Positions 1-64,000 of a stretch of DNA of 64,000 bases are shown in pieces. The notes under the pieces were generated by a model. The model made no database searches and had not been told where the DNA came from. It was given only the letters and a program-made list of their open reading frames with translations. Both the position numbers and the translations under genes were made by a program. The first letter of the stretch is position 1; the number at the start of each line of letters is the position of its first letter. This DNA comes from Dimorphilus gyrociliatus (lineage: Eukaryota; Animalia; Annelida): positions 2,404,504 to 2,468,503 of the forward strand of contig CAJFCJ010000003.1 of NCBI GenBank assembly GCA_904063045.1, given 5' to 3'.

Positions 1-966
1 CCGATTAATTATATAAAAAATCGATTTTCTGCAAATACAATTCCGTTTCCAATAAATTATCCAACTAACTACTGTGAGTATAATTTTGGAAAATTTATAA
101 AAAGTACTTTTAACGTTATTTCACTTTTTTTGTTGTTACAAACTAAGATTATAGTATGGATTAAATGCTTTTTTTAAAAAAAAGTCAAAAAGTATTAACC
201 CTTTAAGGCGTTTTATTAGCTTTTCTTCTGTTATTAATCGGCGAGATAAGTCTTATATAATTCGACAAGAATGTTAAATATTCAATCTAAGAGATAAGAC
301 TGACTTATTTCTTACGTCCAGTCCCTGTGGGAAACGTTTTTGATAGATCCCTGGGCTCTTGGTTCGGACCTTTGTTCCTATCGTTTTTTAGCATTCACTA
401 TGTACCTTATTAAGCATATGGCGACTTAATCTTACTCCCCACCGTTTATCACCTCATCAAATATCTTTGGTAGAACAGGTAGTACGATAATGAAATATTT
501 TATTACCTCAAAATTCGACGCTTTAGACGTTTATCTGAGTTTTAAAAATCTCATAACATTTGTTAATTTACTGAAAATCCCTTTATTTGATGTAAATCTG
601 TGTCAACTTTCAGAAACAAATTAGCTAACACTTCAACAACTATCGTCTTCAAAGAGAATTACTCAAATATTCACCTGGTCAACTCTTTACATCAGCCTTT
701 TTGGTTCCATAAAGCTTTCACCACATTCCTTTAATGGTCGATAAGAGACCATCAACACCTTTGAATTGTGTCAAATAATTGTAATTAAGACTACAGGACC
801 ATTAAAATCTGTTTGCAATTTTCTTCGTTCATGTAACTCTATCCTGAACGCTCGATTGACTAATTACTAGCATAACATTCATTAGGAAAACTCTATTTTG
901 ACTCGAAGATTTCTCAATAATAGACTTTGTCCCATTTTGCGAAGATTGTAAAGAAGACTCTCCCCC

Positions 967-986
967 CTCTCTCTCTCTCTCTCTCT
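967..986. repeat. (CT)10 microsatellite
   Basis: Directly read dinucleotide run. Confidence 0.9.
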
Positions 987-1436
987 TAATTCTATCAACA
1001 GTATAATCGCTATTTCTAAGAAATTTTCATCTCTTTCCTAATCCTATTTCCGGTTTAATAATTTAGCATAAAATATTAAATGAATATTATTTTTAATGAT
1101 TTAGAAATGTGCTACTAGGCTAAGAAGTACTTGGTTTTGACTGAGTTTTTTTTTTACATGAATTAACTATGCACATAAATGAATAGTTGCATGCATATAT
1201 AGCACTTTAATGAGTAGAGATCTCTTTATTATCGAAATATTGAATTTTAAGAAGTTTCTTTGTTATTTGGCCTCAAAAAGTAATCGGTCGATATGTAGTG
1301 ACATCTGTTTTTTGAGTATATGAAAAGTTATATATTTTACATGTTTCACGGCTGCGCAGGCTTTTGTGGGATAAAAGTATTTTCGGAATATTTTATATTT
1401 GGATGAAGATAATGTTCTCGTCGTCTTGGTGAAAAG

Positions 1437-1579
1437 CGCCATCTGTAAATGCTAAAAATACGACCGCCATCTGCCTATCTCTTATCAAAACATTTGTTTG
1501 TCATTCGTCTAAACATAGCTCGCGTCAGCACCATGTACGCTTTCCTCCTTTATCTCATTCCGCTACATGAGCGCCATCT
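1437..1579 (-). promoter_or_regulatory. Three CTCF/YY1-like AGATGGCG cores just upstream of the basonuclin start codon
   Basis: CGCCATCT at 1437-1444, 1465-1472 and 1572-1579, all in the same orientation, 165-310 nt upstream of ATG 1744. Factor identity is inferred from resemblance to the CTCF core (xAGRTGGCGC) and the YY1 motif (AANATGGCG). Confidence 0.5.
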
Positions 1580-1708
1580 ATCAACACCGTCGCCGAAAAG
1601 GAAGAACGATACATAATTAAGAGAACAGCGCGCGACGTCACTTGACAAAGCATCACTTCGATGTTCTGTAGACGCCTCTAACTGTCTATCATTTTAAACT
1701 CCGCCTAC

Positions 1709-2054
1709 TTTGTCAAGTTTGTCACCGCCTCGATCACCGTCTCATGGCTTCAACATATCAGGTATGAATTAAGTTCATGATCGGTATGTCGTTTCATGAA
1801 AATCGTGCGTAATGTTTGACAAACAAGATCTCAAGAAATCCGTAGTGATGTTTAAAGTCGCAATGCCGAAGGCGTGTCACGCTATTACTTTTTAACTTTT
1901 CTAGTTAAGCCTAGTTTGTCAAAGGTTCCTATCGATAGGTGGCGCAAAATTTTTGACAAACGCCCTACCCTGCTAAAAATAGTGACAGACGAGCAGCCGA
2001 TGTCCGCCGCACCGTTCGTCGCTTGTTTGCAGGTAAGAGAAATTGTTTGTCAAA
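1709..2054. promoter_or_regulatory. Homotypic cluster of palindromic TTTGWCAAA sites in and around BNC intron 1
   Basis: Exact sites at 1815, 1915, 1952 and 2046; near-matches at 1709 and 1718. GC-richer than the flanks. Confidence 0.5.
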
Positions 2055-5000
2055 ACTTTCTACGTCCAGGAAATTGAGCGTCTTGCGACGTCCAATCAGT
2101 CTAAGGCGTCTTTCAAGCGTCTCCGCAACTTCAAAGGTTTTGATGGTCATTCATGTGCAATAATTCGGCCAGAGAGAAATTGTCACGAAAGTTCTACTGT
2201 ATATAATGTATTTTATATATACCTGTCGTCATTCTACAAAACAGCATACTGCAAACTGTTACAAATTTTTTGCAGTATTCTAGTTTTTCAAGGCATAATA
2301 GCGGCAGATGTGTTTCACCTCTGTCACAGGTGCGTCAACGCTGTGGAATTGCACATTGGTAAAATAATATAAGCGCTAGTCGGACCGCAAAAATACGTCA
2401 GTTAATAAAGCGTCACTTATTCATGGACGACGTTTTTCCGGGCGTCACCCAGCGCAAAAGACGCGCAGTCGAGGTCTATTTACATCTTTTCAGAGATTTC
2501 TTCTAACATTTTTATTCTATTTTCTCTTTGCAGCCAGTCCGTTGTACCGCTATAAATTGCGGTTGTGAGAGGTTCATGGCAAGTAAGTTGACGAAGAATT
2601 GCGACGCCTGTAAACATTCATGGGTTACGCATGGTAAGTAGATTATTAAGGACAAATAACAATGAGCGTGTACAACGTAATTATGTATTCGGATTATCCG
2701 TATAAAAGATGTGCGTGTAATTTGTGTTTGTCACCGAGACGCAACGGCATACCTGAGGAGACTAGAAACTCTAGTTTCTATATATTGGTATTGTTTCTTT
2801 TATCGAAGTGTCCTTTGAAAAGTTTATTATCTTAGCAATACCGTACACTTTTCTGATTGTGTACATCAATATCGCGCGAACTTAACAGAGGTTGCAATGA
2901 CAAACATCGATTTAATAATCAATTAATTTTATGAGGACTCTTCAATGCGGGACAATTTTGTTCTGCTCGAAAATGTCAGCCTAGTATAATTTTAAAAAAC
3001 ACACTCCTTTCTATTACTGTAAAAGTAAATACAGTACGAGATTAGGGCAAACTGGCGACCATTTACAATTTCAAATCTGTTTTTGAAAGGAGAATGAATA
3101 TAACTAAAAGGTCTCAATTAATTAATAAATATAATTTTACTATGAAATATTTATGATAATGATATCTTAAGAGGAAAAAATGATGCTTCTCTTCTTGGTT
3201 CTAGTTGGTTTTATTTTTTACAGTTTTGCAAATACTATCTCTTTCGTTTTCTTTGTTTGTGTAAAAATAATAAATAGGGCCTAAGGTAGTTCGTCACCTT
3301 AAGAAGATTAGTAATGTGAAAAATTTTGTGATTAAAAGGAATTAAGGATTAACAAGCTGATATAAAAAGGCAGTCAAAAAGCGCGCAAAATATGCTAGAG
3401 AGCGTTCAATAGCTTCGCGTCAAACTCAAGCCGAGTTTGTCAAAGCGTCGCTACCACCTACCACTAACAACTCATTAGTCATAAAAGGGTGTGTTAATTA
3501 GCCCTAATATTAATAACTCGTGTGCAGACCGGTAAAAATTAAGCGACGCGCGAAATCGAAGCGCGTCACTTCAAAGACGCCTATAGACGTCTCTATGGCA
3601 ACTCGTCCAATATCTTCATTGTGGCGCGTGTCCACTTCCTGTCCAGCTCGCTTCCGGTTCACTATAGAAAAACGCTTTGGTGCTACAATTTAATTAGCGA
3701 TGCTATCTGTTTGACAAAGACTGTTAGTCTAACTTCTATATTTGTTCCGAACAGCAGATGGCGTTGAGTTGGATGAACCATATAATTTCTTTTCTTTAAT
3801 CTACTTGATTCTACAGGCACAAGAAACTTTTATCTATTTTAATGCATACATTTATGCTAGAATGTTCCAGTGCTAACTTCTAAAGAGTTGTAATGTCTTT
3901 CATCTTGGTTCATGTTTTACTAACAATACCTTTAAAACTAATACATATGCAACTTTTAATTGGTTTAGGCATAAAGTATTGGTTCTTACAAAACCTAATC
4001 AACTATCTTATCTTTTTTTTTAAAGCAATCGAGAAATTGCGATCTGGAGAGACGGTCGCTTTCGATGGCGCAGCTCTTCTTTTATACGGCGTCACTGCTA
4101 TTCCTGTAAGGCTTAAGATTTTACTGGACAGGCTACTTTCTACTTTTAAACGGCATGAAATGCTAGGAATTTTAGCTGCTTTCGGTTGGACTTTAGAAGA
4201 TTATAACCGAGGCTATATAATGCAGGTTGGTTTCTTTTCCTTCGTTAATAAATCTGTAATTCATTGTGTGCCATCGATGGATTGCTAACTAAACCTATTT
4301 ACTTTTATATAATTCATCTATAATTATATAACATTTGAAAGACGAAGTCGATACAACGCGTTTAGAGTTACTTGAAAAGACACTCTCTTAGCTTTTCATA
4401 AAATGACATAATTTTCTTACTTTGTTTGCTCGTAAAAAGCGCGTTTGTCTTCCGCTTATCGGTGACGTCAATAGTTTGAAAGGGTACAAAAGTTTTATTT
4501 GTGTGACGTCGTTCTGGCACGAGATAACACACCATTTTAGCAAATGTGGAAATCAGTTAGAAAACAACGGTGCCCAAAGCAAATAAATAAAGAAATTCCC
4601 GCTTTCCTTCACTAACCCCCGACGGCTTTATTACAAGCCAAGTCACGTGAGTGAACCCTGTAAATACAAAGTAGGTGAAGAGGAGCAAAAACCAAGAAAG
4701 AGGTGAGGGAAAGAATTGGAAACGAGAGAGAGAGAGAGAGAGAGAAGTTAAAGAGCGTTAAAAATCCCGCGGCTAAATTAAGAGCCCTTCTTCCCTTTTG
4801 TGCCGGGCACTTGTCGAAGCGTCTCTCGACCGTTCCGGTTCGTATCGACGCCTCTTTTTTTGTTGTCGCTCGCTTAATTGACGAAAGTGACGCCGTCAAA
4901 GCGGCTCAGTCTCCGAACAATATCGACCGTTTATCGGAAAAATCGCCTAATCAATAATCGGCGACAGTGATTCGGTTACAAGTCTTACAACTGGAATTAT

Positions 5001-6322
5001 CACGTGACTGGCGTCGATTTCGTAATTATGATGCACGCGAAGAGACATTTCTTCGCCAACCTCTGTGCTCAAAGAGTCTATGCTAAAACAATTGATTAGA
5101 GTCACAAAGCCAGCAGGAAGTCCTCGTATCGATCTGATGTCCGACCGTCCCGCGACGCTCGTCTTTACTTAGCGAATTAGTTGGAGATTATATATGAATG
5201 AAGTATAGAAGTGCTGTAATAAGAAATGAGCAAATTGCACAGGGATTTTTAGTCGCCTCCTGTTCCTGAAAATACAAACAAAAGTCTGCTGTTTAGCTCT
5301 TAAATATTCCCTTGAGTTTAAGAGATAAAGTGGTGAAAAGTACTCATTAAGTTATAATTAACAGATTTACAAAACTTACCGTTGTTTCAAATTACAATGT
5401 AAAGAGTAAATAGCCACTTAATAATCTGCTTTTATCTTCTAAATTCAATATAGTATAAGATCACTTACTAACCGAATGAGAATATTCCGATTCCTTTTAA
5501 CTGGTCTTCTCAAGCACCCAAGATCTGATAAAGATTATCACAATTTCGCGGATTATCGCCCTTGAAAATCCCTCAGAAAGCTTTCCCTTAAAGTATAATT
5601 AATGGGTTTTTCTCTCTTTTGATTGACAGGATCAAGTGGGCCGAGTAGTAGAGTCTTGGACTATGGTCACTCGGGATGAAGAAAACCTAATTCTTCAACA
5701 ATTTTTAAAGATGCCGGAATTTCGAAGTATAGCACAAGACCTCTTAGAGCAAGATGTCAGGGACTCTCTAACGCCTCAAGCATCTCCAAAGAAAGCTGCC
5801 GAAGAAGAGCCACTTATGCCGACTGTCTTCGATCCCAGATTAATCGCCTATCCCCTCCTGTCTCCGAGATTTCTACCTTTTGGTCAACCAAACGAAGAGA
5901 AATTAAGATCAAAACTTCCTGAGGTTCTCGACTTATCCGGTAAGAAGTCGCCATCGAACAGCACAACGACCTCGTCCTCCGGGAAAAAACGTGTTTTATG
6001 CACGGCTTGTAATAAGACATTCTGCGATAAAGGCGCTTTGAAAATTCACTACTCAGCCGTTCATCTGAAAGAGATGCATAAATGTACAGTGGAAGGGTGC
6101 AGTATGACCTTTTCTTCAAGAAGGTCTCGCAATAGACACAGCGCCAATCCTAATCCTAAGTTACACTGCCAGAAGAAAAGGGAAATATTGCCTAATTCTA
6201 AAATTTTAAACGACGTAAACATAGCGTCTATTCTGACAACTGAAAAAAGATCGAATAAGAGGAAAGGCGTCCCGACCAAAGTTACTAGGATAGATACCCA
6301 AATTGAACGTTTGACAGCTTGA
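1744..6322 (+). CDS. BNC: Basonuclin/disconnected-family C2H2 zinc-finger transcription factor, about 336 aa
   Basis: join(1744..1761,2534..2633,4026..4225,5630..6322) = 1011 nt; phases 0/1/0 match and all introns are GT-AG. Exon 2 [22 protein letters not shown], exon 3 [32 protein letters not shown] and exon 4 [16 protein letters not shown] match the basonuclin N-terminal domain. The finger pair [22 protein letters not shown] / [28 protein letters not shown] is the disco/BNC signature. Exon 1 (MASTYQ) is the least certain. Confidence 0.93.
3370..3770. promoter_or_regulatory. GC-rich putative enhancer or alternative promoter in BNC intron 2
   Basis: CpG-rich patch with TTTGWCAAA at 3436 and 3710, an E2F-like GCGCGAAA near 3548, CTTCCGG near 3651 and a CTCF-like CAGATGGCG at 3755-3763. 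Confidence 0.4.
4463..5008. promoter_or_regulatory. CRE/E-box cluster in BNC intron 3
   Basis: TGACGTCA at 4463-4470, TGACGTC at 4504, GTCACGTGA at 4642-4650 and TCACGTGAC at 5000-5008, in a GC-richer segment. Confidence 0.4.
4724..4745. repeat. (GA)11 microsatellite
   Basis: Directly read; it produces the ERERE run in spurious ORF 4703..4957. Confidence 0.9.
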
Positions 6323-6407
6323 CTCTCGAAAATGGGTGTCACTTAGCATCACTATATGCACTCGTTTTTTTTGTTTAGTAGTTTTCTATTAATCACTGAA
6401 CAACGAC

Positions 6408-7208
6408 AGATGGCATCACCCGATTTGGAGTTAAAACATATAAAGTAACGTTTTTTTTAATATTTATTACATAAAAGCTTACGATTTGGGTGAAGCAGTT
6501 TTGTTTTTTCTTTTCGTTTCTATTTATTCTTTAACTTATATGTTTCTTTGGAAGGACAAAAAGTTTTAACAGAATACCTGAATGAAGATAATGCACATTT
6601 CGTTATCAATAAGTAGTTCACACTGCAAAAGTCGTCTTCCGTTAAAATTTATTTTTTTCGATATGCAAATTAGGCTGGGAATAAGTGCAAATTGTGAATG
6701 TGTATAAAGAAGCAATAAGAATTATTATTTATTTATATATTTATGTAGCCTAGTAAATTATACTTCTCTTTGGAGGACGTCAAAATCTCCTAGTATATAG
6801 CGTATTTATTTTTAGAAAACTAAGCTCTTATAATTGAATACAGTTCTGCTTGTTAACGCGACAAAACTGCTAAAAATAGATTCGGCATACCCTTTCTAAA
6901 AATAGAACAGTTTGGTTAAAACTATTTTTAGCTTTGTGTGAGATGCTTGCGTTCTAACGTACCAATGCGCACATTGCACCATCCTGGGGCACATACTAAT
7001 GGCCAATATCCTTTAATGTGAATTAATTGCAGATGATAGATCTATCAAATTGCGCCATCTAGTATTTTTATGCAAAATTCTGGATTTATTATCTATTTTT
7101 TTTAAACATAATAAACTACCAGTATAAATTGAAGTACGAGTAGTTAATCAACATCAATTTTTAAATTTACGCTGAAGCTGATAGGGAAGAATTACTGGAA
7201 CGCCATCT
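6408..7208. promoter_or_regulatory. CTCF-like cores downstream of BNC
   Basis: AGATGGCA at 6408 (+), CGCCATCT at 7053 (CTAGATGGCGCA on -) and at 7201 (-). Confidence 0.45.
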
Positions 7209-8652
7209 ATCAGCTCTGATGGTAATAATGGCTAATCGTCTATGACTGATCCGTTAGTCATCGACGTTGAAAAATGTATAGTTCGCGAAACAAGCTAGAA
7301 AAGGAAAAAACATATATTTCATCACTTTTGAAACCAGTTTATGGACTCTCTGAATCATAGACAGTATTCGTAATGAATACAGATATAATTTTATCATTCG
7401 TTCCACTAGAATATACCAAATAGGCCTAATATCCTCTATAATACTAACAGTATACAAATGAAGTTATTATTTTATATTTGAATATTTAGGGTTGTCTCCA
7501 ATTGCATGAATGACCAGTATTACTAGTTTTGCACTAGAAAACTTTAGTTCAATTCTTTTGGACTTTAAGAATGCTATTGTATGAACCTTTCAAAACTGGC
7601 ACAATACTTTAGGAAGCGAATGAAGGAGTTTCTCTCTTTCTTTTCATTTTTGTTTACTTCCCTCCCCCAAACTTCCAACCCCAGTGCTCTCCCCCTCCCC
7701 CTCCCCCCTACTACCGCCCCACTCCTCTATAGCCTACTTAAACTAGAGTAAAATTAAAAATTTCTTGTTTTTTTTTCTTGATCCTCTAACTAAGGATCAA
7801 CTTTCTTATCCAGTTGAAGAGGCTAAGCAATTAATCGTTTTCTTGAAAGTTTTCTCATTTTTTTTTTTGCAATATATATCATTAAATTTTAAGGTATCAG
7901 GTGATTCTATATTCCTCTTTAAGACATTTGAATGGCTTCTTAATAAAAAGTATTTTCTTTTTAAGTAAATATACTGGCTTCACACTTGAAAAAACTTTAT
8001 ACCTTCTATTAGGTTGAGTCCAGAGCTAGTGAATGTATGGAGAATATCAGTAGAAAAACACACGCGTCTAATAAAAAGAGGATTTAAAAAAAAGTTTTCT
8101 TTTTTAAGTCTTAAATTTTGTAAATTATTTGTATTGAGCGGTAGATCAAAGAGTAATAATCAATTCAGCAATTTTACCTTGCCAATGCTATTTGAACAAA
8201 ATTTAAGTTGACAGTGTTTGAGGATATACGAGGAAAATAGAGTTAAATTAGTAATGCTATTATGATTAAAAGAGTATAGATGATTATTGCTTAGTCAATA
8301 TGAAACAGGATATTAAAATCTTTGAACGTTTCAATAGAAAACTTTAAAAAAAAAGTCCTGCTATTTCAGCTGTTGTTAAGACTATTCTCCTTTTACTGAG
8401 AGCATATAGCCTTTTTTTAACATCTGTTTTTAGTATACTTTTGCAGACCTTGTTTGCCTAACACCCAGGTCAATACGAGCTAGCGCTTGCTTTTGTGCTC
8501 CTTCATTTTTTTCAGTTTTTCTTACATTAAAATATTCCAATTGCTTATTTAATATGAATATAGTTGCAGCGGCAGGTGGTGTATATTTCTAATACACTTG
8601 GAAATATCTATATCTACATTAACATATATAAATGTTGACTAATATAGTTATA

Positions 8653-8655
<3 letters not shown>

Positions 8656-8691
<36 letters not shown>
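8656..8691. repeat. (TA)18 microsatellite
   Basis: Directly read. Confidence 0.9.
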
Positions 8692-8692
<1 letters not shown>

Positions 8693-9232
8693 CCTATATC
8701 CAACAGATACTAAATAAAAGGGTGTTAGAAAAAACTACTAACCAAATATAGAAGGTAAATTCGAAGTCTTTGTCAAAAACAACACATTATTTTAATTTAT
8801 ACTATAGAATAACTAAACCTACGAAATTATAGCAAAGTAAAGGCTAAGAATATAGTCAAAAAGAAATGTATACGTTTATTATAATAAAACACTTTTTTCT
8901 TATATATATATATATATATAACAAAATTTTGAAAATTCTTAATATCTCTTATTGGTAATACATTGATAGATAAATTTTCCATTATATATAAATTATCATA
9001 CAATATATTGTATAAACTTATATATATAAATAAATACCATAGATCTAAAATAGAATATCGTATTAGTATACAAATATTACATATCATACACTCCTCATTT
9101 CAGAGCTACTTTTTTAACACTAGTGTAATTTAGCACGTCGACTTTACGAAAGCATAAAAAAATCATTAACAAAAAAGTCAAATACTTTATGAGCATGCTT
9201 TCATATGTAAGAGAAATGTTTAAATAAGGTGT

Positions 9233-11522
9233 CTAAACTACCCGATAATGACTTCTCGGCATTGTTCCATCCATTGGAGTTGAATTTATAACCGATGTTT
9301 TGTGATGACTGTTATTAGGCAGCGTATTTGAGCCTCGATAATTCGAATATTTGGGCGTTGAATTGTAATCGATACTATTCTCCGTTGATCCTCCACTTAA
9401 TTGAATGGGAACGCTTGAGATATCGTCTGAATTTCCCCGGATAGGGCTATCCGTTTCTCTTGGTAGAAAGGGGTCATCTTCGTCTACGCTGGCGTAGCCC
9501 TTTCGAGGCAAGTAGAGCATCAACTCTTCATACATAACATTCCCCTTATTACAATCAGCAACCGGCTCGTCCGGCTTACTAAAATGCCTCCAGGCATGGG
9601 AAGATAATATGATCAATACCGTAAGTAGTAATACTACTACTGTACAAGACAGTAGCATGATAACAGAAGCGACTATGTTTGTTTTACAAACACCATCCGC
9701 CCCGATTTTGTACTCTTTGTGAAATAGTCGGCAATCCAAGGCAGCCATAAATCCAGTATAGGCAACATCTAAATTAGCCAAAGTATTTTCAATTTCTTTA
9801 ACTTCGTTCGAATTAACACTGGGATATTTTTCTTTGATGGAGTTGATTTGAATTTTGGCAGTGTGTAATCCTTTTCTACAAGTTGATCGAAGGTCACTAA
9901 ACTGTTTATTTTCCCAATATTGGCAATTTAGATAGGAGTTTAAAACGTCAACTTGAACGGCTGGAAATTTCCGTGCTAAATAATCCGTAGTGTTACTGCA
10001 AAAATCGGCTGAACCTGTTCCAAAAAAAATATATATAACCTTATCATGATTAATTGATTGATCGCTCTAAGCAAATAAATGAATGGAAAATGAATAAATA
10101 TAACAGATTTAAAAAAGTTTTTATTGGATTTCTGACCTATGGTAAGTGCTAATTGAAGTCCGATAAACATCCATGAGAGAACCAAAGTAAAAGTGCCCGT
10201 GGCACAGAAAATTAGTAGAATGCATTTCGAGGCTTTACCAATTCCAATTAACAGGATTAAGCATAAAGCTACTGTCCATGACAAGAGGCACAAGCTCACT
10301 AGCCATCTGTAGAAACTTCCTTGTTCGGCAAAGTATTTCATTGTGTCGGTTTTCACGTTTTTGAAGCGATCGTTAACTTGTTCAATTTTAACAGCACATT
10401 TCGAAACTGATTCAATTAATTTTCTTGTAATAGCTTTAGACCTCTGAGCTTGAGATCCCCTCATTTGTGAATTTATTTGATTCTGTAGCATGTCCAAATT
10501 TTCTCTAAGAGTTTTACTCTTCTTCTGAAAGTCGCTGCTGTCATAGTTTAGATCACTCATTATTCGTCCTGCTCCATTTATAGACTGACAGAAGTCTTTT
10601 AAACCTTTTAACAGATTTTCCAATCATCATTTATATTCTTATAATTATTTTAATGATAGCAAGCTATTAAGAATTCATGCCTTTTTTCTCTATAGATAAC
10701 CATCGTGCTCAATTAAGAAGATAATTAACATAATACAATAGCACAATTAGGAGAGAGAGCTACGTCTGCGGCAGTTGAGCCGGTTATCTATACAGAATCA
10801 ACAGGGATATCATTTTTCTGTAGTTTATAATAAAGTGTTAAATAAATAAGCTACAATCTAGACCTATTGGGAGTAGAATGCAGCATGAAAGTACTGAAAG
10901 AATTCGATCTGTTGCCTAACAAAGAAAAACAAAGAAGCCTGTTTTAAACATTTTTTTTGTGTATAAATCTAGGCAATAATTGAAATTTTGAAGTTTTCGT
11001 ACTAATTTATCCTAGGATATTTGTCTATATGTAATACTTGGATATTCACATCTGCTTTGTACGTCAAGACTTAAAATTTAGGTTATGGCATTCTTCTCCA
11101 ATATAAAAGCTTAAATATTTTAACATTATCTCGTAATGATTGGGAAACCTGCCTTTATAGCTATCTTCATTAGCAAACATAGCAAGGCCTACGAGACCAC
11201 AAACCAAAAAAGTAATTATAGCCAATGTCCACCTCAAACAAGATAATTCATTGTTTTTCTTAGGTCTTGAACTCTCTTTTTGGCAACATCTGTAGCAGAA
11301 GTAGATAAGAAAGAGAACTAGAGTTAATACCAAGAGTAAAACAGGCACAGCCGCCCAAAGAACTAAAGATTCTCTGTATTTCGCATTTTCCGGTCTGAAT
11401 GTCGAATCGATAGTCTTCAGCGTTAAGTTAAAATGAGGTAGGTTATGAAAAAATTTAACAAATTCTTTAGAATCCTTGTAGTCGACCATTCTTAGATATT
11501 CAGGAGAAGGCCTATATTCCAT
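9233..11522 (-). CDS. TTYH: Tweety-family (TTYH) membrane protein, about 539 aa
   Basis: complement(join(9233..10014,10137..10604,11153..11522)) = 1620 nt. Motifs: FHNLPHFNL....DSTFRPENAKYRESL, FLIYFCYRCC, FANED, YRWLVSLCLL, SADFC, YLNC, LDCRLFH..Y..G..GVC and five hydrophobic segments. Intron 1 is modelled as GC-AG (AAG/GCAGGT). Confidence 0.92.
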
Positions 11523-11762
11523 AGTAAAACTGCAAATCTAGCCGGCCATGCCCTGTCATTATCATAAATCGACACTTACTAGAGTTATTATCAGCATACA
11601 TACCGATAGCGTTTCAGCGATTTTTTTAAGAGTCTCAAGGATGAAATATATCCGTAAATTTACCTTTATCAGAGCAGTGATTTCTTGTTAAGTAAATTTT
11701 GGAGTTAATTGATGCAGTAGGCCTGAATCATGCGGAATAATTCACTTCTGTCCCCCCTTTTC

Positions 11763-11818
11763 ATTGGTTACTGCTAAATATCGACCAATAGCGTTCTTTG
11801 TTATTTTCGGTCACGTGA
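11763..11818. promoter_or_regulatory. Tweety proximal promoter elements
   Basis: ATTGG at 11763, CCAAT at 11785 and GTCACGTGA at 11810-11818, about 240-300 nt upstream of the ATG. Confidence 0.4.
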
Positions 11819-13593
11819 TCTGGTGGTTTGTATTCCCTTTCAATGAGTAACAATCAATATACGATTCGAATACAAAACCCCTTTTGCAGCGAATTTTTGG
11901 CGCCATATTGCATCTTTTCAATTTTAGAATTCGTCAATTAAGTCAATTAAATTGGATTGTAATTGCAGTAAATTTATCACATCTAGTTTTATAGCTGTAA
12001 CGACTCTCTTGAAAAGCATATTTACGCGTGGAAAATACTACTTTCGTTGATTAAAGCATTGAGAGGCTATTCAATTTAAAAATGGTGTTAAGATTAATCA
12101 TAAAAAGCGTAATGTATTTGTAAAGCGTTGTAAAAACTACTATTATATATAAATACTATAAATTTCTTGTTAAAAAGAATTCATTGTATATGTTTTCCAA
12201 AAACGGCTTGTTTACATAGCACAGTCGTCTTTTGGACTCGTACTTTTAAGTAGTATTGTAGTTCTCTCAATATTTACCGTTCTTTATATTAATTCTATAG
12301 TAATTATTTCATTATAAGTATGACCAAAGTAGTAAATGAGCGTAGGGTATTATTAATTAGTTAATAATAAAAAGTCCAATGGAAATATGACTAAACTTAC
12401 GAATTAAAGACTTCCTGTCCAAAAAAACAAAAAGTAATTGATTATATCTTGGTTCGAATTTCTATTGTTACTTCGGTGAATTGATTAAGATAACAGACGT
12501 AAATGTTTTCCATTTTTAGTAAATCTTAATCAATCTCTGCTATTGGCTATGTTATGTACTGAATTCCAATGGAAATAGCATATATATTATTTATAGTATT
12601 TACTTAATCTCTTATTTCTTTCATAAGTATCTATAATGATATGATAAATCTTTATGAGAGTTGTTGAGAGCAAAGATATTGATAAAAATTCAAATTCAAG
12701 CTGAAAATGTACAAAAGTGATAAAACTAGATAAACAAAAAGAGATATCTCTTTTCATTCGCTATCGAGAATAGTAACTTATTCAATTATGATATCTATTT
12801 CAATATAAACTAACATAATATATTATTTACTTAATTTAATTAACATTATTAATCTATTTTATCCGTTTTGCTTCAATTGCGAATGTACTTATTTCTGTTA
12901 GTATTTTGAAGAATTTTGATCTTTTTCGATATTTTCGTTTTTTAATATTTTCTCTCTTGATTCCTCTAAAGTATAACTATATAGAAATAACCTCAATAGC
13001 TTCGAGTTAACCTTTTACAAAAGAGAGAACAATCTATTTCCAAATATCAAATAATATTCAAAAAGTTCTTTTCTTATTAGTGCTAATTATTTTTTATTAA
13101 AGAGAATTATATGGAATATACTTAGTATAGATTAAAATGCTGTTATATACATGTATATATAAATCTTAGAAATCTAGAAATATATTACATAATGGACTAA
13201 TTATGCTCTAAGGGAATATTTATATTAGAGTATAAAAATAGAGGTTACTTTGAAATAACCTTGAACTGAATATCTATGTATAAATTATTCTTTATAATAT
13301 ATATAGAGAGAATATAACAATTAGTTTTTAGAACATGGCAAATGTTCTCATTTAACGTATTGCCTTTCCCTTTTTGAAATTATGCCGACAACTCAAAGAT
13401 ACATAATTGATGGCAGCTTTACATTTAATTCTGTTTTCTCTTGGTAAAGAAACCTATTCAACGAGGAGAACATTAATGGCTATTATAAAATCGTCAGTTT
13501 TTTTTTATTGGATAGTGTTTTATCTTTATTTATTCAATTATTAAAATTAGTAGATAAAAGGAGAGTGAACACTACATCACGTTTACCATCACA

Positions 13594-15392
13594 TTATGAC
13601 AAGTTCAATATTTCAATAGAGCAGAGAAAAAATGATTTGGCTAATATTGTAAATGTTTGTGTCTTAGCATTATTATCTGCACAATTACACAATGACTCGT
13701 ATTTGTTCATTTTTGGAGTCACGGTACTCGTTTTGTTTCCTGCATCTAAATTTAAAAGTGTGCTTGCTGTCGTAGACTCTTCAACTTTTGTTGTGTAACA
13801 ACCACTACAGTTCTTTTTTTTTGTCTTTTGAGGATATTTAGGCAATGCAATACTTACACTTTCATCTGTTCCTAAATGATATCCTTCAAAAAGTATTTTA
13901 AATTTACTTCTGTCGACTCCAATTGCATAAGTCATTTGTTTGTTTATAAATTGACACATAGAGGTATTTGAAGAACATGGCGTTGTAAGCGCAAAAGCTG
14001 CTGGACCTAGAATATCTATATCATGTATTTTTAATACTTTTCCATTGCTAGAGGTATCCTCTGAAGCTTCCAAAATTACTATTTTTTCTTGTTGATATTC
14101 TGGTAAATGGTAAAATTTCCTTTCTGCAAATATATCCGAACCGAAGGTGATAGTACTTTCATAATTACCGACTGTAATCTTGATACTCTGTTGAAAAGCA
14201 GTTATGGCAACAGCAAAAATAGGATAAGAATATGCTAGTTTATCGTATACTGAACGGGAACCGAAACAAGCTGAGGGGGAAGAGAAGAACCTTCACCTTT
14301 CAACCGATCTTCACAAGGCGTAGCCAAAAAAGTACATTTGGTTGCAGTGTTTTCAGTAAAATCAGTAAAATTGGAATATACTGTTTCATATTGAAGCGCT
14401 GCTGATGTAGGCTGATACGCTTTAAAACTAACTTCTAAAAAACCTACCTTGCTCGCTCCTGGGCGAACTGTAGGTTGCTTTAGTGTGACAGTGTTGGTAA
14501 ATTCTGCGCTATCTAGAACTTTTTCATTCCAACCATTGGCATTTGTGACATGAAGATCGTAAGTAGAACCATCAGCAACCTGTAATAGCCATTGAGTGGC
14601 GTCATTTTCAGAACCTGCGTTTTTTGGTTTTATTCTTACAGCTTTTAAAATCAGAGTATGTCTAAACTGTACTTTATACCATGCTGAATTCTTCGAAACA
14701 TCCCAGTTGCTATAATAGTTTTGGTAGCTATTTTCAGGTGGATTGTAAATCTTATTTTCCAGTTTTGTTATAGTGTCCATTGCCTTAAAGCAATTTCTCG
14801 CTGGATTAGATCCAGAAGGATCATCACTGGACACACAGCTCGATATATATGCCAGATTATCAATGTAGAGTTGAGCGACCATTTTTTTACCGGAGTAATG
14901 TTTTTTCCTATAAAATATGAGCTTAACAAGTCCTGGTCTTTTATTATTTTCGTTGCTGAAAATTCCTAATTCTAAATTTTTAAATTCACGATCTAAAACA
15001 GGGATGAAACAAGGTCTTCCAACGTTATTCTGCGTATTGCTTATCACTCGCAAATCGTTTTGGCCAGGGTATCTAAAATCCATGAATGTGTGATAATTTC
15101 TCGAATGTAAAACAGCATGAGTAAAGCGAGATTGCTCCTTAAAGTTAATAATGAGTCTAATATAATGCCAGGAATTATAGTTCATAACAGGATGTGGAAT
15201 AAAATTGTTGGCGTATGGAATCATATTAACTTTGCAATCGTAATCTCCATAGTCTGCAATACATGATGAAACTTCGGCATGTGTATAAACGTCCATCTTG
15301 GCGACTGCAATATTATGACCAGCCCAGGCGAAAAATTTGTTGAAAGGAAGAAAAATTATTGCAATAAACTTTATTCCCGACAAAGTTTTCAT
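13594..15392 (-). CDS. Secreted, probably GPI-anchored protein with three divergent discoidin/galactose-binding-like (F5/8C-type) repeats and a Ser/Thr stalk; frame break near 14270-14335
   Basis: ATG 15392 starts a signal-peptide-like MKTLSGIKFIAIIFLPFNKFFAWA. Frame 1 is open to 14235. Frame 2 is open from about 14290 to stop 13594, well upstream of the ORF-track start at 14073. Repeats contain SSC..., WYKVQFRHTLILKAVRI-type strands and LAYSYPIFAVAI. C-terminus is S/T-rich followed by a hydrophobic tail. Domain identity is by eye only. Confidence 0.6.
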
Positions 15393-15713
15393 CTTCGGTA
15401 AAGCAAAGTTTTGTATTCCGTTGGAAACCAAGAATCAACTGTTTGCTTCGAGAATCGACTAGCTATATGAGACGGATAATCTAGACGCCTTGAAATGAAT
15501 ATCAATAAACCGACCGGGTACCTTCAAGCTTCTATTGTTAAGCAAAAATTGAACTGCAAAAATATTCATAGTGTTAACATCGATTTGCTTACAATTATGC
15601 AAACAAATGCCAAATGTACGGGTCAATTATTCGAACATTGCTATATTGTGAAATTTATTTAAATATTCCGCCTTTAATGAAGTTTAAAAACTGGTAAATT
15701 TTGAATAGCGATA

Positions 15714-16174
15714 ATGAATGAAGAAGCACTCTTAGCCATTAAAGAGATATCCTATGCTGTCAATTTTGTAGAGTTATCATCTAAGTTAGAGAATTCTGCG
15801 AACCAAGCCTTTATAAATATTCGAATTAAAGAAAATAAAGACTTAACAGTTGAGTTAACTCAAAGCGGCTTTCGAGTAAGTAAATTTTCGTGCGATCTTC
15901 TTATTTCGTTTACTTTTGCGTTGTCTAAAAGTACCAAAGAGATGAACAATATAATTTATTCTAAGAAATAAACAATGAAATTTAAATGAAACTTTCAAAT
16001 GATTTTCAGATTGTTGCCGAAAAGTTTGATAGCAATACAATAGTTGACGGAACGTATTATACAACAATAAACGCTCTCTTAGATGCGAATTCCGTTGCCT
16101 ATAGAAACGACTTCGCGGCCGCTTTAAATTCGAAACTGACTGAACTAGCAGCTAAAAATAAAGACTCCAGTTAA
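15714..16174 (+). CDS. GSKIP: GSK3-beta interaction protein (DUF727), about 108 aa
   Basis: join(15714..15875,16010..16174), phase 0, GT-AG. EA..AIKEISYAV, AFINIRIKENK...VELTQSGFR and Y.TINALLD..S.AYR..F..AL..KL follow the GSKIP pattern. Confidence 0.9.
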
Positions 16175-16183
16175 AAATATATA

Positions 16184-16471
16184 TCAAAGCAAAATGCTTG
16201 TACAAATAGGTTGAAAGTAATACAAGTAAATCTGAAAAACAGCAGTATTAACAATCGGCATTGAAATCACCAAGGCAGCCAATGCATACGCCTTAGGCCA
16301 ATAATCCATTGGCAAATACGAAGATCCTGTATAATCCTTTGGCACTATATCGCCATTTGTATTTGTCAAACTGTAAATTTCATTGGTAACGCCAATTTTT
16401 TCTTCTAATCGATCTAGACGTGGTAAGTAGGCCTGCGTAATAGCTTTGTAAACGTTTAATTTAGACGCCAC
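16184..16471 (-). CDS. Orphan terminal-exon-like ORF (95 codons) with a C-terminal hydrophobic segment; upstream exons not found
   Basis: Begins right after a TTCTAG acceptor (AG 16473-16472) and is open to TGA 16184. Sequence is protein-like (YLPRLDRLEEKIG..YLPMDYWPK). All three plus-strand frames are closed. No ATG at the 5' end and no family recognised. Confidence 0.35.
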   Translation of the reverse strand: MASKLNVYKAITQAYLPRLDRLEEKIGVTNEIYSLTNTNGDIVPKDYTGSSYLPMDYWPKAYALAALVISMPIVNTAVFQIYLYYFQPICTSILL

Positions 16472-18635
16472 CTAGAATTTTAACGATCTAATACTCTCGT
16501 TTTGAGAGCACTTCCTTTATTAGTAAATTAGCAAGTGAATTATCTGCTGATCATGTTTCGAAGGATGTAAGTTTTTTTGTTATTGTTAATAAATAAATAC
16601 AAATTGTAATAAGTGTTTATCATAGTATATCTTGTACTATAACTCCTAAAGGAAGAGCAGATCAGTTTGTTTATGCTATAAAATTTAATAAAAGTGTATA
16701 ACTTAGATTATAAAGAATAAAATAAAATTATTGATTAAGACTCTGTCTTTATTTACCTTAAATCTTGTATGTTAAAGTTAAGCATTAATTTATATTGAAA
16801 TTTCTCTGATTAACGCTTTTTATCATCTGATAAATAATTCAAGTCGTCAATGAAGTTCCATGATTATTATTATTTCTTGTTAGAATCAATTATATCTTAT
16901 TATATATGTTCAATTAACAAAAAACGTTAACTTTTTTGCAACATTTACACTCTAAAACAGTAAATGATTATTTAATTTGTATAGGAATTACGAATAAAAA
17001 ACTTTCAGGTATCTAAGATTATGTTAAGATTACGGATTAACTATTTCATTATTGTAACATTAAATTAAATACTTATTGTAAGGCCAGCTTAAATATGACA
17101 GACTTTTTTCAGTATGTAGATCATCTAATTAATGAGAATAGAAACTACCAATAATTAATCGATGAGATTTAGAATACTCCTCCGTTTAGGAAATAATGAA
17201 ATATAAATGAATAAAACGAATTCATTATATCTATCATCCTTTGTCTTAATTTTTTTAGACGAATATAATGACTATTGTTTTCAATTGTCTTTATGTTTTA
17301 TACATTTTGAAACATTCTATATTAATAATATTCAATTCTCTCGTCTTTTTATAGTCTTTACTGTTATTATTAGGACTTTTTTGTCGTTATGATTATTACA
17401 AAAAGACTTTCCATACGATCTTTTACGCCGAAGAATGTCTCTTTTTTAAGTAGTATTGCCATTTTTTTTCATAGAGATTAACTGAATGGTTTTAGATAAA
17501 CTAAGTGATATAAAGCCAATCTTTGGAGAAGTTTTTTTTTAGAGATTTGAATTGCCTATTGATAAGGAATTATGAAGATTTTTAAGGTGATCTACATCAT
17601 TAATATAAAATCAACATAGCTGATATCAATTTTACATATACAATTAATTGTTTTCTTTTGGATAAAATGATAGATTATCGATCTAAGCAAACTCTTATTT
17701 TAGGAACAAATAGAAAAAGTGAAAACAGAAGCCTATCCCATACTTGTTTAATCGTTCTAGACGCCATCTGCAATCTATTACAGCAAACTTTATTACTCAT
17801 AATCGTGAAAGAGTATATTAGAAGTATCATCCTATCTTTATAGAAAAAAGGTGCCCTAATAATAAAAAAGAGAGAACTTATTCTAAATTAAGTGATAAAA
17901 ATAATAAATTTTGATAAACACCTAATTTTTAATTAAAGCAAATTTGTAACAATGATAGCGTTGGCGCTAGGGCATTTAGAGTTAATTATCGTTCTAAAAT
18001 CATTCAAGTTTAACGCCACCTATTTATTTAACGATCTAATGATTTTCTTTTCATATGGTACATGGAGACGCTACCATATACTGCTATATTCACAATTAAA
18101 TTTTGTTATTATATCACCTTCTAATCATGCATACTGGAACGTAAGTTTATCTTTTAAAATGAAAGTTTTGTCTTAAATATTTGAAAAGAAAACAATTATA
18201 AATTCATAGATATTCGTTTTGTATGCTCTTTAAAGAAACTGATATATTTTAATAGAAATATATATCTATATATATTCTTTATATATAAATATATATTATA
18301 TTTTATATTTAGATATTAATATATATATATAAGTAATTATTTTTTATGTTAAACATGAAGATAATTTGTATTACAACCAGAAGTGTTTTATCAACATACA
18401 ATCAGTACAAATCAAAGCTCTTATCGGTTAGGAAATTATAAAACTAGTTGGCGTGTTGCAAAGCCATATCGGAGTTTGGTAGTTGAATAAGTATAGAAAA
18501 AAACCATATAGAATGAATACAGAAAATCGATCAACGACGCTGCGCCAATAATTGATGATGCCGTCGTGCTTAATTGCCAGTCGGTCAGGTAATACGTGCG
18601 AATTTAGTTGATATTTTAAACCTTTGACAAACAAG

Positions 18636-21600
18636 ATGGATAATTCGCCGATAAGTCTGTCACTCTCTCGGAGAACTTCAGTTAATATTCAGAGTAGAAA
18701 AGAGTCAAGGTATTCCTCATTTTTAAAAGAACATTTACAAAGAAAATAATCGAACTTTACTTAAATGAATAATTCGTCTAACTCTTGATTTAGCTCATCT
18801 TTTAAGTATAAATGCTAAATAGATAAGATGCATAAGATATTTTATGTCAACAAGTTATGTTTGTATTAAGCAGAAATGTTACATTAAGTTGGTCATACTT
18901 AAATATTTAGAATTATCAATCAATTATCCTGATTTAGTGACCAAAGCAAACAACTGGGTAATTGTTGACTAGTTCATGTAAGATTACCTTAGGGAGAAAA
19001 AATGGATTATTCGCATCGAATTTTTTTACTTGTTTTTTATCCCTTCTATATCTCAGCCTCTGTCTATATACATACCAAATGTAAATTTATTCGTATTTAG
19101 AGAGAATATGTTTTTATATATTTACGCTTTTTTTTATTTGATTCTTAAAGAAAAGACGTCTCTTTTTATGAAGTAAAAATGATACAGAAATATTGATATC
19201 TCAAGTTTCGTTGTTTTGATAACCAATATAGTATCAAAATCTTAAAGTAAAGGACTATAAGATAACAAGTTTATTTTCTGTGCTTTTAAGATTAAAAAGT
19301 GAAAACTACATTTTAACTTCGCTATATATTCACTTAAAGAGGAGGAGAAAAATAGGTATTGTAGTAATAAATAATTTCTTATTTAACGTCTCTAAGCATT
19401 TACATTGTTAATGTGTAGATTAGTTTCTAAAATAGGTTTTAAGCTTGCTATATACATTTTTATAAAGATCGACGAATGAACAAATAAAAAATCTAATTAA
19501 CAACTTTCTAATTAATCTGTTTCTTTCTCTCTTTTTTTTTAAATATAAATATTAATTATTCAAAAGAACGGTATGTCTTTCTATTTGAATATATATTTGT
19601 TTGTCGACGTCAGTAAAAATGACTGAACAGGGAAAAAAAAGTCTCAATATTGAGTTGCTCTACTATTTCCAAATAATTGTATAGTTTTATACTTTAACTA
19701 TATATACTGTATTATATATACATTTTTTGTCTATATATATATTTATCCTTAGAACATATATATATATATATATATACTGTATATACTGTATGTACTGTAT
19801 ATATGTACCATATAACAATGCTTTATTAAAATACGATTAATTTTATCATTTCAAACCATAGCTTTTTAAAGCCAAGTTTTACATTCTAAGAGAACAACGC
19901 AATAATGCCAATCAATTCTTCTAGAGCCCTTTAAAAAAAATTATAGTATAGTCGACTGGACCGTTTAAAATAAATAGAAAAGAGATTTTATAAAAAATTG
20001 AGTGAGTTGGAATCTCTGTCTTTCAAAAAATGGATAGGCCTAAAAATTGTTCTCTTAATCTTTATTGATTAGTTTTGTTTTCACACGTTTCCCATAAAAA
20101 ATGTGTTTATAAAACTTTTCAAATAAAAGGGAAAATTTGTATATTTAATTATTTTTTACTATATAATATAAATAGTTTTATTATATTTTACAATCTTAAT
20201 CGTAATCAATTCCATTCCTTGAGCCTTGAACAATGGATTTTATGAGTGGGTAAGTTTTTAACCTAAAAGTCATTGAGAACCGACCTGAATGAATTTTTAA
20301 GAGCTTGAATTTATTCCGGAAACAATAGAAAGCAATAGAAAACAATACAAACATTTTGACTGGTTTTTAGAGGTGGTGATAAGGCTTTTCTTTCTTTTAA
20401 ATATTAATATACTCAATTTTGTTCTTCTTGAAAGAATACTGTCAATGAATTTCCTATATAAAACAATTCATTTCCGCTTTTCAGAGCACAACAGACGGTC
20501 AACGCTCAGCGCTTTTTAGCTGTTCCCGTTCAAAACGTTCAACACTTGACAGAAGTTGGGGAAATGAATGAATTGGATGAGCAGGGTTGGGCTCCTATCC
20601 ATCATGCTGCTTTTCGGGGCTTTATTAAGTCCGTTGAAAGATTTGTGAAAGCATCTGATGATCAATTAGAGCTAGAAACTGGTGATGAATTACATTCAAC
20701 GCCTTTACTGCTTGCAGTAAAAGGGGATAATTTGCAGACGATTGAATGGCTTGTCGATTTTGGTGCAAAAATCGATGTCATCGATAGGTATGTTCAAAGT
20801 AGAAATTCCTATAATCAGTTCAAATATTCAACCTTGAATAGTCATTAAAAGTAATTAAACTTCAGACACAATCATGGTGTAATAGAAGTTTGCGCTTTAA
20901 ATGGCCATAAAGGCATTTTCGAGTTTTTCGCTTCCAAGAATAATCCTAAGTTACCTAGTTGGAAAAAATTAGTACAATTTTTGGACAGTTCAACCGATGA
21001 AGATGTTACTGCTGCAGCTAAATTATGTCACGTCTTACTTCATGACAATGAAAAATATTTATACGAAAGCTTCACGAATGGGATTGTTCCAACAATAGTT
21101 AGAGTTATTAAATCTGGGGTTGGTGACGAATCAAAAGTTAATACTTTTGAGACACTTTTGGATATTTCATCGAATGATCAAGTTAGAGAACAGTTCGTCT
21201 CTTGCGGCGGTATGGCAGCATGTGTAAGATTGTTAAAGGTTTGTCTACAACTATTGTTCAAGTCTCAATTATTCATTTTAAACGATTAACTATTCAGGTA
21301 ACACCGGAGACGACTTGTTTAGATACGGTTAAGTTAGCAGCCATGTCTGTTAAATCAATCTGCGAAGATCCTAAACATACAGGTGCCGCTGTTCAAGCCG
21401 GTTTCCTTCCGGCTATTGTAAAAGTCCTTCAATCGAATATCAGGGAGACTGACGTTCTTGCCGAAGCTATTTTGAGCTTGGCAAATGTCGTTGCTGGTAA
21501 CGATGCACACAGAACAGCATTTAATACCACTCCTAATGGCATACAATCACTTGTCGAATTGTTTCAAGGAGCTAGCGATAAAGCTCTATTACTTGCTCTC

Positions 21601-24334
21601 ACAAAATGTGTCGCCAGTGCAGCAAAATTACATGATGAAAACCAGAGGGCGCTTGTCGACGGAGGAGTAGCTGCACATGTTTCAACTTTGACCAAAACAC
21701 GACACGCAGATTTGCAATTAAGTGCAGTGAAAGCTATACATCGTTTAGCAGAAGAGAACCCGGTTACCCAGAAAGCTATATTACCTACTGTTAATCTTCC
21801 ACTTATGCAAATGTTGAAAAAATCTAGATCACCAATTCTCCAAGAAGAAACGGCTGTTGCCTTGTGGGCACTAGCCAGTGGGGATCATAGGGAAAGGAGA
21901 AACATGGCAACTGACATGGGTGTTTCATTATTTATAGAATTCTTGAGTAGTTTATCCGAAAATTTACACTACATAGGTTCAGAAGGTTTAGGGGTTTTGG
22001 CTCAAGGACCAAAATCTGAACAAACAGCCATTGGCCGAGTAAATGGTTTAAACCTATTGGTTAGTAATTTTATTTTAAACAATTTCACATAAGACCTTGA
22101 AAAATACAAACATTGGATAAATTTAGAAGATAAGGTAATTAATCAATGAAAAATAGACAGAGTTAAATTCCAAATTTTAAATTTGCACTTTGAAATCGTT
22201 AGGAAAAAAGTGTTTACCATTAATTTTAAACAATCTTATTCTATTAGGTGTAAGTTTAGAAGAGTAGGCCTATATTTTCAATAGCGAAGGTCAGCAGGAG
22301 ATCAATAAACAGGCAAAATTATTAAAATAGAAAATTGACCATTGTATTAAATATTATCCATTTAGTTGTTAAAATATGATTAATATCAATTTAGATAATA
22401 TTTTTAAATATAAAACTAAAGAAAGCATCAATTGGTAACATTTGTGAAAAAATCTTTTTTCTTATATCGAATTATTCAAATTAAAACAATTATTGAATAT
22501 AAAAATTAGTCATATTCATAAGTTTTAGTTTATATTAATCACTCTTTATGAGCTGATGATATAAACTGCGTATAGTTTATATATTCATTGTAATAATGAT
22601 TCATCTATAAATACTATGAAAGAGTCTAGCTGTTTTGAAAATATAGCTCTTTTTATAGAATTAAAATGAATAGCTTGGGTTCATTTCATTTGAACAGCAA
22701 AATAACAACATTTTTTTTTAGGCCAAGTTTTGTAATAAGTTTGACAATTTAAACTGATTCACTAAAGTATAAATTACAAGTCAAACTCTATTTTTTTTAT
22801 TAAGAACATAGAGATATAGAATTTCACAATATCTAAGTAAATATAGTAGATTAAAGGATCTTTTGATAACTATAACTAATATGAATGGTTAAAACTTAAG
22901 CCAGAGTACATCCAATGTTCAATTGACAAATAATTATCAATTTATCACTAAATATTTTCTTTTTGATTTATTGATCTAAATTTTTAGGTTCGGCTACTTC
23001 GTTCTGACAAGGAACATATTGTACTCAGCGCAATTCGAACTCTGCGACATTTATGCGTTGGAGTGGCTTTCGTACCCCATAAACAAAATCAAATCAAAGT
23101 ATCACAATCGAGGGGCATACGTTATCTCATTGCCTTAATGGTTCATTCAAAAAATGAGGTTATACAAGTTGAAGCTGCTCATGCTTTGGCAGGGGTAGCT
23201 TTAGGAAATAACGAACTTCTAGATGAGATTCGATCCAATCCAGATTTCAGCTATGTTAGAATCTTGAAAATGATGTACTCGCATGAGGAAATTGTCAGGC
23301 TATTGGCGGGGAATACTCTAGCGACATTCTCTTTCAATAATATTACTCAACAAAGGGCAATTGCTGAAGATGGTGGCGTTAGATTTGCTTGCTTTGTGCC
23401 GTTTTTAGAGTCTTCAGATGAATTTTACAGATGTAATGCCGCCTTCCAAATAGTAGTCTTAGCTAGAATTATACCAGATGAGGAGCAAGCCCTCTCATCA
23501 GCTGCCGGCATAAAATTAATAACTGATCTTATAAATGAATCAAAAAGTGACCTAATTCAAGCACTAGCCGCTGATTGTGTAGCAAGATTGTCTCATACAA
23601 GAGCTGGCATACCAGATGCATTCGTTTCAATAGACACTGTGTTATCGCTTTGTGAACTTTTAAAATCCGAAACCGATCAGGTTGATATGAATGATATGTG
23701 TTAAACGGAAATACCTATAATTTTCTTTTGCTTTTACAGGTAAAAGGAAGTGCTGCTATTGCATTAGGCTATCTCTCCTTCAATCACACTGGTAGACGAC
23801 AATTATTAAATGCTTGCCGCAAAGAACCATATTCATTCAAAGTTATTTTTTGGTACACTCGGCATACAAATGCCAAATTAGCTCCAGCCTTTTTAGAAGC
23901 ATGGGACCATTTTCGCCGAATTGGTTTACCTCCAATACAGTAAGCTTTTTCTCTGCTGGTAGGCCTAAACGATGCTCTAAATAACAGCTAGAAAACAAAA
24001 TATGCAACTATTCAGAAATTATAGGCTTTTCATCAAAAAAAATATTTCATAACAATATATATATTTATATAAAACGAGTCTTCTTTTCTTATTTCTCTTT
24101 AGAAAAGGACAAGCGCTGGTAACAAAGAGAATGTCGGAAAGTATCGATTTTGGAACAAGTCCTAGAGATAGCCAACAGACCCTAACAGATCACACGGGAG
24201 AATCATCCATCCAGCCAACATCTGAGTCAAATACTGGTCAAATGAGTAATTATTCCGCTTCCAATCAAAGTTCTAGAAGGGTATCGGTGTCTGTTCAAGA
24301 AACTTTGCCCCAGATTGTTGCCAATTCTCAATAA
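18636..24334 (+). CDS. Ankyrin- and armadillo-repeat protein (ANKAR-like), about 878 aa
   Basis: join(18636..18709,20485..20787,20866..21238,21298..22059,22988..23680,23740..23939,24103..24334) = 2637 nt; all phases match and all introns are GT-AG. Ankyrin repeats (GWAPIHHAAFRG, STPLLLAVKGDN) are followed by many ARM repeats (GGMAACVRLL, AVALWALA, AAHALAGVALGN). Exon 1 is inferred from ATG context and a matching phase-2 donor. Confidence 0.85.
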
Positions 24335-24849
24335 AAGAGAATTTTCTTGAACAAGAACAGTATTAAAAAATATATTCAATATAAATCCATTGAAAATTTT
24401 GCCAAATATGGTTTTTCTTTAATATAACTGTACCTCTTTCGCCATATACATCTTAACTTATTATTATTTATAATCTATGCTTGCCTTACTTCGAATAAAC
24501 GATATAGTAAATTAGCAAACAAATTTCAATTCAAGTTCTATTGAAGCAAGTGGAAAAAATAAATTTATTATGACTATAAATGTTGATACAAAGCTATGAC
24601 CGAAATGTATAATATTGTAGGCCCACACATATATTTTTCACAATCTGGGAGGCTAAACAGAAACAAATAAAATTTACTGTTAACACTAGAAAACTTGAGT
24701 AAACTGTACCAAATATTGGCGAAGTTCAGGGAAACAAACACTATTCATAGATAGGACAGTTAAAAGTATGTCAATTACATAGTAATTTGATGAGGGATAT
24801 ATAGAATATGTCGTTTAATGACGACGAGGATTACGTTCTTCACTAATCT

Positions 24850-25419
24850 CTAGCATATATGCATCTCTACGAAATTTTCACGATTCTTGAAGATTTCTCC
24901 CCAAACGTTATCTTCAACTTTAGCCCTTTTGTCTTCTGTTTGAGTTGTAGCTGACATTGTTCTCTTCCTTTAAAGAAAAGTAGAATGCAGAATTAACACA
25001 AAGAACGTACACACAATAACCAGTCTTTTGACATATGTTCTTACCTTGGAGATTTTGGTTGCCCCTTGGCTTCCTTTCCGTGTTCTGTAACTTCAACGGG
25101 AACCATTTCCATTTGTTTTGAAAATCGCTTTAAGAACCACAATACTTGCTTCTGGAATTCCTTCTCTTTGGTCGTCTGTCGACCTCGTTGAAATTTCTTA
25201 TAAAAATTCTTACAATTGCAGATTTTACCATTGAACGAACTGAAAAATTAGTGTTATGATTGCTTACTGAATAGATTTTAGAAATTATTTGTATTTATAT
25301 GCTTGAAATGCTTACCAGTGAGTTCAGTTTGATGCGTTGTCGCTGAGTGAGGCCAATATTGTTTGGCCACGTGAAGCGTGCGTGCCTATTAACATATTTT
25401 AAAAAAAATTCGTTCGCAT
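24850..25419 (-). CDS. Orphan spliced gene, at least 3 exons, missed by the ORF track; 5' end unresolved
   Basis: Exons 24850..24967, 25045..25196 and 25316..25419. Two strong donors (AG/GTAAGA at 25044, TG/GTAAGC at 25315) with matching phases give (D)ANEFFLKYVNRHARFTWPNNIGLTQRQRIKLNSL-KFQRGRQTTKEKEFQKQVLWFLKRFSKQMEMVPVEVTEHGKEAKGQPKSPR-KRTMSATTQTEDKRAKVEDNVWGEIFKNRENFVEMHIC*. No family recognised. Confidence 0.55.
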
Positions 25420-26373
25420 CTTTTTTTTAACGTATAACTTAAAAAATTAACATACAATATTTATTTATTAAAATAAAACTATATGAGAATAATTATAATA
25501 TTTTATACAAAATACATAAGAAATATCGGCTAAAATTTGATGAGCGATAATATAGAGTTAGCGGAACGTAAATATTTCTTGTATGCAACTTATATGGGTT
25601 AAAGTCTACATATATTTTTTTTTTTTTTTTGCAAATGCGTCTTAAAATTTCAAACGAGTTGTTTATTATTTTTCAGCTTTTGTCTTTAATTGTAAAAAAC
25701 AAATACTTTTTTCAAATATCAAAACAAAGTTGGGGATTTTTAAAATTAGCACAGCCATTTTGAATTTTGTAAAAGCTTGCCTCATATAGGTAATTTTTGC
25801 ATAAATAAAACGTACTTATTAATAATACTGCTATAATAAATATAGACATTATGTGCAAAGGTCAAAGTTGTTTATAGGTGACGTTAGTGTAGTTTAAAGA
25901 AAACAACACGGTAACGTCATGATTGATATGACCAAAGGGGTTTCTTTTAAGAGAATGGTCTGTTGAAACTTTTGTTTATATTTATTATTCTCCTTTATTA
26001 ATGAACTTTACAATTTAATTGTCATTAACTTAACTTTTATGAACTATATTCTGTTTTTGCCCAGAGTTTATTTAAATTATTTAAAAAAAAGAACAAGTGA
26101 TTATTATCAAGCAAAATATTTTAAATTATTTTTGTACCAGGCAAAGATATCTTGTGCTGAAAAACTTTTAATGTAGCAGACATTAAAAAGTATACGCCTA
26201 TTTATCAGTTAATCACTTGTTATTGAACAAAGCGGTTGCCTTTACTGTATTGGTTTGTAAAAATGATACCAACTTTTTCTTATAGAGTTTGATTACAATT
26301 TTCTACTCAAGAGAAGTCTATAGGAATTTTACGATACTTTATTTTATGTTTCCTTTCGGAGGAAAATGCCTAG

Positions 26374-26376
<3 letters not shown>

Positions 26377-26408
<32 letters not shown>
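26377..26408. repeat. (TA)16 microsatellite
   Basis: Directly read. Confidence 0.9.
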
Positions 26409-26412
<4 letters not shown>

Positions 26413-26895
26413 CATTTAACTTATTTTTTCGCTAGCTGCGTAAATGTATTGCGTAATCCAAATAGAAGCGTATATAGAATTTATAATCAATATTTCCAGG
26501 TGATATTTTTATTCACCTGCTAAAAATAACTATTCTACTTTAATTTGGTTATTCTAAGTAATATACTATTTAGTACAGTTCAGTAGATATTTATGATAAA
26601 TAGTAGGAGAAAGTATATAAGTTATCGACTAACTCTTTGATTATAGATCGATAGTACAAATTAGGCGGCTGACAAAATGTCTTTAACAAAAATTTAATCT
26701 AGTAAAACTTAAGAACAATTGCTCTATAGACGCCACTAATGATAATGTAGAGATAAACGTAGGAAACAGGGAGTATAAAAGCATAGCAGTCGACTCTCTT
26801 CTAATATGTTGTCCTTGGGACATCATATGATAACACTTTTCGAAACAGTGAGGAGTCACTAGCGCTGAAGTTGTTGAAGAAACATTATTCAAACT

Positions 26896-27750
26896 ATGTC
26901 TCGGTTGAGAACAGCTTACCAATTTAGCAGAAGATATACTGGAAGAGTGAAAGCAGTCATTTTGGATTGGTCTGGTACTACAGCTGATAAATATGTAATT
27001 GCACCAGCCGTAGTCTTTGCTCATGTTTTTGAAAAGGCTGGCGTTCCTATTTCGATGAGTGAGGCAAGAGAACCTATGGGAATAAGAAAAGATTTACATA
27101 TTGCGACAATTTGCAATAATCCTTCTGTAAGGCAAAGATGGTTTAATGCAAAAGGAAGGTATCCAAATCAGGGTGATGTTGAAGAAATGTACAAAAATTA
27201 CATTCCTGCTCAGCTGGAATGTCTACCAAAATATACTGATTTAATACCTGGTGCAGCTAAATCAATCAAGACTTTAAGAGACGGTTACGGTATAAAAGTT
27301 GGCTCAACTACGGGATTTAGCAGGCCAATGGTTGACATTCTTGTTGAAGGTGCCAGAAAACAAGGTTTGGATTTCGATGCTACAGTAGCTGGTGATGAAG
27401 TCATTAATGGTTCAAGACCCAAACCCTTTATGATTTACAAGAATATGGATTTAATGAATGTGCATCCAATCCAGAGTGTTATTAAAGTCGACGATACAAC
27501 ATCAGGTGTGGGAGAGGCTCTGGAAGCTGGATGTTGGGGAGTCGGGGTCGCAAGGTATTCCAACTATATGGACATTAACAGCTTTGAAGAAGAGGAAAAT
27601 TACACAAGGGAAGAGATCGAGGCTAGAACAGAAAAATCCAAACAGAAACTTAGAGAAACAGGAGTTCATTACGTCATTGATTCAATAGCAGAGCTACCAG
27701 CCGTCGTTGAAGATATTAACGAAAGATTGGCAAGAGGTGAACAACCTTAA
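26896..27750 (+). CDS. phnX: Phosphonoacetaldehyde hydrolase (phosphonatase, HAD superfamily), intronless, 284 aa
   Basis: Single ORF. HAD motif I ILDWSGTT; cap helix EPMGIRKDLHI with the Schiff-base Lys plus Met and His; motif II GSTTGF; SRPKP; motif IV KVDDTTSG.GEALEAGCWGVGV. An in-frame TGA shortly upstream fixes the start. Confidence 0.93.
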   Translation: MSRLRTAYQFSRRYTGRVKAVILDWSGTTADKYVIAPAVVFAHVFEKAGVPISMSEAREPMGIRKDLHIATICNNPSVRQRWFNAKGRYPNQGDVEEMYKNYIPAQLECLPKYTDLIPGAAKSIKTLRDGYGIKVGSTTGFSRPMVDILVEGARKQGLDFDATVAGDEVINGSRPKPFMIYKNMDLMNVHPIQSVIKVDDTTSGVGEALEAGCWGVGVARYSNYMDINSFEEEENYTREEIEARTEKSKQKLRETGVHYVIDSIAELPAVVEDINERLARGEQP

Positions 27751-28237
27751 AGATGATGACATGATATTCTCCTAAATAAGTTCTTTAATGTCCCAGACCT
27801 CAAAAATTCAATATCACTTATAAAATTTAGTCTTATTTCCTCAATTTTAATTTAATGTGCAGCTGAAAGAAAACACTTATGTATTTATTGTAGGGTGTAA
27901 TCAGATGTGAAAACTTTGTTTTTTACTACATACTATGTATGTACATTATATTAATAGTTTAAATTATTCAATGGTTAAGCCATTTACCCAGTTGACAGGT
28001 TATCACCAATAAAAATATATTTAAAAAGCGACTTTTTGTCTTCTTATTATTTAATTTGATTTAATTTTAGCGTCAACTATCTGATTATACTTTCATGAAT
28101 TAAAGATAAGGAATAAAGATCGCCAGTGCTCTTTATACAGAGGTTTATAATACATCTGAGTAGCTGTAACAGTTGCTGAATTAGAGGTGGTGTCGATAAG
28201 ATATCAGATAAGGGATTTAGGTGGAATGTTCATTTAT

Positions 28238-29480
28238 TCATTTGCAATGCTGCAATTCATAGAGTTTATGGGCCTGTTTTCTTGCATCGTCAACGCCCTC
28301 ACAAATCTTTATCCAATTTTTAGGTATACAATTTATTGAATACGCTGCACCAGCAATAGCTCCTGCCATTGAAGCTATAGTATCTGTATCCCCGCCCAGC
28401 GATATAGAGAATAATATAGTCTCCTTAAATTTTTCTTCTGGTGATAAATTCGAGAATCTTTCTTTCGTCGTCCGTAAAAATGAATAAATAGCAGCAGGTA
28501 CGGAATTTAAGGCAGTTACATCATTTCCTATAGAATGGAGTTGTTGAATAAGATCGAATTATTACATGTAAAGAATAATAAACCTAATTTGGTAGCCACG
28601 TCTTCTTCACTTGTCTCATATTCCAACATTAACTGCCTGATTAATGTTATCTTTTCTTGATAAACTTTTCTATTTGCGAGTAAAATTAAATTATACGGAT
28701 ATTTCACGTAAAAAGGCAATTTACTGTTCACTATCCACTTCTAGGCTCTTTGCAAAGGTTTCTAATTTATCTAACAGGTCAGAGTCGTTATTTGGGTATT
28801 TTAAAGCCCATTTTACAGCTGTTGCTTCCAGGATGGCACCATTTATGCCAAATGGATGAGCGTGAGTAATTAAGGATATTTTTCTAACTAAATCCTTTAA
28901 GGAAGAAAAATTTTAATTTCAATACTAAACGGAAATAATTGAAAATTGTTCAATACTTCAAACTCTTTATTATCACTTTTTATTCCAAATAAGGAAGCTG
29001 GAGCTATTCTCATAGCTGCTCCATTTCCAAATGATCCCTGGCCACTATGTTGTTGTTTAGAAGGTGAAAATATTTCTTCTTCAGTGATACTCGCGTATTC
29101 TTTGGAGGAAAATATATTATTTAACTTGTGAAAAACTTCTCCGATAGTTGCTCCATAACCATAAGGTTTTCGTATATACTCATCAGTGAATCTATTTTCA
29201 AAATTGATTAGTTCTATTAGGTATAATTTCATATATATATACAAAAGTACTTTTTGGCTAAATCTATACAGTCCAATTTTTTCTTCTCTATTAGGGAAAA
29301 AGCCACCGATCTTGACATCGCGGTATCATCTGTATATTTGAATATACATGGTGAATTATATGTTTTTAACATTTTTTCCCTAGATGGAATAGGCGTAACA
29401 AATTCATATTCAGAACCCAAACAATCGCCAACTACGGCTCCTACTAAACTTCCAATAAATTTTTCTTCCATATCATTCAT
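28238..29480 (-). CDS. ADPRS: ADP-ribosylhydrolase ARH3, about 336 aa
   Basis: complement(join(28238..28527,28584..28669,28725..28894,28957..29191,29251..29480)) = 1011 nt, introns 55-62 nt. Motifs GAVVGDCLG, YTDDTAM, GSFGNGAAMRIAP, THAHP.G..GA, LGNDVTALNSVP.A.Y.F and GGDTDTIASMAGAIAGA. Confidence 0.95.
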
Positions 29481-30024
29481 ATTTACACATGAACCTCTTA
29501 TTTACTATCGTCTGCTATGATTGAAATGCCACTAGGGCCATCTGTCTTAGGCACAAGTTATTCACAAAAAAATGTGCAAAATTTTACATACCTAATTTTT
29601 CAAGCTTTTACATATTAGCATTTATTTCAAAAGTGTTTGTAATAAATTCTCTCCTGCAGAGCACATATTGTTTTACGTGATTAAACTATATAAAATAAAT
29701 AGTATCGCTAGTGCCATCTTGATTTTAAAAAAATGTACAATTTGTTTAAAAATCGTATAAAAATTCCATTATTACAATAAAAGGTCGAATAATTTCCTTC
29801 CGGTTTTTACATATTTCTAAACTAGACTATTTTTCAAAGACATATTTCTGAGTGAAATAGTTAAGCGCTTGAAGAAAACTATATTTTAAAAAAGTGACTT
29901 TGTTTGAAGTATAAACACAAATGAAGAATAGTTAAATATTTAAGATAAGAAAAATCTGAAATTCTACCAAAGTTTCGCTTGACTGAATTTGAATGTGACT
30001 TGGTCTATTCAAAAGAAGTATAAC

Positions 30025-33000
30025 ATGAAGATTTTTGCCATAATATCAATATATTTTATATTGTCAGAGTCGTGCTATTTTCGAAATGTTGAGGTAGAAG
30101 GAGATTTCTACTTGGCAACATTTCTTGCTTTTCACACTGATGAGTACTGTACGGGACCGATTTCCGAGGCTATTGCATATCAATATGAAGCCTTATTATG
30201 GGCTGTTGAGAGATTAAACAATCATTCCTTCTTTGGCAAAGAAAAACTTGGTAATATTCAATTGTTAAACACTCTTTCACCTCGTACTGATGTCATCATC
30301 TTTTTTTTATTTAGGTTTGAAGGTTTTCGATACTTGTTTTAGTAAGTTTCATACATCAAAGCATCTAATCGATGATATATTGGAACATGACACTTCGAAA
30401 ATCAATTATATAAGTTCGCTATATAATTGTTCGGATACTAAGGACAACGTTGTTGGTAATAAATATGAAATATAATTATTCTTTTGTAATTTTCATGCAA
30501 ATTTTATAAATAGGAATTCTTGGACCAACTACTAGTGCTATATCGGAAACTATATCCACTTTTTTTAAAAAGACTAACACAGAAATGGCAACTTTTGGAA
30601 TTTCCGCAACATCGACTAGACTTAGCAACGAGCAAGTATTTCCAAACTTTTTTCGAGTTGTTCCCCCAGATATAATTCAAACTCAGGTAAATTTTGTTTC
30701 TTTTTTTTTAATAATTTTATCCTTTTCAAATAATGTGAACAGTCTCTTGTTACATTAATGGAAAATTCGGGCTGGAACTTTATTCTAACGATGGGTACAG
30801 ATGATTCCTATGGAACGGAAGGTTTGAAAGAACTTCATGCATTATTGAAAGAAAAAAAAATTTGCTACATAGAATGTCCTCGTATAAAAACCAGTAGAAT
30901 TCATTGGTACGAATGGGGACAGAAGTTTGAAAATGAAATATTTGAAAAAATTAATTTTAAAAGTATTGGAATTGTATTTTATGGTCAACCGGAAACATTT
31001 AAGTCTGCTGTTGAAACCTTAGGAGGAATACTAAGAAACAAACTTGTCAACATAACGTGGATTGTTACTGAGAGTTATACTGAAGAAATAAAAGATATGT
31101 CCCGAAACCACGAATTGGCAAATTTCACTGTAGTAAACCTTGAATTATCCAATACATTAGGTCTAAAAGAGGTAAATAGATATTTACAAGAGAAATCTGG
31201 TGATACCATTATGAATCCATGGTGGGCTGAATGTCAACAGAAAAAAACACAAGGAAATTGTTTACTGAAACAATTTCAAAAGTTTCCTCCAAAATATACC
31301 ACAGCTGCTCTAGACGCGCTTTATTTTTATGCCCAAGCGATAAAAAACGGGCTAAATCAGAGTAAATGTGAAACATATAGACAATGTTCAGAATTGAGGA
31401 GTCATGTTATCAAATTTTTGAAAGGTGCTCAGCTTGATTATAATGGTCAACAATGGAGTGAAGTTGTACCGGAGGAGTATAAAAACAGAAATAAAACATT
31501 ACTTGATGAAAATGGTGACTTGATCTTAGAGTTTAAGAATGAACTTTTGACCATTAAATCTTTTCGTTTAAACGAAAAAGATGGAGAAGGTGCTCTTGTT
31601 GGTTATATTTCTAAAGAAAGGCTGATCTTAAAGAATGAAAAATCAACAGAAACTACATTTGGAAAATCACAATGTCCTGTTAGTACAAAATGTACAGAGT
31701 ATTGTGAAGATATTACAAAGTTAAAATATGCTTATGTTAAAGCTAATAAAACTACAGAGAAGAAGAATAAGTTCATTATCATTGCAATACTTCCGATTAG
31801 TGAGAATTCTGACAGAGCAGATGAAATTGTTAACTTGAAATGTTCCGATGATTTACGTGATTTATCAGCTGGTTATGAACTGTTTGAGGCATTTAAATAT
31901 GCAATTGAAAAATATTCTACGGATGTGGATGGTATAGTATTCGATGATTGTTACAATCCCCTTCGGCCAGCTAAAATATTTACTGATTTACTTTCTGGGA
32001 CGTTAGTTGCAACAAACATAAAAGGAGAGCGTGTTGAAGTCAATAACGATGATGTTATAGCTATTATAGGGACGGAGAGTAGTGATGTAACAAGAAATAT
32101 TGCTCCGTTTGCTGAACAAATGAAAGTTGTTCAAATTTCATTTGGAGCAACTGCAGTTGTATTTGATAATAAAAAATTGTTTCCCAACTTTTTAAGAACT
32201 GTTCCATCTGATTCTGCCCAAGCTGAGGCTATGGTAAAAGTTGCTGTAAAGCTAAACTGGAAATGTGCATGCATTATTCACACTACAAACCTATATGGTA
32301 ATGGGGGAGCTGATAAGCTTGAGGAATATGCCAAAAAATATGGAATTTTCATATCTTTTAAACGTAACTTTACTAGTCAAAATGCCAAAAAGAATTCAGA
32401 TGAAGAGAATAAAGAGTATACACAAATAATTTCTAAGCTTGAAGATGACAATTCTCCAAAGCAGATCTTTTATTTCGGAGATAATAAACCAGTTACAAGG
32501 TTACTTAAAAGATTACATGACAGTAGGTTCCGGAAAACATATCTTTTCATAGCAAGTGAGTCATGGGGCGATAGTACGACAGTAGTTAAAGATTCTGAAG
32601 CAACTGCACAAAATGCTATAATAGTAAAAATAAATTCTCCAACAGGATCTGACTTGAACGAACAGTTCGACAAATATCTAGATAAGAGAACTTTAAAATA
32701 TCACAAACATGTAAATAATCCATGGTACAATAAATATTATCAGATGGCGAATAAGTGCCATCTACAAGAAAGTTGGCAAAAATCAAATCATGAAAAGGAA
32801 TGTGATGGCGTAAAACGTTTGAAACTGGACAGAAGTGGTCGTCAATTTTGCTACCATGTTCTAACAAGTGTTATTGCAGTGATCAAAGCTGTAGAGTTAA
32901 TAAAACTCCGCCACTATACAGAAAGTAGGTATAAAGAAGAAAAACCCTTTTTAAAGGTTTTTAAACAAGTTAAACTCAAGGAAAACAGCGATGCTACAAT

Positions 33001-33454
33001 ATTTAATGAGGATGGTAATGGTAAATCACTGTATTCATTTTACTATTTCACCACAGACGTAAACGGCTCAAATGTATACAAACAAATAAACAATCTAGCA
33101 GATTTCGATATAATCATCAACAAGAGTTATAAAGTAGTTAATCAATGTGAAGATCCGCCTCCCCCTTCTCGAAACCTATTACTCTTAATTATCATTGTGA
33201 TGTCTTGCGCGATGGGAGTAATCATTATAATTGCTTGTTCTTTCGGAATATATAAAATTGTATCGTTTATTTCTCGCACAAGAGGCCCAAGAGAAACAAT
33301 CAGAAATCAAACAAATTTGGAAATTCACAACTGGATTAATCAAACGAATGGCATGACTAGACCAAATCCTCGATTGCGTGGAGATGATGATTCTATAGCA
33401 TTTGAAAGTGTTGTTCATTCTGTTCCTGGTGATATGAGAGTTAGTTATATCTGA
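30025..33454 (+). CDS. Single-pass membrane receptor with two tandem class-C-GPCR-type Venus flytrap (ANF_receptor) domains, about 1083 aa; no 7TM, kinase or cyclase domain
   Basis: join(30025..30250,30315..30455,30514..30686,30743..33454) = 3252 nt. Signal peptide MKIFAIISIYFILSESC. VFT1 has ILGPTTS, GISATS..LSN...FPNFFRVVPPD..Q and SYG.EG. Cys linker CPVSTKCTEYC. VFT2 has IIGTESS, ISFGAT...DNKKLFPNFLRTVPSDSAQAEAM, LYG.GG, FIASESWG and NPWYNKYY....KC. One TM segment (LLLLIIIVMSCAMGVIIIIACSFGIY), then a tail of about 60 aa ending VSYI. Confidence 0.85.
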
Positions 33455-36241
33455 AACTGAATGAAAACATTTCACTTTTTAAGCTTGTAATACTGAAAAG
33501 TTTTGATATTTCTATTTTTGCTTACTTAGCCATTTTTTCGGTCAAATATGAAAGCAAGTCAAGATATATACATATATCATAATTTTTATTGAGCTCTGTT
33601 TAAAAGCTCTTGTCCTCTAATTTTTGTTCAATATTTACTTTTTGATTTTTAATACAATATTTAAATATTTTTTATCATATCACTCATTGAGTATTGAATC
33701 TCCAATTGAAGCTATTATTTGCTTTTATATATTAATTGCAAGAATTAGATGTCTCTGTTTTCCATAGAAAGCGTAGTTTTTAATAATTTTTCACTCAAAA
33801 AACAAAGTTCTGCAAAGTTTATATGACAAATAGCTAGTGAACATTTTTGTGCTGTCACCGTGGTGATGTATACCGATTGTGCATTGTTTTAATATTATAA
33901 CTGAATCAACAATGATTTTAGGGTGACACGAATAATATATTTACTGTATAAATAGGGTTATTATAATTGTATAGTTTCGGTTAACTAGTAATGAGTGAAT
34001 GATTATATCAATTTCATGTTTCCTATTATATTATTTTAAACTATGAAGATCAAGTAAAAAGTACTTTTCTCATATATTACAACTTTGCTTTATCTCTAAT
34101 GGATATAGCATTCGTTTTACAAACAGTTGAGTTTTACTAGTGAAAGCCTAAAAAGAGCAAGGCAACTATGAAATAGTAACACATCATAGATATTATATAG
34201 TAATATAAATGAGAGGGGAGCAAGTCAATTCAAGACGCCGCCTATATTTCGTTCTATTTCCTCCGAGACAATTTTCCAAGATACCTTTAAGTGTTCAAAT
34301 GAAAACTTCAAAGTTACTGCTCTAATTACAGGACCATTTTAATTACTATTGAGTATACCCTTAAGGAAGGCTATATTCTTAGGAATGGATTTTAAATTAA
34401 TCCGCTGTTTCTGTTCTCTGATGCCGCCTAAAATTTTCATCAATCTTTCAACCAATAGAATAAGTGTGCATGTGTCATATATTTTACATAGAAAAACGGT
34501 TACTTGAAGCTAAAGTGACCTAATTACAGTAATACGCATAAAAAGTAACGAAAAGAAAAAGTTATCAGATGCGTATATGTATTTATCTTGTAAAAAAATA
34601 GAGGGAGACAAATAAACTATTCTCTCTTATCCTTATCATATATAGTGTATATATATATTTATGTTTTAGGCAATATTATGTTTATTTACCCTTCTTTTTA
34701 TCTAATACTCAGCGTAAATAGTATGTAAAAATAAGAGCTTTTCATAATAAATCCTATTAATTAACTGATGATATCTGGGAAATCTCTGTATTTCTATTTA
34801 TCTACAAATCCAAAGGGTTTTGGGGAGACTTATTGGCTTATTTCTAAATTATTGATGTTTTTTTTAGTTGAGAAGAACGTCCAAAGATGTCGCTAGTTGA
34901 TATTTTTTTGTGTGCATAGTATAGGAAATATAGAAAAAAATTGTTATAGATTTAGTGAGAAAAAAAGGATCATTAACTATCAAAGTTCCTACTTGATTGT
35001 AAAAGCCTGCTAATAGAAGTAGAAAAGAGGAGGGAAACTACTAACGAGGTAGCAAATCTCGATCATCCCGCTAATTGGGAGTGACTACTCTGTCATTTTA
35101 ATCGTAGAAATTACGGATAATAATCACTTTGTTCTATCGTTTTAGTTGATAAATTTCGGTATCGAAGGCTCAATAGGGAATAAAATGGATGGAACTAGAG
35201 AAAATGTTCGAAAGAATTGAATCGAGACTCGTTCTGCAAAATCTGCCTTGATATGTTTGTCCGTTGAACGTGCTTTGAATAAAAAAAGATGTAGAACGTC
35301 AGTTTTATTTCTTCACCACACTTCTCTAACACCCTCTCCATCCCACCCGCCTCCTTATCAAATTACAGAATTGTCCTATTCCTCCTCTTCCGGGATTTAT
35401 ACTTGATCTTCTTATAAACATCTCAACAAAGAAATATTTTAAAAAAAGAACAAACAATAATTTTATATATGTATATATGTTGTTTATCGTTTCCTCTCAT
35501 AGTGGTTATATTTGTCTTAAGTAAATAATTAATGCCGTATTAATTCATTGGCCATTCGCCAGGCAACTTATTGTGATAATTAAGTTCCGTTGATGCCCGA
35601 TGAACGCAAAAAAAAAACTATACAAAGCTACTAGAGGCACGTTTTCCACTTCCTAAAGCTTTATTTGTTTGCTTTCTTGTCATGTCTCTTTGCTAAAAAC
35701 AAGACGCTTTAGCCAAATTCATTTATTACTCTACGTGTTAAAGAAATATTGTACATTTACAAGTTGTTGTATATTCTTTTCAGTAGCATATAGATTCTAC
35801 TACAGAGAAAGTTGTACTTCTTAGAATGGAGTAAACTAGGAATGCTAATAAACCAATCAATGATTCTCTTTTTTGTCTCTTTTTTATTTTATCACAATTT
35901 AATATTGTTAACTTTTATTTCCTTTTGTACGAATATATTAAAGTCTTTAGAAGCTATTTATTGAAAAAAAAATCCCTATGAAGTAGGTGAGACAAGAATC
36001 TCGACGAAATCGTCTATTTCATTTATGATTTATGACTCTCTCTTTATAATTTTCCTTGCCAATAATTCTTAGGTATAAAATTCTTTAGGAAAACAAAATG
36101 GAGGATAAAATATGAAAAAAGAAACAATTAATATCATTTAAAATAAATAATTTACTATAAATGTTACTTATATTAAATAAAAATTTTTTTATTAATAATT
36201 TATATAGTGAAACACCTGCTTCTTTCTCTTTTGCCTTTTCT

Positions 36242-36244
<3 letters not shown>

Positions 36245-36280
<36 letters not shown>
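36245..36280. repeat. (TC)18 microsatellite
   Basis: Directly read; explains ORF 36085..36294. Confidence 0.9.
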
Positions 36281-36283
<3 letters not shown>

Positions 36284-36749
36284 GTCACTACCAAACTTTC
36301 TATTATTTGAAATATGAATCCTTAAAAAGGCACAATTATTCATACTCATTAAATTTAACTTTAAAATTGTAGCATATAATAAGACAGTCTGAGAATATTT
36401 TTGTTTTTTAATTTTACTATTTTAATTAACTCTCTAAAGTAAACATAAAGATTTTTTAAATATATCCTAAGGGTTTTCTAGAATTTCACTTATTATAACT
36501 ATTATTATCATGTTTTTTATTGGAAATGAATGTTATTTTCACTTATATATATATATATAGTATATGCTGTATATACTATATGTGTTTATATTGTGTAAAA
36601 AATTTACATATATATTTCATCTGCTTTCATGTTTTCATATAAAAAAAAACAAATCTTCTTTCACAATCAGTCATAAACAGTCCAAAAATAACCAATAGAT
36701 TTGTATTATTAAACGTAATAGTCGTTACTGTAGATAAGTGAGAAACCAA

Positions 36750-39700
36750 TCAAACAATCCTCTTATAGATTCGCTGTTCGACAAATTGACAGAGGCAAGG
36801 AGCATTTTTAACATGCCTTGGTCTATGTGGAAGCTCAAGTTTTTTCGTTATTAACAAATTTATATATTCGCCGCTGAGGCTTAGCATCAGTTCTTCAGCT
36901 TGCGTCTGTAATTGATGAAACAATTGACGAAGAAAATATATTAATGACGTGGATGTAAACAAAATAAATGTATTTTACTCAAAGAAAAAAATACGCAAAG
37001 TGTTGTATATATATCTTTAGCATACACATACATATATTAGTGTACGTGCGATTATACATATATCTATAAACATATTTATGTAATTTATAGATATAATACA
37101 TATAGTATATATTGTATTTATATATATGTATATGTTAATTCACAAAAATAGTGTTTATAATATATATACAAAGAAACACATACAATTATATATTTATTAT
37201 TTATACTCGTATAAAAGAAAAGTATTTATATCATTGCGTGCTATACCATTATCATCAATGTCCAATAATCGATTTCATGTCCTTATGAAATATTGATTGG
37301 GTTATAAAACGAAAGGTTTAGGCCTAATTTGCCTTTACTTTTAACTTTTAAAAATATATTTAAAGAGAGAAAAAAAAACAAATATAAAATTTTATATTAA
37401 ATAGAAAAGTACGACTTAAGGTCGATATTAAAAACCTTTATAATATTTGAGATAAAGGATTCGTCGAATGAGGACAAGTAATATGTATTAATGAAATACT
37501 TTTTAAAAGTTTCATCTAAATATAGATGCTTTAATATGTCAAATAAATAGAAAAGTAAAAGAGATAAGATTCATTCTCTTCTTTTCTCCTAACAATAAAA
37601 AAGAATAATTAACAGTTTTTTCCTCTCTCTAAAAGCCCTTTAATCTTAAATACAATTGTACCAACCATCAGCGATCTATACATAAACTAAATAAAATAGA
37701 CTTAAAACAGCCTTGTTCATTATACTTGTATTAAATATGCACACTAATGTATTCTCATTTTACCTAAAATACTTGATATATATTAATATGTTCTTTCCTG
37801 ATTTTCTATTCTTAAGTAACGACTCTCTCTCTCTCTATAGTTAGTCATCTTAACTATTCCATTCCCACATCATTCTGTAACCTTCATTAAGAAGGTTATT
37901 ATTAAAACATAAAAAAATTCTATTCAAGCCGCACGACATCATTTGTTATTGTAAGAGGGATACTGCATAATACATTTGTCAACCTTAAAATAAAGCGATA
38001 ATTATTTTTAAATGGGTTTGTTAAAGAAGGGGAAAAAGGAACAAAAGAGAAAAGAAATAGGAGCGAAGAGAGAGAGAGAGAGGAAAAAAGGGAATGATAG
38101 GAAGAAAAGAAAAGATGATTAATTCCTCTCAAATGTTGGAAGGAAATGATAAAAAAAAGAAAATGTGTTAAATAGTATTGAAAATATTTTAATTCATCTG
38201 CTTGTTTAGTAGCGATTTTACATATACAATACTGTATATTAATATTTTATCTATGTTCATCTTGTTTTCTGGTGCTTATACTTTGTTAGAAAACATTTTT
38301 TATAATCATTTAAACTAAGCAATTATAACACTTTTAACGGAAACTTTTTTGAAATTATAATAAGTCTCTCTCACTCTCTCTTCCTCTCTCTTTCTGCTCA
38401 TCTCTGCACATTTAATCTTAATTAATTGATACTAACCTGAACTGCTGCGTTAGTTTGTCCATTTCCGAGTACTTTTGTCCTATCGTTAGCAGCTTCCACG
38501 TCTAGGTCGTGGCCGTTGCATTCCGTATTGGACGCTCTATTAGAGTAAGACCTCTCTTCCATGGCCATAGTTAATTCTTGCAAGTAGGCCTAAAGAACAG
38601 AATTTTGTATCACATATAAGGATTATTTGTATGAGTACAGTTTGTATGTTAATAAAATGATGATTGGCAGTGAAAGAAAGAGCGAAAGGGAGAGTATGGG
38701 GAGGGGTGGAGAGACGGGGAGAAAAACTTGTTACTATGACTACAGAAATTTATGTGATTCGACTGACAATGGCGTGTCGGGTGTAATTACTAGCGAATTT
38801 AAACGGAAGCGTGGTGGCGAATCGTAATGTGATATTTATTGCGGTCTTGTTTATATGTATATTGACTTATTTATCTCAGCTCAAAAATTAACTAGACAGT
38901 ACAAATTTGGAGCGACATTTATTCTATCTAAAACTTTCACTTTTTTGATCAACGCTTTTCATTAAAGGTGTTTACTATGTCATCAACGTAGTACAAGTAC
39001 ACTCTATGAATATTTAAACTCGTATATTTTCTATTCCTTCTTTCTAAGATTCATCATAATTAATTCTTTTATTAATAACAAAAGAAAAACTGTCTACAAA
39101 AACAATTCGATAGAATAAAAAGAGAAATTTCTACTCTGTCTCCTCTTTGTTTTCTTTCCAATTTGCATTAATAGATTCAAGTCTTTTATCAAGAAAGAAC
39201 TTCTCTTCTCTTCAAATTGATTTTTCAGTTTTTCTATCTCATCTTGGAAACAGAAGGAAAGAAAAATCGAAAACAGTAAAAACCATAATTATGTGAAAAT
39301 GACGAGTTAACTGATTTAATGGCAATCATTATGTGAATCATTAAGAAAAATCTGACATTGTTTTTATTCATTATCTAAAATACATTTAAAGATTATTGTC
39401 TTTGATATCTCTTCTTTTATGGGAAGAGAACATGTTATCATTTTATATATATTTATAAATATAATACTATCCCCCTCGATAGGTGTCACTACTTGCACTT
39501 TGTTTATCTTTTACTTCCAAAAGGTTTATTCTTGTAAAGTAAATCGTTTAAGGAAAAAAACGAAATTGTCCTGAACTATAAAGATGATAAATAAACGAGG
39601 TTGATTACATTCTTAATCAAAGGGGAGCAAAGATGGCGCTATAGTGAAAAAACTAGCTCAATAGCCTATAATTTTGGCGTATGGAAAGAAATAGTGTATA

Positions 39701-42700
39701 GTATAAAGCTAAAATCAATGTAATACTTTCCAGATATTAACTAGGAGAAATTATTATCAAATGGCTAATAAATAAACTTACCAAACATGGTCCGAATTCA
39801 AAGTAGAATACATGCAGCTAATATGAAAAAAAGTTAAAGTTAAGGTTAAAACTTCCGATTATAAATAATATATTTTTTCTCTTTTCTCTCCTCTCTTTAC
39901 CATAAGTTAATCGATATTGTATTAGTGTATTGAACAGTGGGAGTTTTATCGAATGGCAATCGCCCCCGTCAAAGACCGTTGTTCATTAAATGGCTCTTTC
40001 TGATCTATTAAGTCGATAAAGCGCGGAGGCGAAAAAAATTGATGGGATTTATCAGATTTTAGAACATCGAAATAAAATAGAAAAAGGATACGTAATATTT
40101 GTTGCAGTCTGCTATACCCAAATTTTCAATACCCGCTAATAAGTTGTATTTAACTAGCGTGGAATTGACTTGAGTTAAGTGTTTGTAGGTTGCCTCTTTC
40201 ATCTGTAATAAAACGTTTTTTTCTATAATAAAGAGACAAAACAGGGTTAAACATGCCTAAAGAATTATAACATTATCACGTTATTTTAATATAGCCTATC
40301 CACTCTTTACATGCATATCTCTTTAACAATATCAATCTTTTCCTCTGATAAAACGTTGGACAAGTGAAAGGATAAAGATAGAGATTCGCGCCTATAAATA
40401 ATAAAAAGAATGAGAGATTTGAAAAAGGGGAAAAAGATTCTAAAAGGATAGAAGAATAGTTTTTTTGCTTTTATAGAGTGGAAAAGTGTCGAAAACTGCT
40501 TTGCGCTTAACTTAAAAAAAGCTATCAATTTATGCGGGGGGAGGAGGAAATTTACGTTAGAAGAGATATCGAGTAAAACGATAGTACTCAGTAATTGATA
40601 TAAAAATAAAATGGGTGAAAATAATTAGATGACTAAAAGCATTTTTCCCTAAAAAATATGTGCAAATCTATCCTATATTATTCTTATTATTTGAATGTGA
40701 TATATATAAGCTATATACAATATTCAGTCTGTACTATATATGCATTAATTACTGCAATCTCCAGTATAGTGTATATTCGCTATTCTGTGAAATTTATTGC
40801 ACTATTTTAACTGCAAAGTTTCTTCTACTGCCCCATCTCTCTTTTTATATAAATATATATCTACCAATTCTCTATCTCTCTCTCTCTTTCTGTTTTTCTC
40901 TCTTTATCTCTTCTCTCTGCCTCTTTCTCTTTTATATCTCCAGTCTTTCTTTCCAAGTCTCTCTTGCCTTGTCCGTCTCCATCCTTTTCGTCCCTACCTC
41001 TTTCTCTATTTTATCTGATGTCTTTTTTCAAACTCTCTATCTCTGTCCTGTATAATATCGATGAAGTAATCCGAAATGAATTAATAACGTATTCTTCATT
41101 ACAAATGCCCTCTAACGGTTCTTTTTCTATGTAAACAAAGCAGGCTTATATAATTATTTAGCACTATTTCTGGCATTCCCGTGATAATTTGAGAAGATTT
41201 AACTCAGAGAGATAGAGAAACATGGAGCTATGGAGAGAGAGGCAAACAGATAGACAGACGAATAGAGATACACAAAGGGGAAAAAAGGGATATAAACAAT
41301 GGGATAAAGTGGGAGTTAAGGCTAGAGAAGAATGTAAATATGTAAATCTGAAATATCATTATTGTTAATGATTGATACGGAATATTTATATAGTTTATTT
41401 ATTGATAAATTAATAAGCATGCAAGGAAGAAATGATAAAAATCGTTGAATTTATCTATGACAATTTGTGAGGATCTATTTTTTTTCTCTTTTATTCCCTG
41501 TAGATAATTTAAGATAATACGAACCTTACGCCTAGAGATATGTGTGATAACCATATAAACGGTAAGAATGCACAACCAGACTATAGCACCATGAACAATT
41601 TCAACCCCTGCTAACCCAGTGGATTTGGGAAGAAAGAAACGCTCTATGGCTGGTACGAGTGTTAGACAGAGTAGCAATAATATGCCGAACGTTACTATTG
41701 CCAAAGGCATATTATAGCACCAAACGTGACAAGTAAATTTAGCATCCGACATTAATTCGTTCACAACATCCTGCCACTCGTCGATTGGTATCTATTTTGA
41801 AGGATATATATTTTTAAAACAGACGAAAAGTTCATAGGTGATTTCTTAATTAAGGATACAGAGAAGATGAAAAGGGCAAATAAGCTTAACTATTAATTAA
41901 TTTAATAGAATTTGTAGAATAATTTAACCTGTATTCCATTTAGTGGCAACTCTTCCGGAAGTTTATCGGTTTCGATTAATTCTCTACCGCAAAACCGCCA
42001 CCGAGATTTAATGCTGACTAACAGATGTCCCGTTTGCAAATCTGCAATTGTCGAAAAGAGAAAAATAGTTGGCTAGCTGTGCAACAACGATAAGTTTAAT
42101 GCGATCGTCTTTACAGGCGGAAAAATACGATTACGCAATTTGCGAATTTGATATGTGTGTATCTGTGATATTAGTATATAATATATTAAATATCTAAAAC
42201 AGTCTTTTAGGTATAAAAACATAAGAAGTAGATAACCTAGAAAACTACTTGTCATCTCAACGATCTTTTTTTCCTTCGAGATCTACGAAAAGTGCATAGA
42301 CTGAAACTTCTTGTTGAAAAGAATTTCACTTAAATTTTCTGTCATTATTTTCTTAAAAAAAAGTCAATCAAGTGCATAATGGAGGACAAAGTTCTCATTT
42401 TCCGCCCCTGTCCATAATCTTGTCATATTTTTTTTTTGCTTATGACCCTCTCTATTCTCTTCTTTTTCATCCAATAAGCTTTTTATTTGAAAAAATTAAA
42501 AAGATTACACTTATAATCGTTGTCTTCCCTCGATCGTGTAATATCTGACACAAAGTTTCCCCATATTACGGATATCTTACATTGTTAATGTTTTTGTAAA
42601 ATCCCCTTTTTATCTACGAATAAGAAAGGCTTCTAAATTCCAAAGAGAAACAGTATTGGCTTATTTTATCTATTGATAATTCTTTCAGTCTCTTTTCGAT

Positions 42701-45700
42701 TTTTGTCTTCATCACATGTTAAAGCTACTTTTCTTGCCAAACTAGGTTTTTTGTAACGTATAATTATAGATACTGTATGTATGAATATTTACTATTCTTT
42801 CTTTTTTGGAGATGGGAGGAAATTTAGTTACTATTTTCTTCTCTCATCCCCCTAGCAGATAAAGAGAAGCCTCCCACTAGGCAAACTTTCGCTTAATCGC
42901 CGCCAAATCCAATTTTCATCAAAACCTCAAATATAAAATCGTCCCAAGTATAAAATAAGATTATTTAACGTACCGCTGCTTACTCCTAGCATAGATATCG
43001 AACCAGATATTAAAGTTTGTTCAGTTGTTGGCGTCTCGGCTGTTGAAATACAATTGAATTAATAATAATTATAAAGTATAATTAAGTCTAATCAATGTAA
43101 ACAGATGAGATTTTATTAAAAAACAGAGGGATTTTCCCAACAAAGTTCAAGGTTGTATTTATATATTATGATATTAACTATTGCATGACGTATTTATACA
43201 GTATATTTAGGAAAAAGGATGAATTAAGGACCAATCGAATATGTGTAAAAGTGTTGAATAAAAATTAATTTTCATGATTAAGTGGCTTAGTAAGGAAAGA
43301 GAAATTAAGAGGATTAAAAGAATATATAGGCGATTAATCTTTTAAAGTATTCGCTGCTAACGTTTTTCAATAAAACCGTTCAATCATACTAAACCACCTT
43401 TTATACCTTTCGTTTAATTTAATTGATGTGATATAATTAATTTATAATCATAATGAATAAGATAGTCTAAGTATTATCTTCCAAGAAAATAAGGAGAAAA
43501 TCGTAACGTCATTAATTTGTAAAGTAGAAAATAAATTAAAGAATATCGAATGAGTTTAACCTACTCGTCAGAGACTTATCTTACGTGTTTAGAATAAATA
43601 TGAGCTATTTTGATGTTTATAAAGATCTGGATCAATTTTTTTCGTCTCTCGTAAAGACGCCACATTATGTAAAAATTTCTCTACCGTTTAATCAGGGACG
43701 CTTATTTTGTATTCTCAATTTGGAAGACATTTCTTTCCTTTCTCAAGATTTTTTTAGCTGTTTGTCTTTCGGAAAGTTACTTTGTTTTTTTTTTGCTTAT
43801 ACTTACAACCAGTGCAGATAGCATTAACAAGTTTCCACCACCAATCCTTTTCAAATGCCGCGTCTATACACCTGAAATCGGCAAGTGACGCCGGTAAGTC
43901 ACATTTCTGCAGTCTAACTACTAAAGCATCATTGTTGGTGAATAATCTTTCAACCAATATCCAAGTTTTGTTTAAAAAATCAGGAGAAATGACTACAACC
44001 GATCTTAGAGATTTCTTCATACCATTCTCAATAGCTTCAGAGGAATAAGGTTCTGACGGATCAAGATCTCTCTCGGATGAACAACAGCGTAAATTGCAGG
44101 CTTCCAATTTATTAATAACAGATAATACCCAATCCCTATCGTTATCATCATAGATGAAGAACGCATGATATCTTAGGTTATTTGTGAGGAATGGAAGACG
44201 TAACTGTATAGAAATAAAGATATAGGATTTAATCGTTGGAAGAAAATAGTAATTTTTTTAATTCCAATCCTTCTGTCCATTTGACCCTCCCTTCTCAATA
44301 GTTGAGAAGTAATCGAGATAAGAGGGAAATTTAGCGTACGAAATGTCTTACGAAGGGGGTTTTAGCGTCTACCCAGCATTTGGTTTCAGCCTATTGCTGA
44401 GTCTACTGAGACCCCTCTCATCGTACGAGTGGCGGTTGACTTCAAAGCCTCCCTTAGTCGCTAAAACCTGATTCAATTGAATCCAAAACGTCTTAAAAAC
44501 AATTGTTTTCTTCTGTTTGTAAAGTAAACTCAAATTCTAAATAATCCAAGAAAAGTAAGCTAAGTCTAAGAATTCACTAAATAGTTAAGTCCTATTGAAA
44601 AGGGGGATAAGATCTTCATTTTCTCAAATTTTCCATTTTTGCACGAGTGTTGGTAAACTAAATTCGTTACTCTGATTAACTGAACGTGAAAATGCAGGTA
44701 ATTCAATCCCGAAAAATGGCTTTAAACACTTCTAAAGTTCTTTTTAAGATAGACCTTTTGATGAAAAAAACTGGAAAGCAGTTGTAAATGTTAAAGGGTA
44801 CACTGGCTTTAAAAACCGAGTTGGATAGACGACAGAAATCGAATAAGAGCCCTCTTTTTGTAAGGGTAAAAATATATGCGGATCTAGGTACCCTGTACAG
44901 CTGTTGTAGAGTGGTAAGAATTGATCGGTTATTGGTAAAAGATACTTTTTATTCTTTCTCCTATTTTATTTTTAAATGAGTTTTATATAAAGAGATTTTT
45001 AAAGCTTCAATTAGATTTCTATCTTTTGATCTAAATCATCAAAGAAACATTCGTTAAAAGTTTAAAATTATACAAATTTATTCATAATTAATATTTAAAA
45101 CAATAGCAAGCGAAACTTGTTATTGCCTTAGGAATTCTTTTTACCAATAAATAAGACAACCTTCTTTCCAGGTAATAATTATAACTGTTTCTGATAATGG
45201 CTGTTACCTTAATTTTTTAAACTTGAGTCCTTTTCTGAAAACTACGTAACACATGAGACATAATTTCATAATCTCAAACTAGTATATATTTTTCCCTCTT
45301 ATTAAATTGGCGCTCGTATTTTTCTTATTTAACTAGTAAGAAAGTTAATAGGGGGCTAAAATGTTATATAGCCTCTTACGTAGCCAACGGCAACGATTTT
45401 CTTCATCTTTGAATTCCCAGTCTCCACACTACTCCCTTCCTCCCTCTTTCCCTCCCTCACTCCTCCCACTGTCTTTTTCTACGCACACCCTTTTTCTCTC
45501 TCGTTCTTTTTTTATATTGGTATATTTTCCTTTCTTTTCACGCTTGCTTGTTTTCTTCCATTCGATCCCTCCACCCCTTAGACGTTCTGTCTCATTTTGT
45601 CTATCAAAGTCTTTTTAACGTAACGTACAGGATTATCTATAAGAAAATTACGCGTCTTAATTGACAAAGATGCTCTTGCGTTTTCTTCGAGCGTAATTAA

Positions 45701-48556
45701 TATATAATATCATCTTCCTAACTTTTACTGTAATTCATATTATATCTTGACCTTTTGAAAAAACTCGTCGCAGAAGTTCTAATAGTGCTACGCTCAATAA
45801 GTGTACCAATTTTTGGACATTTCTTTAATTAGTATTTGTATGTACCGTATTTCAATCAATTAATTTAAATTTCATTCGCAGAAATAAACTAGAGAAACAA
45901 ATTTTTATCAGTTGGTAAAAGTGAATGGAAGATGACTATAGAAAGAGAAAATGAGAGGAGGAAAAGTCTATAACCTTGGCTCCTGTTTTTTCTTTTTAAC
46001 TAGAAATAGTATATTTCCGAGTTGAATTTCTTCTTTAGAAGCTCGATTAGAAGAGGAAATGAAAATATTTGAAAATTTTGAAACTAAAGTAGTCTATCAA
46101 TTAGTTAGAAAAACATTTAAAACAAATAAAAAATCAACGCAAAATAATGACAAACTGTCAAAAGTCTGAGCAGGAAAGAGTTCTGATTGTATTTACACCC
46201 ATAGGCTATATCAATCATTCAAACCATTCATTCATTCTCCCACTCTTTTCGTATTTCATCAAAGAATCACACTTAAAATTCTTGCCGTTCTCCTTTCATG
46301 ATTTTTCTTCACAATGTATTGTTCTCAGAAATGGAATTAACTGTGGGAAATCAGTCGTGGGAAACAAGAGAGATTCGGTCCTAAGACAGTAAGCTTTCCA
46401 GAAATCCCTAATTACTTTTATAAATACTTTACCTCCCCTACAGAAATCTTCCGCTATCAAATTCTTTATGTAATAAATAAACTTGAGGAAAAATGTTATT
46501 CAAATGAATAATTAATTATTCATAAATATTAATTAAATTTATAAGGAAAACTTTTTGTCTTGGGTTATTGTTGACAAACAGCTAAATTAGATTTACTATA
46601 TAAAATTAGTAATTTATCTATAAATTTAAAAGGTTACAGCCTCTTTTGCCCTAGTCTCCTTTTACTCTCCTTTCCTTTATCCTCTTTGCTCCTTCACCTC
46701 ATTTTACATTCTTATAAATAATTCATGAAAAATTTTCTTTTACTTATCTAATAAATATATTTCAACTACAGGAAACTATATATAATATAGTTCGAATATT
46801 CGATTTTGCAGTTTGGCACTATCAACTAGATTAAGGACAAACTATTTAGCAATTTTTCAATGACTTTTGCAAGTTCCTCTATTATTATTATTATTATTAT
46901 TATTATTGTTATTCGACCTTGAAAATTTATTACCATTATTCAAATCCCAACTGGAACATATTTACCCACATTTAATTTGATATTTATAGTCTTAGACAAA
47001 CAATGTATGCAGTGCACATACACATCATAAGTATATATATAATATTGAGTGTACGTGTCCTGGAGCTATAACATTATGACGCAATATATTTAACTTTCAC
47101 TAAAGATTTCAATCACTACATGTGTGTATTGAAAAAAAACTGATAATTACAAACCATCCGATTCTGTTCCACCCTCAAACGAATAAATGCATTGTAACGG
47201 TTTAGAATTTATTATCGATTTGTATTATTCTACTTTCTGATGGAAGGTTTGATAACGAAAAAGAGTAAAAGGAAATAAAAGGCTTCTATTTTTTCTTTCT
47301 AAATAATAACTAGATGGAACCCTAAAATCATATGTTCTTATTTATTATTAATACGTGGAATAGTAACTCTTTCAAGTTTGTCCCATCTGTCTGAGTGTTT
47401 ATTGAAATATCGGTATATATCAACTATCAGACTTAATTACATAAAAGATTAAACCTGACCCTATTAGTATTACCTGTTTATATTTATATACATATAAATA
47501 TATATATATATATATATACAGTATACATTTATATAGTATATCTTATAGAATAGTTTGTTTTTATCTGATTTGTCTCTGTTTTTTTTTCTTTTTTTTTACA
47601 AAACTTCATAAAAAACAACGATTAAACATTTCGAAAACAAAAAAAAAAATAAAAATAAAATGGGAACACAAACATAACAAAAACACAACAAAAAGAGAAA
47701 AGAATTCTTTATTATCTTACTAATTGATATGTGAGTGTTGGAAATATATTAATAGCTAAATAATTATTCGTCTGCTATTCGGTTCTATTTTATTTTCACA
47801 AATAATTAATTTTGTAATATACTCTTCTTTATTTTTTTTCTATTATCGATCAATAGAAGAAACTAACAAATTAGCAATTGAAAATTTTAATAGATAATAA
47901 TGTTTCTTTCTCTCTTTTTGCGGTTGTTAAGGGATTTACTGCTAATTAGTAGGAGAATCTAATAGATTAATAGATAATAGATATATATATATATACTCTT
48001 TAATGAAATTATTTATTGCTTTTCGTTTTTATCGATAGGTTAGGGATGAGTATCATACAAGGTGTGAGATTCAGTTATACAATTCCTTTGTAATTTTAAC
48101 ATTATTGTGCATCAACAGGTTAGTCTATCTCTTATATTTATAGTATATTAAAATACATATATGAACGCTTGAATAGACGTATTGGCTCTTAGCCAAACGT
48201 ATAATTAATTCTCGCTCTAAATAATAAAAGAAAATTATTGTATAAACTCGTACCTTTCCTGGCATCTTCAGACCGGAGTTAGGACGGAACGGAAAGTCCA
48301 AGTTGAGCGTTAATTTCGAACGTAGTTGCTTAGTAGATTCCGAATTTGAGATAAAAGTCGATTCGATTTCCTTTTCTACATCTTCGTTTTTAGAGTCTAA
48401 TCTTTCTAAAGATAGATTTTCAAATGTCTGCCATTCCTTTTCATCCGTATTATCCATGTCTGATTTCAAAGCTGTATATTTACACTGCACGGTGTTCGAA
48501 TTGTCACTGGCTATCGAATTCATCGACAGATGGCGTCGTGGAGATAGAAGAGCCAT
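36750..48556 (-). CDS. TIR-domain + TMEM268-like membrane protein, 8 exons, about 511 aa
   Basis: complement(join(36750..36905,38437..38589,39782..39817,40092..40202,41525..41791,41929..42041,43807..44203,48254..48556)) = 1536 nt; all introns GT-AG, phases 0,1,0,0,0,0,0 consistent. TIR: YHAFFIYDDNDRDWV, CCSSERDLDP, VVVISPDFLNKTWILVE, WWWKLVNAI. TMEM268-like: GIQIPIDEWQDVV, two hydrophobic helices, VNSTLVKYNLLAGI, HVFYFEFGPCL, AEELMLSLSGEYINLL and RHVKNAPCLCQFVE. Confidence 0.82.
40860..41050. repeat. CT-rich low-complexity tract in an intron
   Basis: Imperfect (CT)n/TCTT repeats; source of spurious ORFs 40660..41055 and 40797..41018. Confidence 0.75.
46881..46907. repeat. (ATT)9 microsatellite
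   Basis: Directly read. Confidence 0.9.
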
Positions 48557-49208
48557 TCCTCTACTTCAATTCTTTTTATACTCTGAAGAATTTTCAATTT
48601 CCGTTTGATAAGCTGTTCTGTCATTTGGATTGGAGAAAAATATACTTCTATTTAAATAAAATGAATTTAATTCATATTTGGAAAGGATAACATGAAAAGA
48701 GAATTTTGGCTCAGGGCTAATCGCACAAAAGACTAGACATAATTGCACCAACGGCATTACTTATTCCGAGTGGCGCCTCTTATCAAAATCTTACGCCTTG
48801 CCTGATGCTATTAGGTTAATGTCGTTTGCAAATTTCACTCATTTTTACAAAGAAACGCTTTCATAAAATAATTGACCATTCAATGTAATTCAGTTTGTAA
48901 ACTTGTTTTGCTATCTTCACCTTAATGTTTCCTGTTTTTTAGTTTTGGATGATCTTTACCTGATTGCGCAATGTATACAACACATTTTTTCTTTGATATA
49001 AATATATAAAAGTATATATGTAGTTACAATAAATATTTATATAAGTAATTGAGTCATATATTAAAATAAAAACTCATTTATTATTCATTTTTAATATAGT
49101 AATAACCAGATAAAGCACTTTGCAAAGTTATTAAAAAGTTCACCAGGAACATAACTTAAAGGTTAATTAGCTCCTTATTTCAAAAGAATGCTCGGAATAA
49201 TAATTTCA

Positions 49209-49469
49209 CACCTGTTCACCGGCTCGTTAGAATAATCATAAATAAATCATAGTTAAATTCTGTAAAGTCAGAATTTTAGCGAATTGTCCAAACTATAAAG
49301 TAAAAAGCCTAAAGATGGCGCCCCTTCTCAGTAAATTCTTTTTGATATTGCGAAACATTTCATTCTAAAAAGTGAATTTATAGATGAGAAAGGAGATATT
49401 ATCGAAAAAAACGCACCTGTTTTTTTTATAGATTCATTAATAAATATATAAAAGGACTATACACCTGTT
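49209..49469. promoter_or_regulatory. Three CACCTGTT E-boxes plus a YY1-like AAGATGGCG upstream of the TIR gene
   Basis: CACCTGTT at 49209, 49414 and 49462; AAAGATGGCG at 49311-49320. Confidence 0.4.
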
Positions 49470-51050
49470 AATTTATAGTTACGGAAAATTGTCGGCCGTC
49501 CCCTTCCTTTTATAAAAGGGAAGTTGATAAAATTTTGCATTCTATATAAAAGATAAGATGATACTCCTTTAGAGTTTTCATGCTTAATTTAATTCTTATA
49601 CAATTTTCTGGTGCTATTGTAGTGAATAGTTCAATAGATTAATCGATTTTATATTCCATCGGGCCATCTAGCGCTTATTTGGTTATATGAAGCTTAACAA
49701 GTTCCATATTTACAAAGCTTCTTTATATAAACTACAAAAAGAAAGATTTAATAAGCAAGATATAAACTTAGAATACAAATTGACATTACTCTTCCCCTTT
49801 CTTTCTCTCGCCGTCTCTCTTCATTTACCTATCAATGTTTGAAGAGTAGTAAAAGTTTTAAACATAGACTTTCAATTATTAGGAAAATAAAGATCTCTTT
49901 TATCTTCTGAAGTTAAATAAAAAAAACCACGTTGAGAGAATGTTTCTTAAATAGAGTAAAGGGAGGAATAACAAAAGAGAATGGATGAGAATACGCTAAT
50001 TTTCCTCTGCCACTTTGCTCTTTTTCAACATCTACACTAGAAATCAGTAATTATAAGGAAAAAATTCTCTAACGTAGTAAAAATGAGCCAAACGAATTTA
50101 CTACTTTAAAGAGAAAGTCGTTTAGGTTGTGTACTAATTTTTTTATATCAAAAGAAAGTTCAGAAGGAAGAGTGATCTAATTTAGAACTTTACTTATATA
50201 TCTTACTTTAATTAGATTGTTTTAGTATACGAAACATACCTGAAAAATATGGTGTGAACAAGGTTAAAGCATAGAGAGAAAGGAATATGAAACATTGTGA
50301 TTATTAAGACAAAAGATCACCTAGGGACATTGGAGATTCATCAATATTCATTCTTGATAATTATAGAATGCCATTGAATTACAATTGATAAAGCAATGCT
50401 AATGTAATCTGTATCTTTGGTTAGAACAAATTGTAATTTAATTATTGGCCTTAGAAAGAAAGAAAAATGCAAAAAGGAAAAAAGAGGAAACATTCAGACA
50501 TTAGCATAAAAAAGAAATGAAAAATTTCGTACTTGCTCATTTTCTTCCTTATTAAAAAATGATTACGTAATACGAGAATTTTCGAGTTTAGATGTTTTAT
50601 TCTCTCTTTTTTTTTATATTTCTATCTGCTGAAAAACTAGATTGTTATCAATTATTGCTCTAATAGTATCTATATACTATACGTGTTATTTTAGGGAATA
50701 GAATATATAGACTCTAGATATTTTTGGAATTTAGGCTTTTGGGCCAAAATAAACTAAGAAAAAGTTATAAAAACAAAAAGTCTACTGTCATTTTATACAC
50801 GAGAAATAATCTTTTCAGCTGTCTTTAATCATGCTACAATATTCTCCCATAACTAGTATATGATAGGCCTTTCAAGCTTTTCTCTATACTGTTTATTATT
50901 TTCTTTCCCCCCCTATTTTACAGCAATAACTACAAGTATTATGAACGATAGATTATTTACTTGTAAATATCTTATGGAAATCAATGATCCTCATGAAGTT
51001 GATCTCAAACCTTATTCGAGGTATAAGTTACATGGGTAAAGATTAAGAGA

Positions 51051-51375
51051 CGCCATCTACGGTCGATAATTGTCGTTTCCCAATAGTATTTCCATTTACA
51101 TGACAAATAACATTTATCATTTTGAATTATGCAAAGCAATATCTTACCGCGAAAGAAGCGTCTAAACGCTTTGATTTATTCTAGATTATCCAGTCTTAAT
51201 TAGAAATCAAGCTCGTTGATGGAATAATTTACTGAGGCGATAAATCTAGCGAAACTGTCTAATAAAATTCTTTTTATGTCGACATCTCCTTTATTCTTCC
51301 TCAGTGCGTTTAGTGGCACAAAAAAAACCAAACGCTACTAAAAAGTCGAGAGACGTCCGAATTTGACAGATGGCG
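51051..51375. promoter_or_regulatory. Divergent pair of CTCF-like cores in a GC-richer intergenic patch
   Basis: CGCCATCT at 51051-51058 (-) and ACAGATGGCGCTG at 51366-51378 (+). Confidence 0.4.
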
Positions 51376-52312
51376 CTGTCGGTCAAATTAAATAAATTAT
51401 TCCCGAGTGCTGAAGGAAAAAGACGTTCTATCATCGCGGTTGCCAATGTTTGCAAACTGGAAAATTACGACAAATGAAATTTTCTAGCACAAATTTCTTC
51501 CCATATAGCTTTCTCGAATTGATTTCGACTTAGGGATAAAGAGCGGAACGTGCTGATACTATTTCGTATTCAATAGGCCAATTTTTTTCTACTCACCCTT
51601 GTTCCTCGTATATTCTTGTACACATATCTCTCGGGATAAGGTTTACGAATCGTCAATTTGACTTTTCTAACCTCGAATAAAAGCAACTAACAAACGGCGT
51701 CTAATTAGGCGTTAAACCCCTGTCTACTGCTGAGGAAGAGTATGTAAAGAATGATTGTCGAATATGAAAACTTAGCGATAGATGGAGTAACTTTCTTTTA
51801 TTAATTGTATAATGGGAAAATTTGTATACAATGCATCTTTGTATGTTTAATTACAACAACTCGTAATGTAGCTTCATTAAGTGATATTATTGTTTCATTG
51901 CATGCACAAATTAGTTCAATTTATGAATTATAATTTCCTCCTTCATTATTAATATAATGCATTAATAATATCCTTAATAAAAAAAAATTCATTTATTTGA
52001 TGCCTCATTCCATACTTTACACTTAACTTATGTAAATAAAAAATGCCATTTTTAGTAATAATAAATAAGATTTAATGGAATAGAAAAAAATAGGATATTT
52101 TTATTGTTAATTTGAATATATTAATTGAAAAATCTAGAATTTTTTGATTTTATTGCTTAACTAAATAAGATAAGTAGATGAGAAGAGAACAAGTTGAGTA
52201 GGGAAGGGGTATTAAGAAGTAGGAGTTAGAACATTTTTTTTCTTCCCTCTTATCTCTTTTAAATCGTCCATGCTACTTTGTTAAGGATAATTGAATATTT
52301 TCTCAACGACGC

Positions 52313-54926
52313 CTAACGGTTCGAAGTTAGAGAAATGGTCTTCGTTGGAGAATCGTTTTTTGTCTGAGCTATTTCCGTTTGAATTAGTCTTCTATCCTGC
52401 AGGGTTGGTAGTGATTTTCTGGGCGTCAAATATTCTGTATGGAAATAGAAATCATTAGGAAAAAGTAATGTCTAAAGAGTCACTAAGGGATGGCAAAAAA
52501 AGAGGGAGAGAGAAAGAGAGAAAAGAAAGAAAAAAAAGAGTAACTATCTGACTGAGTGAATATGTGAGAGAGTGAGAATGGTAAGGAATGGAAAGAAATT
52601 CAGCACATAAAGTAAAAAAAAAAGCTATAACTGAATACAAGATCTGCATGTCAAGTTAAATGATCAACTGTTCTCAAGCTATTCGTTGAAGTAAATGAGT
52701 TGCATTGTTTGAATTGTCTATGCGCAAATGATCAATTAGAAATATATAGGATGATAGTCAAAATAAAATTGATTTAATTAACTATTTAATAGTTGTTCAT
52801 AATTTCAGTATTGAGTATATAATAGCAACTTTTTTTATACAATAAAAACGGTTCTACGCTACGAGGGGTTACTATTTTTATCGCTAGTTTAAACAGAAAT
52901 AACTCTATTTATATAATGTATTCGGCTAGATCTCTAGAATAATATAATCTAGCACCCCTCGACACTTAGGCCATCTTTCGGTTGAAATCATTAGAAAAAC
53001 AATATGTTTTCTATCGAAAATATACAATATACAATATATACAGTATATATATATATATAATATTGATATTTATAAATATAATATAGGGGAACAAGTGTAA
53101 TAAATTAACTACGTAAGCGTTAAAAATAATTACCTTTTTGTTTTTCTGCGATCGTGAAAGTATCGGAAATTGCTATTATTGTACTGGATTGAGAATTCCA
53201 GTAGGCCAATCTGTATTTTCTATTTTCAGCTGGTTTCATGAGCATTTTACGTGGGAATGATAATTTGATGACTCTAGTATTCGTTCTTCTTACGCTCTTA
53301 TCGATTATAGCATTTTTAATATATGAATAGCATAAATAATCGTTTCGGAAATTTTTTGGGCCATTAGTATATACACCTACCCAATCCCATTCTGTTAATT
53401 CTACGAGATTCGTATTCACTTCCATAGTTATAATGATGTAGTAAGAGAAGTGTGAAGTTACCGATTGAACGAATTTTAGGCTATAATTATAAACAATAAA
53501 AATGAATAATTCAGGTCAATTGGATGTTATTCCTATTATTATTATTTTTTAAGTTTTTAATTATAATAAAAAAATTAATTATTAGCGAAATTTGGATAAA
53601 AATGTAGCCTAAAACCGGTCATTTTTAAAAGCTTTAAAGAAAAAGTAACCAGTAACTGGTCTATGATCGCTCTGCTTCAGATATGGATGAGATTGGTAAG
53701 AGCCTGCTTTAACCTTGAGAAATGAATCTTCTTTACTTAATTTCCAGATAATTCTATCAGTCCAAGCCGGTTTTCTTTGACTTTTTATATCGTAATTATC
53801 TGTTTTTGGATCAAATTTATAAGTTGGACGGAAATTTATGGGAGCCTCTTTAAATCCATTAAAAGCTGTTTTCAAAGTTCTTAATTTAGTTAATTGATCA
53901 TACTTTAGTAGTGTCTGAAATTCTTGTTTTTTTACATGATCCAAAGCGACTTCGGTGCTTATTTTATCTAATCTAAAGTTCAAATCTCCCATCCAAAATA
54001 TGTAATCATGTTCCATTATATTCTTAGCTGACTTATCCTTATTAACATTGAAAATTAATGTAATAACACACCTTTAACTTTTAGGATATATTTAAAATTA
54101 CTTTAAATTGCTGGATACTTGTTATCAGATTGTAATCGTTAACTCGAGATTTAACATTAAATTGATGGGCGGTTAAGTGTGAATTAACGCAACAGACGCT
54201 CACGCCAGCAAAGTCGAATCTTACTGTTGCAGCTCCTTTGGAACCTACTAAACCCATAAATTTTACTTTTGTACTGGTACCTTCAACATCACTCAAAAGA
54301 TGGAGACACTGCTCCTGAACAAAGACGGCTATTACCAAATTGTATAGTCTTATTTTTTTTATTAAGGTGTATTTAAAAGAATTCATTAAGTCCATTATTG
54401 CAATTGTCCACTTATCGTCTTGAATAGCATCCGTTACAACATTAACTTTGGTCTCTTGAAGAGATATAACAAATATAGACGGCCATTTTCTTTTTATATC
54501 TTTAAATCCTGACAGTAAATATATAAAAATGACGAAACTATTTATATAATAATTTGGGAAATTCTAAAATTGGGCCTACTTCCTAAAGATAAATCGAGAA
54601 AGGTATAAAATACATTAAAAATGTAACTAATAAAGCAAAAATAGTAATTATTTTGCATTAAATTTATCAGAAGATATTAAGTCGTCTTTTGTTTAATGCT
54701 TGCCTAACGCATTCAGTAATCCAGATTTTGCAGAATGACCAGAAGGTGGATCAGTTTGATGAACATTCCATGTAAATGCAAAGAGTGTATAATCCATAAA
54801 TTTCTCATAATAAATATTATTACAGTTAATACAATCACGAGATTGAAAAAAATCGTTGTGTTCTTTACAATGTATTGTCTCTTTAATGGATTCTAGATTA
54901 CGTAATTTATTCTGTGAGAAATTCAT
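52313..54926 (-). CDS. INPP5K: Inositol polyphosphate 5-phosphatase K/J-like (IPPc + SKICH), about 506 aa (463 aa if started at ATG 54797)
   Basis: complement(join(52313..52434,53134..53480,53616..54037,54102..54508,54704..54926)) = 1521 nt. Motifs FTWNV, SLQE, GSKGA..VRF, CCVNSHLTAH, HDYIFWMGDLNFR, PTYKFD, PAWTDRIIW and SDHRPV; SKICH motif WDWVGVY..DYLCY. Intron 1 is GC-AG (TAG/GCAAGC). Confidence 0.9.
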
Positions 54927-55617
54927 GTTTATTTAAATTAGAAAGAAAATAAATATTAAAAAAAATAAATGACGTTATCAATGAAATTACAATCCATAAT
55001 TTGTATTTATTCGGAAATATGAATATATATACTGTGTTGTGTAAACAAAATATTGTAAATTACAATAAATACACGTGATTTATGCTAATTAATTACTTTA
55101 TTGCTTTATATTTATAGTGAAAAGATTTATTAACCTCTTTTAAAGAAATATTTGCAGACACGCATTCTTCCAAAGTTGAAAAAAGGCTTCTACTGTAAAT
55201 TAGACAAGACACGTGCCTTTGGCTAGTGTAATATATCGTACTAATTATTTAACATCTTGGTTTGACTGAAACATTGATTGAATATTTAGCGATACATTTT
55301 AATATTAATGCTTTTACTATGATTTTTAAACTGTGTTGAAAAAACCTGACAACGGGCTGGTTTTAATAATCGTTCTAAAGGTGTTGTGAAGTATAATTGA
55401 ATTTAATGTTAATTATATGAAATTAACCGTATAAGAAATTGGAGTATCATCAATACTAATTAACACAAAAATGTAGGAAAAGAGGATAAGAAATAGGGCA
55501 AAGAGAACCAAATTAAAGATGTGACAAATATAATAGTAACAGCATGCTCGACATAATAATATTGTATACAAATTATCTCCTTGTTTTTATATTACTCTAT
55601 ATCATCTTAGTATGAAT

Positions 55618-56839
55618 TTATCCAGATGTTTCAAAGGTATCTGCTCTATCATTTAACTCTGCTGGACAGCAATTTCCTTTTCCAGCTTCTTTCATAACCA
55701 TTATGGCATTTCTTCTGAAAGATGAATAAATCAAGATATATATTACTACATTACCAAAACTGTTTGAATTTGCTAGCCATACTGTGCAGAAGGATAAAAC
55801 TGGATGAATCGCAATTTCTTTAAAGAATGATTCGAAAACTACTTGAACGACATACGGACCCCAACACGTAAAGTAGGCTAAAGTAGTTATTATTAATAAT
55901 TTAACTGCTTTAACATCCTTTTTATTTACTCCAGAATTTCCATCTAGTGATGCAGGCCCTACTTGATTTTTTATGAGTTTAATTGATTTAATAATTTTAA
56001 CTGTGGTAAATAAGAGACAAGCTCCGGATAAAATTGGTATATAAATCGCAGTGATAACACAAAACCACGGATATTCCCAAAATAATCCGCACATACAATT
56101 TGCTTCCGAGTATCTATAGTATATAAAGTTACTTTTCGTTGGAAGTGGTATAAAAAATGTCGCAATTGCCAAAGTCCACATACCAAGTAACAACCACATT
56201 AGTCGTTTTACCGTAACAATTTGGTTATATCTACAAAATAAAAGCATTTAGTTACTTTCTTCTTTTAAGTATAAGAACATGAATGTCTTAATATAACTAT
56301 ATGTTTGAAATATCAGTAATAAGAACACTTTATCACGTTATTGATGCAGATTTATTTTTCATTTATGAATGTAACTGAAATACGAAAGATAAAATAATTT
56401 CCGCTAAATTGAAAGTTAAAATGCTCTCAGTGTTTGAAATTAATTTATTAAAAGAAATTTAATATGCTTACCTTAAAGGATAAATAATTGCCACATATCT
56501 ATCTAGAGACACTGCCGAGATACTCCAGATAGAAACCGTAACACTTACGCCATGACTTATGCCTGATATTTGGCACCAAACATCACCGAAAGGCCATTCA
56601 GAAATAATTGCAGGTACAATTGAAGGTAAGCAAGCAACTAAACCTACCATTAGGTCTGCTGCTCCTAAATTAATAAGACAAATACGTGCTATATACGGAA
56701 TCTGCTTCGTTAATCTTAAAACTGAAATGCTTATGCAATTTGCAGAAATGGTTAATATTCCAATCGTTCCTATGACTGTTGCCCTTAGACCAGTTGCAAT
56801 CGGATGAACAAAATTCGAAGTTTCATTCGTAGGAAGCAT
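55618..56839 (-). CDS. Class A orphan GPCR, GPR21/GPR52-like, about 326 aa
   Basis: complement(join(55618..56230,56472..56839)) = 981 nt, phase 2. ADLMVGLVACLP, WCQ, SLDRYVAIIYPLRYNQIVT..RL, CWGPY and SFCTVWLANSNSFGNVVIY resemble GPR21/52 (YNQLVT, WLAISNSFCNCVIY). Confidence 0.85.
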
Positions 56840-57858
56840 TTTCGACTAAATGAGACCCTTTCGTTGGATTGGGGCGACGCCACGCGTTAAAATACATATA
56901 GTAAGGTAAGACAAAATTATATACCTATAAGTTTGATCAATTTTACGGTCATAAATTAAATTAATAGTCAGAAGTCAGTAAAACTCCTCAAAGTAAGAAA
57001 ATTTCTCATACAATTTTAGGAAGAAGCCAAAAAGAACCGTATCAGATATCCGTTGTTTTAAAATTACTTCCATTGCCCTTGGCAGGTGACATCATATCGT
57101 TGAAACTCAGTTCCAGTAATATTGGATCCGATAAACGGTTTATAAGTAAGAAAATATTTAACTTATCTACAGATGATATATACATTTACTCTCCCTAATA
57201 AAACTATATTTAACTATGAACACGTCCTTTGCATTAACTTATAATAATCTTGTGTTTCAATGACAATAAATGGAAGACGTATAGTAAAAACTATAATAGC
57301 AGCCTCACAATTTATTTTTCTTGCGAGTTGATTAAAACCGTCTTGTTATTATTCATAGTGAGCTAAAGACTAGACTAGTATTTGAATACGCAGTATGTTG
57401 TCCAACAAGTGCGAAGACATCATTAAATGGATAAAATTACCTCCCTTCTACCATATACAGTATTTTCCTTCATCAATCAAAGTTGTATTTTTATATAAGT
57501 GCTGTTTATTTGTCTCATTGAGGTAGAATAAAATTATTTTCACTAAACTGTTTGTTAAGTATATTTAAAGTAATATTTTTAATGTAGTTAATAGGATGTT
57601 CTCTTCTTATTTCTTGGACAACAGAAATTTTACCAATCTCATGGATTTCATCTTATAAGATAGAAAAAAAAATGAACAAGATATATATATATATCTTTAT
57701 ATACATATATATAACATGTATATTATCATATTATCTATATATACAGGATATAAAGTATTTATAATTTTTTAAAGTAAAACCTTTATTTCGAACTTGTTTA
57801 CTTTGAAAGTATAAATATTTAGTCCTAATTATAATAGTTAACAATCTAAGAGTAGTCG

Positions 57859-59516
57859 TTAACTTTCTTCATCAGATAATTCTTCAAGTCCTAGATTATC
57901 CATATTTTCGAATAAACTTTCATCAACAGCAATACCTGGTTCTTCACCTTCTAAAACTTCATCCAAATTTTCACTTTCATCCTTATTTGCTTGAAAGTAT
58001 TGTACACCTATTTGCCGGAAGAGGTAAAATAAGAAAAATGTGGTTAGTTCTTAAAAAATGGACATAAATAATATTATATAGTAATCAATAAAAATCATAA
58101 TTAGTATTGACAAGTGTAAATTAATTCCGTATCGCTTTTTCCAGCTATCAATATCTTTTTACAACTCATACGAGTACACTCATTTTATTTGATAACCTAT
58201 CCGTATTTGCTTGATTATAATCATCTATTACCAAGAAAGAGGCGGTAAAAAAAAATTTCCATCTCATACTAATAATTAATATATTAATAGTTTGACCTTC
58301 ATGGAGCCATATACAATTATGAAAAAAATTAAAATTAGATATTTCGGTACATTGATCAAGTTTCTTCTTCAAATAATATACTGTATACACCCCATACACC
58401 TCCAGATAAACAACACTGTTAAAATCTGTCAGGAAAATGGAGCTTTTTGGCCTAATTTAAATATTCTACAAAGGATTCATAGGTTTAGGTAATTTATGTT
58501 ATTAAAGAGACTAAATGATGCAAGGAAGAGAGAGTTTTTAATTTTGAAAATGAAAAGGAGCAGCGTCAAAGTCAATCTATCATTTTAGCTATCCGTAAGA
58601 CTCAATATCTTAATCAACATCACAGTAGTTTTTTTTAAAAGGAAACTCAAAGAAGATTTTTGAATAGTAAAGATCATTTACGTCTCTCTTTGAATAAATT
58701 AGGCGTTAAGGTCGTTTAGTAAAAAATTAATGACAGGATGATATGAATAGGATATATCACAAAGGATTTTTTGATACCTGTTTGTTTTGTACTGAGCCTT
58801 TCTTTTTCCATTTCCTCTATCCTCCTCTTTTCGTACAGTTCGGCGTCAAACTTTTCTTTCCATTTCAGGAAGGTTTCAATGGTTACCGGGGTACCAACTA
58901 GTATTTTCTGAAATTTATTTATTTTTATTAGGAGAAAATATATATGTAGAGGTCAAATTAACCTCTGCAGCTTCTTCTCTTTCTCTAGTTTCTTTTTCTT
59001 CCTCTAAAATTTCTATTTCATTTATTCTTTCTACGATTTCTTCAATACGATCTTGAAGTGCTGAAATAATCGGGAACACGAAAGGCATCCCTAAGTTACA
59101 ATTTCCCTGTAATAAAAAAGAAATAGTAAGACAAATAATAACAATATATATAGGAGTGGATTCAAATATATCAAACCTGTTCTTCGCATACAGTGAGCAA
59201 CTCTTTTATTCTATCTTCTGAAAGATTTTCGTCGTTTGCAATTTCAAGGATTGGCATTTCATCAGGATATTTTTCAGTGTATTTTACAACTAGATCAAAT
59301 TTTATAGGTTCTTCTTCTGATCGCAGAATGGCTTGTGAAACTAAACTAATTTTGTAATTTGCAGTGGGATGCGGGTGAAGGACTGAAATGAATATATATT
59401 GGTTAGAATGGGTAATTCTCAACAGACAGAATTTTAAATGTACTTGTCAACTCATCGGGATACATAGACTCCAAAGCTAACAATTCATTCTCTTGTTCTT
59501 CCGCGTAATCGGTCAT
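57859..59516 (-). CDS. RWDD1: RWD domain-containing protein 1 (Gir2 ortholog), about 233 aa
   Basis: complement(join(57859..58007,58778..58907,58963..59106,59177..59382,59444..59516)) = 702 nt. MTDYAEEQENELLALESMYPDE, YTEKYPDEMP, NLGMPFVF.IIS, GTPVTIETFLKWK.KFDAE, TG.Q.F and VDESLF. Confidence 0.94.
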
Positions 59517-59772
59517 TTTGCAGAATTTATCACTGAAATACTATTAAACAGACATGTGTCGAAATAGCATACGACGGAAGTGTCCTTTGTAAAACAAAAG
59601 CTGTTTGGTTGGTATATTTGAATATATTACATCAACCAATCAGAATGTAAATAACAGAAAAGGGAAACGGAAGCAATAACTGTCGTCTGCTAATAATTAA
59701 ATGAAAGGATAGATATAAATTTACTATAGGTTTTACATAATCAGCTGAATAGTTATTCATTCTCAAATTATA
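59517..59772. promoter_or_regulatory. Bidirectional promoter of RWDD1 and ATG5
   Basis: 256 nt between divergent ATGs; ETS-like ACGGAAG at 59574 and 59667, CCAATCAG at 59636. Confidence 0.65.
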
Positions 59773-60837
59773 ATGGCAGAAGATAGAGGAATTCTGAGAG
59801 AAGTATGGGAAGGTAAAGTTCCCGTATCATTTACACTATCTGCTGAAGAAGTATCTACATATGAACATCCCGAATCATGTTATGTCTGTTTATTTTTGTT
59901 GTTGTTCATTTATCTTCCTGTAATAACTGTTGCTACTTTCCACAGCTACTTGTTCCCAGACACAGCTACTTTCCGCTATTTTTGGATAAATTACAAAAAC
60001 ATTTTATTAATTACGTAAACGGTGATGAGAGTGATGTTTGGCTGGAAAATACTAATACGAATCAACCAATTAAATGGTTAGTATATTAAATGTTACTGAA
60101 TGAGTATTCTATATGCAAAATAATTTATTTAAGGCATTATCCCGTGGGTGTTCTTTTCGATTTACTTAATTCTTCACACAGTCTACCTTGGAATCTTACT
60201 GTTCATTTTAAAGTAAAAATTTGTTTCTCTATAACAAGAGTTCTAAAAGTAATAAAAAAATGTGTATTTTGTCTACAGAACTTTCCAGATTCCATATTCC
60301 GATGGAATAATAGAGATGCTATAGAGTCACATTTTATGAGCTGTATAAAAGAAGCTGATGCTTTAAAACATCTCGGAAAAGTTATCTCCGGTATGCAAAT
60401 ACAGCATCATAAGCAATTATGGGCAGGACTCCTTAGTGGTAAACGTTTCCATTTCTTTGTTATAAATTATTTAATCAGTGTACTTTTTTAAAATATCAAT
60501 AAAAGACAAATTTGAGCAATTCTGGGCCGTTAATAAAAAATTGATGGAAGGAGATGGTGATGAATCGTTCAAATCTATTCCTTTTAAAATTTATCAAGGA
60601 GACAGTCGTCATATTCAAAAACTATTTAAACCTCAAAACGAAAGAGGCGATTCCAAAACGCTCAGAGATATGATACAGGAAGTTGCCCCGGAATGTTTTG
60701 ATGAGAATGGCGAACTAAATCAGAAAATTATTACACATGGTATTGAAATGCCTCTAGAAAGTGATATTATATGGTTAAGCGAACACTTAAGCTATCCTGA
60801 TAACTTCCTTCATATTTGCTTAATTCCATTAGAATAA
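59773..60837 (+). CDS. ATG5: Autophagy protein 5, about 270 aa
   Basis: join(59773..59883,59946..60076,60134..60212,60279..60438,60506..60837) = 813 nt. DRGILREVWEGKVP, LLVPRHSYFPL, KWHYPVGVLFDL, LPWNLTVHF, FMSCIKEADALKH, DKFEQFWAVNKKLM, IPFKIY and WLSEHLSYPDNFLHI. Confidence 0.97.
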
Positions 60838-60974
60838 CATTTGATTAATAGCTTATATTAATAAAATCGACGAATTTACATGATTTTTAAATTCATATTT
60901 CTGATGATTCCGAAAGCGGAATTTTGTTTTTTTTTTGTTTTTGTACAATAGACTCTTTCGCTGCTATTCAAAAG

Positions 60975-61777
<803 letters not shown>

Positions 61778-62403
61778 CTTAATACCCCAATGGAAATTTA
61801 GATAGTTCAATTGTAGAGAGAAACTTTATCGGAAGAATTTTATATTTTGAATGTGATCCTGAGTCATGTAATTTACATTGTATATTAATGGATTGGTCAT
61901 TTTTATTACAAGAAAATAACAATATTTATATTAAATAAATCTTATTTTATAAAAAAATACTTACGGGCTACGTGGATTAACAAATTTTCTACAAAATTTG
62001 TGCGATATTCTAATAGTTGGTACTACTTCCGGTTTACGAAGCTCGTAAGAAAAAGATTATGATTTTTTTGTATAGTATTTATAGAGATAACTAATAATTT
62101 ACAGAACAAAAAAAAATACGAAGTTAATTCTTATTTCAAATAATTTTATACGAAAATGCGCTATAAACATAGCAGCCGATACCCGTTTGAAATTTTATAA
62201 CAATAGTTTTATAATCATAGTTTTAACAATAACGGCGAATTTGGATATTTTATAATTATATATTACTTAATTATATAGTTACGTTTGTTTTTTCGGAAAG
62301 TTATGAAGAATTCTGGCAATTTGTGTAAATATTCAAGTCTGAACTTGTAAACAAAATTGATTATACAAAATTCTTTATTCCAAAATAGGAAAATAACATC
62401 AAG
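61778..62403. promoter_or_regulatory. Bidirectional promoter region of TMEM50 and CNTLN
   Basis: Between divergent ATGs; ETS-like ACTTCCGG at 62025-62032; a minus-strand GTAAGT near 61943 suggests a TMEM50 5'-UTR intron. Confidence 0.5.
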
Positions 62404-64000
62404 ATGAACTTTAATAAATGCCAAAGTTGTGTCAATAACGGTTAGTATGTATAGATTCATTACAGAACAGATTTAAGATATTATATTCAAATTATAGAAG
62501 CTGAACTGACAAAGCTACACAGAGAGAGGCAAGTGGCTCTCGAGGAATTATCGCAATGCAAAGTAATACTTTTCTAATGTAGCATTTTTTAAAGTTTTCT
62601 CCTAATAATATAATAACTAATAGGCTGATAAGGAGTTTGTTTGGTCATTATGGAAGAGATTACAAATAGCCAATCCGGATATCACTCAGGCTATTAATCT
62701 CGTTATTCAAAGGTATTGTTGTATTTGTTGACTTTTTCTGTCCTCTCTAATACAATAAAAAATTTTTGTAGGGAAAAAGAAAAAGGTGAAGAAAAAGATA
62801 AAAAGATTCTTCAAATCTTGCAAAATAAAGATGAACAGATATCTTCCTTAAAAAATAATCTGAACGCATATTCTATAGAGTTAAATGAGACAACATCTAT
62901 GTAAGAGATATATTTAACAATGAAAAAATGAAATATATAATTTTATTACCAACTGAATTACAGAAAGCAAACCCTTCAGAATAAAATCCTCACTCTTTCG
63001 CAAGAGACAGAAGCTTTAAAGTTTAGGTTACAAGAATTTGAAGAACAAAACAGTTTAAAACGTGTTGAAGAGTTGAACAGAATTAATTGTAATCTAACAG
63101 AAGAAATAAATAATTTACAAAGTCTTGTAAAATCTCAAAGTGAAGAATTAGTGACTTTGGAAAATGAAAATAAAGAGCTAAAGAAAAGTTTAGATGAACT
63201 TGATCCGAAATTAAAACGCTTTGAAAGTTCTTATGAACAATTTGAAATTAAGGTATACATGTTTTATTGATACGAGATAAGTCTAAATTTGCTAAATTGC
63301 AACTTGAAAGGACAAAGAAAATGTTGAAAGTTTGATAACTTTAAAGGAAGAGGTGCTTCGTTTACGAGCCGAAATTAATAATAAAGCCATAGAGTTGGAA
63401 TCTTGCAGGTTTTTTTTAATCTTCGCTTTAAATCGAAAACTTATTGCTTTCTATCCGCTAGAGAAGAGCTTAAAGAATTATGGAATACGCATACCCAAAC
63501 CACAGATCATGCCTCACAGCAATCTAATTTGATAAAAAAATTACAAAATTTACAAAAGGATACAGAATCAGGTTATTTCTGTAAATTTTCATTATCTTTC
63601 ATGTGTGATATGTAATTTTACTTTTTAACAATCAGTTATTAATAAACAAGAAGATGCTTATTCTCAAGAAACAAATTCTTGGCAGCAGGTAAAAGAAACC
63701 TAAATTGAAATTAAATTGTTTCATTCTCCTCTCCTTTTTTTTAGATGTATAATGAGTTAGACAATCGGTATAGACTCCTAATGCAATCAGAAAGTGATGC
63801 ACAGAAAGAACTTAGAAGATTAAAGTCAACATTGTCTGAAAAGGATTTCAATCTCTCCTCGTTACATAAGCAAATAAAAAATTTATGTTCAATAGTAAAC
63901 TACGATAATTTTGCTGAAAATAATGATGAAGAAGTAGGTATTTGTACGGATGATTTAGAGTTGCAAGTTAAGCTATTAGAGGAAAAACTAAAAGAAAAGA
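62404..64000 (+). CDS. CNTLN: Centlein (centrosomal coiled-coil protein), 5' part; continues beyond the window
   Basis: Exons 62404..62440, 62498..62562, 62624..62712, 62772..62900, 62964..63252, 63311..63408, 63462..63571, 63636..63688 and 63745..>64000; introns 53-64 nt with matching phases. Signature ELSQCKADKEFVWSLWKRLQIANPDITQAINLVIQREKEK.E.KDKKILQILQNKD, then DHASQQSNLIKKLQ.L..DT and MYNEL. First exon is tentative. Confidence 0.9.

Follow-up and report, generated by a model that had tools for sequence, protein, structure and literature searches.

Does a single annelid gene join a TIR domain to the membrane module of TMEM268, and if so, what kind of protein does it encode? This question was raised by a locus on the minus strand of the window, which is the 64,000-nucleotide stretch of Dimorphilus gyrociliatus DNA analyzed here. 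The initial annotation of this locus proposed eight exons encoding a 511-residue protein. We find a real, expressed gene of nine exons with a 533-residue product. The eight proposed exons all stand with GT-AG borders, and one further exon was missing from the model. The gene belongs to an old family, and its product does not represent a new kind of protein.

An expressed nine-exon gene

The exons are listed in Table 1. All exon borders follow GT-AG, and the open frame of the nine-exon model is 1602 nt. Exon 3, which the initial annotation lacked, closes a 22-residue gap of the eight-exon model relative to Capitella teleta CAPTEDRAFT_224550, so that the two proteins align without gaps in this region. 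With the Capitella protein as query, tblastn matches are collinear across exons 2-9, with identities of 47% in exon 4 (1.7e-6), 52% in exon 5 (1.6e-23), 58% in exon 6 (2e-13), 70% in exon 7, and 63% in exon 9 (1.9e-17). The last exon (36905-36750) contains RHVKNAPCLCQF. The description of the N-terminus as acidic and Ser-rich agrees with its residue count, as the first 101 residues contain 16 Asp+Glu, 21 Ser+Thr, and 14 Lys+Arg; exon 1 has no Pfam match. Pfam, structure prediction, and protein searches were applied to the exons and to orthologs instead of the spliced 533-residue protein.

Table 1 Features of the gene, in positions of the window.
Feature	Position	Strand	Content and evidence
Exon 1	48254..48556	minus	Variable, mildly acidic, Ser/Thr-rich N-terminus, 101 aa; start codon 48556-48554; donor GTACGA
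Exon 2	43807..44203	minus	Entire TIR domain (Pfam, AF2, Foldseek, transcript contig)
BB-loop	44057..44074	minus	ERDLDP, in exon 2
Glu186 codon	43949..43951	minus	W-x-x-x-E (TWILVE)
Exon 3	42974..43039	minus	66 nt, phase 1 to 1; linker of 22 aa
Exon 4	41929..42041	minus	Start of the DUF4481 module, ahead of the membrane helices
Exon 5	41525..41791	minus	Two predicted transmembrane helices, putative hairpin (hydropathy peaks)
Exon 6	40092..40202	minus	Post-membrane part of DUF4481, with invariant Asn
Exon 7	39782..39817	minus	12 aa, invariant Cys in FGPC
Exon 8	38437..38589	minus	Variable low-complexity stretch of the DUF4481 module
Exon 9	36750..36905	minus	C-terminal DUF4481 motif Y..RH.....CLCQF; stop codon 36752-36750

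Transcript evidence comes from public run X1, which is recorded as being of unknown kind and whose contigs proved to be spliced. The contigs were compared over a 5901-nt stretch, and the joint between exons 1 and 2 lies outside this stretch. Six joints were found between 43807 and 38589, namely 43807|43039 (depth 170), 42974|42041 (depth 220), 41929|41791, 41525|40202, 40092|39817, and 39782|38589. One contig spans the TIR exon (43807-44205) at a depth of 170, and the loose end of a contig at 38437 continues with the opening bases of exon 9. The depth is 95-220 in exons versus 0-12 in introns. The TIR and DUF4481 exons are carried on one transcript. RNA thus joins the TIR exon to the TMEM268-like exons, as the initial annotation expected, although the direct joint from 43807 to 42041 that it drew was not seen in the run X1 transcript contigs. 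The ninth exon lies between these two positions, and the protein is therefore 533 residues long rather than 511. The practical result for the Dimorphilus gyrociliatus genome is a corrected nine-exon model with RNA backing.

The missing 43807-to-42041 joint could also be expected if a TIR-only gene and a neighboring TMEM268-like gene had been wrongly joined, and prokaryote-style gene calls on related contigs (P0001, P0002) do stop within the intron that follows the TIR exon. Against such an artefact, the transcript contigs contain an unbroken series of canonical, in-frame joints leading from exon 2 to exon 9, and full-length proteins from many phyla align collinearly with the gene. We give the two-gene reading almost no credence, and the spliced contigs of run X1 lead us to reject it.

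The frame and splice sites of exons 1-5 are also kept in a contig of a congener (L001). Exon 1 is 93% identical without any indel (dN/dS 0.10), and dN/dS is 0.037 for the TIR exon and 0.05 for exon 5. All five differences in exon 3 are synonymous, as are all 12 in exon 4, which has no non-synonymous difference. Exons 1, 2, 4, and 5 together have 107 differences, distributed as 12/6/89 over codon positions 1/2/3, with a dN/dS of 0.048.

The TIR domain and the DUF4481 module

The TIR domain, its BB-loop, and its TWILVE glutamate had been placed correctly. Exon 2 matches TIR_2 (PF13676; 2.1e-11, 44.8 bits, with a cut-off of 28 bits) and TIR (PF01582; 4.2e-10, 40.1 bits, with a cut-off of 21.3 bits). 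The AF2 model of the domain has a pLDDT of 90.7 and a pTM of 0.86, and a Foldseek search of the PDB with this model returned 28 matches at E<=0.001, all 28 of which are TIR domains. The TIRs of TLR1, TLR6, and TLR10 are the best matches (TLR1 at 1.3e-7, TM 0.77-0.79; TLR1 and TIR-STING together span TM 0.77-0.81), whereas SARM1, with which the initial annotation had proposed a comparison, is matched at 1.7e-3 with a TM of 0.57 and 12% identity. A profile of the family gives a similar order in the PDB: TLR15/2/1/6/10 at 6e-29 to 2e-25, Hydra TRR-2 at 3e-23, and MyD88 at 3e-20, followed by TIRAP at 1e-12, bacterial AbTIR at 3e-10, TRAM at 4e-7, and plant TIRs at about 1e-5 to 1e-8. The best 60 matches of this profile do not include SARM1. 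By profile and predicted fold, we classify the TIR as TLR1/2/6/10-like, with MyD88 next and SARM1 distant.

Two sequence features are shared with the TLR1/2/6/10 TIRs, namely an R-D-x-x-P BB-loop and an S-x-W-C-x-x-E region (TLR15, TLR2, and TLR1 aligned). The Arg, Asp, and Pro of the BB-loop are kept in 20, 21, and 13 of the 27 family TIRs, respectively, and the Glu and Trp of W-x-x-x-E in 24 of 27 each. Glu186 aligns with the Glu in SEWCKYE of human TLR2.

The C-terminal half is assigned by its sequence to DUF4481/TMEM268 (PF14800), in agreement with the initial annotation. Exon 9 alone matches profile positions 246-293 at 1e-7 with 32 bits, above the Pfam cut-off of 25 bits; exon 6 matches positions 107-156 at an E-value of 0.016 with 15 bits. 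The Capitella protein covers positions 2-293 of the 293 profile positions (3.5e-22, 79.6 bits). The two hydrophobic helices and the C-terminal motif had likewise been located correctly. Exon 5 has two hydropathy peaks, and AF2 predicts helices at 90-115 and 123-170 in the Capitella module. The fold of the module has no convincing match in the PDB (best Foldseek E-value 1.0), and VIA-align Z-scores of up to 7.6 are confined to the helical hairpin. Across the family, the module has an invariant set of N, C, Y, H, and C.CQ residues. That the invariant Cys, His, Cys, and Cys might form a Cys3-His metal site is an idea only.

An old bilaterian family

The corrected protein is 46% identical to Capitella teleta CAPTEDRAFT_224550 over 526 aligned positions, and the two are sisters in the tree with 100/100 support. 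The Capitella protein also matches TIR_2 (3.2e-13). Alignment and tree identify the Dimorphilus gyrociliatus gene as its ortholog. Asterias rubens XP_033642929.1 and Strongylocentrotus purpuratus P0175 show the same order of parts as these two annelid proteins: a variable N-terminus, TIR, pre-membrane DUF4481, two transmembrane helices, post-membrane DUF4481, and an RH..C.CQ[FY] tail. The differences from the Capitella and echinoderm proteins are only those of lineage-level divergence, and the N-terminus and the exon 8 stretch are not conserved.

Besides annelids, TIR and DUF4481 occur together in Haliotis and unionid mussels (Mollusca) and Lineus (Nemertea) among protostomes, and in six echinoderms, Ptychodera (Hemichordata), Branchiostoma, two teleosts, and the frog Ascaphus among deuterostomes. 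The H..C.CQ[FY] tail is present in 17 of the best 150 TIR matches. These comparisons identify, at the level of sequence, an old bilaterian family that combines a disordered N-terminal region, a TLR-type TIR, and a DUF4481 module. As this architecture is found in many phyla, in teleosts, and in a frog, the protein is neither restricted to invertebrates, as had been suggested, nor new in databases. Echinoderm members in public protein sets are already named 'TMEM268-like' by NCBI. The suggestion that the protein may be poorly described fits the literature accessible to us, in which we found no paper linking TMEM268, DUF4481, or C9orf91 with TIR. A description of a TIR family with two transmembrane helices was also not found in the accessible part of the literature citing the ecTIR-DC survey (Gerdol et al. 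2017). We note that the amphioxus member P0140 carries the automatic name 'TLR2', yet shows TIR and DUF4481 only.

Human and mouse TMEM268 (C9orf91) share with the Dimorphilus gyrociliatus protein a DUF4481 domain with two adjacent transmembrane helices. In human TMEM268, a protein of 342 residues, the helices span 104-126 and 130-152, and DUF4481 extends over 38-328 (PMC6748091). Only about 37 residues precede DUF4481, and TMEM268 therefore has no TIR. Because TIR-bearing forms exist in both Spiralia and Deuterostomia, it is plausible that mammalian TMEM268 descended from a TIR-bearing form and lost the TIR, as the initial annotation proposed. For DUF4481 proteins of chordates and arthropods, the Atlas clusters give PF14800 as the sole domain. 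In word-index protein searches, the Asterias module and a module alignment (A1) retrieved only TIR-bearing proteins of echinoderms and unionids, and no TIR-less TMEM268.

Topology and candidate function

No LRR or Ig ectodomain was found, and an in-frame stop lies three codons upstream of the ATG, consistent with the earlier view of a receptor-less TIR tethered by two helices. The two adjacent helices would form a hairpin, which would place the TIR and both DUF4481 halves on the cytosolic side and leave only ~10 residues on the opposite side of the membrane. With so few residues exposed, such a protein could not sense extracellular ligands. Unlike Toll-like receptors, it lacks a signal peptide, an LRR ectodomain, and type-I topology, and its TIR is N-terminal to the hairpin anchor. 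Hydra TRR-2, a Toll-receptor-related transmembrane protein with a TIR only, and oyster TIR-STING (PDB 4w8g, 6wt6), which are among the best matches, also have a TLR-like TIR without an LRR ectodomain of its own, but differ in partner modules and topology: Hydra TRR-2 is a type I protein that ends in its TIR, and cyclic dinucleotides are the ligands of STING. TIRAP/MAL and TRAM are likewise membrane-held TIR adaptors without an ectodomain. Their attachment is through lipid binding or myristoylation, and Gln stands in place of the Glu, whereas the Dimorphilus gyrociliatus protein is predicted to be anchored by a transmembrane hairpin and keeps the Glu. It begins with Met-Ala-Leu instead of the Met-Gly of TRAM, and, as residue 2 is Ala, has no myristoylation site.

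Taken as a whole, the gene, its family, the hairpin topology, and a role as a membrane scaffold or regulatory TIR adaptor probably give the best explanation of this locus. For the function itself, we lean towards a scaffold or regulatory TIR adaptor that is anchored by the hairpin. The TIR would engage TLR/MyD88-type TIRs homotypically at the membrane that holds the hairpin, and DUF4481 may couple these contacts to the activity of TMEM268. The integrin part of this proposal comes by analogy from the mammalian TIR-less relative, which binds the integrin subunits ITGB4 and CD11b and stabilizes them against endolysosomal degradation (PMC6748091, PMC11169502). Mice without Tmem268 are reported to have raised pro-inflammatory cytokines, a finding that was linked in that study to enhanced TLR signaling (PMC11169502). 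The two functional papers on TMEM268 deal with cancer cells (integrin beta-4) and with mice (CD11b and sepsis), and neither of them provides a mechanism.

The retained glutamate had been read as a possible pointer to a membrane-anchored NADase, in which clustering at the membrane would bring TIRs together and Glu186 would catalyze NAD+ hydrolysis or cyclization, as the corresponding Glu does in SARM1 (E642), plant, and bacterial TIRs (PMC8295901). The conservation of the Glu and Trp across the family and the match to AbTIR fit this reading, and some family members have weak Pfam matches to ThsB_TIR. SARM1 also combines a TIR with a Glu at the catalytic position, but the Dimorphilus gyrociliatus protein has no ARM or SAM domains, and its nearest TIRs by both profile and fold are those of TLR1/2/6/10, Hydra TRR-2, and MyD88. 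Since the aligned residue of human TLR2 is a Glu as well, Glu186 is weak evidence for an NADase and does not discriminate. Most TLR TIRs retain this Glu, and TLR and MyD88 TIRs are not known to have NADase activity. We regard an NADase as distinctly improbable.

A TLR-like TIR could also serve as a decoy that, like SIGIRR, sequesters TLR or MyD88 TIRs without onward signaling, with DUF4481 acting only as an anchor. Neither a death domain nor another downstream effector domain was found by Pfam in the exons, and the cytokine phenotype reported for Tmem268-deficient mice fits this reading. However, the mouse data come from a TIR-less protein, and the DUF4481 module is conserved as strongly as the TIR, which argues for a role beyond anchoring. 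A decoy seems unlikely to us, if less so than an NADase.

A broader scenario can be drawn, which we hold to be possible but doubtful. A TLR-type TIR adaptor that was anchored by a hairpin and built on DUF4481 may already have existed in the bilaterian ancestor, and mammalian TMEM268 would be what is left of it without the TIR. In this scenario, DUF4481 would be a Toll-pathway module coupling TIR signaling to integrin trafficking, and the fish and frog members would form a class of vertebrate TIR proteins outside the recognized set of TLRs, IL-1Rs, and classical adaptors. Fusion of two modules in one gene is classically taken as a sign that they act in the same pathway, and the old and widespread fusion to a TLR-type TIR predicts that DUF4481 acts with TIR signaling. 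This predicted link is consistent with the immune phenotype of the knockout mice.

Gene structure, transcripts and selection

We find that the minus-strand gene at 48556-36750 is single, expressed and under strong purifying selection, and that it encodes a TLR-type TIR domain together with a TMEM268 module and without an ectodomain. The eight exons of the initial annotation are all present in phase over 12 kb, with AG acceptors and GT donors throughout and an open frame of 511 codons. The exon count had to be corrected, as a ninth exon of 66 nt was found between 43807 and 42041. Other features of that annotation were recovered, including a complete TIR domain passing both Pfam TIR cut-offs, two hydrophobic helices, the motifs ERDLDP, TWILVE (with its Glu codon) and CLCQF at the expected positions, and a TMEM268-like C-terminal half. 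For the latter, the last exon alone exceeds the Pfam cut-off of 25 bits for DUF4481 (PF14800), the domain of TMEM268 (C9orf91).

Coordinates of exons and motifs in the TIR gene
Feature	Position	Strand	Observation
TIR exon	44203-43807	-	Pfam TIR_2 2.1e-11, TIR 4.2e-10; both above curated cut-offs
ERDLDP	44074-44057	-	motif in TIR exon
TWILVE	Glu codon 43949-43951	-	motif in TIR exon
Ninth exon, 66 nt	43039-42974	-	acceptor ...tttcaacag, donor gtacgt
Membrane exon	41791-41525	-	two hydrophobic helices
Exon	40202-40092	-	weak match to DUF4481 positions 107-156, E 0.016
Last exon	36905-36750	-	on its own matches C-terminal 48 positions of DUF4481, 1e-7, 32 bits
CLCQF	36797-36783	-	motif in last exon

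When the 511-residue model was aligned to its best full-length relative, P0160 (Capitella teleta CAPTEDRAFT_224550), exactly 22 residues were missing after the TIR domain, and the corresponding stretch of P0160 gave a weak tblastn match at 43046-42972. The 66-nt exon has phase 1 at both borders and so fits between the TIR exon, which ends in phase 1, and exon 42041, which starts in phase 1. With this exon included, the linker aligns to Capitella without gaps, and the resulting protein of 533 residues shares 46% identity with P0160 across 526 aligned positions. The coding sequence of 1.6 kb is spread over 11.8 kb (36750-48556) of ~30% G+C, with introns of up to 4 kb. The Dimorphilus gyrociliatus genome is described as very compact, with tiny introns, and the locus therefore looks atypical. 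An intronless gene of the window is identical in every letter to sequence on CAJFCJ010000003.1 (assembly GCA_904063045.1), and having the annelid Capitella as closest named relative agrees with this species assignment.

X1, a public sequencing run mapped onto the locus, is a transcriptome, and its contigs over 38400-44300 (identity at least 99% for all) are spliced transcripts. Their depth is 95-220 in exon bins and 0-12 in intron bins, with zero coverage over 43128-43521. The contigs contain the joints 43807/43039, 42974/42041, 41929/41791, 41525/40202, 40092/39817 and 39782/38589, and the skipped parts all have CT..AC borders when read on the plus strand, hence GT..AG in the direction of the gene. 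At a loose contig end at 38437, the next letters, when reverse-complemented, are the start of exon 36905. This chain of joints and the loose end therefore place the TIR exon, the membrane exon and the DUF4481 tail on one spliced RNA, and the fusion of the TIR exon to TMEM268-like exons proposed in the initial annotation is borne out. Its direct junction from 43807 to 42041 was not found in the X1 transcript contigs over 38400-44300, which go through the 66-nt exon instead, and the dominant transcript form includes this exon. The TIR contig stops 2-3 letters before 44203, as expected of a unitig at a splice border, and the joint between exons 1 and 2 (48254/44203) lies outside the mapped 5.9 kb. 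A minor joint, 39782/39242, has a depth of 12 versus ~190 for the main joint 39782/38589, and its contig is unspliced from 39242 to 38561; this form, ~6% of the signal, reflects either the use of another acceptor or partial retention of the intron. One X1 contig has an additional T behind intron position 42427 relative to the assembly.

L001, a contig from a close relative (30.9 kb, run SRR23372228), aligns collinearly to positions ~53700 to 41050 of the window. Exons 1, 2, 4 and 5 contain no indels in L001, and every splice dinucleotide is kept. The 107 nucleotide differences in these exons fall 12/6/89 on codon positions 1/2/3, giving a dN/dS of 0.048, and all five differences in the 66-nt exon are synonymous. 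Identity is 86-93% in exons and 70-82% in introns.

The upstream same-strand neighbour (~52845-53721, minus strand, matched by L001:1-590) is a separate gene of the inositol-phosphatase type (Exo_endo_phos2) with a SKICH domain at its end, and it is conserved in the congener. On the other side, the product of a minus-strand gene at ~28238-28750 and beyond (matched by L005:2343-2855, another contig) matches ADP-ribosylglycohydrolase (PF03747). This gene adjoins an intronless HAD/phosphonatase-like gene at 26896-27750 and lies ~8 kb from the end of the TIR gene. The presence of an ADP-ribose chemistry gene beside a TIR gene is probably a coincidence.

A bilaterian family of TIR and DUF4481 proteins

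When the TIR exon was compared by phmmer with 1.84 billion representative proteins, 442 matched at E<=0.001, and the tail H..C.CQ[FY] is present in 17 of the best 150 of these. Proteins with both the TIR domain and the module were found in Annelida (Capitella, and a fragment in Ridgeia), Nemertea (Lineus longissimus), Mollusca (several paralogs in Haliotis, tandem arrays in Sinanodonta and Potamilus), Echinodermata (Asterias, Acanthaster, Diadema, Lytechinus, Strongylocentrotus, Apostichopus), Hemichordata (Ptychodera), Cephalochordata (Branchiostoma lanceolatum) and Vertebrata (Acanthopagrus latus, Eleginops maclovinus and the frog Ascaphus truei), showing that the family is bilaterian-wide. 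The echinoderm proteins carry the NCBI name 'transmembrane protein 268-like' and match DUF4481 over its whole length (1e-28). DUF4481 proteins lacking a TIR domain occur in Chordata and Arthropoda, where ESM Atlas clusters list PF14800 alone; in human TMEM268, DUF4481 covers residues 38-328 of 342 (PMC6748091). Maximum-likelihood analysis places the protein of the window as sister to Capitella (support 100/100). The echinoderms, the two vertebrates and the Ptychodera pair each make up a starred clade, and the deep forks are open, a pattern compatible with old vertical inheritance and local duplications.

Several members deserve separate mention. Both Branchiostoma lanceolatum proteins (P0140 and P0187, CAH1271012.1 and CAH1271011.1) are called 'TLR2' in their source. 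A scan of P0140 detected TIR and DUF4481 (60 bits) alone and no LRR, and the name was apparently assigned in error on account of the TLR-like TIR domain. The Acanthopagrus, Eleginops and Ascaphus proteins (P0071, P0091 and P0087) have a TIR domain and an H..C.CQY tail; their DUF4481 match is weak (~17 bits), far under that of echinoderm and annelid members, and they may represent a fast-evolving vertebrate paralog with no mammalian counterpart. In Sinanodonta woodiana, at least seven members (P0089, P0176-P0181; ACJMK2_020861 to 020892) lie on one 112-Mb scaffold and have near-consecutive locus tags, suggesting that the family expanded in tandem in unionid mussels. No Pfam TIR match was found in one of them, P0181 (412 residues), which may lack the TIR altogether or be incompletely modelled. 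Contig L006 (ENA ERZ25070786, 1519-6121) contains a TIR exon 50% identical to that of Capitella and, 4 kb downstream, a first DUF4481 exon at 69%; the same gene design is present in another organism, probably an annelid.

Public protein sets already contain the combined architecture under automatic names, and its kind is therefore known to databases. In the papers searched, we did not find TMEM268, DUF4481 or C9orf91 together with TIR; the family may be listed under a number in Gerdol et al. 2017, reportedly a catalogue of conserved invertebrate TIR families. According to PMC8662601, the TIR proteins of vertebrates comprise only TLRs, IL-1Rs and five adaptors; the members from teleosts and the frog fall outside this set.

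The TIR domain, the module and possible functions

A profile of 27 family TIRs was searched against all PDB sequences. The matches were to TLR15, TLR2, TLR1, TLR6 and TLR10 (6e-29 to 2e-25), Hydra TRR-2 (3e-23), oyster TIR-STING (6e-23), MyD88 (3e-20), TIRAP (1e-12), AbTIR (3e-10) and plant TIRs (about 1e-5 to 1e-8), and SARM1 was absent from the best 60. In structure, the window's TIR exon, modelled by AF2 with pLDDT 90.7, is closest to TLR1, TLR6, TLR10, Hydra TRR-2, MyD88 and TIR-STING (TM 0.69-0.81), whereas SARM1 matches it with E 1.7e-3 and TM 0.57. The Glu of W-x-x-x-E, retained in TWILVE as initially annotated, is conserved in 24/27 family TIRs and aligns with the Glu of SEWCKYE in TLR2. 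TLR TIRs generally have this Glu as well, without known NADase activity. The Glu therefore reads as a family-wide TLR-like feature and no enzyme marker, and it is weak evidence for the NADase role that the initial annotation raised as one option.

We lean towards the protein being a signalling adaptor. In this role it would sit in the membrane as a TIR scaffold or regulator and meet TIRs of the TLR/MyD88 type, and the DUF4481 domain would contribute a second activity. A role as decoy or negative regulator seems rather unlikely. An NADase is less probable still: the conserved Glu serves as the catalytic residue of SARM1 (E642) and of TIRs from plants and bacteria (PMC8295901), but the nearest TIRs by profile and fold are of the TLR/MyD88 type, and SARM1 is distant. 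That neighbouring genes were mis-joined in the model is hardly credible given the single spliced RNA in X1.

Functional data on the DUF4481 module are from mammals only. TMEM268 binds ITGB4 and CD11b and shields CD11b from endolysosomal degradation, and in sepsis Tmem268 knockout mice have a poorer outcome and show signs of enhanced TLR signalling (PMC6748091, PMC11169502). As modelled by AF2 (pLDDT 81.6), the Capitella module begins with a strand and short helices ahead of the membrane, followed by a helical hairpin and a beta-hairpin; three long helices come last and lead into the conserved tail. The pre- and post-membrane parts form one Pfam domain. As the two membrane helices are adjacent, both parts would face the same compartment as the TIR domain, which we infer to be the cytosol. 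No solved structure matches the module beyond the hairpin; in the ESM Atlas, its fold resembles arthropod DUF4481 proteins (TM 0.68) and also a mollusc cluster in which 98% have TIR_2 (TM 0.55). In two alignments of the module (A1 and A3; exons 6, 7 and 9 in the window), the invariant residues are an Asn, the Cys of F/Y-x-x-x-x-C, a Tyr, and the tail H-x5-C-x-C-Q. These residues suggest a putative functional site, and the three Cys and one His are perhaps a candidate metal site.
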